Shown here: positions 1 to 64,000 of the stretch, in pieces
Position numbering within the stretch: the stretch's first letter is position 1
Layout of the letters: each line of letters begins with the position of its first letter
Assembly (NCBI RefSeq): GCF_009914755.1
Contig: NC_060934.1
From: the human T2T-CHM13v2.0 reference genome, Homo sapiens
Direction: 5' to 3' (one strand)
Length of the DNA: 64,000 nucleotides
Position numbers and translations under genes: made by a program
Notes under the pieces: model-generated
Database searches by the model: none
What the model saw: the letters and a program-made list of their open reading frames with translations, nothing else
What the model was told of the DNA's origin: nothing

Positions 1-1422
1 AAAAGGTTAAGCGAGGGGAAGAAGCCGTGCTGTGCCAGAGAACCTTATCAACGTCGGCCTATCTAAGAGTCTGACGTACTCAGCGTTTGATTTGGTTTTC
101 AAATACAGGAAGGACAGCAGGATTAGAACTAGAAATGTCTGGGAAGAAAAAGAAAAGGCAATTCACAAGAAGCAATAATGCCCATTGCTTCAGATTGGGT
201 CATTCACATGTGTTATGAAGAAAACAGAAAATTTGTTTTCTCTCTTTTTTATTTTTTGCTAGTGCAATTTCACATTTAATTTATATGGCTTTATTCATTC
301 TTCATTTATTTCATTTGCCATATTTTTTGGTGCCAGCAGGGAGACTTTGTTCTGTTTTCCACAATGGTTGTATGGGACTATTTTTATAATTCATATTTTC
401 TTGTTTCCCTTACAGGGTTGTTTAAAAAAAAAAAAAAAAACAGAAAATAGTAGTTCTGATTCCAATCTGTCTAAGCCAAACAGTTTAACAAGGGATGATT
501 TTTCCTCATAGTGTGACCTTTACTCCTTTATTTTTTAAAATTTCAGTTACCTGCAAAATGAAGCTAAAAATGATTGCCAAGATCTCTTCCAGCTCTTAAA
601 ATGCAAGACTCTAAAAATCAGTTTCCAAAGGTATTTAGAAATGACTTAGACAAGATATCTGGAATATGGAAATAAGGGAGATACGGAAAGCAGAATCGCT
701 AAAAGGATTATGTGTTGCATTATCAAACGTAGCACTCCTTTTTTGGAAATTTCTCTGATGGAATAACAAAAATCATTATTACCAAGGTCGTACTGAGAGG
801 CATCAATAGCTTTAGTAATTTTGATGTAGTTGGTGCTGTCATTACTAACTTGTTAAAATTAAATACAATTTTTGTTAATGTTTTCCTTTATTTTAGTTTT
901 AAAACAAATGTATCCTCAACTCCAGCATAGCAAAGCAGTGCATATTCTAGATCTGAATTGAAATAACCAGTTTATCTTTTCAAACAGACACTTAGGGGCA
1001 ATTTAATTCAATTAAGAATGAATTAATTCAACAAACTTTTATCATATGTCAACTTCTAGCATATGCTGGAAATAAAATATTCTGTCTTTCCTTAAGGTAT
1101 TTAAAATCTAGTAGGAGTTAGAATAAAAACAATTGCATGACTAAAAATGATTTAAAAATGCATTTAATTGTTATACATCTAATATACTGATGTTCAAAAT
1201 AACCCTGCAAAGCATCACGATTATTCTGTTTTACACAAGAAAACATTGAGTTCAGTGAGGTTAGGTGGCTTGTCCAAAGCCAAACAGGCTGGCAATGTCA
1301 GGGCTTCACTTTGAGTTCAGATCTCTCTACACTGCACCCTATCTATAACACTAGGTAATACATTATTATTTTTATAGGAGAGATATAAAATGGAGTTCAG
1401 AGATGTGGTAAAGATCAGTGCT

Positions 1423-1702
1423 GGCCAGGTGTGGTGGCTCACACCTGTAATCCCAACACTTGGGAGCCGAGGCAGGCGGATCACTTGAGGTCAGGAGTTC
1501 AAGACCAGCCTGACTAACATGGTGAAGCCCCATCTCTACAAAAAATTAATGGGGTGTGGTGGTTTATGCCTGTAGTTCCAGCTACTCAGGAGGCTGAGGC
1601 ACAAGAATCACTTGACCCTGGGAGGCCAGAGCTTGCAGTGAGCTGAGATCACCTGGTCAATCAAGTGAAACTCCATCTCAAAAATAAAAATAAATAAAAA
1701 TA
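1423..1702 (+). mobile_element. Alu (older S/J-type) with small 3' internal deletion
   Basis: GGCCAGGTGTGGTGGCTCACACCTGTAATCCC start, dimeric structure, (A5T)n tail; degenerate TSD atcagtgct/atcggtgct. Confidence 0.9.
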
Positions 1703-1928
1703 AATCGGTGCTGAAAACATTTTAAGGAGGAATGTAGTTGACTTTAAGAAGCTATGTAAATCGGCCGGGTGCGGTGGCTCATGCCTGTAATCCCAGCACT
1801 TTCGGAGGCCGAGGCGGGTGGATCTCGAGGTCAGGAGATTGAGACCATCCTGGCTAACATGGTGAAACCCCGTCCCTACTAAAAAAATACACACACACAC
1901 ACAAAAATGAGCCAGGCGTGGTGGCGGG

Positions 1929-2280
1929 TTTCACTCGAGTCCATGTGAAGAGACCACCAAACAGGCTTTGTGTGAGCAACATGGCTGTTTATTTCACCTG
2001 GGTGCAGGCGGGCTGAGTCCGAAAAGAGAGTCAGCGAAGGGAGATAAGGGTGGGGCCGTTTTATAGGATTTGGGTAGGTAAAGGAAAATTACAGTCAAAG
2101 GGGGTTTGTTCTCTGGTGGGTAGGAGTGGGGGTCACAAGGTGCTCAGTGGGGGTGCTTTCTGAGCCAGGATGAGCCAGGAAAAGGACTTTCACAAGGTAA
2201 TGTCATCAGTTAAGGCAAGGACCGGCCATTTACACTTCTTTTGTGGTGGAACGTCATCAGTTAAGGTGGCGCAGGGCATA
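1929..2280 (-). promoter_or_regulatory. 3' LTR7, truncated (distal U3 and PPT deleted); retains TATA and polyA signal
   Basis: Matches 7409-7790 with about 10 substitutions, then joins internal sequence at 2281; CCTATAAAACGG near 2056-2067 and AATAAA near 1988-1993 on minus. Confidence 0.92.
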
Positions 2281-2331
2281 AGCTGCTTCAAGCGGGATTA
2301 GGGGCGGCATGGGAACCTAGAGTGGGAGAAA

Positions 2332-2544
2332 TTAAGCTGAAAGGAGATCTTGTGGTAAGGGATGATATTGTGGGGTTGTTAGAAGAAACATTTGTTGTAT
2401 AGAATGATTGGTGATGGCCTGGATATGGTTGTGTATGAACTGAAAAACTAAATGGAATAAGAAGGAGAAAAACAGGTATAAAAGGTCTAAGAATTGGGAG
2501 GACCTAGGACATCTGATTAGAGAGTGCCTAAGGAGATTCAGCAT
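2332..2544 (-). pseudogene. env: HERV-H env remnant (TM cytoplasmic tail)
   Basis: C-terminus QFIHNHIQAITNHSIQQMFLLTTPQYHPLPQDLLSA resembles the HERV-H Env tail; most of env is deleted. Confidence 0.75.
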
Positions 2545-2899
2545 AGTCCTGCCAGCAAAGATTATTTATTTACTTCAAGGGTTAAGAGTGGCGGTTTGGG
2601 GATAGCACGAGGAGATATCAGCTGTGACGGCTTGGAGAAACAGTGTAAACCGGCAGTGTAAACAAGAACAGGGCATGTATGAGTAGTTGAGAACAGAGGA
2701 GTAGGACTAGACAGAAAATAGTAGGGATGACAAGTTTTTTTGTGGGCACAGTCTAAGTTGGTCCGGTGTCTGGAATGAGACTGGGGCCTAATAAAAAGGA
2801 CCAACTATACAGGAGCTTAAATGGGCTGTACCTTGTAGCATTCCGAGGACAGGCCTGAATTCTGAGAAGGGAAAGTGATAAAAGTATTGTCCAGTCCTT

Positions 2900-4960
2900 T
2901 TTGGTGGCTGAGCTTGGTGAGGTGTGTTTTTAAAAGACCTTCAGTCCATTCTACCTTTCTTGAAGATGGAGGACTGTAAGGGATATAAAGGTTTCACTGA
3001 ATACTAAGAGCCTGAAAAACTGCTTGGCTGATTTGACTAATAAAGGCTCATCTGTTATCAGACTGTATTGAGGTGGGAAGACTAAACTGAGGAATTATGT
3101 CTGACAGAACGGAAGAAATGACTGCGGTGGCCTTCTCAGACCCTGTAGGAAAGGCCTCTACCTATCCAGTGAAAGTATCTACCTAGACTAAGAGGTATTT
3201 TAGTTATCTGACTTCAGGGCATGTTGAGTAAAGCTAATTTGCCAGTCCTGGGTGGGGCAAATCCTCGAGCTTGATGTGTAGGGAAGGGAGGGGGCCTGAA
3301 TAATCCCTGAGGAGTAGTAGAATAGCAGATGGAACACTAAGTTATTTCCTTGAGGATAGATTTCCACGATGGAAAGGAAATGAGAGGTTCTGAGAGGCGG
3401 GCTAGTGGCTTGTACTATAGCACAGCCTGCCTTTGCTGGTATGTGGCGATTAGGCCTGGTGGAACTGCCATCAATAAATCAAGCGTGATCAGGGTGAGGA
3501 ACAGGAAAGAAGGAAATATGGGGAAATGGGGTGAATATCAGGTGGATCAGAGAGATACAGTCGTGGGGGTCAGTTGTGGTATCAGGAATAATGTGGGAGG
3601 CTGGATTGAAGTCTGGGCCAGGAACAATGGTAATTGTGGGAGACTCAACAAAGAGTGAGTACAGCTGAAGGAGCCGGGAAGCAGAAAGTATATGCGTCAG
3701 GTATGAGGAAGAAAATAGATTTTGGAAGTTATGAGAACTGTAGAGAGTGAGTTGAGCATAGTTTGTGATTTTTAGGGCCTCTAAAAGTATTGAAGCAGCG
3801 GCAGCCGCTGCATGCAGACATGAGGGCTAGGCTAAAACAGTAAGGTCAAGTTGTTTGGACAGAAAGGCTACAGGGTGTGGTCCTGGCTCTTGTGTAAGAA
3901 TTCTGACCACGCTAACCATGCCTAGGAAGGAAAGGAGTTGTTGTTTTGTAGAAGGTGCTTGGGTTTGAGAGATCAGTCGGACACGATTGGCAGGGAGAGC
4001 ACATGTGTTTTTATGAGAATTATGCTGAGATAGGTAACAGTTGAGGAAGAAATTTGGGCTTGATTCAAGTAATGGGGGCTGTCTGTGAAGCTTTGCGGCA
4101 GTACAGCCTAGGTAATTTGCTGAGCTTGATGGGTGTCAGGGTCAGTCCAAGTGAAAGCGAAGAAAGGCTGGGATTAAGGGTGCAAAGGAATAGTAAAGAA
4201 AGCATGTTTGAGATCTAGAACAGAATAATGGGTTGTAGAGGCAGGTATTAAGGATAGGAGAGTATATGGGTTTGGCACCACAGGGTGGATAGGCAAAACA
4301 ATTTGGTTGATAAGGCGCAGATCCTGAACTAACTTGTAAGGCTTGTCTGGTTTTAGGACAGGTGAAATGGGGGAATTGTAAGGAGAGTTTATAGGCTTTA
4401 AAAGGCCATGCTGTAGCAGGCGAGTGATAACAGGCTTTAATCTTTTTAAAGTGTGCTGTGGGATGGGATATTGGCGTTGAGTGGGGTAAGAGTGATTAGG
4501 TTTTAATGAGATGGTAAGGGGTGCATGATTGGCCGCCAAGGAGGGAGTAGAGGTGTCTTATACTTGTGGGTTAAGGTGGGGGGATACAAGAGGATGATGC
4601 AAAGGAGGCTTTGGATTGGGAAGAAGAGCGGCAATGAGATATAGCTGTAGTCCAGGAATAGTCAGGGAAGCAGATAATTTAGTTAAAGTGTCTCAGCCTA
4701 ATAAGGGAACTGGGCAGGTGGGGATAACTAAAAAGGAGTGCTTAAAAGAGTATTGTCTAAGTTGGCACCAGAGTTGGGGAGTTTTAAGAGGTTTAGAAGC
4801 CTGGCCGTCAATACCCACAACAGTTATGGAGGCAAGGGAAACAGGCCCTGGAAAAGAAGGTAATGTGGAGTGAGTAGCCTCCGTATTGATTAAGAAGGGG
4901 ACAGGCTTACCTTCCTCTGTGAGAGTTACCCGAAGCTTGCCATCCGTGATGGTCTAGGGG
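2900..4960 (-). pseudogene. pol: HERV-H pro/pol remnants (RT N-terminus open at 4174-4539); boundaries approximate
   Basis: ORF has QYPIP...SPYNSPISPVLKPDKPYKLVQDLRLINQIV...YSVLDLKHAFFTIPLHP, typical gammaretroviral RT motifs; flanked by stops and deletions. Confidence 0.85.
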
Positions 4961-5452
4961 GCTTCCGAGGTGATCGGGCAGTGTCAGTCTTCAGCCGGTA
5001 AGCCAAGAAGGAGTCAGAGAGCCTAGGGCCAGAGTTCCAGGAGCTCTGGGAGTGGCTGCCAGGTGAGTTGAACAGTCCGATTTTCAGTGGGGTCCCACAC
5101 AGATGGGACGCGGCTTAGGAGGAATCCCGGGCTGCGGGCGTTCCTTGGCCCAGTGGCCAGATTTCCGGCATGTGTAGCAAGTTCCTGGGGGAGGAGGTTC
5201 TGGAGGAATGCCTGACTGCTACAGTTCAGGCGTTTGGAAGTTCTTGTGTGCTGGAGATGTGGCTGGGGTTTGTCTCACAGTGGAGGTAAGGAATTGCAAC
5301 TTTTTTCTGTTATTGCACACCTTGAAGGTGAGGTTAATTAAGTCCTGTTGTGGGGTTTGAGGGCCAGATTCCAGTTTTTGGAGTTTTATTTAATGTCGGG
5401 AGCAGACTGGGTAATAAAATGTATATTGAGAATAAGACGGCCTTTTGACCTT

Positions 5453-6661
5453 TTAGGGGCTAGGACTGTAAAGTGTCTCAGGGTTGCTGTCAAACGAGCC
5501 AGCCAGGAGTCGAACCTGAGTGGATTGGGTGATAAAATGCATATTAAGAATAAGGTGGCCTTCTGGCCCCTCTGGGTCTAGGGCGGTATAGCGTCTAAAG
5601 GTTGCTGCTAAGCAGGCCATGAACTGGGCTGGATTTTCATCTTTACCTTGGGTGGTTTCTTTAAGTTTGTTGTAATTAACAGCTTTGTAAGCTGCTTTTT
5701 TAAGCCCTTCAACTAGGCAGGAAACCATGTAATCTTGCCTAGCTATACCTGGGGAATTTGCCTGGTAGTTCCATTGGGGATCCTTTTGGGGAACTGCTCT
5801 AATGCCTTCCTGGAGGTCTGGCTCATGAAGCCGGCAGTTATCAGCATGAGATTGGGCTAGAGAAAAAACTCTTTCCCGTTCATCTGGGGAGAGGGTAGAA
5901 GTCAGGATGACACTTAAGTCACTCCAGGTTAAGTTGTAGGACAGAGTTAGATATTGGAATTCCTGTATATATTTAGTGCGGTCTGATGAGAAAGAGCCTT
6001 AACGTTGACTGATCTGAGAGAGGTCTGATAGAGAAAAAGGTACATGTACCCTGACTATGCCTTCAGCTCCAGCCACCTCTCTAAGAGGAAATTGTTGGGC
6101 AGGTGGGGAGGAGCTAGTCGCGGAACTAAACTGTAAGCCGGACCGGGTGTGAGGAGGGGGGGTGGTAGAAGGATTATAAGGTGGAGGAGCGGAGGCTGAG
6201 GAAGAATTGGGACTTAGCTTGGCCTGGCGACGAGCAGCCTGGGGAGGAGGGGAGAGGTCAGATGGGTCTGTAGAAAAGGAAGACTGGAAAGACTCAGCGA
6301 CGCTTGGGGTTGGGACTGAGGGGACAGGCGGGAGGGAAAGAAGGAGGATTTGGGAGGAATCGCATTGGGAACAGAGGCTAGGGAGGGAACAAAGTGTGAA
6401 AAATGCCTGGACGTAAGGCACCTCAGACCATTTGCCCATTTTTCGACAAAAATTATTTAGGTCTTGTAGGATGGAGAAATCGAAAGTGCCGTTTTCTGGC
6501 CATTTAGAGCCATTGTCGAGTTTGTACTGGGGCCAAGTGGTGTTGCAGAAGAAAATAAGGCATTTAGGTTTTAGGTCAGGTGTGAGTTGAAGAGGTTTTA
6601 AGTTCTTAAGGACACAGGCTAAAGGAGAAGAAGGAGGAATGGAGGGTGGAAGGTTGCCCAT
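5453..6661 (-). pseudogene. gag: HERV-H gag (MA-CA), one in-frame TAA at 5999-6001
   Basis: MGNLPPSIPPSSPLACVLKNL start, PPPY late-domain motif, MHR-like TTQGKDENPAQF; ORFs 5999-6703 and 5453-5728 share a frame and manual translation of 5729-5998 has no stop. Confidence 0.9.
5495..5518 (-). other. Captured 24-nt fragment of tRNA-Arg(ACG) 3' end inside gag
   Basis: Minus strand reads CAGGTTCGACTCCTGGCTGGCTCG (T-arm and acceptor 3' strand), as I recall human tRNA-Arg-ACG ending ...ATTCCAGGTTCGACTCCTGGCTGGCTCG. Confidence 0.8.
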
Positions 6662-7544
6662 AGTGAAGGAGACAAACCCTGAGAAAAGAGAGCGTAGAGA
6701 CATGGAGGAGGGGAGTGGGGTTCTTGCCCTCCAGAAAAGCAGAGAGGGGGTTGGGACACGGAAATAAGGGATTGGGGCACAGAGATAAGAGGTCAGGGTG
6801 CAGAAATAAGGGATTGGGGCACAGAGATAAGAGGTTGGGGTGTGGAAATAAGCAATTGGGGGGTTCTTGCCCCCTAGGAAAGCGGGACTTGCCGCTAAGG
6901 GTGAAGGAGAAGGGGTTGAGGGGTACTTGCCCCTGCCCCAGGAAAGCGGGACTTGCCGCTAAGGGTGAAGGACCAAGGCAGGTGTCCCTGCATGGTCTGA
7001 CACCCTTGAAAGGTGAGTGTATAATCAGAGAGGCGTCCCTGCAATGATTAAACACCAAGGGAAGGCTGCATTCCCAGTCTGTGACCTGCGCTGGAGTTTT
7101 GAGTTCATGGATAAAACATGTCTCTTTTGTCTCTGCCAGAAAATGAAAGGAATTGAAATTAAGAGAAGGGAGAGATTGAAGTGTGGCGCCAAGATTGAAA
7201 GGAGAAAGAGGTTGAGGGATAGTGAGGGAGGTTGGAGAAGAGAGTAAAAAGAGGCCGCTTACCAGATTTGAAATTGGTGAGATGTTTCTTGGGCTGGTCG
7301 GTCTGAGGACCTGAGGTCGTAGGTGGATCTTTCTCATGGAGCAAAGAGCAGGAGGACAGGGGATTGATCTCCCAAGGGAGGTCCCCCGATCCGAGTCATG
7401 GCACCAAATTTCACTCGAGTCCATGTGAAGAGACCACCAAACAGGCTTTGTGTGAGCAACATGGCTGTTTATTTCACCTGGGTGCAGGCGGGCTGAGTCT
7501 GAAAAGAGAGTCAGCGAAGGGAGATAAGGGTGGGGCTGTTTCAT
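6606..7544 (-). CDS. 312-codon LTR7/leader ORF similar to the putative ESRG (HESRG) protein; translation unproven
   Basis: TLFSDSARLHPGEINS.VAHTKPVWWSLH...GTSLGRSIPCPPALCS...LNPFSFTLSGKSRF closely resembles the ESRG ORF as I recall it, but is not identical. Confidence 0.4.
   Translation of the reverse strand: MKQPHPYLPSLTLFSDSARLHPGEINSHVAHTKPVWWSLHMDSSEIWCHDSDRGTSLGRSIPCPPALCSMRKIHLRPQVLRPTSPRNISPISNLVSGLFLLSSPTSLTIPQPLSPFNLGATLQSLPSLNFNSFHFLAETKETCFIHELKTPAQVTDWECSLPLVFNHCRDASLIIHSPFKGVRPCRDTCLGPSPLAASPAFLGQGQVPLNPFSFTLSGKSRFPRGQEPPNCLFPHPNLLSLCPNPLFLHPDLLSLCPNPLFPCPNPLSAFLEGKNPTPLLHVSTLSFLRVCLLHYGQPSTLHSSFFSFSLCP
6760..6972. repeat. HERV-H leader tandem repeats
   Basis: About 42-bp GAAATAAGGGATTGGGGCACAGAGATAAGAGG units, plus two copies of CTTGCCCC...AGGAAAGCGGGACTTGCCGCTAAGGGTGAAGGA. 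Confidence 0.8.
7257..7265 (-). promoter_or_regulatory. HERV-H major splice donor
   Basis: CTG|GTAAGC on minus, ~125 nt downstream of the PBS, where the HERV-H leader donor is expected. Confidence 0.7.
7389..7406 (-). other. Primer binding site, tRNA-His
   Basis: TGGTGCCATGACTCGGAT directly after the LTR; 17/18 match to the tRNA-His complement TGGTGCCGTGACTCGGAT. Confidence 0.93.
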
Positions 7545-7892
7545 AGGATTTGGGTAGGTAAACGAAAATTACAGTCAAAGGGGGTTTGTTCTCTGGTGGG
7601 TAGGAGTGGGGGTCGCAAGGTGCTCAGTGGGCAGGAGTGGGGGTCGCAAGGTGCTCAGTGGGGGTGCTTTTTGAGCCAGGATGAGCCAGGAAAAGGACTT
7701 TCACAAGGTAATATCATCAGTTAAGGCAAGGACCGGCCATTTACACTTCTTTTGTGGTGGAATGTCATCAGTTAAGGTGGGGTAGGGCATATTCACTTAT
7801 TTTGTGATTCTTTAGTTACTTCAGGCCATCTTGGCGTATATGTGCAGGTCACAGGGGATGCGATGGCTTGGCTTGGGCTCAGAGGCCTGACA
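7409..7892 (-). promoter_or_regulatory. 5' LTR7 (484 bp)
   Basis: Complete TGTCAGG...GTGAAA; two copies of a 31-bp U3 repeat; ACAAAAGA SOX-like motif at 7748-7755; TATA box altered to TATGAAA. Confidence 0.95.
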
Positions 7893-8502
7893 GCGGGCAC
7901 CTGTAGTCTCAGCTACTGTAGTCTCAGCTACTCGGGAGGCAGAGGCAGGAGAATGGCATGAACCCAGGAGGCGGAGCTTGCAGGGAGCCCAGATTGCACC
8001 CCTGCACTCCAGCCTGGGAGACAGAGTGAGACTGTCTAAAAACCAAACAAAAAACAAGAAGGAATGTAAGTCAATTTTTACTTCTGAGTACCCTCAGGCA
8101 AAGCCCTCCCATAGCACCCAGGTCGTCCACTTGCTACTACTTATCACACTTGTAATTATGTTTTAAGTTCCTTCCCCACTAGAGTGTAAGTCCTAGGGGG
8201 GCAAGAAGCAGTAATGTGCTAGTAAATGTTTAACAACCAGCTGTCCAGGTTTGCTGTCTCTTCAGTTTGCTGTCTCCTGAAAGTACCAACATGCCGGCTA
8301 CAGGCTGGTAAAATTCCTGCAAATAACAATAGATTCTTGCAAGCCAAGTAGGCATCCTGTGGCAGCAAAGGGCTGGCAGGGACCATGTTAGTTATCACTG
8401 TAAAATCTCCAGCACTGGCACTTGGTAGATGCTCAACATTTCTGTTGAATGAATGGCTATTCTTTTCAAGTTGAAGTTTCTAGAAATTCATGTTTCCTTT
8501 GT

Positions 8503-9919
8503 TGAGACGAAGCGGGGGCCCCTCTTAGGGGCCTGTGGGCCCTCCATCCCAATCATGGAAATAAAGGGAAATCTTGAATTCTTTCAAGGGAAATTCTGGA
8601 CACCTAGCTAGGCCTGAGAAGTAGATGAGCAACTTCCTAAGCGAGAAGGTAATGAAGCTGCCTCATTGTCTGGGGTGACACCCAAGGTTTGTTGTCTCAT
8701 GGCTACAGAGATCAAGGACACAGACACACAAAGAGTGAGGTTAAGAACAGAAGTTTAATGGGTGAAAGAAAGCGAATAGCTCTCTGCTGGAGACTGGGGG
8801 GTCCCAGAAAAATGGATTGCCAATCTGCAGTGAAAGGCAGAGGATTTTATAGATGAGCTGGCAGGAGGTGGTGTCTGATCTACATAGGGCATGAAAAACT
8901 GGTTAGGACCAGGTGTGCCATTTGCATAGGGCATGAATCTCTGGCAGCCCCCACCCCAGGCTTTTATTATGCAGGCAGGTTTTCAGCCTGAGCTGCGCCA
9001 TGTTGCCCATTTCTTTCTTACTGTACACATGCTAACAAAAAAGGGAAGATGGAGCTCCCAGGGTAGACATGCCTGGCCCCTAGGTACCCCTTTTCTGTTG
9101 GCACAGCTGCTGGCATTCCCCCATGCAAGCTTCCAGCTTTTTTATCAATGTTTGCAGCTCAATCTTTCAGGCTCCTCTTTGTTAGAAAAGAAATGTTTTT
9201 GGGAGCTGCTCTTTGTTAGAAGGGAAGTTCTGCCGAGGACTCTTTTGCCCTATCTGACTAAATAATTTCTATCTCCTATATCAGTAATAGTATACTAAAA
9301 CAACAGTTAAGGAAGTTAGAGTTACTGGATGTCTGATTCCCTATAGGAACTAAAGATAACATATTAATATATGTCCCTGAGTTGTTCTTCAGAAACCTGG
9401 ACCCCCAGCAAATAGATCTGCCAGCACATAGACCTCAGATAAGGGGGAACTAAGGACTGAACTCCAACTGTCCTTCTTTGTTCTAAATTTCTTCCTGAGG
9501 GGCCTGGAGGAAGTCATGTCCACAAGCCAGAGCTCACATTCTTTTCTGATGCCTCCAATCTTTTAGACAAAGCTTCCTTTCCTTAACCAATTGCAAATTG
9601 AAAACCACCTATGACCTGTAAGCCCCCTGCTTCAAGATATCCTACTCTTTCAGGCCAAACCAATGTGTAACCTTAATGTATTGATTTACACTTTTGCCTC
9701 TCACTGATTTCCTGCTTTCCTGAAAATTTCCACTTCCTTTAAACATGCTTGTTTGCAAGCCATTGAGGAGATTGGGTCTGAAGTGTAAGCTGCCCTATTC
9801 TTGATTCTCCTTGCTTAGTGCTTTGCAAAGAAATGTCTCCTTTTCAAACTGCACCATCTCAATGTGGATGTTTGGCCTTATTACACCAGATAAGCAGAAC
9901 TCAGTTCGGTTTCTCAACA
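8503..9919 (+). mobile_element. ERV1 solo LTR (MER39-like), interrupted by a second LTR
   Basis: TG...CA ends, 4-bp TSD TTGT (8499-8502 / 9920-9923); CCCCTCTTAGGGGCCTG...TTCAAGGGAAATTC motif; family assigned from recall. Confidence 0.7.
8653..9283 (-). mobile_element. ERV1 (MER4-group) solo LTR nested in the MER39-like LTR
   Basis: TG...CA ends with exact 4-bp TSD GTAA (8649-8652 / 9284-9287); subfamily uncertain. Confidence 0.75.
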
Positions 9920-10986
9920 TTGTGATCTTGTAATTGGTCAGGAAATTGTACTCCGTATCTTCTCGATGCTAACAGTCTGGGGCTGGGGAAAGCTGCAAAG
10001 GAACGCAGGGAGTTACAAGTCCTCTCCAGGAGCTCATCGTCACAACCTCATTTACACAGTTGTTGCCCAAACACTCACCATTGTGTATGATCTTCTCAGG
10101 AAATATGGCTGAGAGGGGATGAGTAAAATACAGCTATGCTTTATGTCCTTCAGGAAAAAGCTAACATGCTGTATTTATTAGGGCTTAGTCATTGCAAATG
10201 ATAATGTTTGATTTACTACTCTTAAATTTCATTGACTCAGCCAGCATAGTTCCAAAGAACTTAGCAAGGATCTTGGTTGGAGACTCTACCACCCTCTCTT
10301 CATATTTAGTATGTAGAGGATTAGAAAAAATGACATAAGACACCCAAGACAGCAGCCAGAGCACTGCCTACTATTGATTACTTACAATCATTATTATTGT
10401 CCTCATTACTGTCATCAGCATATGCGCCCATCTCCTCCATTGGATTATGAGGCTCTAGGGGAAAAAAAACTGTGACGATTTATCTGTGTGTTCTCTCATA
10501 TGCTTTTTCCATGTGGTTCCCACAATAAGCCCCCATATTAAACATATTTTCTCATGAAATGTATCTCCTCATAGTAAATTGACTGTACTGTGTCATCAAG
10601 GCAAATGGCCTCACACTGTTTAGGAAATAGCCAACAACATCAACATTTAGGTATCTGATTGTTATAAGTGCATTTAACTGTGATTTATATGTCCTACAGC
10701 TTTATAGTTAAAATGGGAGGTCCTACAAACAGCCATACCCTGGGCTTTACTCTAAAAATTCTCAGCTACTTTTTCTCACTTCGCAAGTCATATTTCTCCT
10801 CCTTGTTCAGAATAGGGACTACAAAGCCAGACTGTCTCAGTGAAAGTCCTGGTTCTGCCTTGGTCAACTTATTTAACCTCTCTGTGTCTCTGTTTTCTTA
10901 TTGGTAAAATGAGAGAAATAATTATATCTACTTCCTCGGGCTATTGTGAAGATTAAATGTTGTGATGTATACAAAGTGCTAACACA

Positions 10987-11301
10987 GGCTGGGCTCAGTG
11001 GCTCATGCCTGTAATCTCAGAAATTTGGGAGGCTGAGGCAGGAAGATTGCTTGAGCCCAGGGGTTCGAGACCAGCCTGGGAAATATAGTGAAATTCCATC
11101 TGTATTAAAAAAAAAATATATATATATATATAAGAATTAGTTGGGCTTGGTGGCATATGCCTGTAGTCCCAGCTACTTGGGGGACTGAGGTGGGAGGATT
11201 GCTCGAGCCCAGGAGGTAGAGGCTACAGTAAGTCTACATTGCACCACTGCACTCCAGCCTGGGTTACAAAGTGAGACCTTGTCTCAAAAAAACAAACAAA
11301 A
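10987..11301 (+). mobile_element. AluJ-type with (TA)n in the middle linker, adjacent to a MIR
   Basis: Alu dimer with GATTGCTTGAGCCCAG J-type positions. Confidence 0.85.
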
Positions 11302-12019
11302 ACCACTCCCCTCCCATCTTAAAATTTTTTGAGATATGATTGATTTATTACCTGGACGTGTCTTAGCTTTTGTGTATATTTGTGATCTTCCATGTTAGGC
11401 TATATACATCCTATTTAACCAACGTTTGATGTCTGTTAAAGGCTTGTGGGTTTTAGCTGGAAAAAGTCACTGTCCTTCTGTAAAATGTTATTTGAAATAT
11501 ATCTGGACTTTGGTAGCACAGGTCATGCTTGAAAATGAAGATCTTTACGTCCTTTAGAATTAACTCTAAAAGGTGTTTTATAATGCTTGAAGTGCAAATG
11601 ATCTATCAAGACAGATAAAAATACATCGCACAGATAGATGGCATCTTTTGAGAATGTGTTACTTACTATAGCTGTCACCCAGCCTCATTTGCTATGGTCG
11701 ATGGGGACATTCTCTGAGTAGATACATAAATGAAACGGATCAAATGAGACATTTCACACTGAAAAAGTGTGTTGTAGTGAAATGAGAGTGGCCTGGAAGT
11801 CAGACTGGAATCCTCATCTTGACTGCTATTAAACGTTGTGTGATCTTGTGCAAGGCTTTTCACCTCTGTGGGGGGTTGTCTTCTTCATCCATAAAAGATG
11901 ATGATTTGATGAGACAGTTTGTGAAGTCTTTCTAGTTTTATGATGCGATCCTATTCAACATCATCATCAGCCTCAGAAATACCTGGATTTAATGAAACCA
12001 GGAAGGCAGGACAAACTGA

Positions 12020-12322
12020 TTTTTTTTGTGTGTGTGAGACAGATTTTTGTTCTGTTGCCCAGGCTGAAGCACAGTGATTCAATCATAGTGCACTGTAGCC
12101 TTGAGCTCCTGGTCTCATGAAAGCCTCCCACCTCAGCCTCCTGAGTAGCTGGGACTACAGGAGCATACCACCATGCCCAGCTAATTTAAAAAATTTTTTT
12201 GTAGAGATGAGTTCTCATTATTTTGCTCAGGCTGGTCTCAAACTCCTGGCCTCAAGTTATCCTCCCACCACCTCAGCTTCCCAAAGCATTGGAATTACAG
12301 GCATGCGCCACTGTGCCCAGCC
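12020..12322 (-). mobile_element. AluJ-type
   Basis: Antisense Alu dimer. Confidence 0.85.
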
Positions 12323-12840
12323 TGATTTTTTATTAGTTGATAATGTGTTCGGGGTTTATTTTTCTCTTTCTGTCTCTAACTGACTTATCTAATGTAATAA
12401 AAAAAACCTTCTGTGGTGCCTTCTATTGGTCTCATGAATTCAAGATCAGATATATTAGAAGAGATATTTTTAAGTCAAATGAACATGTTTTTCATTACTT
12501 ACTTCTAATGGATTATTTTAAAGCCCGTCTTCTGGCTCTGCACATTAATAGGTCACAACAACTGAGCGGACCTTGTTTAGTTTCCTGGTGCTGTAGGTTT
12601 CTGTTTTTGAGATAAGACGGAGCATTCTCATTCTGAGATGAACATTTCATTCATAACTTACTTATTTACATCTGTAAATGGTAATGGTACTGACATTTGA
12701 TAAAGTTGCAAGGACTAAAACGCCCAGTTCTCAACAAATTCAATGTAAGTAGCAAAGTATTGGCTTTTATTGCTTAATGCTCTGCCCCCATTTAAGTAGA
12801 TAACAGTAGTTTTTGTGAGATCCCTGGAGAAGAAGGGCAC

Positions 12841-13245
12841 TGTATTAGTCTGCTCTCACATTGCCATAAAGAAATACCCAAGACTGGATGATTTATAAAG
12901 AAAAGCGGTTTAATTGGCTCACAGTTCTGCAGGTTATACAGGAAGCATTCCTGGGAAGGCCTCAGGGAACTTACAGTCATGGCTGAAGGCAAATTGGGAG
13001 CAGGTATATCTTGCATGGCAGAAGCAGGAGCAAGGGGTTGGGGGAAGACGGTACACACTTTTAAACAACCAGATCTCCCAAGAAGTCACTCACTAACACA
13101 AGAACAGCACCAAGGGGATGGTGGTAAACCATTCATGAGAAATCCACCGCCATGATCCGGTCACCGCCCACCAGGCCCCACCTCCAACATTAGGGATTAC
13201 AATCGACATGGGATTTGGGCAGGGACACAGATGCAAACCAGATTA
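12841..13245 (-). mobile_element. MaLR solo LTR (MST-type)
   Basis: TGTATTAGTC...AATTGGCTCACAGTTCTGCAGG; 5-bp TSD ggcac/ggcaa. Confidence 0.85.
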
Positions 13246-13499
13246 GGCAACTTCAACATTTCTCTGTTATCCTCTATGTATCCTCCACATATGTAGACAC
13301 TGTGAAGGGATAGCTTCTTACTTCAGCTCTTTAAAAATGGTACATACTTTCCTTCTGGTTAGAAAACTATTTTAAATAATATTTGTTTCTGATTATAAAA
13401 TAATACCTGGTTACTATAGAAACTTTAAAAAGTATTTGTAAGTAATAAGAAGTACCAAAATTACTTGGAACCCCACCAATTAGAGATGACTAGCATTAA

Positions 13500-14366
<867 letters not shown>

Positions 14367-14384
14367 TGATGTCTTTATTAATGG

Positions 14385-15079
14385 CGTAGGGTCCAAACAG
14401 ATATGATACCTTTTCTCACCACATCATAAGGGTCATGGCTGACACTTCTGTAACAAAAGACAGGTTAACAGGAGAAAAGCATAACAAGCTTATTTAATCA
14501 AAGTTTTACATGGCATGGGAGACTTCAGAAACGAAGACCCAAAGACCCAAAAGAAAACTGTCCATGTGTATGCTTAGATTCAATGAAGAGTGAACAGCTG
14601 TGTAGAAATTATGATTGGATGCAAAGAGAATGATCTAATAGTAATAGACTCAGTAGGAAAACCCAAGAAGTCCTGTCTGTTTACATTCTTCTTGGGCTCT
14701 CTGTGTAGTGTTCCTTCTTCTGGGGTATAGAGCAGGACCCCTCTGTAATGAGGGTCTTATGATCTACTTTCAGACAAGGTAGGTCAGAGAACTTCTTTAT
14801 GGCCAGCTCATACATAGTAAGGCAGGGGAAAGTTAGAGAAATATTTCTAGGTTTTATGGCTCACTTTGGGGAAAAGGGGTTATGGTTTCCATGACTTGCC
14901 TTGAGGAAGAAGGATTCCAGTTTCTATGGCCTACCTTGGAGGAGGAAAAGAAGCAGGAGAAAGAAGGGAAAAGATCAGAAAGAGACTTTGCTTCTGAGTC
15001 TGTTCCATTGTCCTTCAGGTTAAAGTATGCAGCATGCCAAAGTGTCATATTTTGGGATACTGTCTTCTGAGCACTAACA
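14385..15079 (-). mobile_element. ERV1 solo LTR (MER34-like)
   Basis: Minus start TGTTAGTGCTCAGAAGAC...CCCAAAATATGACACTTTGGCATG; near-TSD atgg/gtgg. Confidence 0.6.
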
Positions 15080-17349
15080 GTGGCATAATATTCCATGATA
15101 AGAATTTATTATAATTCATTTAATTAGCCTTCCATTATTAAATACTTAGGTTATTTCTATTTTTGTGTTTATAAAGAAAACCATGGTGTGTATATCATTG
15201 TGCATAAATTATTGTACACATCTGTGATGATATCCTTAGAGTAATTTCATATCAATGGAGTTGCCAGGTCAAAGGATGATTTTCCTGCCCTCCAGCAGCT
15301 ACTTGGGAGGGACCTGTTTTATTGCATGCTCACCAGTACTTCAAGTTATCATTTAAAAAATATCTGTCAATTTGATGAGAGGAAAACGATCATTTACTTT
15401 TATGTGATTTTACTAGCATAGTAATTTTTATCATGTGTGCATGGGCCTTTTTGTTCCTTTGATATGTGAATCATCTATGTGGGTCCATTTTGTGTTCACA
15501 GCAAAACTAATAAAGAACCTCAGAGTACCCATGGGTTGCCACATGTAGTAGTCATTGTGTAAGTGCTAAGTTCTGGCTCCATGAGAAAGTTCCAGTCTTG
15601 AGAAATTCCTACAGCAAACTCACATCACCAGCCTCGCAAAGGACAATATATGCAACCAGGCAGTGGATATGTTTCCTAGCTGCTGAGACACGTTGTTTGT
15701 TGTTCTTGATATCGAAAAATTTCAGTGTTGTATTTAAATGCAAAACTAGAAAGTCAACTTTAAAAAAATGTTGAGCTCTTTGACCCTGGTCATCTATTTT
15801 GGTAACACAATTTCTTTAAAAAACTTCTTGAATGTCAAAGCCTGCATAGTATTTAGGACCTTTTCCAGTGTGGCATGAAATTGTGGGAGACACTCTGACA
15901 TTTCAATGATAGGTACTACATGACAGGCACTAAGTAAGAGACAGGCGTTCGAGGAAATCCAAGAAAATACCACAGGGATCAGGTGCCTCCAGACTTTGGT
16001 ATTTCAGACAATATCAAACACAGGACTTTCAACTTCCCAATTTCACAGTAATAGGGTTGTTTGATTTTAAAAAACAATTCAGTTTGCCTTTTCAGCTCAA
16101 GCAGCTGGCTCAACCATTTACCTTAGTGAGCAAACTTTTGTTCGATTCATTCACAAAGTTATCCTACAGGGTCATCTCTCTTTCCTTTCAACTAGATAAC
16201 ACCTCTACTTTTTTTTTTAAATCAAATTCTTTTGAAATGCACCTGTGTTGCTTTTCAGATTCAAGTTTTTTTTTTTTTTTTTTTCAAATATGTATAGCAC
16301 AGGCCTCAATTTAATGTTCTGAATCACTTAGGGACATTGCATTTTGAGGTAAGAGGACTTCTTATTTTACTTAATTATTAAACCAAAACACTCAAAGAGA
16401 AGATTACGCTGCTGGATAAAGTTCATGTTGCAGCTACATTATGTGGTCAACGAAGAAATGTTCCATAGTGCCCCATGGCTTTGCCTGGGTCTTGATCTGT
16501 TCCTTTTGGTTCTTGATGGATTCCCTACCGGGGGAAGAGGCAGTCCTTGAATGTGAGTAAATATAATATAGAGAAATGGTAGAAGGAGAAAGAGATTCAG
16601 GATAAAAAGCAACTGCAGTGAATAGCAGGAAGACAGGCATGGTGGTGTTCACTGGGAATGCCTGGGTCCACATTCTGCCCTCCTTGAAACATCAGTGGCA
16701 TCCAGAGATGTGTGAGTCCAAGGGAATGGAACACACTTTCCATATGGCAGTGGATCCACTAATTGGAAAGATATCAGACTTCCAGCACTTGTCAACTGCT
16801 TGCATATTTCACCCTACATCTACAAACTAAAGACATGCTTCTTGGTACAGCAGCCCTAACTGACGTTCCTGAGGAAAAATATACATGGGTATCAATAAAA
16901 AATCGTTCAAAACACCTGTTAGGTTGTTTCCTATACTTTAATCTATTGCCAAAGCCAACATTTTGACTTATTAAGTTTCATTTTAAGTATATGACTAAAT
17001 TCTGCAATGTTATGATCTTAATGAACTAATTTCTTAAAAGAGCATAACTGTTCAACAAAAAAAGGAAGCAGGCAAGAATGATTTTCTTGATTTATTTTTC
17101 ATTTAAAACTGTCAAGCCATGGTCAGTATCACTTTTGTTCTTTATTTCTTTAATTTAAACCATGTCTAGATGTTTTCTTTCAGTTTTACCCTAGTTTATC
17201 TATCACAGATTTGCCATTGGCATTTTTTCCTTTGTTTGAATAACTTCCCTGTGTTAATCTGTCTAGACATAATCTACATTTATATGAAGTAAATTGACAT
17301 TTCTCTTAAATCACCTTCTAGTTTCTTTCTACTATGCTTTCGAAGATAT

Positions 17350-17663
17350 TTTCTTTCTTTCTTTTCTTTTTTATTTGTTTAGATGGAGTCTCACTTTGTC
17401 GCCCAGGCTGGAATGCCGTGGCACGATCTCGGCTCACTTGCAACTTCTGTCTCCCAGATTCAAGTGATTCTCCTGCCTCAGCCTTCCCAGTAGCTGGGAT
17501 TACAGACGTGCACCACCACACTGGCTAATTTTTGTATTTTTAGTAGAGAGATGAGGTTTCACCATGTTGGCCAGGCTGGTCTCAAACTCTTGACCTCAGG
17601 TGATCCACCCACCTCGGCCTCTCAAAGTGCTGGGATTACAGGTGTGAGCCACCGCACCTGGCC
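17350..17663 (-). mobile_element. AluS-type
   Basis: Antisense Alu dimer. Confidence 0.9.
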
Positions 17664-18670
17664 TTCATTCTACTTTTATGCATTACTTAATTATTACTTA
17701 TTTTGCCTATGCTATAATCAGAGGCTAGAACTGATCATAAAACATCATTATTCACTAGTCTTTGTCCTTAAGAGAGGGTACTACTTTATAAGTCTGGTCT
17801 GAGTCTCATTTAATCTTTCCTAACCTTCCTTTAAAGAGTAACTCATATTCGCATGTTTGGAAAATTAATTTTATAAGAAAATATCTTCTTACTCTAGTCT
17901 ATATATTTTTGCCATGCTATATGTCATTATTTCCAAGTTCCATGATTCATCTTGTTACTATGATTAGAAGTCTCTGCCTTTTTTATTTTGGACACCTCCA
18001 TTCTCTGCTTAGATCACAAATTCACCTTGCTCTCCCAGGGTGCTTCTTTCTTTCTCCTGTTACCAAGGTCAGCTCTCTGCTCCTTTCGCTGGGCAACATA
18101 GGAAAGATTGGACCAGAGATCAGGTAACTGGCCTGATGAAAGAGAAGCCAGAGTGGATCAGAGCTTATTTTGCTTTTGCGATTTTGTTTTACTTAGCTGT
18201 TCATATAAATGCTTTGACTCATGCTGAAATTGCTGTTCTTCAGTTTGCAATTTGAGTTTATGTGTGTGTATTCCTAATATTGTATTCTGAATAAAGCTGT
18301 TTCTGATGATGTGGGTCTTGATACTTGATATCAGCATAATAAAGCATAATTACATTCACCTGTAACAAAATATGGGTTTACAATAAACATCAATGCCGTA
18401 ACAGGCCAGCAGCAGTGTGTGAATTGGATGTTTTCAGAATCAACTCTCAGTTATCAGTCATGTATTATATAAGGCATAAAAACAATAGGATTAATTAAAC
18501 AAGCAGGCATTCTGCTTATGTGGCTAACAGTAAGCAGTAGTATGCCAGTTTATTGACATGACAGCCATCTGTTTATCCTTTAGTGCATTTCACCTTAAAG
18601 GAAGAGTTACACAAATTAAACAATTGCAATAAACTACCAATAAAAGTTACACTAGTCTATCCCCACATGA

Positions 18671-18996
<326 letters not shown>

Positions 18997-19696
18997 TCTG
19001 TGTGTAATTTTTAGAAGTCTATTTAAATTCCTCAAATTGGATTAATTTTTACAGACTGCTCCTGTTTTCTGGTCCAGCATCTGATCTTTATATCAACAAC
19101 TTACTGTTTGATCTCAAGTTTCCTTCGTCCTGTTGATAACAAGCGTGATATCAATGTAACTCCAGAAACACCTGGATGTTTACCACCTGTTTGGTTCTTT
19201 TCCATTTGTTTTCAAATCAAGTCTTGGCACCAGATATTGTGAGGTTGTGTCTATCACAGAACAGATCCTGACAAACAGTCTGTGAAAAATAGACAGCAGC
19301 TGGCTGGCTGAGAAGGGAAAGCTGTCTCATTGCCAATTGCCACACCAGTCAGATAAGCAAGTATTCAGTAAGTGCTTGCTCAATACTTGCAATCTGAAAC
19401 ATTTAAAATGTGACACCTGTGCTTCCAATTTTCCTGGGATTTTGTGTGATTTTCGCGGCTGGTGGAGTTACTGGTCCTCCCAGCCTCTGGAGGTAGCCTA
19501 AGGTGACCGGTGACAGCACTAGGGTTGTGTTTCAATGTCCCAGTCCTCTCCACTCACTCTAAGTAAACCATTGTTATCCTAATAACCCCTACTCACCAAT
19601 CTGAAGTCTTACAAACCCAAACTAAGTGAATTCATGTGTCATTTCTAGGAAAAGAAATGCCTCTTATTCATGTTCTTAAAGAAATGTCTGGTTCCT

Positions 19697-20160
19697 GGCT
19701 CACACCTGTAATCCCAGCACTTTGGGAGGCTGAGGCGGGCAGATCACCTGAGGTCAGGAGTTTGAGACCAGCCTGGCCAACATGGTGAAACCCTGTCTCT
19801 AATAAAAATATGAAAATTAGCAGGCGTGGTGGTGGGCACCTGTAATCCCAGCTACGTGGGATGCTGAGACAGGAGAATTGCTTGAAACTGGCAGGCAGAG
19901 ATTGCAGTGAGCCAGTGAGCCGAGATCACACCATTGCTCTCCAGCCTGGGTGAACAGAGTGAAACTTGGTGAAAAGAAAGAAAGGAAAGAAGGAAGGGAG
20001 GGAGGGAAGGAAGGAAGGAAGAGAAAGAAAGGAAGGAAGAAAAAGAAAGAAGGGAGGAAGGAAGGAAAGAGAGAGAGAAAGAAGAAAGAAAGAAAGAAAA
20101 GAGAAAAAAGAAAAGGAAGGAAGAAGAAAGAAAGAAAGAAAAAGAAAAGAAAGAAAGAAA
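19697..20160 (+). mobile_element. AluS-type whose tail is expanded into a ~190-bp GA-rich tract
   Basis: Alu body 19697-19970, then pure A/G to 20160; TSD aaagaaatgtc/aaagaaacgtc encloses both. Confidence 0.88.
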
Positions 20161-21654
20161 CGTCCTTGCTGCTTGGTGAAGGAGTGGTCAGCAGTGACCC
20201 CTAAACCCTTTCACCACTTCTGCTGCCTGGCTTCTTCAGAGCAGGGCGAGTTCATGGGACCATCAGATATTTTCTAGGTAAAAGGAAGATCTTGACAGTG
20301 CAATTTCTGACTTATTCCTGGGTAAGAGAAAATGGCTTTGCAGCCTCGAATCACTTCACTAGGCTGTTGTCTACACACCTGTCTATCAAGTTGGCCTTTT
20401 AAACGTGACTTTACTTCTCTTTTTGGCTGTATTGATTTCTGAAGCCCTCCCAGAGAACACCTACAGGTCTCCCTAAGTCAAACTCAAATTATTCGATATT
20501 AAAGTGGGACTAAGCCATGCAGCACAGAGTCTCTGTTCTTTTTGAAACAGTAGCACTCTCTGGAAGAAAAGGCTGGTGGCTATTAAATAGCAAATTATAG
20601 GAGCAGGAGGAGCCTCCTTTCATATATGGATTGTGTTGAGTCTATGTCTGCACTGCTGCCTGCACCAGGCCACCACATTGCTCAAGCACCAGGAGTTCTA
20701 CAGCAAATAGCTTGCATTTTTGTTGGTACTTTAAGGAAGATAGACCATCTCCTGATGCCTCCCACCTATACCATTAAAAATAAAGACAATTTATTGAGGG
20801 GAGGGCAGCTTTTTGAAAACACCTTCAGGCTGCATGAATAAGTTATAGCTAATAAAATTGCATATTCTCAGACTCCACCCCAGAGACTGATTCATTCATG
20901 TAGAGTGGGGTGCAGGAATCTGCATTTAGGAGGTACCAGGTGGTGCTTATGATGGCAGAATTAGAGCCTCGCTTTGAGAAACACAAATAAAGCTTAAAGT
21001 TCTATGTGCAGCATGCTAAAAACATACTTTACATTTTAAGGAGAAATAGCTACTTAAATAATGCCCAGGTAGAGACTTCATGGGTTTAAGGTAACAGACA
21101 TAGGGAGAAATATATTCACCTGCCTCAATTTCATTGCTTCACAAAAAGATTTTTATTTCTAATCAAATACCACCTTATCCCTAGGAGATTTGAGGCAATG
21201 GGCTTGGCCCTCTCGCCAATGAATGAATATTTGGGAAACCATAAATAGTTTGCTGTGAGTAAGGCAGAGAGTTGGGGGAGGGTCAGAATATGCTGGGGTG
21301 AACCCAGGGAACAGCTCTGGAAGAGCAATTTTTGCCTTCCAGAGGAACTTACATTTTTATTTAAAAAGAAAAGAAACTATCAAATCTGTGTTTTAGCAAG
21401 ATCTCTTTGATCAAAGTGTGGAAGATGGATTCAATAATTTCCCCATTTTATAGATGAAGACCTGAGACTCGAAGGTTAAGGAATTTGCCCAGGTTCACAA
21501 AGTACATGAATTAGTAAGATTCAAACTTGGGAAGTTTGCCTCTAGAGTCAGCCTTCATCAGCAGGCTCTAGTCCTATAGAATTAAAACACTTTTCCTGGC
21601 CAATTGTCTTTGATTCATTGTATACTTTAAATACAGTAGGTATGCATTTAATTC

Positions 21655-21972
21655 CCTTTTTTTCTTTCTTTTTTTTTTTTTTTTTTTTTTGAGATGGAAT
21701 CCCACTCTTGTCCCCCAGGCTGGAGTTCAATGGTGTGATCTCGGCTTACTGCAACCTCTGCCTCTCGGGTTCAAGCAATTCTCCTGTCCAGCCTCCCAAG
21801 TAGCTGGGATTACAGGAGCCCATCACCATGCCCAGCTGATTTTTGTGTTTTTAGAAGAGACAGGGTTTCACCACGTTGACCAAGCTGGTCTTGAATTCCT
21901 GACCTCAAGTGATCTGCCCGCATCAGCCTCCCAAAGTGCTAGGATTACAGGCATGAGCCACCACGCCCGGCC
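21655..21972 (-). mobile_element. AluS-type
   Basis: Antisense Alu dimer with long T tract. Confidence 0.9.
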
Positions 21973-23542
21973 TAATAATTTTTTTTCCCAAAGGGAAAAG
22001 ATTCACAAAAAATATTTCATGCGAAATCCCCCTCACTCAGCTGGCATTTCCTTCTCCTCCTGAGAAGCTGAAATTAGCTCCTGAGTGTTTTCCATACAAG
22101 CGCTGCACCAGGTATGTGTGGGGCATTCCAACAGACTTTGGGGGTGCAGCTGGGCAGCTGAGATCTTCATGAGGTGCCGGTTCCATGGGAAGATTGTCTG
22201 TTAACAAGGAATGATGGCAGTATTGATAAATGATGCTATGAAAAGGCATAAGAGGAGACTGACTCTGACTGGGTGGGACACCTGTCCTGAGGCAATGAAT
22301 GGTAAGGGGGAAAGAGGCACAGAGGCTGGGGGAGAACATTCTAGACAGAATAGGAACAGAAAGATAGAAAGATAGAACATACTGATTTGTCTGATTAAAA
22401 CCAAGTGTTAGAGTAATTCTTGGAACCCATTCTCTGTTTCTCAGTATCTGATTTCCAAATAATTCTACCATTAGAGATAAATAAGTACCTGAGGTCTTAT
22501 TTGAATGTCTTTGGCCTCAATTGAAATTCATTTTATTTTGTCTGGCCTTGAAAATGATGAAGTTTCCATGTGCAATGAGCTACGTGCTTCTGTGGTTTTG
22601 AAAGGGTCCCAGTGTAGCTATGCAGCAGTGCTGCATAGATCCTGGAGGTTTCTATAAGGTTTTATCCAAGGCAATTCTGCTTATATGAATCTACACACTT
22701 GAAGAAAAAAGGGAAAATTGAGCTAATTTTACATCTATTTAAGACACCCTTTTATTTTTTCTTCTTCAATGATTTTTAAAATATCAAGTAATATAAATAT
22801 TTATGAATTCACTGTTAGGCATCAGAAGCCTGAAAGTTAGATGCCTGAAAAAAATTAAACCGAAAAAACCATGATTTCTAACTATGTTTTACAAGCAATA
22901 TAATGAAGGTGGATCGTTTAAGTTTTCCTCAAATTCAAAACTGCTTTCCTTGGATCCTTTTTGAGAAGTAATTTTGCCCTAGGAATAAATCTCGTGTCAT
23001 TGCCCATACAGAACATCTAAGTTTTTACCCTTTTACAAGAACTCTCTGTGATGCATGTACAATAGATATCGTTTCTCCCAACTTAGAGATGATAAAACGG
23101 AGAAAGTGTATTGAACTGACTTGCCTACATTTTTATGTTTAGTTCAATGAAGGGCCAGCCTGGGGTGGGGGTGGGTGGCCTGATTTCCTGAGATGCCAAG
23201 ACTCTCTTCCACAGTGTAGTCACATCTAATGGCAAATAAACATACATAGATTGAAAGAAGACGTTCTTAATGTAATTATTTCCTTTGGTTTCTTTTATTT
23301 GACATTTACAGATGACTTAATATGTCAGAATCAAAACACGATCTCCTACCGAGAATAAAGAAAATAAAAATATCTTTTTCCCCACAGTTGTGTCTGGCTA
23401 GTAGTTGATCCTCAAAAGTATTTACTAAAAATGAACAAATAAATGATGGGACAAAAGAGCAAGGCTGAATTCCATGCATAGTTTCCATTTTCTGAAACAC
23501 ATGGACTGTGTATTAGAAGGGAGTTTTACTTCCAAGAGTTCT

Positions 23543-23880
23543 GTTTTTTGTTTTGTTTTGTTTTGTTTTGTTTTGTTTGTTTGTTTGTTTGTTTTGAGAC
23601 AGGGTCTTGCTCTGTTGCCCAGGCTGAAGTACAGTGGTGTGATCATAGCTCACTGCAGCCTCAACTCTTGAGCTCAAGCAATCCTCCTGCCACAGCCTTC
23701 CAAGTAACTGGGATTACAGATGCACACTTGTAATTTAATTTTTTTTTTTTTTTTTTTTTGGTAGAGGCAGAGTCTACTATGTTGCCCAGGCTGGTCTTGA
23801 ATTCCGGGGCTCAAGTAATCCTTCTGGCTTGGCCTTCCAAAGTGCTGAGATTACAGGTATGAGCAACTATGCCTCGCACT
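23543..23880 (-). mobile_element. AluJ-type
   Basis: Antisense Alu with (TTTTG)n tail. Confidence 0.85.
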
Positions 23881-24419
23881 GGTCATTGTTGTATATAGTA
23901 GAAAGAGCTAAATGTGTAGCCACCTCATGTTGCCTTCTCTGTTAACCACACCCCACTCCACTCCACCCCATGCAAAAGGACCCATATTTTATACTATTTG
24001 TAGTTTTAACCAGTTGGATCAGGGGTGGGTACCTGACCTCCCAAAAGCCAATTTGTTTGAATGGCCAGAGACCATCAGATTATCCCTGTCAACAGTTTGA
24101 ACTAAGAGGCCAGAAGTCATAATCAGAAATTAAAAGCTACCAAAGCAAGCCACAACTACTTATAGTACAAGGGAGTCAAATAAGAGAAAACAGCAGAAGT
24201 CAAGTTGCAGAGACGAAATTGTAGTAGCGGTACAGGGAAAAAGAAAGTTGAGAAACCATGTGGCCAGAGAAACGTACACACAGAGAAGCAGAGGGAGAGA
24301 AGCAGAAGGAGGGAAGAGAGAAGGGAGGAAAAGAGAGAAGAAAGAAAAGAGGGCAGAAAGGGAAAGAGAAAGAGAAAAACCACTGAACTTGTTTTTTTTT
24401 TAATTTTTTCATTCATTAA

Positions 24420-25190
24420 TTGTTTCATTCATTTATTATTGATATTAATATATAATAGATGTGCATGTTTTCTGGGTACACATGATATTTTGATACATTC
24501 ATATAATGTGTAAAGGTCAAATCAGGGCTCACTCCTGTAATCCCAGTGCTTTGGGAGGCTGAGGTGGAAGGATTGCTTGAGGTCAGGAGTTTGAGACCAG
24601 CCTGAGCAACATGGTGAAATCTTGTCTCTACAAAAAAATTAAAAAATTAGCTGGGCATGGTGGCACACACCAGTAGTCCCAGCTACTTGGAAAGCTGAGG
24701 TGGGAGGGGATCACTTGAGCCAGGAGTTCCAGGTTACAGTCAGCTATGGCCATGCCACTGCACTCCAGCCTGGGTGCCGGAGAGAGACCCTGCCTCTTTA
24801 AACAAACAAAAAATGATCAAATTAGAGTAATGGTCTATGCATCACCTTAAACATTTATCATTTCTTTATGCCAATAACATTTGAATTATTCTCTTCAGGT
24901 TATTTTGAAATGTACAATAGGTTATTATTACCTATAGTCTGCCTACTGATCTGTTGACCACTAGGTCTTATTTCTTCTTCTATCTAACTGTATATTTGCA
25001 CTCACTAATCAATCTCTCTTCATTCCCCTCTGCCCCCACCCTTCCTGGCCTCTGGTACCCACCAATCTACTCTCCATCTTAATGACATCCACTATTTAAG
25101 TTCCCACATATGAGTGTCTTTCTGTGCTTGATTTCTTTCACTTAACATAATGATCTTCAGTTCTACCCATGTTGCTGCAAGTAACTAGCA
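24420..25190 (-). mobile_element. L1MA-type 3' end interrupted by an AluJ (+, ~24526-24812)
   Basis: L1 3'UTR antisense motifs (TTCCCACATATGAG, CATGTTGCTGCAA); L1 resumes after the Alu with repeated tcaaat. Confidence 0.75.
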
Positions 25191-26403
25191 TTTTCATGAA
25201 GCCCAACTTTATTTCATTTCCTTGAGACTTCCTTATATTGATCCAATTGCCTTCCTGTCCTTATTATATTTTATTGCATCCTTTTCTGGATTTTTTGCAA
25301 CCAAGAACTTTCACTAGAACATCATATTTCAATGTTACAAAAGGAAAAATTTTAATAAACCTGAATAAGAAAAGCCTTATAATCATCAATTTTCTTTTAG
25401 TAGGACTCTCAATTAGGAATTTTGTGCCATTGGTTTAGCAGTGCCATTGCTAGCTGACATTGTTATCTAGGGCATTTGAGCAAGTAAATGTGTTTTATCA
25501 CCTTGCCGACAGGCTATTTGAATTGGTTTCCAGAGAATCTGGCACTTTGAACTAATGAGTATTTTAACAGGTTCAAAGCCTTTATGGAAGAAAGTTTATT
25601 GTACAATCTCTGGGAGAATGAGAAAATATTTGGTTTCTTTGAACATGATAAATTACTAATTTGCCAACAAATGGATACTGTTACTCTGACACCTATATGG
25701 ATGAATGATTACCTCGCTTAGCCTTTTAGATATACAATTTTCTTTATTGCCAATACAACTATGATTTTTCATAGCAATGTTCCCTACATGGTAATTTCTT
25801 ATTCAAATCAATGTAGTTAATATGCCGCATGATAAACCATTGTTTAGCTATGACATATATATACACAGACATATAGACATATGTACACATGTACATTTTT
25901 TTCTTTTAACAAATATTTGCTAAGTGTCTACTGTGAACATAATGGCATTAGGTGTTGCTTGGGGACAAGTATACATAGGACGTCATCCCTGTTCTTAATA
26001 TTATTTTTAATGACAGATTGATGATTAATTTTATAAAATGTTCTTCTAAAACATAGGCACATTGTGCTTTTTCCAAAGGAAGCTGGTTTGGAGAATTAAG
26101 TTTCCTTTCACGTCTGGAGATCCATAATCTGTTAGAGAAAGTCGACTTGGATGAAAATTCTCCTCTGGTCTTTTGATCTTGGTAGCTACCACGCCTTGCA
26201 CAAAACAAATGAATAAATTAGTGAATGAGTGAATAGATGAAGTAATGAACTGGTAAGATTATAAATTGAAAAGTTTCACACCTGAAATCTGGTACACTCA
26301 GGGCAACACCTAGCCTTGGTGTGACTAAATAATTGTGGTTTTTTTTTGGTTGGTTTGTTTGTTTTTATCTGATGCTTACTTGGAGCATCAAAATCTTGAG
26401 TAT

Positions 26404-26719
<316 letters not shown>

Positions 26720-26809
26720 TCACTTATGTTTCTTGTCTAAGTGCTCAAAATACCCTTTATAGTAACATATACTAAATTGGGACTACTGCTTTCATCCCCT
26801 TGTTGACCT

Positions 26810-27255
26810 TTTTAGGAGAAGATGAGACATAAAATACAAGTTAGAGCTTACTTGAGTCAAAGTGAGGCCTGCTGCCTGGACACACGTCCAAGTTGCCTTG
26901 GGGAGTGCTCCCTCAGCATTTGTTACAAGCCAGGTTTTAAAGGCAAAGGGAACAAGGAGGGGGTGCACACAAAGTTGTTTGACAGCAATTCTCCTTGGTT
27001 TACAGAGATAACATTGATTAGTGATTGGCTATTCCTTTTTGGATTTTAGGGTATGAGTTATGATGTCCAGCATATGGCATTTTATGACTCCTCACTTAGT
27101 TTAGACCCCTCATAGCAAGTAGCTTCAGGAGGTAATTATCTAGCTCAAGGGAGAGTGATGTGATTACGTGACTGTTGTCACATTCCGTGCCTTTCTGGGC
27201 CTGATCATTTAAAGGAGCTAGCATTCTTCAGGTAAAAAGCTTCTTTTCTTCTTTA
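26810..27255 (-). mobile_element. Old solo LTR (LTR47-like, uncertain)
   Basis: Minus start GAAAAGAAGCTTTTTACCTGAAGAATGCTAGCTCCTTTAAATGATCAGGCCCAG resembles a recalled LTR consensus. Confidence 0.45.
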
Positions 27256-27355
27256 TTTTCCCCTATACCCTTGAACAATGCTAGAGAATTAATTAAAAGG
27301 AAACCTCGCTTCCCTCCAGTGTGTTTCAAAAACTTCTGTCCCTGCCCCAACCCCC

Positions 27356-27844
27356 AGATTAAACTCACTAATGATATAGAGCCCATATCAACTCCAAATA
27401 CTCAATAACCTCAGATTTAGGAAAATTAAATTATTGGGCAGTGATAGCTCCAATATTTCCTGCCCCAACCCCCACCTCAATTGTTAACACCAAGGAGAGA
27501 GGCATGGACCTGTTGGCTGCTTTTTCTCTAGCTTCTTCCATTTTCTGTCATGCATCATTTTAAACCCTTTACAGTGGGAAAAGTAATATCTTGCAAGTAG
27601 CCCACGCTGGGAAAGATTCCCCCACTGCAAACTTTATTGGTATCTTCTATTGAACAAATTGAAAACATGTGGCCACTATGTGTGGTACCACCTGATCTGC
27701 CTAAGGTCACTGAAGCACAAGACTTAGTCCTATCGAATGCTTATAAGATTAGGCATTACTGGCCAACATTTTAATTTCCCTACATCCAAGGTTATTGAGT
27801 ATTTAGAGTTGATATTGGCTCTGTGTCATTAGTGAGTTTAATCT
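27356..27844. repeat. 90-bp inverted repeat (27356-27445 / 27755-27844), 309-bp spacer
   Basis: Manual ungapped alignment of the left arm to the reverse complement of the right arm: 78/90 identical. Confidence 0.9.
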
Positions 27845-28267
27845 TAAAAATAAATCCTAAATTTCATTTTTAAAATGGCAGACTAAAAATGTTCCCACCT
27901 TCTCTCCTCTTCTAAATCATGTTTAAAATCACAGGGGATTGACTATAAGCATACATTTCATCTATGACAAAATTAGGAGACAGCCCTCACTTCAAACCAT
28001 GATCTGTAAGGATGGTCTTCTTTATGAGGTGAAGTCAAATTCAGATATGGGGAAACCAAGGAAAACATGCCCACAGGGGTATCTCTCAGGCAAAGGGGAT
28101 AGAGCTCCAGAGAACTGGCATATCTGGTGAGACAAGACCACAGCCCACTGTCTGAACCAAGATACAAGACACAGGAACAGAGTACAAGGGATGGTGGCTT
28201 CTCTGGGTTGGGTTTGGCACCAAGGAGAAGCAAAGGAATTGACATCGAATGAAGAACCACTGACCGC

Positions 28268-29323
28268 TGTCCAAGATACACAAAGCTGGACACTATTTGA
28301 AGTGGTTAAGGGCAGATTTAATTAGTAATAACTATTTAAATAGGAAAAAGAGTCCAGTGTGAACCGTACACAGGTGACAGATATCTTGGCAATTTAAAGG
28401 GATAATGAGGGAATAGGAAAAGGGGCTAGCAGAAGCTCAGTAGAGTCAGGGAAATGAAAAATTACAAAAAAGCAGAAAGAGGGTTGGTCAGTGTGAAACC
28501 CATCTGGGTTTGCTATTGGGCACTTAAGGAGGTTAAGCTCCTGCCCTCCCACAGAGGCTGGGAGACAGGGGCCCTATCTTCAAGTGTGGCCAGAACAAAC
28601 AGTAAATTCATTTGTCAGGCTTGAGTTTTTTCAAGCAGGCACCTTGAGGAGTGGGGGGATGCTAGGGTCATCCTAGGGATGTGGCTTTGAGCAGTTAGAA
28701 AGTATGTCAGTGCTATCGTGAATAGTGCTGCAATGGAATCAACCCAAATGCCCATCAATGATAGACTGGATTTTTTAAAAAATGTGGTACGTATACACCA
28801 TGGAATACTACGCAGACATAAAAAGAATGAGATTGTGTCCTTTGCAGGGACATGGTTGAAGCTGGAAACCATTATCCTCAGCAAACTAATGCAGGAACAG
28901 AGAACCAAGCACTATATTTATAATCAAACGCCACACCGTTCTCACTTACAAGTGGGAGCTGAACAATGAGAACACATGGACACAGGGAGGGAAACAACAC
29001 ATACTGGGGCCTATTGGGGGAGGGTGGGGAGTTGGGGAGAGCATCAGAAAAAATAGCTAACGCATGCCAGGCTTAATACCTAGGTGATGGGTTGATAAGT
29101 GCAGCACACCACTATGGCACACATTTACCCATGTAACAAACCTGCACATCCTGCACATGTACCCTGGAACTTAAAATTTTTAGAAATTCAATTAAATTAA
29201 AATTTAGAAAAAGAAAGTATGTCAGTGTTCATTCAAGTCTTTATAGGCCAAGGTTGAGGCCTATTCAAGACGAGGGCTCAGAGGAGCCTGGCTAGAGCTT
29301 GATCCAGGAGAGATTCTTTGTCA
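28268..29323 (-). mobile_element. MER31-like solo LTR interrupted by an L1
   Basis: Minus start TGACAAAGAATCTCTCCTGGATCAAGCTCTAGCCAGGCTCCTCTGAGCCCTC; left boundary approximate. Confidence 0.7.
28713..29211 (+). mobile_element. 5'-truncated L1PA with a short 5' inversion
   Basis: L1 ORF2 end and 3'UTR; exact 16-bp TSD agaaagtatgtcagtg (28697-28712 / 29212-29227). Confidence 0.9.
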
Positions 29324-30419
29324 CCATGAAATCAGAGAGGTGGAGTGTGCTATGGTAACAAACAATGAGGACCCCAAGGGCTGCTTGTCTGGGTTTGAGG
29401 CCTGGCTCAGCTGTTTACCAGATGTGTGAACTTTGGTGAATCAATAAACTTCAGTATCTCCATTTCATTATCTATAAAGTGGAAATCGATGTAATACCTA
29501 CACCATAGAGAATTCATGATGATTACATGAATCAATGTTTTTGAAGCACTTAGAACACTGTCTAGCACAATGTACAGGCTGTGTAATTGTTTTCTATAAT
29601 TATATTTTACAAAACTGTCTTCACATTATTTTGGGGGAAAAAGAGACTGTGTAAGGTGAGTAGCCCTGAAGTTGCTGATCTTGGTTCACTTGGGAGAAGA
29701 AAAGACTAAAAGTTTCAATTGCACACAGAACCCTATATTATAAAGGACAACAGTGTGAATCAGAGATAATCTTGGTACAGCTAGAAAATGGTTCTGACCC
29801 CTCTCCAGCAAAGACCTTCTCTAGAAAAAACTCACCTTGTTGAGAATTGAATACTAATCTGGAAAAACCAGCTCAGAATCCATACAGAGATCCTACTTAA
29901 CAAAAAATGAGAATTGAAGAAAAGAATGAAAGAGAAATAGAAGATGAAATACACTGATCAGAAAAAACGTTGTCGGAAAAGAAAGCAAACCTAAGTCAAA
30001 GAAACAGCAGAGCAAAACAAAGCGAAGCAAAACAAAACTATTTATCAGATTGAACTGAGTTATTCTGCAGCAACACAAAACCTCTAAATCTCAGTGGCTA
30101 AAAACAGCCAATTTTTATTTTTCACTCAGGCTATGTGTCTTTCTTGGGTTGACTGAGCCATGCTTCATGACATTCCTACTTAGGAATCTGGGCTAAAAAA
30201 GCCACCATTATCTGCAATGTCCTAAAATCTCTGTGACCTGGAGAAATGAAGAAGTCATATCATGCACTGGCTCTTAAAGTTTCTAGTGGAAATAACACAT
30301 GTGACTTCCACAAACATTTCCCTGGCCATAAGCTGCTCATTGAGCCACAGTTCATTTCAAATAGGGAGGGAAGTTCAATGCTTCCATATGCCCAGAAAAA
30401 TAACTACAATATTTGTTTG

Positions 30420-31290
30420 GGTTTTTTTGTATTTTTGTTTTCCTTTCAACTTTTATTTTAGGTTCAGGGGCTATGTGTGCAGTTTGGTTACGTGGGTAAA
30501 GTGTGTGCCATGGGAGTTTTGTGTACAAATTATTTCATCACTCTGGTAATGAGCATAGTACCCAATAGGTAGTTTTTTGATACTTACTGTCCTCCCACCC
30601 TCCACCCTCAAGTAGGCCCCTGTGTCTACTGTTCCCTTTTTGTGTCCATGTGTACTCAATGTTTAGCTTCTACTTATAAGTAAGAACCTGTGGTATTTGG
30701 TTTTCTGTTCCTGCATTAATTCACCTAGGATAATGATCTCCAGTTGCATCCATGTTGCTGCAAAGGACATGATCTCATTTCTTTTTTATTCCACAATGTG
30801 TACCTACCATATTTTCTTTATCTAGTCCAGCATTGATGGGCATCTAGGTTGATTCCATGTCTTTGCTATTGTGAATAGTGCTGCAATGAGCAAATACATG
30901 CATGTGTTTTTATGGTAAAAAAATTCATATTCCTTTGGGTACATCCCAGTAATGGGATTGCTGGGCCAAATGGTAGTTCTATTTTAAGTTCTTTGAGAAA
31001 TCTCCAAACTGCTTTCCACACGGCTGATCTAATTTACATTCCATCCAGCATTGTGCAAGCAGTACAAGCATTCCCTTTTCTCTGCAACCTCTCCAGCAAC
31101 TGTTTTTTTTTTCTTCTTCTTCTTAATAATAAGCATTCTGACTGGTGTGAGATGGTATCTCATTGTGGTTTTGACTTGCATTTCTTTAATCATTAGTAAT
31201 ATTGAGCATTTTTTTTCATATGCTTGTTGACCACATATATGTCTTCTTTTGAGAAGTGTCTGTTCATGTCTTTTGCCCATTTTTTAAATG
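30420..31290 (-). mobile_element. L1PA/PB 3' fragment
   Basis: Antisense L1 3'UTR; ORF2 C-terminal peptides [15 protein letters not shown] and TTMRYHLTPVRM. Confidence 0.9.
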
Positions 31291-31299
31291 GTGTTGCGT

Positions 31300-36300
<5,001 letters not shown>

Positions 36301-38324
36301 TGAGCTGGAGGATGTTAAACTAGTCTCATGATTATAACAAAACCTCTGACATACATGGAGAGAGTAAATAATGAAACGGGAAAGTCAGAGTCCTGGTGGA
36401 TACATGGAAATCTGCTTAGCTTGTTGCTTAAGTGGAATAAAACACAAATTGTCTCATGGATTTGCTATCGGTCACACAATTAACGATTCTCATCATGGTG
36501 GCTAACAAACCCACCATAATCAATTCCACCGAGTAACTGTTTTGACTTGGAAATAAATATAATCTCCTAAGCAACAGTGTATGGCTATGGGAAGTTTCAT
36601 GTGAATTCTTTTGGAGATTCTGAAAGTCTGTTGTGAATTTTTCTTTTCATTTTGTTTTGTTCTTGTACAAAGCCTGAGAAACAGGAGAGCAGAAGGTTTT
36701 CCTCTAGAGAAAATAACTGAAGAAACTCAAGTGTAGTAGCAAAGTGGGGGAAATAAACAGATTTCCCAGGAAAGCACTAAGGGGTTAGAAAACTTCTATT
36801 TTTGAAAAGACTGTTGGATTTCTAGACCCCGACTATGGAAAATAATTTTTATTTCTATTGATTATTATTGCTATTGAATTCTACTGAGTGGTCTGAAAAT
36901 ATTTAAGTGTGTTAATTTTGTTGTCTAATATTTATAATCCGTAGTCTGAAACTATAGGCATATATTGTCAATACCAATACCTAATACCTATTACCGACTA
37001 TGTATGAGTTCGCTTTTGGACTCTTAAACGCAAAATTCTCATTTAATGCACAACTGTATTTAATTAATATTGGTTTTCTCAAGCTGTAATTATATGCTAT
37101 ATTTAGTAACCTTTTAGATTTAGTCTTAATAATTGCTTAATAAAATATTCAAATTCAGCTTTTCAAAAGCCAGATTATTCTTTATGATAGTTGCCACCAA
37201 AGATAAAGTTCATCACGGTATATTTGTCATAGCAAATATTAATTAAAATGTTATTTTAAAACAAAATAGGGATCATATTTATTCAAGAGAACATGCATTG
37301 CATGCTTTATTATAATATGTCATTCATTTAGATTGAGCCAAAGATAGAAGTGGTCATGTAATGCTATGCACTTGAACAATAATCTTGAAAGACCGAACAA
37401 ATCCCGGTCTTAAAAAAGAAATCCCTAATTGCATTTGATTTGTTTCTCCTGTAGGGAACTCAATGTGTCAGGTAGCCACTAACTGCTATTGCCAATTTTC
37501 TTCAGATTATCAGCAGAAAAATAATTTGCCCAAACATCTGCCAAATGAGAAAAGAGTTTCAGTTCACTGAGATTTTGCTTAGAGCTGTAAATACTTGCAG
37601 GGGAAAGGGCAAGCCATGCAGATACATCAGCAAGCTCCTAGCCGACAGGCACTGCTGACCCCAATCTGCCAGCAGGGGCTACACCCTCTCCTCTTTGCCA
37701 ATTCTGGAAAATTGAGGTTGTTGCCAATGCACCTGGGCCACCTCACAGCTGGCAGAGACACAACAGGGACACGCCCCAGAAGCACAAACAGTGAGTTAGG
37801 ATGAGACTGTTGTGCTCAGCTGAGAAGGGGGTCTGACCCATGAAAGGCCAAATATAGAGGGATTTACAGAGGCCCACATCTGAGCTGCATTTTATCTTTC
37901 TGTTAGAGAGATTAGCAAGCATATTCTCATAAGTGATAAAGGTCATTTGCCATTTGAAAGCTCTTTTTAAAAGCCAATTGCCTGTTCACCACTACAGTTG
38001 ACCCTTGAACAACATGTGTTTGAACCACACAGTTCCTTTTATATATAGATTATCTTCTGCCTCTGCCACCTCTGAGACAGCAAGACTATCCCTCCTCTTC
38101 CTCCTCCTCCTCCTCAGCCTACTCAACGTGAAGGCGATGAGAATGAGGATGAAGACCTTTATGATGATCCACTTCCACTTAATGAATAGTAAATATATTT
38201 TCTCTTCCTTATGATTTTCTTAATAACATTTTCTTTTCTCTAGCTTACTATATTGTAAGAATGTAGTATATAATATGTATAACATACAAAATGTGTGCTA
38301 ATTGACTGTTTATCTTATTGGCAA

Positions 38325-39217
38325 TGTTACAGGAAAGGGGTCCAGGTCCAGATCCCAAGAGAGGGTTCTTGGATCTTGCAAGAAAGAACTCAGGGCAAGT
38401 CCGCAGTACAAAGCAAAAGCAACTTTATTAAGAAAGTAAAGTGGTGAAAGTAGGGTGATATGGTTTGGCTGTGTCCCCACCCAAATCTCACCTTGCATTC
38501 CCACATGTTGTAGGAGGGACCCAGTGGAAGGTGACTGAATCATGGAGGCAAGTCTTTGCCGTGCTGTTCTCCTGATAGTGAATAAGACTCACAAGATCTG
38601 ATGGTTTTAAAAAGAAGAGTTTCCTTGCACAAGCTCATCCTCTCTTTGCCTGCTGCCAACCACATAAGATGTGATTTGCTCCTTCCTGCCTTCTGCCATG
38701 ATTGTGAGGCTTCTCCAGCCACATGGAACTGTAAATCCAATTAAACATCTTTCTTTTGTAAATTGCCCAGCCTTGGGTATGTCTTTATCAACAGCATGAA
38801 ATCGGACTAATATACAGCTACTTCATAGACAGAGTAGGGGGTTTCCGAAAGTAAGAGGAGGAAGGCGTCCACCTTAAGTAAAATGCTCCTATGTATAGGA
38901 TAAAAAAAGATTATGGGGAGATGTGCTCTGCTAAGAGTTTGTGATAAAGGATTAATTTTCTTAATTACTTTATTTTGCAAGAATTGATATTGTCTTTAAA
39001 GCAAAATTAGGAATGCTTTTGTTCTCAAGATATCAGGATATTAGGACACTCCCAAGTCTAGGTCTGTTTAGTAAACATTATCAATCTGTTCCCTTAACTG
39101 TAAACACCTCGAGGCTAGGAATACCTAACTTTCTGGGAATGCAGCCACGCAAGTCTCAGCATCATTTTCTTAGCCCTCACTCAAGATGAAGTCGCTCTGG
39201 TTTGAACGCCTCTGACA
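38325..39217 (-). mobile_element. MER41-family solo LTR
   Basis: Minus start TGTCAGAGGCGTTCAAACCAGAGCGACTTCATCTTGAG, end GTAACA; 4-bp TSD GCAA. Confidence 0.85.
38456..38814 (+). mobile_element. THE1 (MaLR) solo LTR nested in MER41
   Basis: TGATATGGTTTGGCTGTGTCCCCACCCAAATCTCA...GGACTAATA. Confidence 0.88.
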
Positions 39218-39257
39218 GCAAGTCTTCCAGTCACCATTAGACTATTAGTAGTTAAGT

Positions 39258-39541
39258 TTTGTGACGGAGTCTGGATCCATCGCCCAGGCTGTATTGCAGT
39301 GGCGGATCTCTGCTCACTGCAACCTCCGCCTCCCGGGTTCAAGCAATTCTCCTGCCTCAGCCTCCCGAGTAGCTGGGATTACAGGCGCCTGCCACCACGC
39401 CATGCTAATTTTTGTATTTTTAGTAGAGATGGGGTTTCACCATGTTGGCCAGGCTGGTCTCGAACTCCAGACCTCAAGTGATCTGCCCACCTCAGCCTCC
39501 CAAAGCGCTGGGATTACAGGCATGAGTCACCACGCCCAGCC
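39258..39541 (-). mobile_element. AluS-type lacking a poly(A) tail
   Basis: Antisense dimer joined directly to Tigger sequence. Confidence 0.85.
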
Positions 39542-42268
39542 AACCTAGTTGTTTCTCTCCCTCTATCCACCTCACTTCCACTGACTACATTTAAGTACAC
39601 TAGCCAAGGAAATTGGAGAAATAAAGTCTCCTCACAAGGAAGTTCAGGTTTAACTTAGAACAAGTGGTGGCAGAATAAAGTTAATTTTGTTGTTTCTGGT
39701 TTTCTTTTTTTAATTGATGGATTTCTGCTTCTTTCTTTATTGCTTTCTTCCTTCTACCTATTCAGATTTACTATGATCTTACCTAGTTTATAAGTTTACT
39801 GTTTAGTTAGTTTCTTTAGACTTTTTTTAAACAAATGCATTTAAGACTATACATTTACCTTTACATACTACTTTAGGTGTATCTCACATTTTAAAAAAAT
39901 GTAATGCTTTGTGGTAGTTCTCCTAAATGTTTTGTTTTTTTAATTAAACATGAACTACTTAGGAGTGTGTTTTGGGGTTTCTAAACCTATATTTTTTAAA
40001 AGTATCTAATATTGTAGTCAGAGAATGTGTTTATGTAATAGCTATTCTCTGAAATTTACTGAAATTGTGACATATACATGATCAGTTTTTGTAAACATTC
40101 TTTGTGTACTCAAACCTATAAATATTTTCTATTTAAAGGATGCAGACCGATAGATCTATCTTCTTTAGAGAGAGAGAGAATTAGACAGTCTGGCTAATTC
40201 TGTTTCTTAAAGCTTCAAAAAGGATTTTTAAAGTTATTGTGCTTTGTCTGTTGGCTTCTGATAGAAATATATTAACATTTCACACTGTAATTATAGTTTT
40301 GTTAATTTTTTTCCTAATAATATTGTCAGGATTTATTTTATATATTTTAAAGCTAAGTGGTTAGGGTAATCATGTTCATGATTATTATATCTTCTTGGTA
40401 GATTTTCCTTTTATTTTTATGTAGTATCTCTATTTATCCTTATTAACACATTTTGGGTTAAATTGTACTTTGCTTGATATAACTATTTCTAGGCAAGTTT
40501 CTTTAGACTAACATTTTCATACTTAGCTTTTTCCATCCATTTACTTTAAGCTATTATCACTTGTCAGGAGGATTTGGCTAGCATCTGTTTATGTTTTTAT
40601 CTAAGCTAATAATATTTTTCCAAAGACTATTCTTTCAATTTACTTGTATTATAATTATGATATTTTAAAATTTATAACTACCATTTTATTTTGTGGGTTT
40701 TTTTGGCATATATACTATCAATATTTTTAACACAGTCTATAATTATTTAGTATTCCTGTACTCCTTTTAAACATACCTCAGACCTTAGAATTTTTTAACT
40801 ACTATTTACTTAAATTCTTGTAATACGATTGCTTCTAATGTTATTAATAATAACCAACACTTATGTGGCCTTTATTATGTTCCAGGGACTTTTGAAGTGT
40901 TTCACATACATTGACTCAGTTACTCCTTACAATGACCCTGTGAGGTCTCTACTGTTACTATCTCCTTTTACAAATGAGGAAACTGAGATAAGGAGGTCAA
41001 AGTGACTTAACCAAGGCCATAGAATTAGTAGCAAGTGGTGGACCAAAATTTGGATAAAAAAACTTTAAAACTTTATGGGGGAAACATAGAATAACAATTT
41101 TAATATTGGAGTATAATAAGATTTAGGTAATAAGAGAGAAAAAAGGAGAAACCACAAAGTAAAAGCTTGATAAATCAGACTTTATTACAATTTAAAATGT
41201 GTATTAGACAAATGGCACCTAAAGAAAGTTTCAAGGTCAAGCAGTGAACTGGGAAAGTTATAAGCCGCACCCTTGAAAGATAAAGGAGAGTTTTCCAGTC
41301 TATATAAAGAATTACCCATCAATAAGAAAAGGACAAGCAACCCCACCCTACCCAACTCTGCCCACCCCAACTAAAGAGCAAAAAGTGTGAAAATGCAATT
41401 GACTAACAAGGAAATCAGAATGATCAACACACTCAATCCCCCAGGCAATTGGAGAAAGGCTTGTGAAAACTAGGAGATGTAAGATTGCAGAAGGAGGTGA
41501 TATGTTTCCCTGCAACTGACAGCACCACCCACAGACACGCTCCAGCAGCTCTTACGCACGGTGGAGTCAGGCAGCCTGTGGATAAACTAGCTTGTTCAGA
41601 CCTAGAGGATTGGCACATCTAACTGGGACATTGAATAGCAAGGAATATGAATGACGTGGAGCCACAGGTACCTAAAATAATTTATCAATCAATCTGAAAA
41701 TGAATGAATGAAGTGGCAAGTAGGAGAAACGTATTAGAATGCAATACCGTTTATTCACAGGGTAAAAGCAGAAGGTTTATATGTTTTCCTTTTATTTTTA
41801 CAAGATAAATGCATATGCAAAAAGGCATAAAATGATATTCGTATGAAAATGATATTTACTTCTAGAGAATAAGGATATCCTCTGGAAAAGAAGAGACCTA
41901 TGAGGCTGTTGGGATTTGAGTATAAATATTGTTGCTTTAAATGAAGGATGTGAAAAAAATATGGCAAAATATTTACATTCATTTAATCTTGGTGGAGGGA
42001 GTCTGTAAGTGTCTGTTCTATGTATTAGCTGTATGTGCTTAATATTTTGCAATTTAAAATAGAAAATAAAATATGTATTATACATTGATTTGAAACTTCA
42101 GTTTAATAATTTAATTGAATTGAAATAAGCAATTCTTTAAATAATTCTGCAAGGTTCTCCATAAACTGAAATACAGCAAGGAATTGATTAAACCCAATTG
42201 AATCAATGGTATTTTACCATTTGGGTTTCTGGAGAATTTGCTCCTGCAGGAGATACTTTAAAAATTTT

Positions 42269-42619
<351 letters not shown>

Positions 42620-42715
42620 TCAGTGGCTCTCCCATAACTCCAATTAATAAAAGAAAACATCTCGTACAAGCAGTAGAAAGGTATTAGAATGCGATTTCAT
42701 TTACTCACAGGTTAA

Positions 42716-43094
<379 letters not shown>

Positions 43095-44704
43095 TTCCCT
43101 TATGATTTAGCTCCTTAAAATTTCTAATGTCTAGGAGTTACAATGGCCTATCATTTTCTGTGACATACAAGCATCTAACTTTTTACGTAATTATTTCAAC
43201 ATTCTCATTCCCTAGTCCACAAGCTCTGTATTAACCAAAAGGGTCACTGCAACATAGTTCATCTACTTTTTTTTTATTCTATGAAGGAGAAAATACTGCT
43301 ATTCTAAATCATCAATACAGTCTTGCCATGCCATAAAACCGTCCAACACTTGCTACCTATTCTATTCCTATATGATGTGTGTCTTTTACCCATTCAAGGC
43401 AATCTACTGAGCCTTCCTTTGAGGAGGGAGTCTTGCCTTTCCCATTAGAACATAAACCACTAGAGAAAAATGACCCTAGGAGACTATCTAATGTGGCTGA
43501 TGAATGAGTAAAGTATTGATGCAGGACACAGGCCTGTTTTAGAAAGACTGAGGCTTGGTTATTTGGATAATGACAGGCAGGTCTTTTGGCTCTGATGGTT
43601 ATGGGAGTGCAGTGCTGGTGTTATTGACTCTATATCCCCTCTCAGCCATAGACAATTCTATAATAGTGGAATTGCCATCTTCTTACAAACTGCCTGTTCT
43701 GCTCAGAATAACAGTAAATAGATAAATAAGATCTGGATGTCTACATATATGGGGTCTATTTTTACCATATAATGGTTTCTGACCTCCAAATCTTTAAAAC
43801 AAAGAGAAGAATAATGTCAGTGTTACACAGAAATGATGGGACTAGGAGCAAGAAGTTTGCAGGCAGATTCCAGGCATGCCACACTGCCCCATGTTCTAGC
43901 CAGTGCCTCCTGATGGAGATGCAATATTGTTGCCTGTAGAGGTTGGATATCACTGGAATGGTAGGACTATCTCACAAGGGAGACTCGTAGCTCATACTAA
44001 ACTAAATAGATTCCTATCTCCCAGCCATGATTTATATTCCAGGAGTAACCTATCATTCGTATTCTCATTCTCCAAGCTGGTAAAATCACTGTCAGCTCAA
44101 ATCCTAGGGAATGTTTCTCTGTACAACAGGCAGACATTTAAACCAAGCTGTTTCTTCAATAACAGATGCAGGCAACAGTGCAATGGAATCTGGAAGCACA
44201 GACATGCAGCACAGAAGGTGATGTGAATCTGTCCTGTCTGCAAGATCCAGATTGTGTCACTGGTGTTTGAATGAATTTGTGTGTATGTAGCAGTCAGCCA
44301 ACATACTCTCCGCAGTGACGTCTGTAGGGAAATACAAGACTTGTTTGTGTCTGTGGGGTAGCATAGACTACCGCTGCTGTTTGATTGAGGGACATTCAGG
44401 GAGACTTTATGTGTTTCCACTGAATATTTTTTTTAAGGAGCTGGAGGTTGAAAAGCTATGACAACAACAACAAAAAAATTGCTAATAAGATTCCATTTGA
44501 AGCTGAGTCATTATTTCTGCCAATCATTCACTCCCTTCTAAGTAAAATAAACTTCCAGACATGGAATCATGTAATCTGGAGTTGGAAAGGAACTTCGATG
44601 TCATCAAGAATTATTTCTCACTAATTGGAAGAATCACAGAAAATCTGAACATATAATTATCTTTCTCAATCTCTCCTCTCTTTTTATTTTCCTGCTTAGT
44701 TTCC

Positions 44705-44747
<43 letters not shown>

Positions 44748-44750
44748 ACA
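44705..44750. repeat. (CT)n(CA)n microsatellite
   Basis: Direct reading. Confidence 0.95.
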
Positions 44751-45839
44751 TTTCTCTGCCCCTCTGTAATGTGTTTCACTAACTGTTTCTACTTTAACCA
44801 GCTTAAATAACAAAAAGAAACATTTTGCTCTTTTTTTGCATTTAATAGTTCTTCAAATATCATGGCATTTGGATTTATTTTCTTCTGGCTAAAATACTTC
44901 CCTTTATAGCTTGGTTTCATGACTTTGCCATCTCAATCAGTTTTCTCTAGATACACCCTAGTGAGAGAAGGACATCTTTATTTAATGGATGTTATTTTAA
45001 GATATTTAGAGATTTAACACAAAAATTGTATTGATACTAAAAGTGACTATCAGTTACAACTACCCTATTAAATCAAACTGAGATTCTGTAGGTCTTCAGT
45101 CATGTCTGAACTCAAACTCGGTTCCTCCTCTTGTATCTCATGAAGCATGAAGGACTCATCTATTTGTGACACCTGGTAGTCCAGGTAGAGAGATACCTTC
45201 TTGGTCTTCAACTTAGAATCTGTCTATGATGACCAGGCCATAGTTTCATGCTAGTGGTCCCTTATCAATGCTAATGTTGAGAATGTTAATAGTGTTAGCC
45301 ATTTCCTTTAGGTACTGCATAACATGGAAGATGAGCGAGACACAATCGTGCTTCAAATAACTTACCATTTATTTTAGACGGAAGGCAAAGAAATAAACAG
45401 AGTACATAGTTGTAATAAGGCAAAATCAAAAGCTGCAAACCATGGAATTATCTTAAATGTTTTACTTTTTTTTCAGAGTTTGTTTTTGAGTATATATTAT
45501 AGTCCATATCTGCTGTTTATCTCTCACAAGGGTACAAAATGCTCTTTAAAACCATTTACACCTAAAAATACATTTCAGATGTATCACTGTCATGGAGTTA
45601 GTCTATTGGTATGATAAATACTTCAGTTGACTTTGCATGGGTAGGAAAAGAGCTAATTGTCAAAAAGCAAATCACCAGGCAATGGAATTTTACTCCCTGA
45701 AACACAAGATCCTTAAAATTATGCTGTTTGAGAGGAATTCCTCCTCAAACATATTCTATATTCATCTGACTTCATAAATAGATGAACTGAGCATAATTTA
45801 ACCTTTCGTTGATGACTCATTGTCAACATTCTCATACAT

Positions 45840-46127
45840 TTTTTAGAGATGGAGTCTCATTTTGTCACCCAGGCTGGAGTGCAGCAGTATGATCATGGCT
45901 CACCACAGCCTCGAACCCTGGGCTCAAGCAATCCTCCTGCCTCAGCCTCCTGAGTAGCTGGGACTACAGGGGTAGGCCACCATGCCAGGCTAATTTTTGT
46001 ATTTTTTTTGTAGAGACAGAGTTTTGCTACATTGCTCAGGCTGATCTCTCCTCTTGGGCTCAAGTGATCTGCCAGCCTTGGCCTCCTGAAGTGCTGGGAT
46101 TATAGGCATGAGCCACCATGCCCGGCC
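45840..46127 (-). mobile_element. AluJ-type
   Basis: Antisense dimer; TSD tcaacattct. Confidence 0.87.
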
Positions 46128-46783
46128 CAATATCAACATTCTGAACATCAGCCTTTGTACTGAGTGATAATACAGCAACGCTGTCAAGGCCCACTGGGGT
46201 AAGTGTAACTGTCCGTGTTATACTTGGGCTTATGCTTTTCAGGGGTTCAGCTTTTGGCTTTATATTGTGACCTCAAGTTTACTGATTCAGTACAGTTTAA
46301 TGTTCGATATTCTCAGCCCCCTCTTCTGAAATGAGATACCTCTGCGTCTTCTCAAAACAATGTTTATGGATGCTGACATGGCCAAGAACTCTCCTTCATA
46401 AGGAGAAGAGTTATATGATAGTTCTTAGCAAATCATCTCCAAATTTTATATCACATTCAAACTAACATCAAGGGACTCTGGATTCCGGGAAAAATATCTG
46501 GTAGGGAAAGAATATTTTAAAAGGATAGCATGAAGTCTGAGAAGTGCCTATGGACTGGAATATTGTCCCTATGTTTCTAAATCCCCCAACCCCCACCTCA
46601 CACTAGTTGCAGTCCACAGGCTTGCTGTGTACAGCCCAGCAAACCACAGTGTTATTTTTCTTTCCTTACCCATGATTCTGCTATTCAAAGACTTTTACCC
46701 TTAACGTGGGATTTCTGCTATTTGAGTGATTAAACCAGACAACATTTGGCTGCTAGACACAAGATGGGGTTTTGTTTTATATT

Positions 46784-46892
46784 AAAGACTACAGCACCTG
46801 TTAGTTGGTCTCCCATCCAAGTACTAAGCAGGCCAGACCCTGCTTAGCTTCCAAGATCAGACAAGGTTAGACACGTTCATATGGCCACAGAC
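46784..46892 (-). pseudogene. 5S rRNA retropseudogene
   Basis: GGTCTCCCATCCAAGTACTAAGCAGGCCAGACCCTGCTTAGCTTCCAAGATCAGAC is the 5S reverse complement with CpG decay and two short deletions; decayed T tract upstream. Confidence 0.92.
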
Positions 46893-47620
46893 AAAAGATA
46901 GGTTATTATCATTAACACAGAAGAAGTCTTAGGATTTGAAGTACTATTGCATGAGAAAAGTAGTATTTTTTAAAATTTATGCCTTGTTTTTTAATAATAT
47001 AGATGTTAGAATGTCAAATATGACCATCTATAGTCATTCAATTCAGCATGTATGCATTAAGGGTTTGTTATATGCCAGGTACTTGGACACACAGGTGAAT
47101 GGATAACAGCGTCTGCCCTCCAGGGGCTAATAGATTGGAAAGGAGACCAAACATATAAAGCAGCAACTACAATTCAGTGTGTTAAGTCCTATATTAGACA
47201 TCGAAATTGAGCTAGGAAAGCATAGAGAAAAGAAAAATCAAATAGAGAAAGTGTGAAGTAGGGTTAATTTACTTAAGGGATGGAATGAAATTTAAAGAAG
47301 GAAGATGGGATTTAAGGTTGGTCTCAAAAGATGTGTAAACATGGAGAGAAGGACAATGCGATGTTGATGAAAGTGGCCACATAAAGCCCAGTTTTGATGG
47401 GCTCATAACATGTTTGGAGTGGGGTTTAGAGACTGAGTGGCAGAGACTGAATTAGGGTTAAATCGGATGCCATGATTTGAAGAATTTGGGGGACGATTTT
47501 ATATTTTAAATTAGGAGAATAGACAAGATTTTTTTTAATTAAGAAAAAAAGTGAAAGCAGTATGAAAATGGCCTGGAAATGCAGAAACTAGAAATGGAGA
47601 GACCAATTAAGAGTTAGCTG

Positions 47621-47916
47621 GGGCCAAGCTCAGTGGCTCATGCCTGCAATCCCAGCTCTTTGGGAGGCCAAGGTGGGAGGATCGCTTGAGCCCAGGAGTT
47701 TGAGATCAGCCTGAGCAACATGGCAAGACCTTATCTCCACAAAAAACCTTTTAACAAAATTAACTGGGCATGGTGGTGCATGCCTGTATTCCCAGCTACT
47801 CAGGAGGCTGAGGCAGGAGGATCTCTTGAGTCTAAGAGTTCAAGGCTACAGTGAGTTATAATCACACCACTACACTCCAGCCTGGGCAACAAAGTAAGAC
47901 TGTCTCAAAAAAAAAA
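47621..47916 (+). mobile_element. AluJ-type within L2-like sequence
   Basis: Alu dimer with A tail. Confidence 0.87.
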
Positions 47917-50900
47917 GAGAAGTTTGCTGCACTAGTTCAAGCAATGGATGGGGAGGGCCTGATACGCAGTAGTGTTAGGCCTACAGAGGTGCAAATGTAC
48001 TCCGGGTAGCAAACAAAAGTAGAATTGGATTTGGCTTGGAAGTGAAGGAGAAGATAAATTTTAGGATAACCACAGTGTTCTGGTTTATGAAACTTACTAG
48101 ATTAAACCACAAGTTGGAAAGGGAAAATGTGGAGCTTAGTATTCTGATAAGATACCTTTGAAATGCCTGTAGGGCATGTAGGCTGCCAGTTCTAATTGTC
48201 ACTTGGACATATGGGTAGTCTGGGGAGAAAGGTGTGACTGATCACATGCATCAGGTCAAATAGGGAAAGATTACAGTGGATGACAGGGAGTACATCTGTA
48301 CTGGAACTCAGTGTAGGTCTGATGTGTGTTTGTTAGTGGTCATATTTTCCCAACCCCATAATCAGTATACTTATTCCAGTAAGCGTGTATGTACTTCCAA
48401 GTAGAAATGGAACAAATTCCTTTAAGTCAGGACTGTCCCAGAAAATATGAGTCATATGGTTGGTTTTTAAGTGAATAAACAAAATGGTCAAAATTGCTAG
48501 AGAAACAATGCAGTTGAAATTGCACTGGGTTGCAAAGGAGACTACTGAATTGTTCATGACTCCTTTTGCACATGAATGAATGGACAGTGATATACATTTA
48601 TTTCCATAGTGTCTGCATTTACTTCATTTCATCTTTTGTAAGTTGGAGGTTCTGCATAGGATAGGAGCACAGCTGACCCAGCCTTTCCTACCTGTAATGG
48701 CCACTGTAGCTGCCATTCTGATTCCCCAGCTGATTGTTTTGGCTCCTGTATTTGGACTGCCCAGCCAAGTGACCACCTTGCACTACTGTGACCTAGTTTC
48801 CCGGTACAGCTCGCTCTTCAACATTTTTTAAACTTCACTTTTTTCTTTTTTACAACTTCTCCAGCTCTATTTATTGAAAGAAAACCTTCTGCTTTCTCAC
48901 TATTTTCCTTTTGGCTTTGGGCTTTTTAGTTCTTATAAAGTCCAATCTAGCTTTTATTGGGCAGAAAATCATGTACAACAAACAGTTGGCCACCTCTTCC
49001 TTCCTTCTCAGAAAGGACCAAGGGTTTGGGGACTCATGCTGTTGCAGCAAAATATTCACAGAATCTGCTGTCAAGAGCACTTGGTTCGACTGTATCACTG
49101 GTATCTTCAAAGGAGGATGGTTTGAGAAATGAAAACGTGAGGCATAGTTTGGTAAAGCCACAAAAACAGAGCCCACACCTGCAAATAACCTCCTCTGGCC
49201 TTTTCTGAGCTTGTAGTCACTCACTACAAGCTTTGTCAGATGAAAGAATTCACATGGGAGGAAATGCTAACAGTATTGTTCTTGCTTTTTTTTTTTTTTT
49301 TTTGCATGCAAAGTATCTCTGTGTTCATCAGATTTTCTAAGGCAGGGTGTTCTTTTTCACAAAATGAAAATGTCAGAAATATGATAGCCATGTTCATATG
49401 TTTAAGAGAAATTGTCACAAATGTAAGGAGGAAATTAGCATTCTAGTCACGGACTGCAAGCAGTTTATTCTGGAGTTCATTCCGAGGAGGTAATGACTAA
49501 GAAAATGACAAAGAAAACTGTTACTGACCATTAGTGAGCAATCACTCTGTCATATTACTGAGATAATTTAGATAAATGCGGGGTTTCGCTGTCTCCTAGG
49601 GAGATGGGCTGCTGACGTCTTTGATAATGGCAGCCTACTTGAAGGTTGCTTTTGACAAATGTATTTTTTCATCCTGCAGATGTAAAAGAGGCATGTCTGT
49701 GCCTGGCTGTTGGACGTAGTAATAGCTCCTTTTAGAAGTTTAAAAAAATCTGTCACTTCCCTGTGTTTGGTGCCCAGGGACACATGCTGAAATGCCCCCA
49801 AGAAGACTTTTCAGCCACTGTGAAAAGCAGTGTTTGGAAACATAAGGTATTTAATAAATGAATGTGGATCATACCATATTTTTGTCCAATTGACTTCTAT
49901 TCTTTTAGCAGCTGCTAATTATACACTGTTGTTATTTGGAGGCCGGTAACAGATTTCTCTGTTCCATCTGGGTAATCCGGCTTTTTGAGAATGGACTTTT
50001 CCTCACCCTAACATGAGTAGAATTTTGGCTGCCACATTTTGAAGGCAGTGATGAAATAAAGTCACAATGAGTAGGCAGACAGCAGTTTTCAAGGAAGAAG
50101 ATGAGATTTACCTAGTGATGTTCACAAAATATTTTATTTTATCTTTGATATCATAGCACAGTAAATGCCATCTAAGTCATTTAATGCCAGGAGAAATATA
50201 GGAGTGCCTATATACATTTGCAGAATGAATAATAGATATGTACATTCTAAGAATATTTTATTTAGAGAAAGTATTGAGCAAATCAGCCACAAACTCCATC
50301 CTATTTATTCAGCAGTTACAGGAGCTGCATTGGGGCATAGGATCCAGCATTTCTATTCCAATGGAGTAGGGGAGAGCAGGGTAGCTGTGTGTCACAGCCT
50401 TGAAGCCAGACTGCAGGGGCTCAAAGCCAGCTATTGCCATGCACCAGTTGTTAGAATAGGAAAGTTTCCTCAGATTTCTAAAATTGGGTTTCTCTCTATG
50501 TAAAAGGGGGTGAATATAACATCTAAATGTCAGGATTGTGAGAACGGCATAAGATCAAGAATATAAAGCTGTGATGACAATGATTTAAAAGACGCATACC
50601 CCACTTTGAAATGATCAAAGATGATTTTACTTACTACGATGCAACATCTTTGAGGGTAGCAGGCAGGTTTCCTCTTACTTGTTGTCCAAAAAGACAGGAA
50701 AGCAGAGTGCTACATAGAAATTCCAGTTATTAGCCCTCCTTCTCTTTATCAACTATTTTGCTTTTTCCTTTACCTTTGCGCATGCAGCATTGTTCCTGGG
50801 GCGTCAGGAGGGTTTTTATGTTTTATCCTTATGTTTTATGTTTTATCCTTCACATTTTAATGTGGCTAATTTAAATGCTTGTTCAGGTGAGTGGCTGCCT

Positions 50901-51699
50901 CATTTCTACAGATTGGGCAAGGAGGCCTGTGCCCCAAAGTGGAGTTTGTTGCTGAGCAGAGAGGACACTGCAGAGCCAGTCATGCATTTAGGGACATCCA
51001 GTTCACCGTGCAAGTGGGCTCAGTCACCATCAAAGAGAAGTACATTTTCATAGACTCCCATATCCCCACTCTTAAAAACTACTCTTCGAAACTCTAAGCA
51101 AAATAAAGTGAAGGAAATTCCTACAGGCTGACATGTTGTAAGCAGAGGCTTCATTTACATTGAAAATATTCTAAAATCTCTGACTACATCATTCCTTTTA
51201 GGCATGCTATCTCATGGTAGTGTTTGAGGATTTCATGCATATTTTTGAGATTTTATTGTTTTTAATCAAAATAGAGGATCTATTAGTTTTAGTTCAATGA
51301 GCTAAAGATTTTTACCTTCAAAGCATCTAATGCAGAATTGGCCAATCTCAGAGGCACATTAAAATCACCTAGAAAGTCTTTTTCTTTGCTCTATTTGTTT
51401 TGGTTTTATTTTAAATGTAGATTCCCAGGCTGTTGCCTGGGCCATTTAAATCCAAATCACTGGGCATGGGTGCTGGCATTCATAGGCTGTAAAAGCTCCC
51501 CATAGGCTTCTAATTTATGACCAGGGTTAAGAATCACAGATATAACGATTTCCAGCTTTGTCTCAATTGCATTAGGGCCAGCACCTAATTTTTATGAAAA
51601 AAATGATATCACAATTAAAAAAAAAATTCATTGCAAAGCATTCCTTACAGATAGCAGCACTGCTGAAATGAAACTGTTGACCTGAACAGTAATCACCTA

Positions 51700-52306
51700 A
51701 AATTCTGCTCTCTCAACTGATGTATGAAAGTCTTAATTCAATATACAAAGCCCTCAAAACCCCAATGTCTCCCATCTCGTACAGGGTAAAAGCCAAGACT
51801 CCTACAATGGCCCACAGTAACTACAACCTCCTCCCTTTATCGCTCTGATGTCAGCTCCTCTCCTCTCTACCTTGTTTGCCTCTGCTACAGCCAACCCACC
51901 TCCCTCCTCTCGCCAGCCTGCCAGATGCGCTCCTGCCTCTGACGTTTGTATTACAACCATCCCCTCCTCCTGGAATGCGCTGCCTTAGACACCTAACTGG
52001 CTAAGGCCCTCGTGCTCTTCCAGTCTTTTCTTCAAGTGGCACCGTTGAAATAAAACCTGACTGCCTATTTAAAACTTGAAACCCACATTCTACTTGCCTC
52101 CGTGGCATTCTTGATGCCTATCTTTCTATTTCATTTTTTTTTCCTATAGCATTTCTCAGCTTTGAACACACTGTAGAATTTACCCCATTATCATGTTTAT
52201 GATTAATTGCTTCAGAATGTATATTCCACAAAGACAAGGATCTTTGTCTGTTCCACCGATATATCCCAACTGTCTGGAAAAGCACCTGCTACATGTACCC
52301 AATTAG
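51700..52306 (+). mobile_element. L2 3' fragment
   Basis: CTCCTGCCTC...CCCTCCTCCTGGAATGC motifs; ends in TGAATGAATGAA after the U6 insertion. Confidence 0.65.
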
Positions 52307-52337
52307 TGCATCATTATTGGTTTATTTTTTACTTTTT

Positions 52338-52401
52338 AGGGGTCATGCTCATCTTCTCCGTATTGTTCCCATTTTAGTATATGTGCTGCCAAGGCAAGCA
52401 C
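52338..52401 (-). pseudogene. 3'-truncated U6 snRNA retropseudogene (nt ~1-64)
   Basis: Minus: GTGCTTGCCTTGGCAGCACATATACTAAAATGGGAACAATACGGAGAAGATGAGCATGACCCCT plus A-rich tail; TSD tgcatcatt (52307-52315 / 52402-52410). Confidence 0.92.
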
Positions 52402-52624
52402 TGCATCATTGCTGCATGAATGAATGAAATGCCTGTCTGGACTTCCAATACTCAAGTCCTGCTGGATTCCCTGGATAAGGCCCAGGGCCTGCCCTGTAAT
52501 TATTTTAGCATTCCAGACTTCTGCTTTCTAGCCTAGTAGCTACCTATTGTCTAGGCCTGGTAGGGAAAAGTTAAGGACGAATCCTAGCCCACAGCCACTG
52601 TAATTGTTTTTATTTTGAATGGGA

Positions 52625-52962
52625 AATTATTTATTTATTTATTAAATTTTATACTTCCACAGGTTTTTAGGGAACAGGTGGTGTTTGGTTACATGAATTA
52701 ATTCTTCAGTGGTGATTTGTGAGATTTTGGTGCACACATCTCTCAAGCAGTATACATTGAACCCAATTTGTGGTCTTTTATCCCTCACCCCCTTCCCACT
52801 CTTTGTCCCCGAGTCCCCACAGTCCAGTGTGTCATTCTTATGCCTTTGCATTCTCACAGCTTAGCTCCTGCTTATGAAAGAAAACATATGATATTTGGTT
52901 TTCCATTCCTGAGTTACTTCACTGAGAATAATAGTCTCCAATCCCATCCAGGTTGCTGCGAA
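52625..52962 (-). mobile_element. L1PB-type 3' end
   Basis: Antisense L1 3'UTR (TTTGGTTACATGAAT, TTTCCATTCCTGAGTTACTTCACT). Confidence 0.8.
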
Positions 52963-54438
52963 CACAGCCACTCTAATTCTGCTTTTGCTGTTTTATTGCT
53001 GACGTACAGATTGAGGAAAATCTAAATTGAACTACTCCCTACAGAAGCAAAGTTTTAGCTCTATGACTTTGGAAGGTATTCCATGATATCCCCTTGGCTT
53101 AATTATAGTCTGTTTTATATCTTAGATCTTGTTCTTTGAGGGAGAGAGAAGCTTTCCTTAAACAGAAATCTTTTAACTCTTAGTAGGGACAGTAGAACTA
53201 ATGACTGATGAGTGGAACCATTAGTAGGGAAGTAGATTCAATTCAACATTATTTACTGGGCAAAATTCCTATCAGAAGATTTATTTCTTAGCCTGATTTC
53301 AATCCAAATGAAAAAATGTTACGGAGGTAGAGAAATCTAAGTATTCAACCTAATTTCCTATAATTGAATTAATGGCTTTTGCCTCACCTCCTGCATCTGA
53401 CTCACATTCGTCTCGAGAACGTTGCTCCACAGAAACCCCTGGTTCAAAGCAGCAAAATCTGTCCTCTCAGGAAAACAAAGGCTTGAGCTTTTTGTTTTGT
53501 TTATTTTTTTCATTTTTCCATCATCAGGATGAGAGCTCATCTTCAGGAAATACAATGATGTCAGAAACTCGAATTGGCTCTTAGCGGGGTTTTCCAATTT
53601 CAATATGTGGTTTTAGGAGGAAAAAGCTGTCCTATCAGCCCATCTTAGCAATCTGAGTAATAGAGGGGAAAATTGCAGTGAAAGATATGTAGCTTTGAGT
53701 ACACACATTCTTTTTGCTCCCCAGGTTTGACACATTATGGAATAACCTTTTAGAGAAATTACAAAGCTTTCATCTTGCCCCTTCCTACTTATATGTGGAT
53801 AGCTGGGGAGAGAAGAAAATTATGTGCAGTTACAAAGCATTGACTTTTTAGTTTGCAGGGTTTTTTCCCCTTTGATATAGCTGTATTTGCCCATTTCTTT
53901 CATCCTTCATGTAATTTGATGGAAGTGGCCATTCGGGGCATGGCAGGGAAGGATGAAGAGAAAGAAAACACTCTTTTTATTAAGGCGATGAGAATTGAAA
54001 CTGAAACAGGAAGATGAGCTAGCATTATCCGAACAATGGCCCCTGGAAGGTTCTGGTTCCTGCTTAACTCAGAACAGCCGAGTGGGCAGAAATAATAAGG
54101 AGGCAGAGGTCATACGGCATTTCTCTCAAACTCTGGCACAGAAGTGAGCAATGAGTGCCTTCAGCTGTTGCCTCAGCATGAGGGGAGGCGAGAACCGACT
54201 ATTCAGATTGCCAAGTGAACCTGAAATTTGTAAATTAATACGTGCAGATGGGAGGAAGTAATTGGGACCAGCTCTTCCTGTGCATCAAGGGGCATCTGGA
54301 AGTCTTTCCAGTTCTGGGGCAGTTATGCAATGGGGGTGAGGCTGAGTTTGGGTGTTATCTTACTTCCCCTTTCGGAGCCCCCAGCCTCATCATTAGGGCT
54401 GCTCATTTTGTGCCAGGCTGTGACCTTTATTGCGTTGA

Positions 54439-54903
<465 letters not shown>

Positions 54904-55069
54904 TGAACCACTGCAGGGCATAGTGAGGATGTTGTGGGTGAAGAAGGCCTGTATGATGCCTCTCGGGTCACTACAGTAGGCTGTGGCTTCTTTGTGCTAC
55001 CCCTGGAGCCATAAACAAAGCTCCAAGTGAGTCTGTTACTACACAAAGTTTCCCATCACGTTTCATTTT

Positions 55070-56726
55070 AAATTTTATTTCTATTTTTTAGAGACAGGGG
55101 TCTTGCTCTGTCACCCAGGCTGGTGATCACTGCAGCCTCAAGTTCCTAGGCTCCGGTGATCCTCCCACCTCAGCCTCCTGAGTAGCTGGGACTACAGGTG
55201 AACGCCACCAGGCCAGGCTAATTTTTTAAACATTTTTTGTAGAGGCGGAGTCTCGCTCTGTTGCCCAAGCTGTCCCATCATACTTCAAATCTGTATTGGT
55301 GCTTTCTATTTCCATTTACTACCCCAGTATCTAATCAAATCACCTTAACCCCAGGCACTGACACCCCACAATGATGGATTCTGGGACAACAGACAAAACT
55401 ATTGCAAAAGTTATTAACTCAAAGTGATAGGAAAATTAGGTCCCTGGATGGTCTCACAACTTCAGGTGAGGAAGGTTTCTAGAGCTGCTTTGTCTCTGGA
55501 GAATGAGATACAACAATAAAAAGATACTCACATCATATAGCACTTATTGTAGGAAGGAAATAATGAAGGGCTAATCCAGTGCTATAGATTGTGAGTTGAG
55601 AAAATGAGGCTTGGAAAAACAAAATAACTTTCCCAGCCACTCAGGCCTTGTGTATTAGAGTCAGGTGGGAGCCCAGATCCCTGAACCCTCTGTTCTGTTT
55701 TCTTTTCAATGAATCATGAGAACCTTTAACATGTACTATCTTTTTAGAGAACCAACATATTTTTTATTCATTTATTTTTTTGAGATGGTGTCTTGCTCTG
55801 TTGCCCAGGCTGGAGTGCAGTGGCAACACCTCGGCTCACTGAAACCTCCACCTCCTGAGTTTGAGCGATTCTCGTGCCTCAGCCTCCTGAGAAGCTGGGA
55901 CTACAGACATGCACCACCATGCCTGGCTAATTTTTGTATTTTCAGTAGAGACGGGGTTTCTCCATGTTGGCCAGGCTGGTCTCAAACTCCTGACCCCAGG
56001 TGATCTGCCCACCTCGGCCTCCCAAAGTGCTAGGATTATAGGCGTGAGCCACCATGCCCAGCCAAGAACCAACTTTATCATCATGCACTGGGGGCTCTCA
56101 GCTTGAGTATGAGCTGTGCTCACTGCTGAGAGACTCACAAACCTGGCCATGTCCCTAGGGTTGGTAACATGAGCCAGCCAAGAATTTCTTTGAACAAAGA
56201 ATCTCAAATTTTGCAAAATAACTCATCCTAAGCAGGAGTGAATTAAGGCTCCGCAATAGGGCTAATAAGAATGTCTTATGTTCAAAGGAGAAAGGCGATT
56301 TTTCGTCAGTCAGCATTCATCTTTCAATTCAATCTTTATTGATTCATTCTTGAGTTGAGGGAGGCAACTGTATTCTCATAAGAATTTACTTAGGAGCAAA
56401 AATCAGGGAATAGATGTCTCCCCGCCTTAACCCAGGGTGTCACTGGAGTGATATAAGCCAAAGGTTATGGGTAGGAGGTAGCACTACCCCATTTTCTGTT
56501 TCTTACTCAGTCTATATGAACACCACCACTTGAAGTTGTGCAGTGCACAACCTGTGCAGCCAGGTGCAGAGGTCTTTGTTTGGAGTATACTAAAAAAAAG
56601 TTTTTTTTTTAGAGACGGGGTTTTGTTATGTTACCCAGGCTGTTCTCGGACTCCTGGCCTAAAGCTATCCTCCTGCCTCAGCCTCCCAAAGTGTTGGGAT
56701 TACAGGTGTGATCCACTGTGCCTGGC
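55070..56726 (-). mobile_element. Antisense Alu cluster (partial J ~55070-55272; S ~55760-56063; monomer ~56600-56726)
   Basis: Alu consensus motifs. Confidence 0.85.
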
Positions 56727-56959
56727 TAGGATATAAAGTTATTCTCACTGGTGAACTAGGAGACATTAACGGATGGGAAAAGGATAAAACTTGACTCAGT
56801 CATTAATAGCTGAGAAACCTTAAGTACATTATATCAACTTTCTGGGGCTCAGTTTTCTCACCTATAAAATGGATGTCTTAAATGAAGTCATACATTCTCA
56901 GTAGTTAAAATTATATGACTGGTTGCACCAATCCACACCTTTTGCTATTGTAGAGGGAG

Positions 56960-57350
56960 TGTATTAGTCCATTCTCGCACTGCTATAAAGAAATACCTAA
57001 GACTGGGTCATTTATAAAGAAAAGAGGTTTAATTGGCTCACAGTTCTGCAGGCTGTACAGGCATGGCACTGGCATCTGCTCAGCTTCTGGTTAGGGCTCA
57101 GGAAGCTTTTACTCATGGTGGAAGGCAAACCCGGAGCTTGCATGTCACATGGTGAAAGCAAGAGCAAGAGAGAGAGAATGGAGAGCCGGGGTCACCCACT
57201 TTTAAATGACCAGATCGTGCAAGAACTCCCCCTACTGTGAAGACAGAACCAAGTCATGAGGAATCTGCCCCCAGGACCCAAATACCTCCAGCATTGGGAA
57301 CTACAATTCAGCATGAGATTTGGGCAGGGACAAATATCTAATCTGTATCA
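56960..57350 (-). mobile_element. MaLR solo LTR (MST-type)
   Basis: TGTATTAGTCC...GTATCA; exact 5-bp TSD GGGAG. Confidence 0.88.
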
Positions 57351-58539
57351 GGGAGAGATCACTGTGTCTGTGAAAATCGTTTTTTGGGGCAGCACACTGG
57401 CCCATTTGAGAACTTTTTTGCCCACCCTATGGATCATTTCTCAGGAAGAAACTTCCCGAAACAGGCATCATTTTGCAGGTAAGTCAGAGTTGCTGGAGTG
57501 ATGGCTCAGCCTCAGCATCTCACAATAGACTTTTGATTATCACCCTGGGTGTCACGAGCAGGGGTTGAGTCAGCTGTGCCTCCTGCTAAATAAAGGTCTG
57601 GTCGTGCCTGCACCCTGACAGGACCCCTCCCCTTGACTTCAGAGATGTGACTTAGGCAGGAGAGAGCACAGGGAGCTGCAGGGTTGATCATCGGCTGCAT
57701 CCCGGCGTCAGGAAACAGCGCAGTGAAGAGACTTCTCTGATTTTATGTTCTCTGCACCGTTGTCAGATGCTATGTTCAATCAGGTGTCCCAACAGTATGG
57801 CCACTGCAAAGAGAATTCTGTATAGCCACTCCCACGCATGTGCCCATTTCCTTTGGAAAATGAACTGTGTTCATAGAAATGTCTCTTAGGATATTAAGAT
57901 GAAGAAAGAAGACTGGGTCCTTTGATACATGCAACAAAAAGATTCTTTGACTGCCATTTAACGTGTTCTAGAATATAAGGATGTTGGAAAGCTCTCAAAT
58001 TCTTTGTGGTAAAGCCAGAATAACAGTAATATAAAAATCAGATGAAGGTATGCAAAAAGAAAACCTGAAAGCCCTCTCACTTTTGAATAAATATCAAAGG
58101 GAAAAGTTTAAATGAAATAACACTAAATAGAACTGATCAGTCGTAAGCTAACAGAATCATATCCTAGGACAAATAGGGTTTAGCATAGAGATTGAGCCCT
58201 GTGTAAATGCTGTCTCTGCCATTTAATAGCTGGATGATCTTGGGCAAATTACTAAACCTTTCTGTGCCTCTATTTTCTTATCTGTAAAATGAGGATAATT
58301 ATAGTACCTACCTGATCAAATGGTTGTGTGGATGAAATTAGTTAATGTGTATGAAGGGCCTGGCACGTGGCAACTTAGCTTTTATTTTGCCTATTGTTTA
58401 TTATTTTATTTTATTAACAAACAAAAGCTAAGTCGCCATGTGCCCAGGGCCTTCATACACATTAACTAATTTAATCCACAAACAATCCGATCAGGTAGGT
58501 ACCGTAATTAATGGGTGCCATAATTATCCCCATTATTAA

Positions 58540-60830
<2,291 letters not shown>

Positions 60831-61285
60831 GTTACTGAAACACCACGTGGAGTTGACACTGAGCAGTCATTTTCTCCATTTGTAAGCTAATGAGTCAGTG
60901 GAGAAAATAATTTTCCAGAGAGACTTAAGGAATGGAGTTAGAAATCTACATTTTAAAAAATCTCCAAGAGTCTTTAATATAATGGAACTGCAGATAGATA
61001 TTTAACAACCATTGTACTAAACTAATACCTCTTAGCTGAAGCAAACCAACAAATTAAACTCTTTCCCCTTCTCCTCTCCACCACCCTCTCTCTCTATCCT
61101 CCAGAACATACTAAAAATTAAACATTTCATCATGTTAATAAAACCATACATACAATGACTGCCATTTACAAAGTACATGTTCTTGACTTTATAGAGGTTA
61201 AATATACAACAATACAAGGCAAGCAGATGGCCGAGCCCAGATTAAAAACCAGATCAAGCTGACTCTCACCAGCACTTTAAACTAG

Positions 61286-61688
<403 letters not shown>

Positions 61689-64000
61689 TAAACTTTGAAT
61701 CAGACCCCAGCACCTGCTCTCTAGAGCACGATGTCTAGTGAATGACATATCTAGTCAAGTAAACAAACATACGTGCTATGTAAATTGAACTAAATATTTT
61801 GTACTTGCTATTCAAACTTCTGCAGCAACCACAAGGTTTAGGAAATACCAACTACTTAACCAGCTATTTGCACATTACTGACGGGAGAGGGAAAAACAAT
61901 GTATTTTTACCATCATGAAAATGGATGCACACCGAAGCCTTCTTGAATATTTTCTGACTCATCATCTCCTTCAAAATCCTCTCTCTCTAACTAACTGCAT
62001 TTCAGTATAAATTGACAGTAACTTTTACATTTTTCATGACATTTTGCCAGTAATACTCACTTTACTTATATAAGCAAAATTATCACGAGTATAATTTCAA
62101 CTATGATAATCGGCCAGCCAAGTGAATATTAACTAAGCACTTTCTCCCTCAGCCCCCTCAAATAACTGCCTGCCCCAAAGGAAGCAATTAGCCATAGGAC
62201 TTGCCACATGAATTCTTGCCTCATGATATATTTGTTTTTTAGAAAAAAAAAAAACCTTCACATAACAACCTATAAATTCACTCCCTGATGAACATCCTGC
62301 AAGTTTTACTAATTGCGTTAAAGGCAATAATTACTGATGATAAAGAATGAGACATTAACTATTCAACGTTAGAGGTCAAGTCCTTGAAACGTGGCATGGA
62401 TTCTGCTGAATCCGCCATTTGTTTGTATTTTCCATGATCAGTACACAGCTTATATATGCACCAAGCCTCTTGTAGGTTTTCATTCAGAAAAGTCAATATC
62501 CAAGGGCATATTTTAAATTAATCAAACCTGTTTTTGAGAGATAAGCTAAATGAGTTCTTTAAAAGGAGAATGTGAAATGCAAACTTATGTATTCATCGTT
62601 ATATTTAGCTTCAAGAAATAACCTTACATAACCCCACAGTGGATTTAAATGATGACTAAAACTCAGCTTCAAACCTTTTAAGAGATTTTCTATAGTCATA
62701 GGTGGCATTCAATGTTTCAGTTTGCTTTCTGCACTTATAATTTAAATTATGAGAGAGAAATTCAGTCAAGTCAATAAATATTTATTAAGCATCTCATATA
62801 CTATGGGCATAGAAAAGGAGCGTGAGATACAGTCTGTCTACCCAGAAAGGAAAGTCTTGCTGAGGAAAAAAGACTTAGATACATGGAAACAGTCATAGAT
62901 AAATAAGAATTGTATGGAAATGATATAAGATTCGTGGTTTACAAAGGCTGTGCTATGTCCTACAGTTTATCAGTTACTTGCTGGCCTCTGCTCTCCAGTT
63001 ATAGCCTGAAGCCTACTTCTTTCCACTCTAACTGCAGCCCATAGAAGCCTTAGATGGAATACTTTCTCTTTACCAAATGGGAGATTACCGTTATCCCGTA
63101 ATTGGAGAGTAGTTTTCATAAAAGATTATCACATAAGCCTTAAGCAGCCTGTGTGAAAGAAGAGCTTCAGTCAAAACAAGGAAAGTGTCTTGGAGCCATT
63201 TCCATTGGTAGCAAATTACCCTCTGGAAAAACTCTAAAATCTTTAAATATCTGTTGATTTCTTAACAAGTAGGAACTTGAGGATTTCTAGACTGTAGCTC
63301 CCTTGAAGAAAGATAATTTTTATCTTGATTGGCCCAGTGCTCACTTACATAGTACATACTAGACTTTCAATATTCCCTATTTGCTTGATTTTTTTTTTAA
63401 AAAGAATGAATGAATGTGTCTTCTTAACAGTGTTAAAATACAAGACGAATCAGCACAGTACTAGTTTGGATAAAGTATCTTCTGATTCCTCTAAATAAGC
63501 AAAAGCCTGCATTTAAAACAATCTATAAGTTATTTCCAATATTTGCCTTTGACAGCTGGCTACACTCTATATAAGCAAATGGCTAAATACCAGAGCAACA
63601 ATGATAGCAGACTGCTGTGTTCTTTTGGCTTTTTGTGTATAAATGTGGGTATTAAAAATGTTTGAAAATGTAGTAAGGAAAATTATTCCAAATGGTGAAA
63701 ATAAAAATCTAGTGAAAAAAGGTTATTACTTCCAACCTTCCCACTGATTTCCAGGTGATAACACTGCTCTTTCATGTCCAGAGTTCCACTCTCTCATCTA
63801 TTGAACTTACAGCTGGCAATCAAATAGATGTCCTCATAATATAAATTGTCAAAATACCACTGATAAATTTCAATATTCTCGCTCTTGAATAATAATAGGA
63901 GTCCCTGATGTGAGAGCTGTGTCCCACAAAATGGAAATGCCTCTTTAGACTCTGAAATGAGACTAACTTCTTGTTTATCAGGTGAAATGAAAAGATTAGT

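What the first reader, a model, noticed from the sequence alone, without database searches (positions are those of the whole stretch)
5408..5618. Provirus looks like a recombinant of two HERV-H lineages: 93-bp gag segment present twice at ~75% identity
Seen: 5408-5500 and 5526-5618 align without gaps (offset 118) with 23 mismatches in 93 bp, while the two LTRs differ by only ~3%. The copies are therefore too diverged to be a post-integration tandem duplication. Inference: the 5' part comes from a gag-intact HERV-H and the 3' part from the common pol/env-deleted type, joined out of register.
Basis: partly seen in the sequence, partly recalled or inferred. Interest (0 to 1): 0.7.

Follow-up and report, generated by a model that had tools for sequence, protein, structure and literature searches.

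The report
tRNA-bridged recombinant HERV-H provirus
This old human endogenous retrovirus copy is spliced together from two viral lineages, with a scrap of one host transfer RNA gene's sequence at the misaligned joint, likely a fossil of the viral copying enzyme hopping across a packaged, possibly immature, host tRNA.

Summary
The duplication is real: 70 of 93 bases match. The provirus (1929-7892, minus strand, LTR7up1) is a mosaic. Copy A and everything 3' of it group with common-type HERV-H. Copy B and gag up to about 6875 group with HERV-H loci that keep a 340-nt gag segment (diagnostic sites 57:1 and 65:1; AU tests). All 46 other loci examined carry the segment once. The leader and LTR weakly return to the common type, so this is probably a ~1.4-kb patch rather than a single crossover.

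Bases 5495-5518 are the 3' end of tRNA-Arg(ACG), and 5489-5518 match only one tRNA gene, including 6 nt of its 3' trailer (29 of 30). The junction is unique in the genome.

Best reading (0.68): reverse transcriptase jumped from common-type RNA onto a packaged (pre-)tRNA by 9-nt microhomology, then out of register onto the second lineage. This is the known 'tertiary-template patch repair'. Main rival (0.25): DNA repair or gene conversion with a templated insert. HERV-H mosaics are ordinary; a non-primer tRNA bridge in a HERV was not found in my nine literature searches.

The parts
1929..7892 (-). HERV-H provirus, 5,964 nt; listed as LTR7up1, full, hg38 chr10:25,768,956-25,774,917 in the supplements of PMC8912925
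   Evidence: (same span length; the LTR bases shown there agree with the window's 5' LTR)
7409..7892 (-). 5' LTR; carries a 31-nt tandem duplication (7596-7662) that the 3' LTR lacks
1929..2280 (-). 3' LTR, lacking the start of U3; a 208-nt deletion at 2280/2282 also removes the adjoining internal end
   Evidence: against L040 and L057
1924..1928 (+). 5-nt target-site duplication, left copy, inside an interrupted Alu
7893..7897 (+). 5-nt target-site duplication, right copy
2282..5501 (-). common-type backbone (3' gag, pro, deleted pol, env remnant); nearest locus L040 at 96.2%
   Evidence: RVT_1 fragment below cut-off
5400..5501 (-). copy A of the capsid-coding segment, common-type (99 of 102 to L040)
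5489..5518 (-). tRNA-Arg(ACG) bridge: tRNA positions 50-73 (5518-5495) plus a 5-of-6 match to the 3' trailer of gene G000:C6:26196557-26196586 (L032). Exact over 26 nt (5493-5518). 5502-5517 is not HERV-H. 5493-5501 is 9 nt shared with common-type gag; 5518 is 1 nt shared with copy B
   Evidence: tRNA numbering counted back from the discriminator base (inference)
5518..5619 (-). copy B of the same segment, second-lineage type (97 of 102 to L002)
5518..6875 (-). patch from the lineage that keeps the 340-nt gag segment (5645-5983); matrix and capsid part of gag; 5' boundary approximate (6875-6942, possibly up to 7105)
   Evidence: Gag_p30 E 1.4e-19 and Gag_MA E 0.0012 (below cut-off)

Best explanation
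The provirus is a mosaic of two HERV-H lineages joined out of register through a tRNA-Arg(ACG) fragment, likely made in one round of reverse transcription in a particle holding both RNAs and a host (pre-)tRNA. Inferred order during minus-strand synthesis: (1) RT copied common-type RNA up to 5501. (2) It re-annealed by 9 nt of microhomology (11 of 13) to the 3' end and trailer of the tRNA and copied 16-17 nt through the T arm, past position 58. (3) It landed with 1 nt of homology about 100 nt too far 3' on the second-lineage RNA, so the capsid segment was copied twice. (4) It copied ~1.4 kb and switched back homologously in the leader. The product integrated with a 5-nt target duplication into an Alu and left no detectable progeny. 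Shown: mosaic, tRNA identity, microhomologies, uniqueness, target duplication. Inferred: the enzyme, the particle, the order of jumps and the RNA nature of the tRNA template. No function for the host is proposed; gag is broken.
For: Mosaic: 57 of 59 diagnostic sites common-type over 3900-5501 and 65 of 66 second-lineage over 5518-6700 (20 common and 14 of 26 second-lineage loci). Discordant trees; AU p 0.0008 and 2e-13. tRNA source. Polarity: the tRNA reads in the provirus sense, as a template for minus-strand synthesis must. Landing homology: 9 exact nt with the L032 precursor against 7 with a mature end. Same age for patch and backbone: private changes 19 of 996 (1.9%) and 40 of 2940 (1.4%), half the LTR distance 1.4%. 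No other locus shares any of 5 tested private alleles of the patch. Precedent: host RNA 'patch repair' through a tertiary template (PMC4997597, passages); pre-tRNAs with trailers enriched in MLV virions (PMC4378196, passages); RT read-through of m1A58 in HIV proviruses (PMC12657518, passages).
Against: The base at 5490 matches the tRNA gene's trailer and none of 46 other HERV-H loci. A plain minus-strand jump would keep the HERV-H base there. Local rates favour 'trailer copied, then CpG decay' (9 of 80, 11%) over an independent change (1 of 350 to 9 of 902, 0.3-1%). That fits a DNA-DNA heteroduplex better than an RNA template. Trailer plus error-free copying of position 58 fit the tRNA gene as well as a pre-tRNA. 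The donor of the patch was not found (best 96%; only 40 of 1115 candidates were scored). The second switch is weakly located. No ape orthologue could be examined.
Confidence: 0.68

Rival explanations
1. Repair in genomic DNA at or soon after integration. A break in a common-type provirus was filled by copying ~1.4 kb from another HERV-H locus (homologous at the leader end). The nascent strand then picked up ~30 nt from the tRNA-Arg(ACG) gene or its cDNA and rejoined the other end by 11-of-13 microhomology.
For: Trailer-matching base at 5490 with a CpG-type mismatch at 5492. One homologous and one non-homologous end, with the same backbone lineage on both sides. A separate 208-nt deletion shows that the locus was rearranged, probably after integration.
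Against: tRNA genes are a minute genomic target, whereas tRNAs and pre-tRNAs are abundant in retroviral particles. The patch is not younger than the backbone, and no donor shares its tested alleles. The tRNA's polarity is the one reverse transcription needs; repair allows either.
Confidence: 0.25
2. The recombinant arose by the same RT mechanism in an earlier parent element, and this locus is its only surviving copy.
For: The patch has slightly more private changes than the backbone (1.9% against 1.4%). Several fetched loci are mosaics of the same two types (L003, L013 and L018).
Against: No second locus has the junction 29-mer within 3 mismatches. A T-loop motif next to the common-type gag motif was found nowhere (exact pattern).
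Confidence: 0.05
3. Local tandem duplication, or a duplication ancestral to HERV-H, with a chance spacer.
For: The copies are adjacent and gap-free.
Against: 46 of 46 other loci have one copy. Each copy is 95-97% identical to a different lineage. A clade of the two copies is rejected (AU p 0.0185). The spacer is an exact tRNA match (chance under 2e-5).
Confidence: 0.01
4. The spacer is the primer-binding site of an arginine-primed ERV (HERV9 or HERV-W type) inserted in antisense.
For: Arg(ACG) primer-binding sites occur in HERV9 and HERVW chains (PMC4724089, passage).
Against: The match runs 9 nt beyond the part that an 18-nt binding site covers and lacks the CCA complement. Genome-wide, the 22-mer occurs only in tRNA genes and here. 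The 30-mer picks out one gene with its trailer.
Confidence: 0.01

Closest known systems
Tertiary-template 'patch repair' at non-homologous retroviral recombination junctions (review PMC4997597, passages seen; the primary papers it cites were not held)
   Same: A short host RNA piece with fortuitous microhomology splints a non-homologous junction between viral templates.
   Different: Here it is a germline fossil in a HERV, the splint is a non-primer tRNA traceable to one gene, and it joins two lineages with a 102-nt duplication. The passages seen name 7SL and other host sequences, not tRNA-Arg.
tRNA(Lys3) inserts at deletion junctions of defective HIV-1 proviruses (PMC12657518, passages seen)
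   Same: RT copies tRNA past m1A58 and then jumps; inserts of 7-54 nt.
   Different: Those come from the primer tRNA, adjoin the primer-binding site and have the opposite polarity. This one is internal to gag and from a non-primer tRNA.
HERV-H inter-element recombinants (PMC8912925, PMC4724089, PMC6629862; passages seen)
   Same: Mosaics between HERV-H subgroups are common (500 of 1031 HERVH chains non-canonical in PMC4724089). The two types here likely correspond to the RTVLH2-like and RGH2-like or older groups (inference, not tested).
   Different: The passages seen describe block exchange, with no out-of-register junction or host RNA bridge.
tRNA/LINE-1 chimeric insertions (bioRxiv 10.1101/2025.02.02.635956, passages seen)
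   Same: tRNA fragments fused to a retroelement in the human genome.
   Different: Those are L1 products, mostly tRNA positions 1-37 in antisense, with 9-19 nt target duplications. This is a 3' tRNA piece inside an LTR element with a 5-nt duplication; that text has no occurrence of 'HERV'.

Membership tests
HERV-H / LTR7up1 provirus | two LTRs, gammaretroviral gag and RT homology, short target-site duplication | tested here: met
HERV-H / LTR7up1 provirus | subfamily assignment of the LTR | not tested
   taken from the supplements of PMC8912925; not re-derived
Inter-lineage recombinant | discordant placement on the two sides of a breakpoint | tested here: met
Inter-lineage recombinant | parents carry a single copy of the segment | tested here: met
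   46 of 46 loci
Inter-lineage recombinant | second, homologous switch back in the leader | tested here: inconclusive
   8 of 8 sites common-type 5' of 6875, but the lineage labels are not clustered in the leader or LTR trees
Tertiary-template patch repair | insert of host origin at a non-homologous junction | tested here: met
Tertiary-template patch repair | microhomology between insert and viral templates | tested here: met
   9 nt on one side, 1 nt on the other
Tertiary-template patch repair | formed during reverse transcription, before integration | tested here: inconclusive
   equal ages and polarity for it; trailer base at 5490 against it; orthologues not available
Tertiary-template patch repair | template was a co-packaged RNA | not testable with these tools
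   pre-tRNA and tRNA gene give the same sequence

The most novel reading that the evidence does not exclude
The joint records a nascent, trailer-bearing pre-tRNA-Arg(ACG) from one identifiable chr6 gene that was packaged in a HERV-H particle in the ape germline about 10 million years ago and copied by RT as a bridge between two co-packaged lineages. Such joints would be a readable fossil record of which host RNAs extinct retroviruses packaged.
Probability: 0.4. Interest if true: 0.68.

Novelty: new variant of a known kind. Interest (0 to 1): 0.5.

Why it matters
HERV-H mosaics are common, and their origin (template switching or gene conversion) is usually assumed. This junction carries a mechanistic tag: a host tRNA piece traceable to one gene. 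If it formed in a particle, it is direct fossil evidence that a deleted, non-autonomous HERV-H RNA was co-packaged with a more complete lineage and that pre-tRNA packaging, shown for MLV, also held for an extinct germline retrovirus. It suggests a simple genome-wide screen for tRNA and trailer fragments inside ERVs. It is a single dead locus with no sign of host function, which limits its weight.

Tried and rejected
Rfam scan of 5300-5750 at E up to 10 did not detect the tRNA fragment (2 chance-level hits), and ARAGORN finds no tRNA at the locus: the piece is too short for either. Sister copies of the junction: none. Donor of the patch: not found; nearest L002 95.95%, L027 95.82%, L066 95.57%; private-allele patterns gave no sharing locus. 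Other tRNA fragments: no 12-nt match to the Arg, Ser or Val tRNA genes held here in any other fetched HERV-H stretch; only those three tRNA types were tested. Leader and LTR trees do not separate the two lineages. Second-lineage loci were examined as 3.1-kb stretches around the junction (26 loci) plus 5' ends for 7, not full length, so pol, env and the 3' LTR were compared with common-type loci only. Papers not held, so not seen: PMC2168973, PMC2738136, PMC189744. The supplement table of PMC6629862 showed no chr10 coordinates. PMC8662619 had no relevant passage. Nine literature searches listed no description of this junction or of a non-primer tRNA bridge in a HERV; the library lacks most subscription papers and bioRxiv supplements.

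Full report
OBSERVATION. The two stretches align without gaps at 70 of 93 columns. The repeat extends to 5400-5501 and 5518-5619, 102 nt at 75%, offset 118. They lie in a minus-strand HERV-H provirus, 1929-7892, flanked by a 5-nt target duplication that interrupts an Alu. The LTRs differ at 10 of 352 columns. The supplements of PMC8912925 list a full LTR7up1 element of the same length at hg38 chr10:25,768,956-25,774,917 whose LTR bases agree with this one. There it is scored RNA 0 and bound by NANOG, KLF4, KAP1 and ZNF534. That paper places most 7up1 proliferation at about 10-14 million years ago (passages). The repeated segment lies at the end of a frame that matches Gag_p30 (E 1.4e-19).

TWO LINEAGES. 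The window's own genome could be searched. The best 40 matches to 5520-6700 and to 4060-5500 share no locus except this one (40 of 1115 and 40 of 1196 candidates scored). I compared 46 distinct other loci: 26 that best match copy B and 20 of the common type. Three duplicate fetches were dropped. These loci were chosen as best hits and are not a random sample. Each has the segment once. Copy A is 91-99 of 102 identical to common-type loci and copy B 92-97 of 102 to the other group (two rows with an indel not scored). Common-type loci lack 5645-5983, which the window keeps. Diagnostic sites are 57 common, 1 other and 1 neither over 3900-5501, and 65 other against 1 common over 5518-6700 (20 common and the 14 closest of the 26). 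In trees, 5984-6650 falls with L002, L003, L013 and L027, and 4601-5399 falls with L040, L042 and L057 (support 98). AU tests reject the two copies as a clade (p 0.0185), 5984-6650 with the common group (p 0.0008), and 4601-5399 with L002 and L027 (p 2e-13). Further 5', 49 of 54 sites from 6300 to 6875 are second-lineage and 8 of 8 beyond are common-type (4 common and 7 other loci). The leader tree puts the window with L040, L042, L052 and L057 but also with one second-lineage locus, and the labels are not clustered there. A return to the common type near 6875-6940 is therefore likely but not firm.

THE BRIDGE. Bases 5502-5517 belong to neither parent. The 22-mer 5495-5516 occurs 8 times in the genome: here and at 7 tRNA-Arg(ACG) genes. 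The alignment shows the minus strand reproducing the T arm and 3' acceptor strand, tRNA positions 50-73 by my count. The 30-mer 5489-5518 matches only one other place within 3 mismatches: gene L032 (G000:C6:26196557-26196586), including 6 nt of its 3' trailer, with one mismatch at a CpG. The exact match is 26 nt, 5493-5518. There is no CCA. The common-type gag sequence resembles that precursor at 9 contiguous nt and at 11 of 13; the other end shares 1 nt with copy B. The junction is found nowhere else within 3 mismatches.

MECHANISM. The tRNA reads in the provirus sense, so it can have served as a template for minus-strand DNA but not as its primer. The simplest path is common RNA, then tRNA by microhomology, then the second-lineage RNA about 100 nt out of register, then a homologous return in the leader (inference). 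Host RNA splints at non-homologous retroviral junctions are described (PMC4997597, passages). MLV enriches pre-tRNAs with trailers (PMC4378196, passages; 'Arg' does not occur in its main text). HIV RT reads through m1A58 into primer tRNA in patients' proviruses (PMC12657518, passages). Timing agrees: private changes are 40 of 2940 in the backbone and 19 of 996 in the patch, half the LTR distance is 1.4%, and no locus shares any of 5 tested private alleles. So the patch was not copied recently from an extant locus.

AGAINST. Position 5490 carries the trailer's base, seen in 0 of 46 other loci, while 5492 carries the HERV-H base. Locally, CpG transitions run at 9 of 80 and other C-to-T or G-to-A changes at 1 of 350 and 9 of 902. 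'Trailer copied, CpG decayed' is thus roughly 10-40 times likelier per event than an independent change. A plain minus-strand jump would have kept the HERV-H base, whereas a DNA heteroduplex can keep either. This supports the trailer as real template but also keeps DNA repair alive. I weigh it against the abundance of tRNA in particles, the polarity and the equal ages, giving 0.68 for reverse transcription and 0.25 for repair. Only ape orthologues can settle it.

CONSEQUENCE. Gag is broken: there is a stop at 5999-6001, and the 118-nt offset is not a multiple of three, so the frame that enters copy B ends at 5453-5455. No function is proposed for the joint. The RefSeq enhancer 7418-7962 coincides with the 5' LTR and is unrelated to it.

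NOVELTY. Recombination within HERV-H is well known (PMC8912925, PMC4724089, PMC6629862; passages). L003, L013 and L018 here also change sides between the two trees. The recombinant itself is ordinary. The non-primer tRNA bridge traceable to one gene's trailer was not found in nine searches (listings, plus passages of the papers named). Three primary papers on retroviral rearrangements were not held, and they may report tRNA inserts in vector experiments. Verdict: new variant of a known kind, interest 0.5.

Noticed in passing
window 2280-2282: A 208-nt deletion relative to L040 and L057 removes the internal 3' end and the first ~110 nt of the 3' LTR, with a 1-nt filler and no clear microhomology. 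The 5' LTR keeps this U3 part, so the deletion likely postdates reverse transcription.
   Followed up: partly
window 7596-7662: 31-nt tandem duplication in the 5' LTR only. Sister loci L042 and L052 also have a 30-31-nt gap between their two LTRs, while L040 and L057 do not: a recurrently unstable repeat.
   Followed up: partly
L018 (G000:C5:109073115-109076258), at the start of its single copy of the segment: A short deletion of about 14 nt ends at the same base where copy B of the window begins; chance or a switching hotspot.
   Followed up: no
L003, L013, L018, L021: These loci group with the second lineage in 5' gag but next to the common type in 4601-5399, so they are probably in-register mosaics of the same two types.
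   Followed up: no
window 1763-1928 and 7893-8040: The provirus sits inside an Alu, which bounds its age. The right half has a 15-nt tandem duplication at 7901-7932. The Alu subfamily was not determined.
   Followed up: no
L032:1523-1555: The source tRNA gene's trailer has only a three-T run directly after the matching 6 nt, with no four-T terminator in the next 30 nt, so its precursor may carry a long trailer.
   Followed up: no

What the first reader, a model, noticed from the sequence alone, without database searches (positions are those of the whole stretch)
5495..5518. tRNA-Arg(ACG) 3' fragment captured at a recombination junction inside HERV-H gag
Seen: the minus (viral sense) strand reads CAGGTTCGACTCCTGGCTGGCTCG exactly between two diverged copies of the same gag segment. 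Recalled knowledge: this is the last 24 nt before CCA of human tRNA-Arg-ACG, whereas HERV-H primes with tRNA-His. Its last 7 nt (TGGCTCG) also fit the gag sequence there (ttcATGGCTCGttt), giving microhomology. Inference: during minus-strand synthesis RT jumped from one viral RNA onto a co-packaged non-primer tRNA, read through the T-loop including the normally blocking m1A58 position, then landed on a second HERV-H RNA. The tRNA would have acted as a bridging template.
Basis: partly seen in the sequence, partly recalled or inferred. Interest (0 to 1): 0.85.

Follow-up and report, generated by a model that had tools for sequence, protein, structure and literature searches.

The report
tRNA-Arg patch joining two HERV-H genomes
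A single ancient HERV-H provirus carries, at the exact point where its gag switches from one HERV-H subtype to another, a 24-base copy of the 3' end of tRNA-Arg(ACG): a fossil of reverse transcriptase hopping across a host tRNA between two co-packaged viral RNAs.

Summary
Window 5518..5495 (minus strand) equals the last 24 nt (positions 50-73) of the tRNA-Arg(ACG) genes. The exact 24-mer occurs at 4 places in the assembly, and the other 3 are tRNA genes. It lies between two 101-nt versions of one gag (capsid, p30) segment. In a tree, the upstream version groups with fuller-gag HERV-H copies and the downstream version with the common gag-deleted type (100/100 support each). Subtype identity switches once, at the insert. 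None of the 58 comparison copies has the insert. The junctions overlap by 7 nt (TGGCTCG) and 1 nt (C). The provirus is one integration: a 5-bp target duplication inside one Alu, LTRs 97% alike, and a His-type primer site (17/18). The tRNA is in viral sense, which fits copying of an RNA template during minus-strand synthesis. This matches "patch repair" with a tertiary template, known from experimental retroviruses. I found no report of a germline HERV-H case with a tRNA. Whether m1A58 was read through, or the template lacked it (nascent pre-tRNA or a fragment), is open. The mechanism is known; this is a new example of moderate interest.

The parts
1929..7892 (-). HERV-H provirus of 5,964 bp in minus orientation, a chimera of two HERV-H subtypes
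   Evidence: LTR pair; LTR start at 7892 and end at 1929; hundreds of genomic relatives
7409..7892 (-). 5' LTR, complete; it overlaps the RefSeq 'enhancer 7418-7962' of the hub table
   Evidence: aligned to the 3' LTR with 342 of 352 positions identical and one 31-nt indel
1929..2280 (-). 3' LTR, lacking about the first 100 nt of U3 that the 5' LTR has at 7792-7892
   Evidence: other copies stop matching the internal flank at about 2282, so this is a later local deletion
7893..7897 (.). Target-site duplication, copy next to the 5' LTR (GCGGG on the + strand)
1924..1928 (.). Target-site duplication, copy next to the 3' LTR (GCGGG on the + strand)
   Evidence: flanks minus one copy align collinearly to a full Alu (237 of 310 identical) across the join
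7389..7406 (-). Primer-binding site, His type
   Evidence: 17 of 18 match the reverse complement of the tRNA-His-GTG 3' end plus CCA; 10 mismatches to an Arg-ACG site
5645..5983 (-). Gag stretch present here and in type-A copies but absent from all 29 type-B copies examined
   Evidence: subject coordinates jump from window 5984 to 5644; no type-B alignment of 100 nt or more for the four windows spanning 6000-5551
5519..5619 (-). Copy A of the duplicated 101-nt capsid segment, type-A lineage; the Pfam Gag_p30 match ends at 5519
   Evidence: (inside the A clade, 100/100)
5495..5518 (-). tRNA-Arg(ACG) positions 50-73 in viral sense. 5502-5517 can come only from the tRNA. 5518 (C) is shared with type-A gag. 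5495-5501 (TGGCTCG) is shared with type-B gag.
5401..5501 (-). Copy B of the duplicated segment, type-B lineage; from here to at least about 4000 and again at 2281-2520 the provirus is type-B-like
   Evidence: (inside the B clade, 100/100)
5453..6958 (-). Two stop-free frames that hold gag, 6958..5999 (its first ~100 codons lie upstream of the gag start; weak Gag_MA match) and 5998..5453 (Gag_p30). The frame runs through the tRNA patch and is out of register with copy B.

Best explanation
The junction is a scar of non-homologous retroviral recombination made during the round of reverse transcription that produced this provirus. One HERV-H particle held two different HERV-H RNAs: the common gag-deleted type (here 'type B') and a type with a fuller gag ('type A'). 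It also held a host tRNA-Arg(ACG) or its precursor. Minus-strand DNA synthesis ran 3' to 5' along the type-B RNA as far as the heptamer TGGCTCG in the capsid-coding region. The 3' end of the nascent DNA then paired with the identical heptamer at positions 67-73 of the tRNA. RT copied the tRNA back to position 50/51. With only 1 nt of overlap (C) it then moved to the type-A RNA, 101 nt downstream of the homologous point, and continued to the 5' end. The result is type-A 5' part, a 101-nt repeat, a 24-nt tRNA patch, then type-B 3' part. Both LTRs were made as usual, and integrase inserted the DNA into an Alu. Shown here: the identity of the patch, the two parental lineages, the single switch point, the microhomologies, the single integration, and the uniqueness in this assembly. 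Inferred: co-packaging, the order of the jumps, and the nature of the tRNA template (mature, nascent or cleaved). The patch has no evident function, and gag is out of frame across it.
For: (1) Patch identity: the 24 of 24 match ends flush with the last base of the tRNA-Arg(acg) genes. The 16 nt that neither viral parent can supply occur at 9 places in the genome: 7 tRNA-Arg(acg) genes, this site, and one unrelated place. (2) Two parents: upstream of the patch (5800-5518) the window is 86-95% identical to the 29 type-A copies. Downstream (5501-4000) it is 91-96.5% identical to the 29 type-B copies. Against the wrong type the values are 72-86% and 79.5-83.6%. Sliding windows show a single switch at the patch. 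All 29 type-B copies lack window ~5645-5983. In a 101-column tree of 60 rows, copy A sits in the A clade and copy B in the B clade, each 100/100, with about 0.19 changes per site between the clades. (3) Microhomology of 7 nt and 1 nt. (4) Formed before integration: identical 5-bp repeats abut both LTR ends, and the flanks rejoin into one Alu. The LTRs have 342 of 352 positions identical. (5) Polarity: the tRNA is in sense on the viral plus strand, as expected if an RNA was copied into minus-strand DNA. (6) Not the primer: the PBS is His type. [quoted passage not shown] It also says non-primer tRNAs and pre-tRNAs are enriched in virions.
Against: Nothing observed contradicts it, but several links are inference. 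No other primate genome or second human haplotype could be examined, so formation before integration rests on the TSD, the LTR likeness and parsimony. The two comparison panels were chosen by likeness to one side or the other of the junction, which inflates same-side identity. The informative signals are the poor fit on the opposite side and the tree. Upstream of about 6050 the two types are too alike to exclude further crossovers. Retroviral RT normally halts one base before m1A58 (PMC8599865, passages), yet the copy runs 8 nt past position 58 with A58 read correctly. This needs either rare read-through or an unmethylated template. The second jump has only 1 nt of overlap. The key experimental paper (Duggal et al. 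2007) could not be read.
Confidence: 0.8

Rival explanations
1. Same recombination, but the reader's sub-claim is wrong: RT did not read through m1A58. The template was a tRNA-Arg(ACG) species lacking that methyl group, either a nascent pre-tRNA still carrying its 3' trailer or a cleaved 3' fragment whose 5' end lay near position 50.
For: A58 (window 5510) is copied faithfully. M-MLV RT halts one base before m1A58, and the halt is relieved when the methylation is absent (PMC8599865, passages). MLV virions are enriched for pre-tRNAs with leaders and trailers, and also hold cleaved tRNA halves (PMC4378196; PMC4931115; PMC4997597). No CCA was copied. The six bases after the patch (TTTGAC) match the trailer of one of the three exact-match genes (L001) at 5 of 6 positions, and the one mismatch lies in a CpG. 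25 of 29 type-B copies read TTTGGC there. A template end near position 50 would also explain the nearly homology-free second jump.
Against: The trailer hint rests on one base. 1 of 29 type-B copies also reads TTTGAC and 2 read TTCGGC, so an ordinary substitution explains it nearly as well. The lack of CCA is also expected if pairing started at positions 67-73 of a mature tRNA. Whether pre-tRNAs lack m1A58 was not examined here. No source read names tRNA-Arg among packaged species.
Confidence: 0.4
2. Post-integration DNA events: a resident type-A (or type-B) provirus suffered a break repaired with filler DNA from a tRNA gene or tRNA cDNA, together with long gene conversion from an ectopic HERV-H copy of the other type.
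For: Ectopic recombination between HERV copies is documented in general (titles and abstracts listed, e.g. PMC4195946). No other species or haplotype could be checked here.
Against: It needs several coincident events: a conversion tract of more than 3 kb ending exactly at a 24-nt filler, plus a 101-nt overlap. Simple crossover between two proviruses is excluded by the matching 5-bp repeats, the single rejoined Alu and LTRs 97% alike. The sense polarity and the flush tRNA 3' end with 7-nt overlap are what RT copying predicts.
Confidence: 0.07
3. The tRNA acted as a primer, not a template. A CCA-less tRNA-Arg paired through TGGCTCG with type-B minus-strand DNA and primed plus-strand synthesis, and part of the RNA primer was later copied into DNA.
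For: The geometry at the downstream junction (tRNA sense strand joined by its 3' end to downstream viral sequence, with 7 nt of pairing) is also that of a primer.
Against: It does not explain the switch to a second viral lineage or the 101-nt repeat without extra template jumps. Mature tRNA ends in CCA, which would be unpaired there. It still needs copying past position 58.
Confidence: 0.04
4. Chance resemblance or assembly artefact.
For: None found.
Against: The exact 24-mer occurs only in tRNA-Arg(acg) genes and here; the reversed control gives 0 matches. About 2e-5 matches are expected by chance. The surrounding sequence is a coherent provirus with TSD.
Confidence: 0.01

Closest known systems
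Tertiary-template 'patch repair' insertions at non-homologous retroviral recombination junctions (MLV, SNV and HIV-1 experimental systems). Read as described in the review PMC4997597; its references to Duggal et al. 2007, Mikkelsen and Pedersen 2000, and Zhang and Temin 1993 were not read.
   Same: Two viral templates are joined through a short stretch copied from a third, host-derived RNA. Short fortuitous microhomology sits at the junctions. The event occurs during reverse transcription in a particle that packaged host RNAs.
   Different: This is a natural event fixed in the primate germline in HERV-H, not a selected laboratory recombinant. The patch is a non-primer tRNA 3' end copied past position 58. 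The two viral parents are distinct endogenous subtypes.
7SL RNA patched into an experimental avian retroviral recombinant (Hajjar and Linial 1993, as cited in PMC4997597)
   Same: An abundant packaged pol III transcript served as recombination substrate.
   Different: A different host RNA and virus; that recombinant arose under selection in culture. The original paper was not read.
L1-made chimeric retrocopies (U6, tRNA or other small RNA fused to L1 or mRNA 3' parts). Recalled; only the listing of PMC4476161 was seen.
   Same: RT switches from one template onto the 3' end of a small pol III RNA.
   Different: Those have poly(A) tails and L1-type target duplications and no LTRs. This element has two LTRs, a PBS and a 5-bp duplication.
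Retroviral primer-binding site, or plus-strand strong-stop copy of the primer tRNA
   Same: A tRNA 3'-end sequence inside a provirus.
   Different: A PBS is the reverse complement of the last 18 nt including CCA and lies next to U5. This stretch is in sense, lacks CCA, is 24 nt long, lies in gag, and derives from Arg rather than the His primer.
Recombinant HERV-H forms (type Ia LTRs, mosaic HERVs; PMC6629862 passages; PMC4724089 title and abstract)
   Same: Exchange between HERV-H subtypes is already known.
   Different: The passages and listings seen mention no host-RNA patch or duplication marking the crossover.

Membership tests
HERV-H provirus | Primer-binding site complementary to the 3' end of tRNA-His | tested here: met
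   17 of 18 against the tRNA-His-GTG 3' end plus CCA taken from genes found in the same genome. That HERV-H is defined by a His PBS: PMC6629862 passage.
HERV-H provirus | Paired LTRs flanked by a short target-site duplication | tested here: met
   LTRs 342 of 352 identical; 5-bp repeat; flanks rejoin into one Alu.
HERV-H provirus | Gammaretrovirus-type gag, with membership in the large genomic family | tested here: met
   Pfam Gag_p30 E=1.4e-19. 39 non-self matches were scored for each of three probes, out of 1058-1142 first-look candidates.
tRNA-Arg(ACG) gene or pseudogene | Cloverleaf with anticodon arm | tested here: not met
   ARAGORN finds 0 genes in window 1-12000 and Rfam finds no tRNA hit. 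Only positions 50-73 are present.
Tertiary-template patch at a retroviral recombination junction | The sequences either side derive from two different viral templates | tested here: met
Tertiary-template patch at a retroviral recombination junction | The insert is templated by a third RNA known to be packaged | tested here: met
   Sequence identity to tRNA-Arg(acg). Packaging of non-primer tRNAs and pre-tRNAs is shown for MLV and HIV-1 only, not for HERV-H.
Tertiary-template patch at a retroviral recombination junction | Microhomology at the junctions | tested here: met
   7 nt and 1 nt.
Tertiary-template patch at a retroviral recombination junction | Formed during reverse transcription, before integration | tested here: inconclusive
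   Supported by the TSD, the rejoined Alu, the LTR likeness and the polarity. No orthologous or empty allele could be examined.
L1-mediated chimeric retrocopy | Poly(A) tail, long L1-type target duplication, no LTRs | tested here: not met
   Two LTRs, a PBS and a 5-bp repeat.
Primer-binding site for tRNA-Arg | Reverse complement of the tRNA 3' end including CCA, next to U5 | tested here: not met
   Sense orientation in the viral strand, followed by TTT and not CCA, about 1.9 kb from U5.

The most novel reading that the evidence does not exclude
The patch was copied from a nascent, unmethylated pre-tRNA-Arg(ACG), or from a cleaved 3' fragment, that a HERV-H particle had packaged with two different HERV-H genomes. 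It would then be a germline fossil of three things at once: co-packaging of gag-deleted and fuller HERV-H RNAs (trans-mobilisation of the defective majority), packaging of immature pol III transcripts by an extinct primate gammaretrovirus-like virus, and patch repair in nature. It would suggest that junction patches across all ERVs could be mined as a record of ancient virion RNA content.
Probability: 0.25. Interest if true: 0.6.

Novelty: new member of a known kind. Interest (0 to 1): 0.45.

Why it matters
The junction records one reverse-transcription event from millions of years ago. It shows that two HERV-H subtypes and a non-primer host tRNA were in the same reverse-transcription complex. 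This bears on how the defective, gag-deleted majority of HERV-H copies were mobilised: by being packaged alongside other genomes. It also gives a natural counterpart to the laboratory phenomenon of tertiary-template patch repair. The copy runs past tRNA position 58, so it also bears on which tRNA forms (modified, nascent or cleaved) serve as templates inside particles. It has no evident effect on the host, occurs once in this assembly, and the mechanism is already established, so its value is as an example and as the seed for a systematic survey.

Tried and rejected
1. A tRNA gene or pseudogene at the site: ARAGORN and Rfam find nothing.
2. An amplified sublineage carrying the junction: the 221-nt junction probe gives only the window itself full-length. 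The other 39 scored matches stop at the patch (40 scored of 1058 candidates). The 24-mer with up to 3 mismatches adds only tRNA genes and one unrelated place.
3. A local tandem duplication followed by divergence: rejected by the tree.
4. Crossover between two proviruses at different loci: rejected by the TSD and the rejoined Alu.
5. An Arg-type primer site: rejected.
6. The pre-tRNA trailer hint: followed to the counts and found weak.
7. L089, which shares the 16-mer: no tRNA by ARAGORN; not pursued.
9. Duggal et al. 2007 is not held.
10. PMC4905674 gave nothing on HERV-H subtypes.
11. Literature searches: no listed title or abstract, and none of the passages read from six of the listed papers, describes a tRNA-derived patch in HERV-H. 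The library lacks most subscription journals, so older virology papers may hold one.
12. After no more genomic loci could be cut out, so the 3' LTR deletion was not mapped in other copies.

Full report
**Observation.**
On the minus strand, window 5518..5495 reads CAGGTTCGACTCCTGGCTGGCTCG. An exact search of the window's own assembly (3.1 Gb, 24 contigs) finds this 24-mer at 4 places; the reversed-pattern control finds 0. The three places outside the window are each the last 24 bases of a 73-nt tRNA-Arg(acg) gene called by ARAGORN (genes at locus positions 1452-1524; matches at 1501-1524). The stretch is therefore tRNA positions 50-73, ending at the discriminator base just before where CCA is added.

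With up to 3 mismatches there are 9 places. Four more are tRNA-Arg(acg) genes that carry T at the first position. One is a 3-mismatch hit that has no tRNA and no likeness to the provirus. In the window itself ARAGORN finds no tRNA gene and Rfam finds nothing at the site. It is a fragment.

**The element around it.**
Direct repeats at 1929-2280 and 7409-7791 are the LTRs of a minus-strand provirus.
- The 5' LTR starts at 7892 and the 3' LTR ends at 1929.
- The aligned LTR parts have 342 of 352 positions identical. Six of the 10 differences lie in CpG context, and there is one 31-nt indel.
- Directly after the 5' LTR comes an 18-nt primer-binding site. It matches the reverse complement of the tRNA-His-GTG 3' end plus CCA at 17 of 18 positions, and an Arg-ACG site at only 8 of 18.
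- The tRNA-His genes came from the same genome (12 places; 5 of the 7 loci scanned hold tRNA-His-gtg at the match).
- The family is named for its His primer site (PMC6629862, passage).
- The stop-free frame 5998..5453 hits Pfam Gag_p30 (E=1.4e-19), and the match ends at window 5519, the last base before the tRNA-like stretch.
- Identical 5-bp repeats (GCGGG on the + strand) abut both LTR ends. The two flanks, with one repeat copy removed, align collinearly across the join to a full-length Alu elsewhere in the window, 237 of 310 identical.

This is therefore one integrase-type insertion into an Alu.

**Two parents.**
A 221-nt probe across the junction finds only the window itself at full length. 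The other 39 scored matches (40 scored of 1058 first-look candidates) stop at query position 115-124, the longest at window 5517-5518. A 345-nt probe from just downstream of the patch finds 39 other copies at 94-98% identity (40 scored of 1102 candidates).

I used the 29 best loci from each search as panels, 'type A' (L006-L034) and 'type B' (L041-L069).
- Type-A copies match window 5800-5518 at 86-95% but window 5501-5200 at only 72-86%. That second alignment re-starts about 100 nt further back in the subject.
- Type-B copies match 5501 to about 4000 at 91-96.5% and 5644-5523 at only 79.5-83.6%. All 29 lack window ~5645-5983.
- In 150-nt sliding windows, median identity to type A is 90-95% upstream, against 76-91% or no alignment for type B. 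Downstream it is 88-98% for type B against 74-92% for type A. There is one switch, at the patch.
- The 3' end of the internal region (2281-2520) again matches at 94-98%. By position, several of those hits lie in the same proviruses as type-B panel members.

The panels were picked by likeness to one side each. The informative signals are therefore the misfit on the other side, the shared deletion, and the tree.

For the tree I took the window's two 101-nt repeats (copy A 5619..5519 and copy B 5501..5401; 66 of 85 identical to each other) and the homologous segment of all 58 panel copies. No rows were dropped. Copy A falls inside the type-A clade and copy B inside the type-B clade, each split supported 100/100, with about 0.19 changes per site between the clades (101 columns, so only the deep split is resolved). 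The repeat is thus not a local tandem duplication that later diverged. Its two halves come from two lineages.

**Junction anatomy.**
- In all 29 type-A copies viral sequence continues after the point equivalent to 5519. 17 of 29 read CCACT|CCTGACAT, and the first base after the break is C in 29 of 29. Window base 5518 (C) is therefore shared by type-A gag and tRNA position 50.
- Type-B copies read ...TTCATGGCTCG|TTTGGCAGC. The heptamer TGGCTCG is intact in 14 of 29, and the other 15 differ by 1-2 bases. It equals tRNA positions 67-73.
- Only 5517-5502 (16 nt) can come from the tRNA alone. That 16-mer occurs at 9 places in the genome: the 7 tRNA-Arg(acg) genes, this site, and one unrelated place without a tRNA.
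- None of the 58 panel copies has the insert.

**Mechanism.**
The tRNA lies in sense on the viral plus strand. Only minus-strand synthesis copies RNA templates, so the simplest path runs as follows:
1. Minus-strand DNA is made on a type-B RNA up to the heptamer.
2. It transfers, through 7 nt of pairing, to positions 67-73 of a packaged tRNA-Arg(ACG).
3. The tRNA is copied back to position 50/51.
4. It transfers with 1 nt of overlap to a co-packaged type-A RNA, 101 nt downstream of the homologous point.

This gives exactly the observed order: type A, repeat, patch, type B. The TSD, the rejoined Alu and the similar LTRs place the event before integration.

The review PMC4997597 (passages) describes this class of event. 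[quoted passage not shown] 7SL has been patched into an experimental recombinant. Non-primer tRNAs and pre-tRNAs are enriched in virions. The primary paper on tertiary-template insertions in MLV (Duggal et al. 2007) is not held, so I cannot say whether tRNA patches were among its cases.

**The open step.**
M-MLV RT halts one base before m1A58 of its primer, and the halt is relieved when the methyl group is missing (PMC8599865, passages). Here the copy runs 8 nt beyond position 58, and A58 (window 5510) is read correctly. That fits an unmethylated template at least as well.

MLV and HIV-1 particles are enriched for pre-tRNAs with leaders and trailers and also contain cleaved tRNA halves (PMC4378196; PMC4931115). 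One base hints at a trailer. The window reads TTTGAC after the patch, and one of the three exact-match genes has TTCGAC as its trailer, whereas 25 of 29 type-B copies read TTTGGC. However, 1 of 29 also reads TTTGAC and 2 read TTCGGC, so this is weak. A template whose 5' end lay near position 50 would also explain the almost homology-free second jump. No source I read names tRNA-Arg among packaged species.

**Rivals.**
- Crossover between two proviruses is excluded by the TSD and the single Alu.
- Break repair with filler DNA plus a conversion tract of more than 3 kb ending exactly at the filler cannot be excluded without other genomes, but it needs several coincidences.
- A primer role for the tRNA fits the downstream junction only.
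- Chance is excluded by the counts above.

**Age and fate.**
The LTRs differ at 10 of 352 aligned positions. With neutral rates recalled from the literature (about 1-2.5e-9 per site per year) this suggests very roughly 6-14 million years. The estimate is crude, and gene conversion could bias it. The junction is unique in this assembly, so the recombinant left no other surviving copies. Gag is out of register across the patch. This is unremarkable for a family whose majority is defective.

**Novelty.**
The mechanism is known from experimental systems. Exchange between HERV-H subtypes is known too. Six literature searches listed nothing describing a tRNA-derived patch in HERV-H. That judgement rests on titles and abstracts of the listed papers and on the passages read, and the library lacks most subscription journals. 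I rate it a new member of a known kind, of moderate interest.

Noticed in passing
window 1929-2280 vs 7409-7892: The 3' LTR lacks about the first 100 nt of U3 that the 5' LTR has (7792-7892). Other HERV-H copies stop matching the adjoining internal sequence at about 2282. This looks like a post-integration deletion across the internal/U3 border.
   Followed up: partly
window 7632-7662: A 31-nt stretch is present in the 5' LTR only; it is the single indel between the two LTRs.
   Followed up: no
window 6741-6866: A 21-bp tandem repeat array lies in the leader upstream of the gag start. Copy number differs widely among HERV-H copies; L055, for example, has many units.
   Followed up: no
window 7901-7930: A 15-nt tandem duplication sits in the Alu flank next to the 5' LTR. 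It appears as an 11-nt extra stretch when the empty site is aligned to another Alu.
   Followed up: partly
window 7418-7962: The RefSeq 'enhancer' feature of the hub table coincides with the 5' LTR (7409-7892) plus some Alu flank.
   Followed up: no
L012, L021, L032 (type-A panel): These copies have type-A gag upstream but are 82-86% identical to the window downstream of the junction, against 72-77% for most type-A copies, and up to 92-98% in some 150-nt windows. They may be intermediate lineages or other recombinants.
   Followed up: no
L089 (G000:C12:47369404-47369419): This is the only non-tRNA, non-window place holding the 16-nt core of the patch. ARAGORN finds no tRNA there.
   Followed up: partly
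L075, L081: Two places match the tRNA-His 3'-end pattern with A in place of G in the T-loop motif, and ARAGORN calls no tRNA there. They are probably decayed tRNA-His pseudogenes.
   Followed up: no
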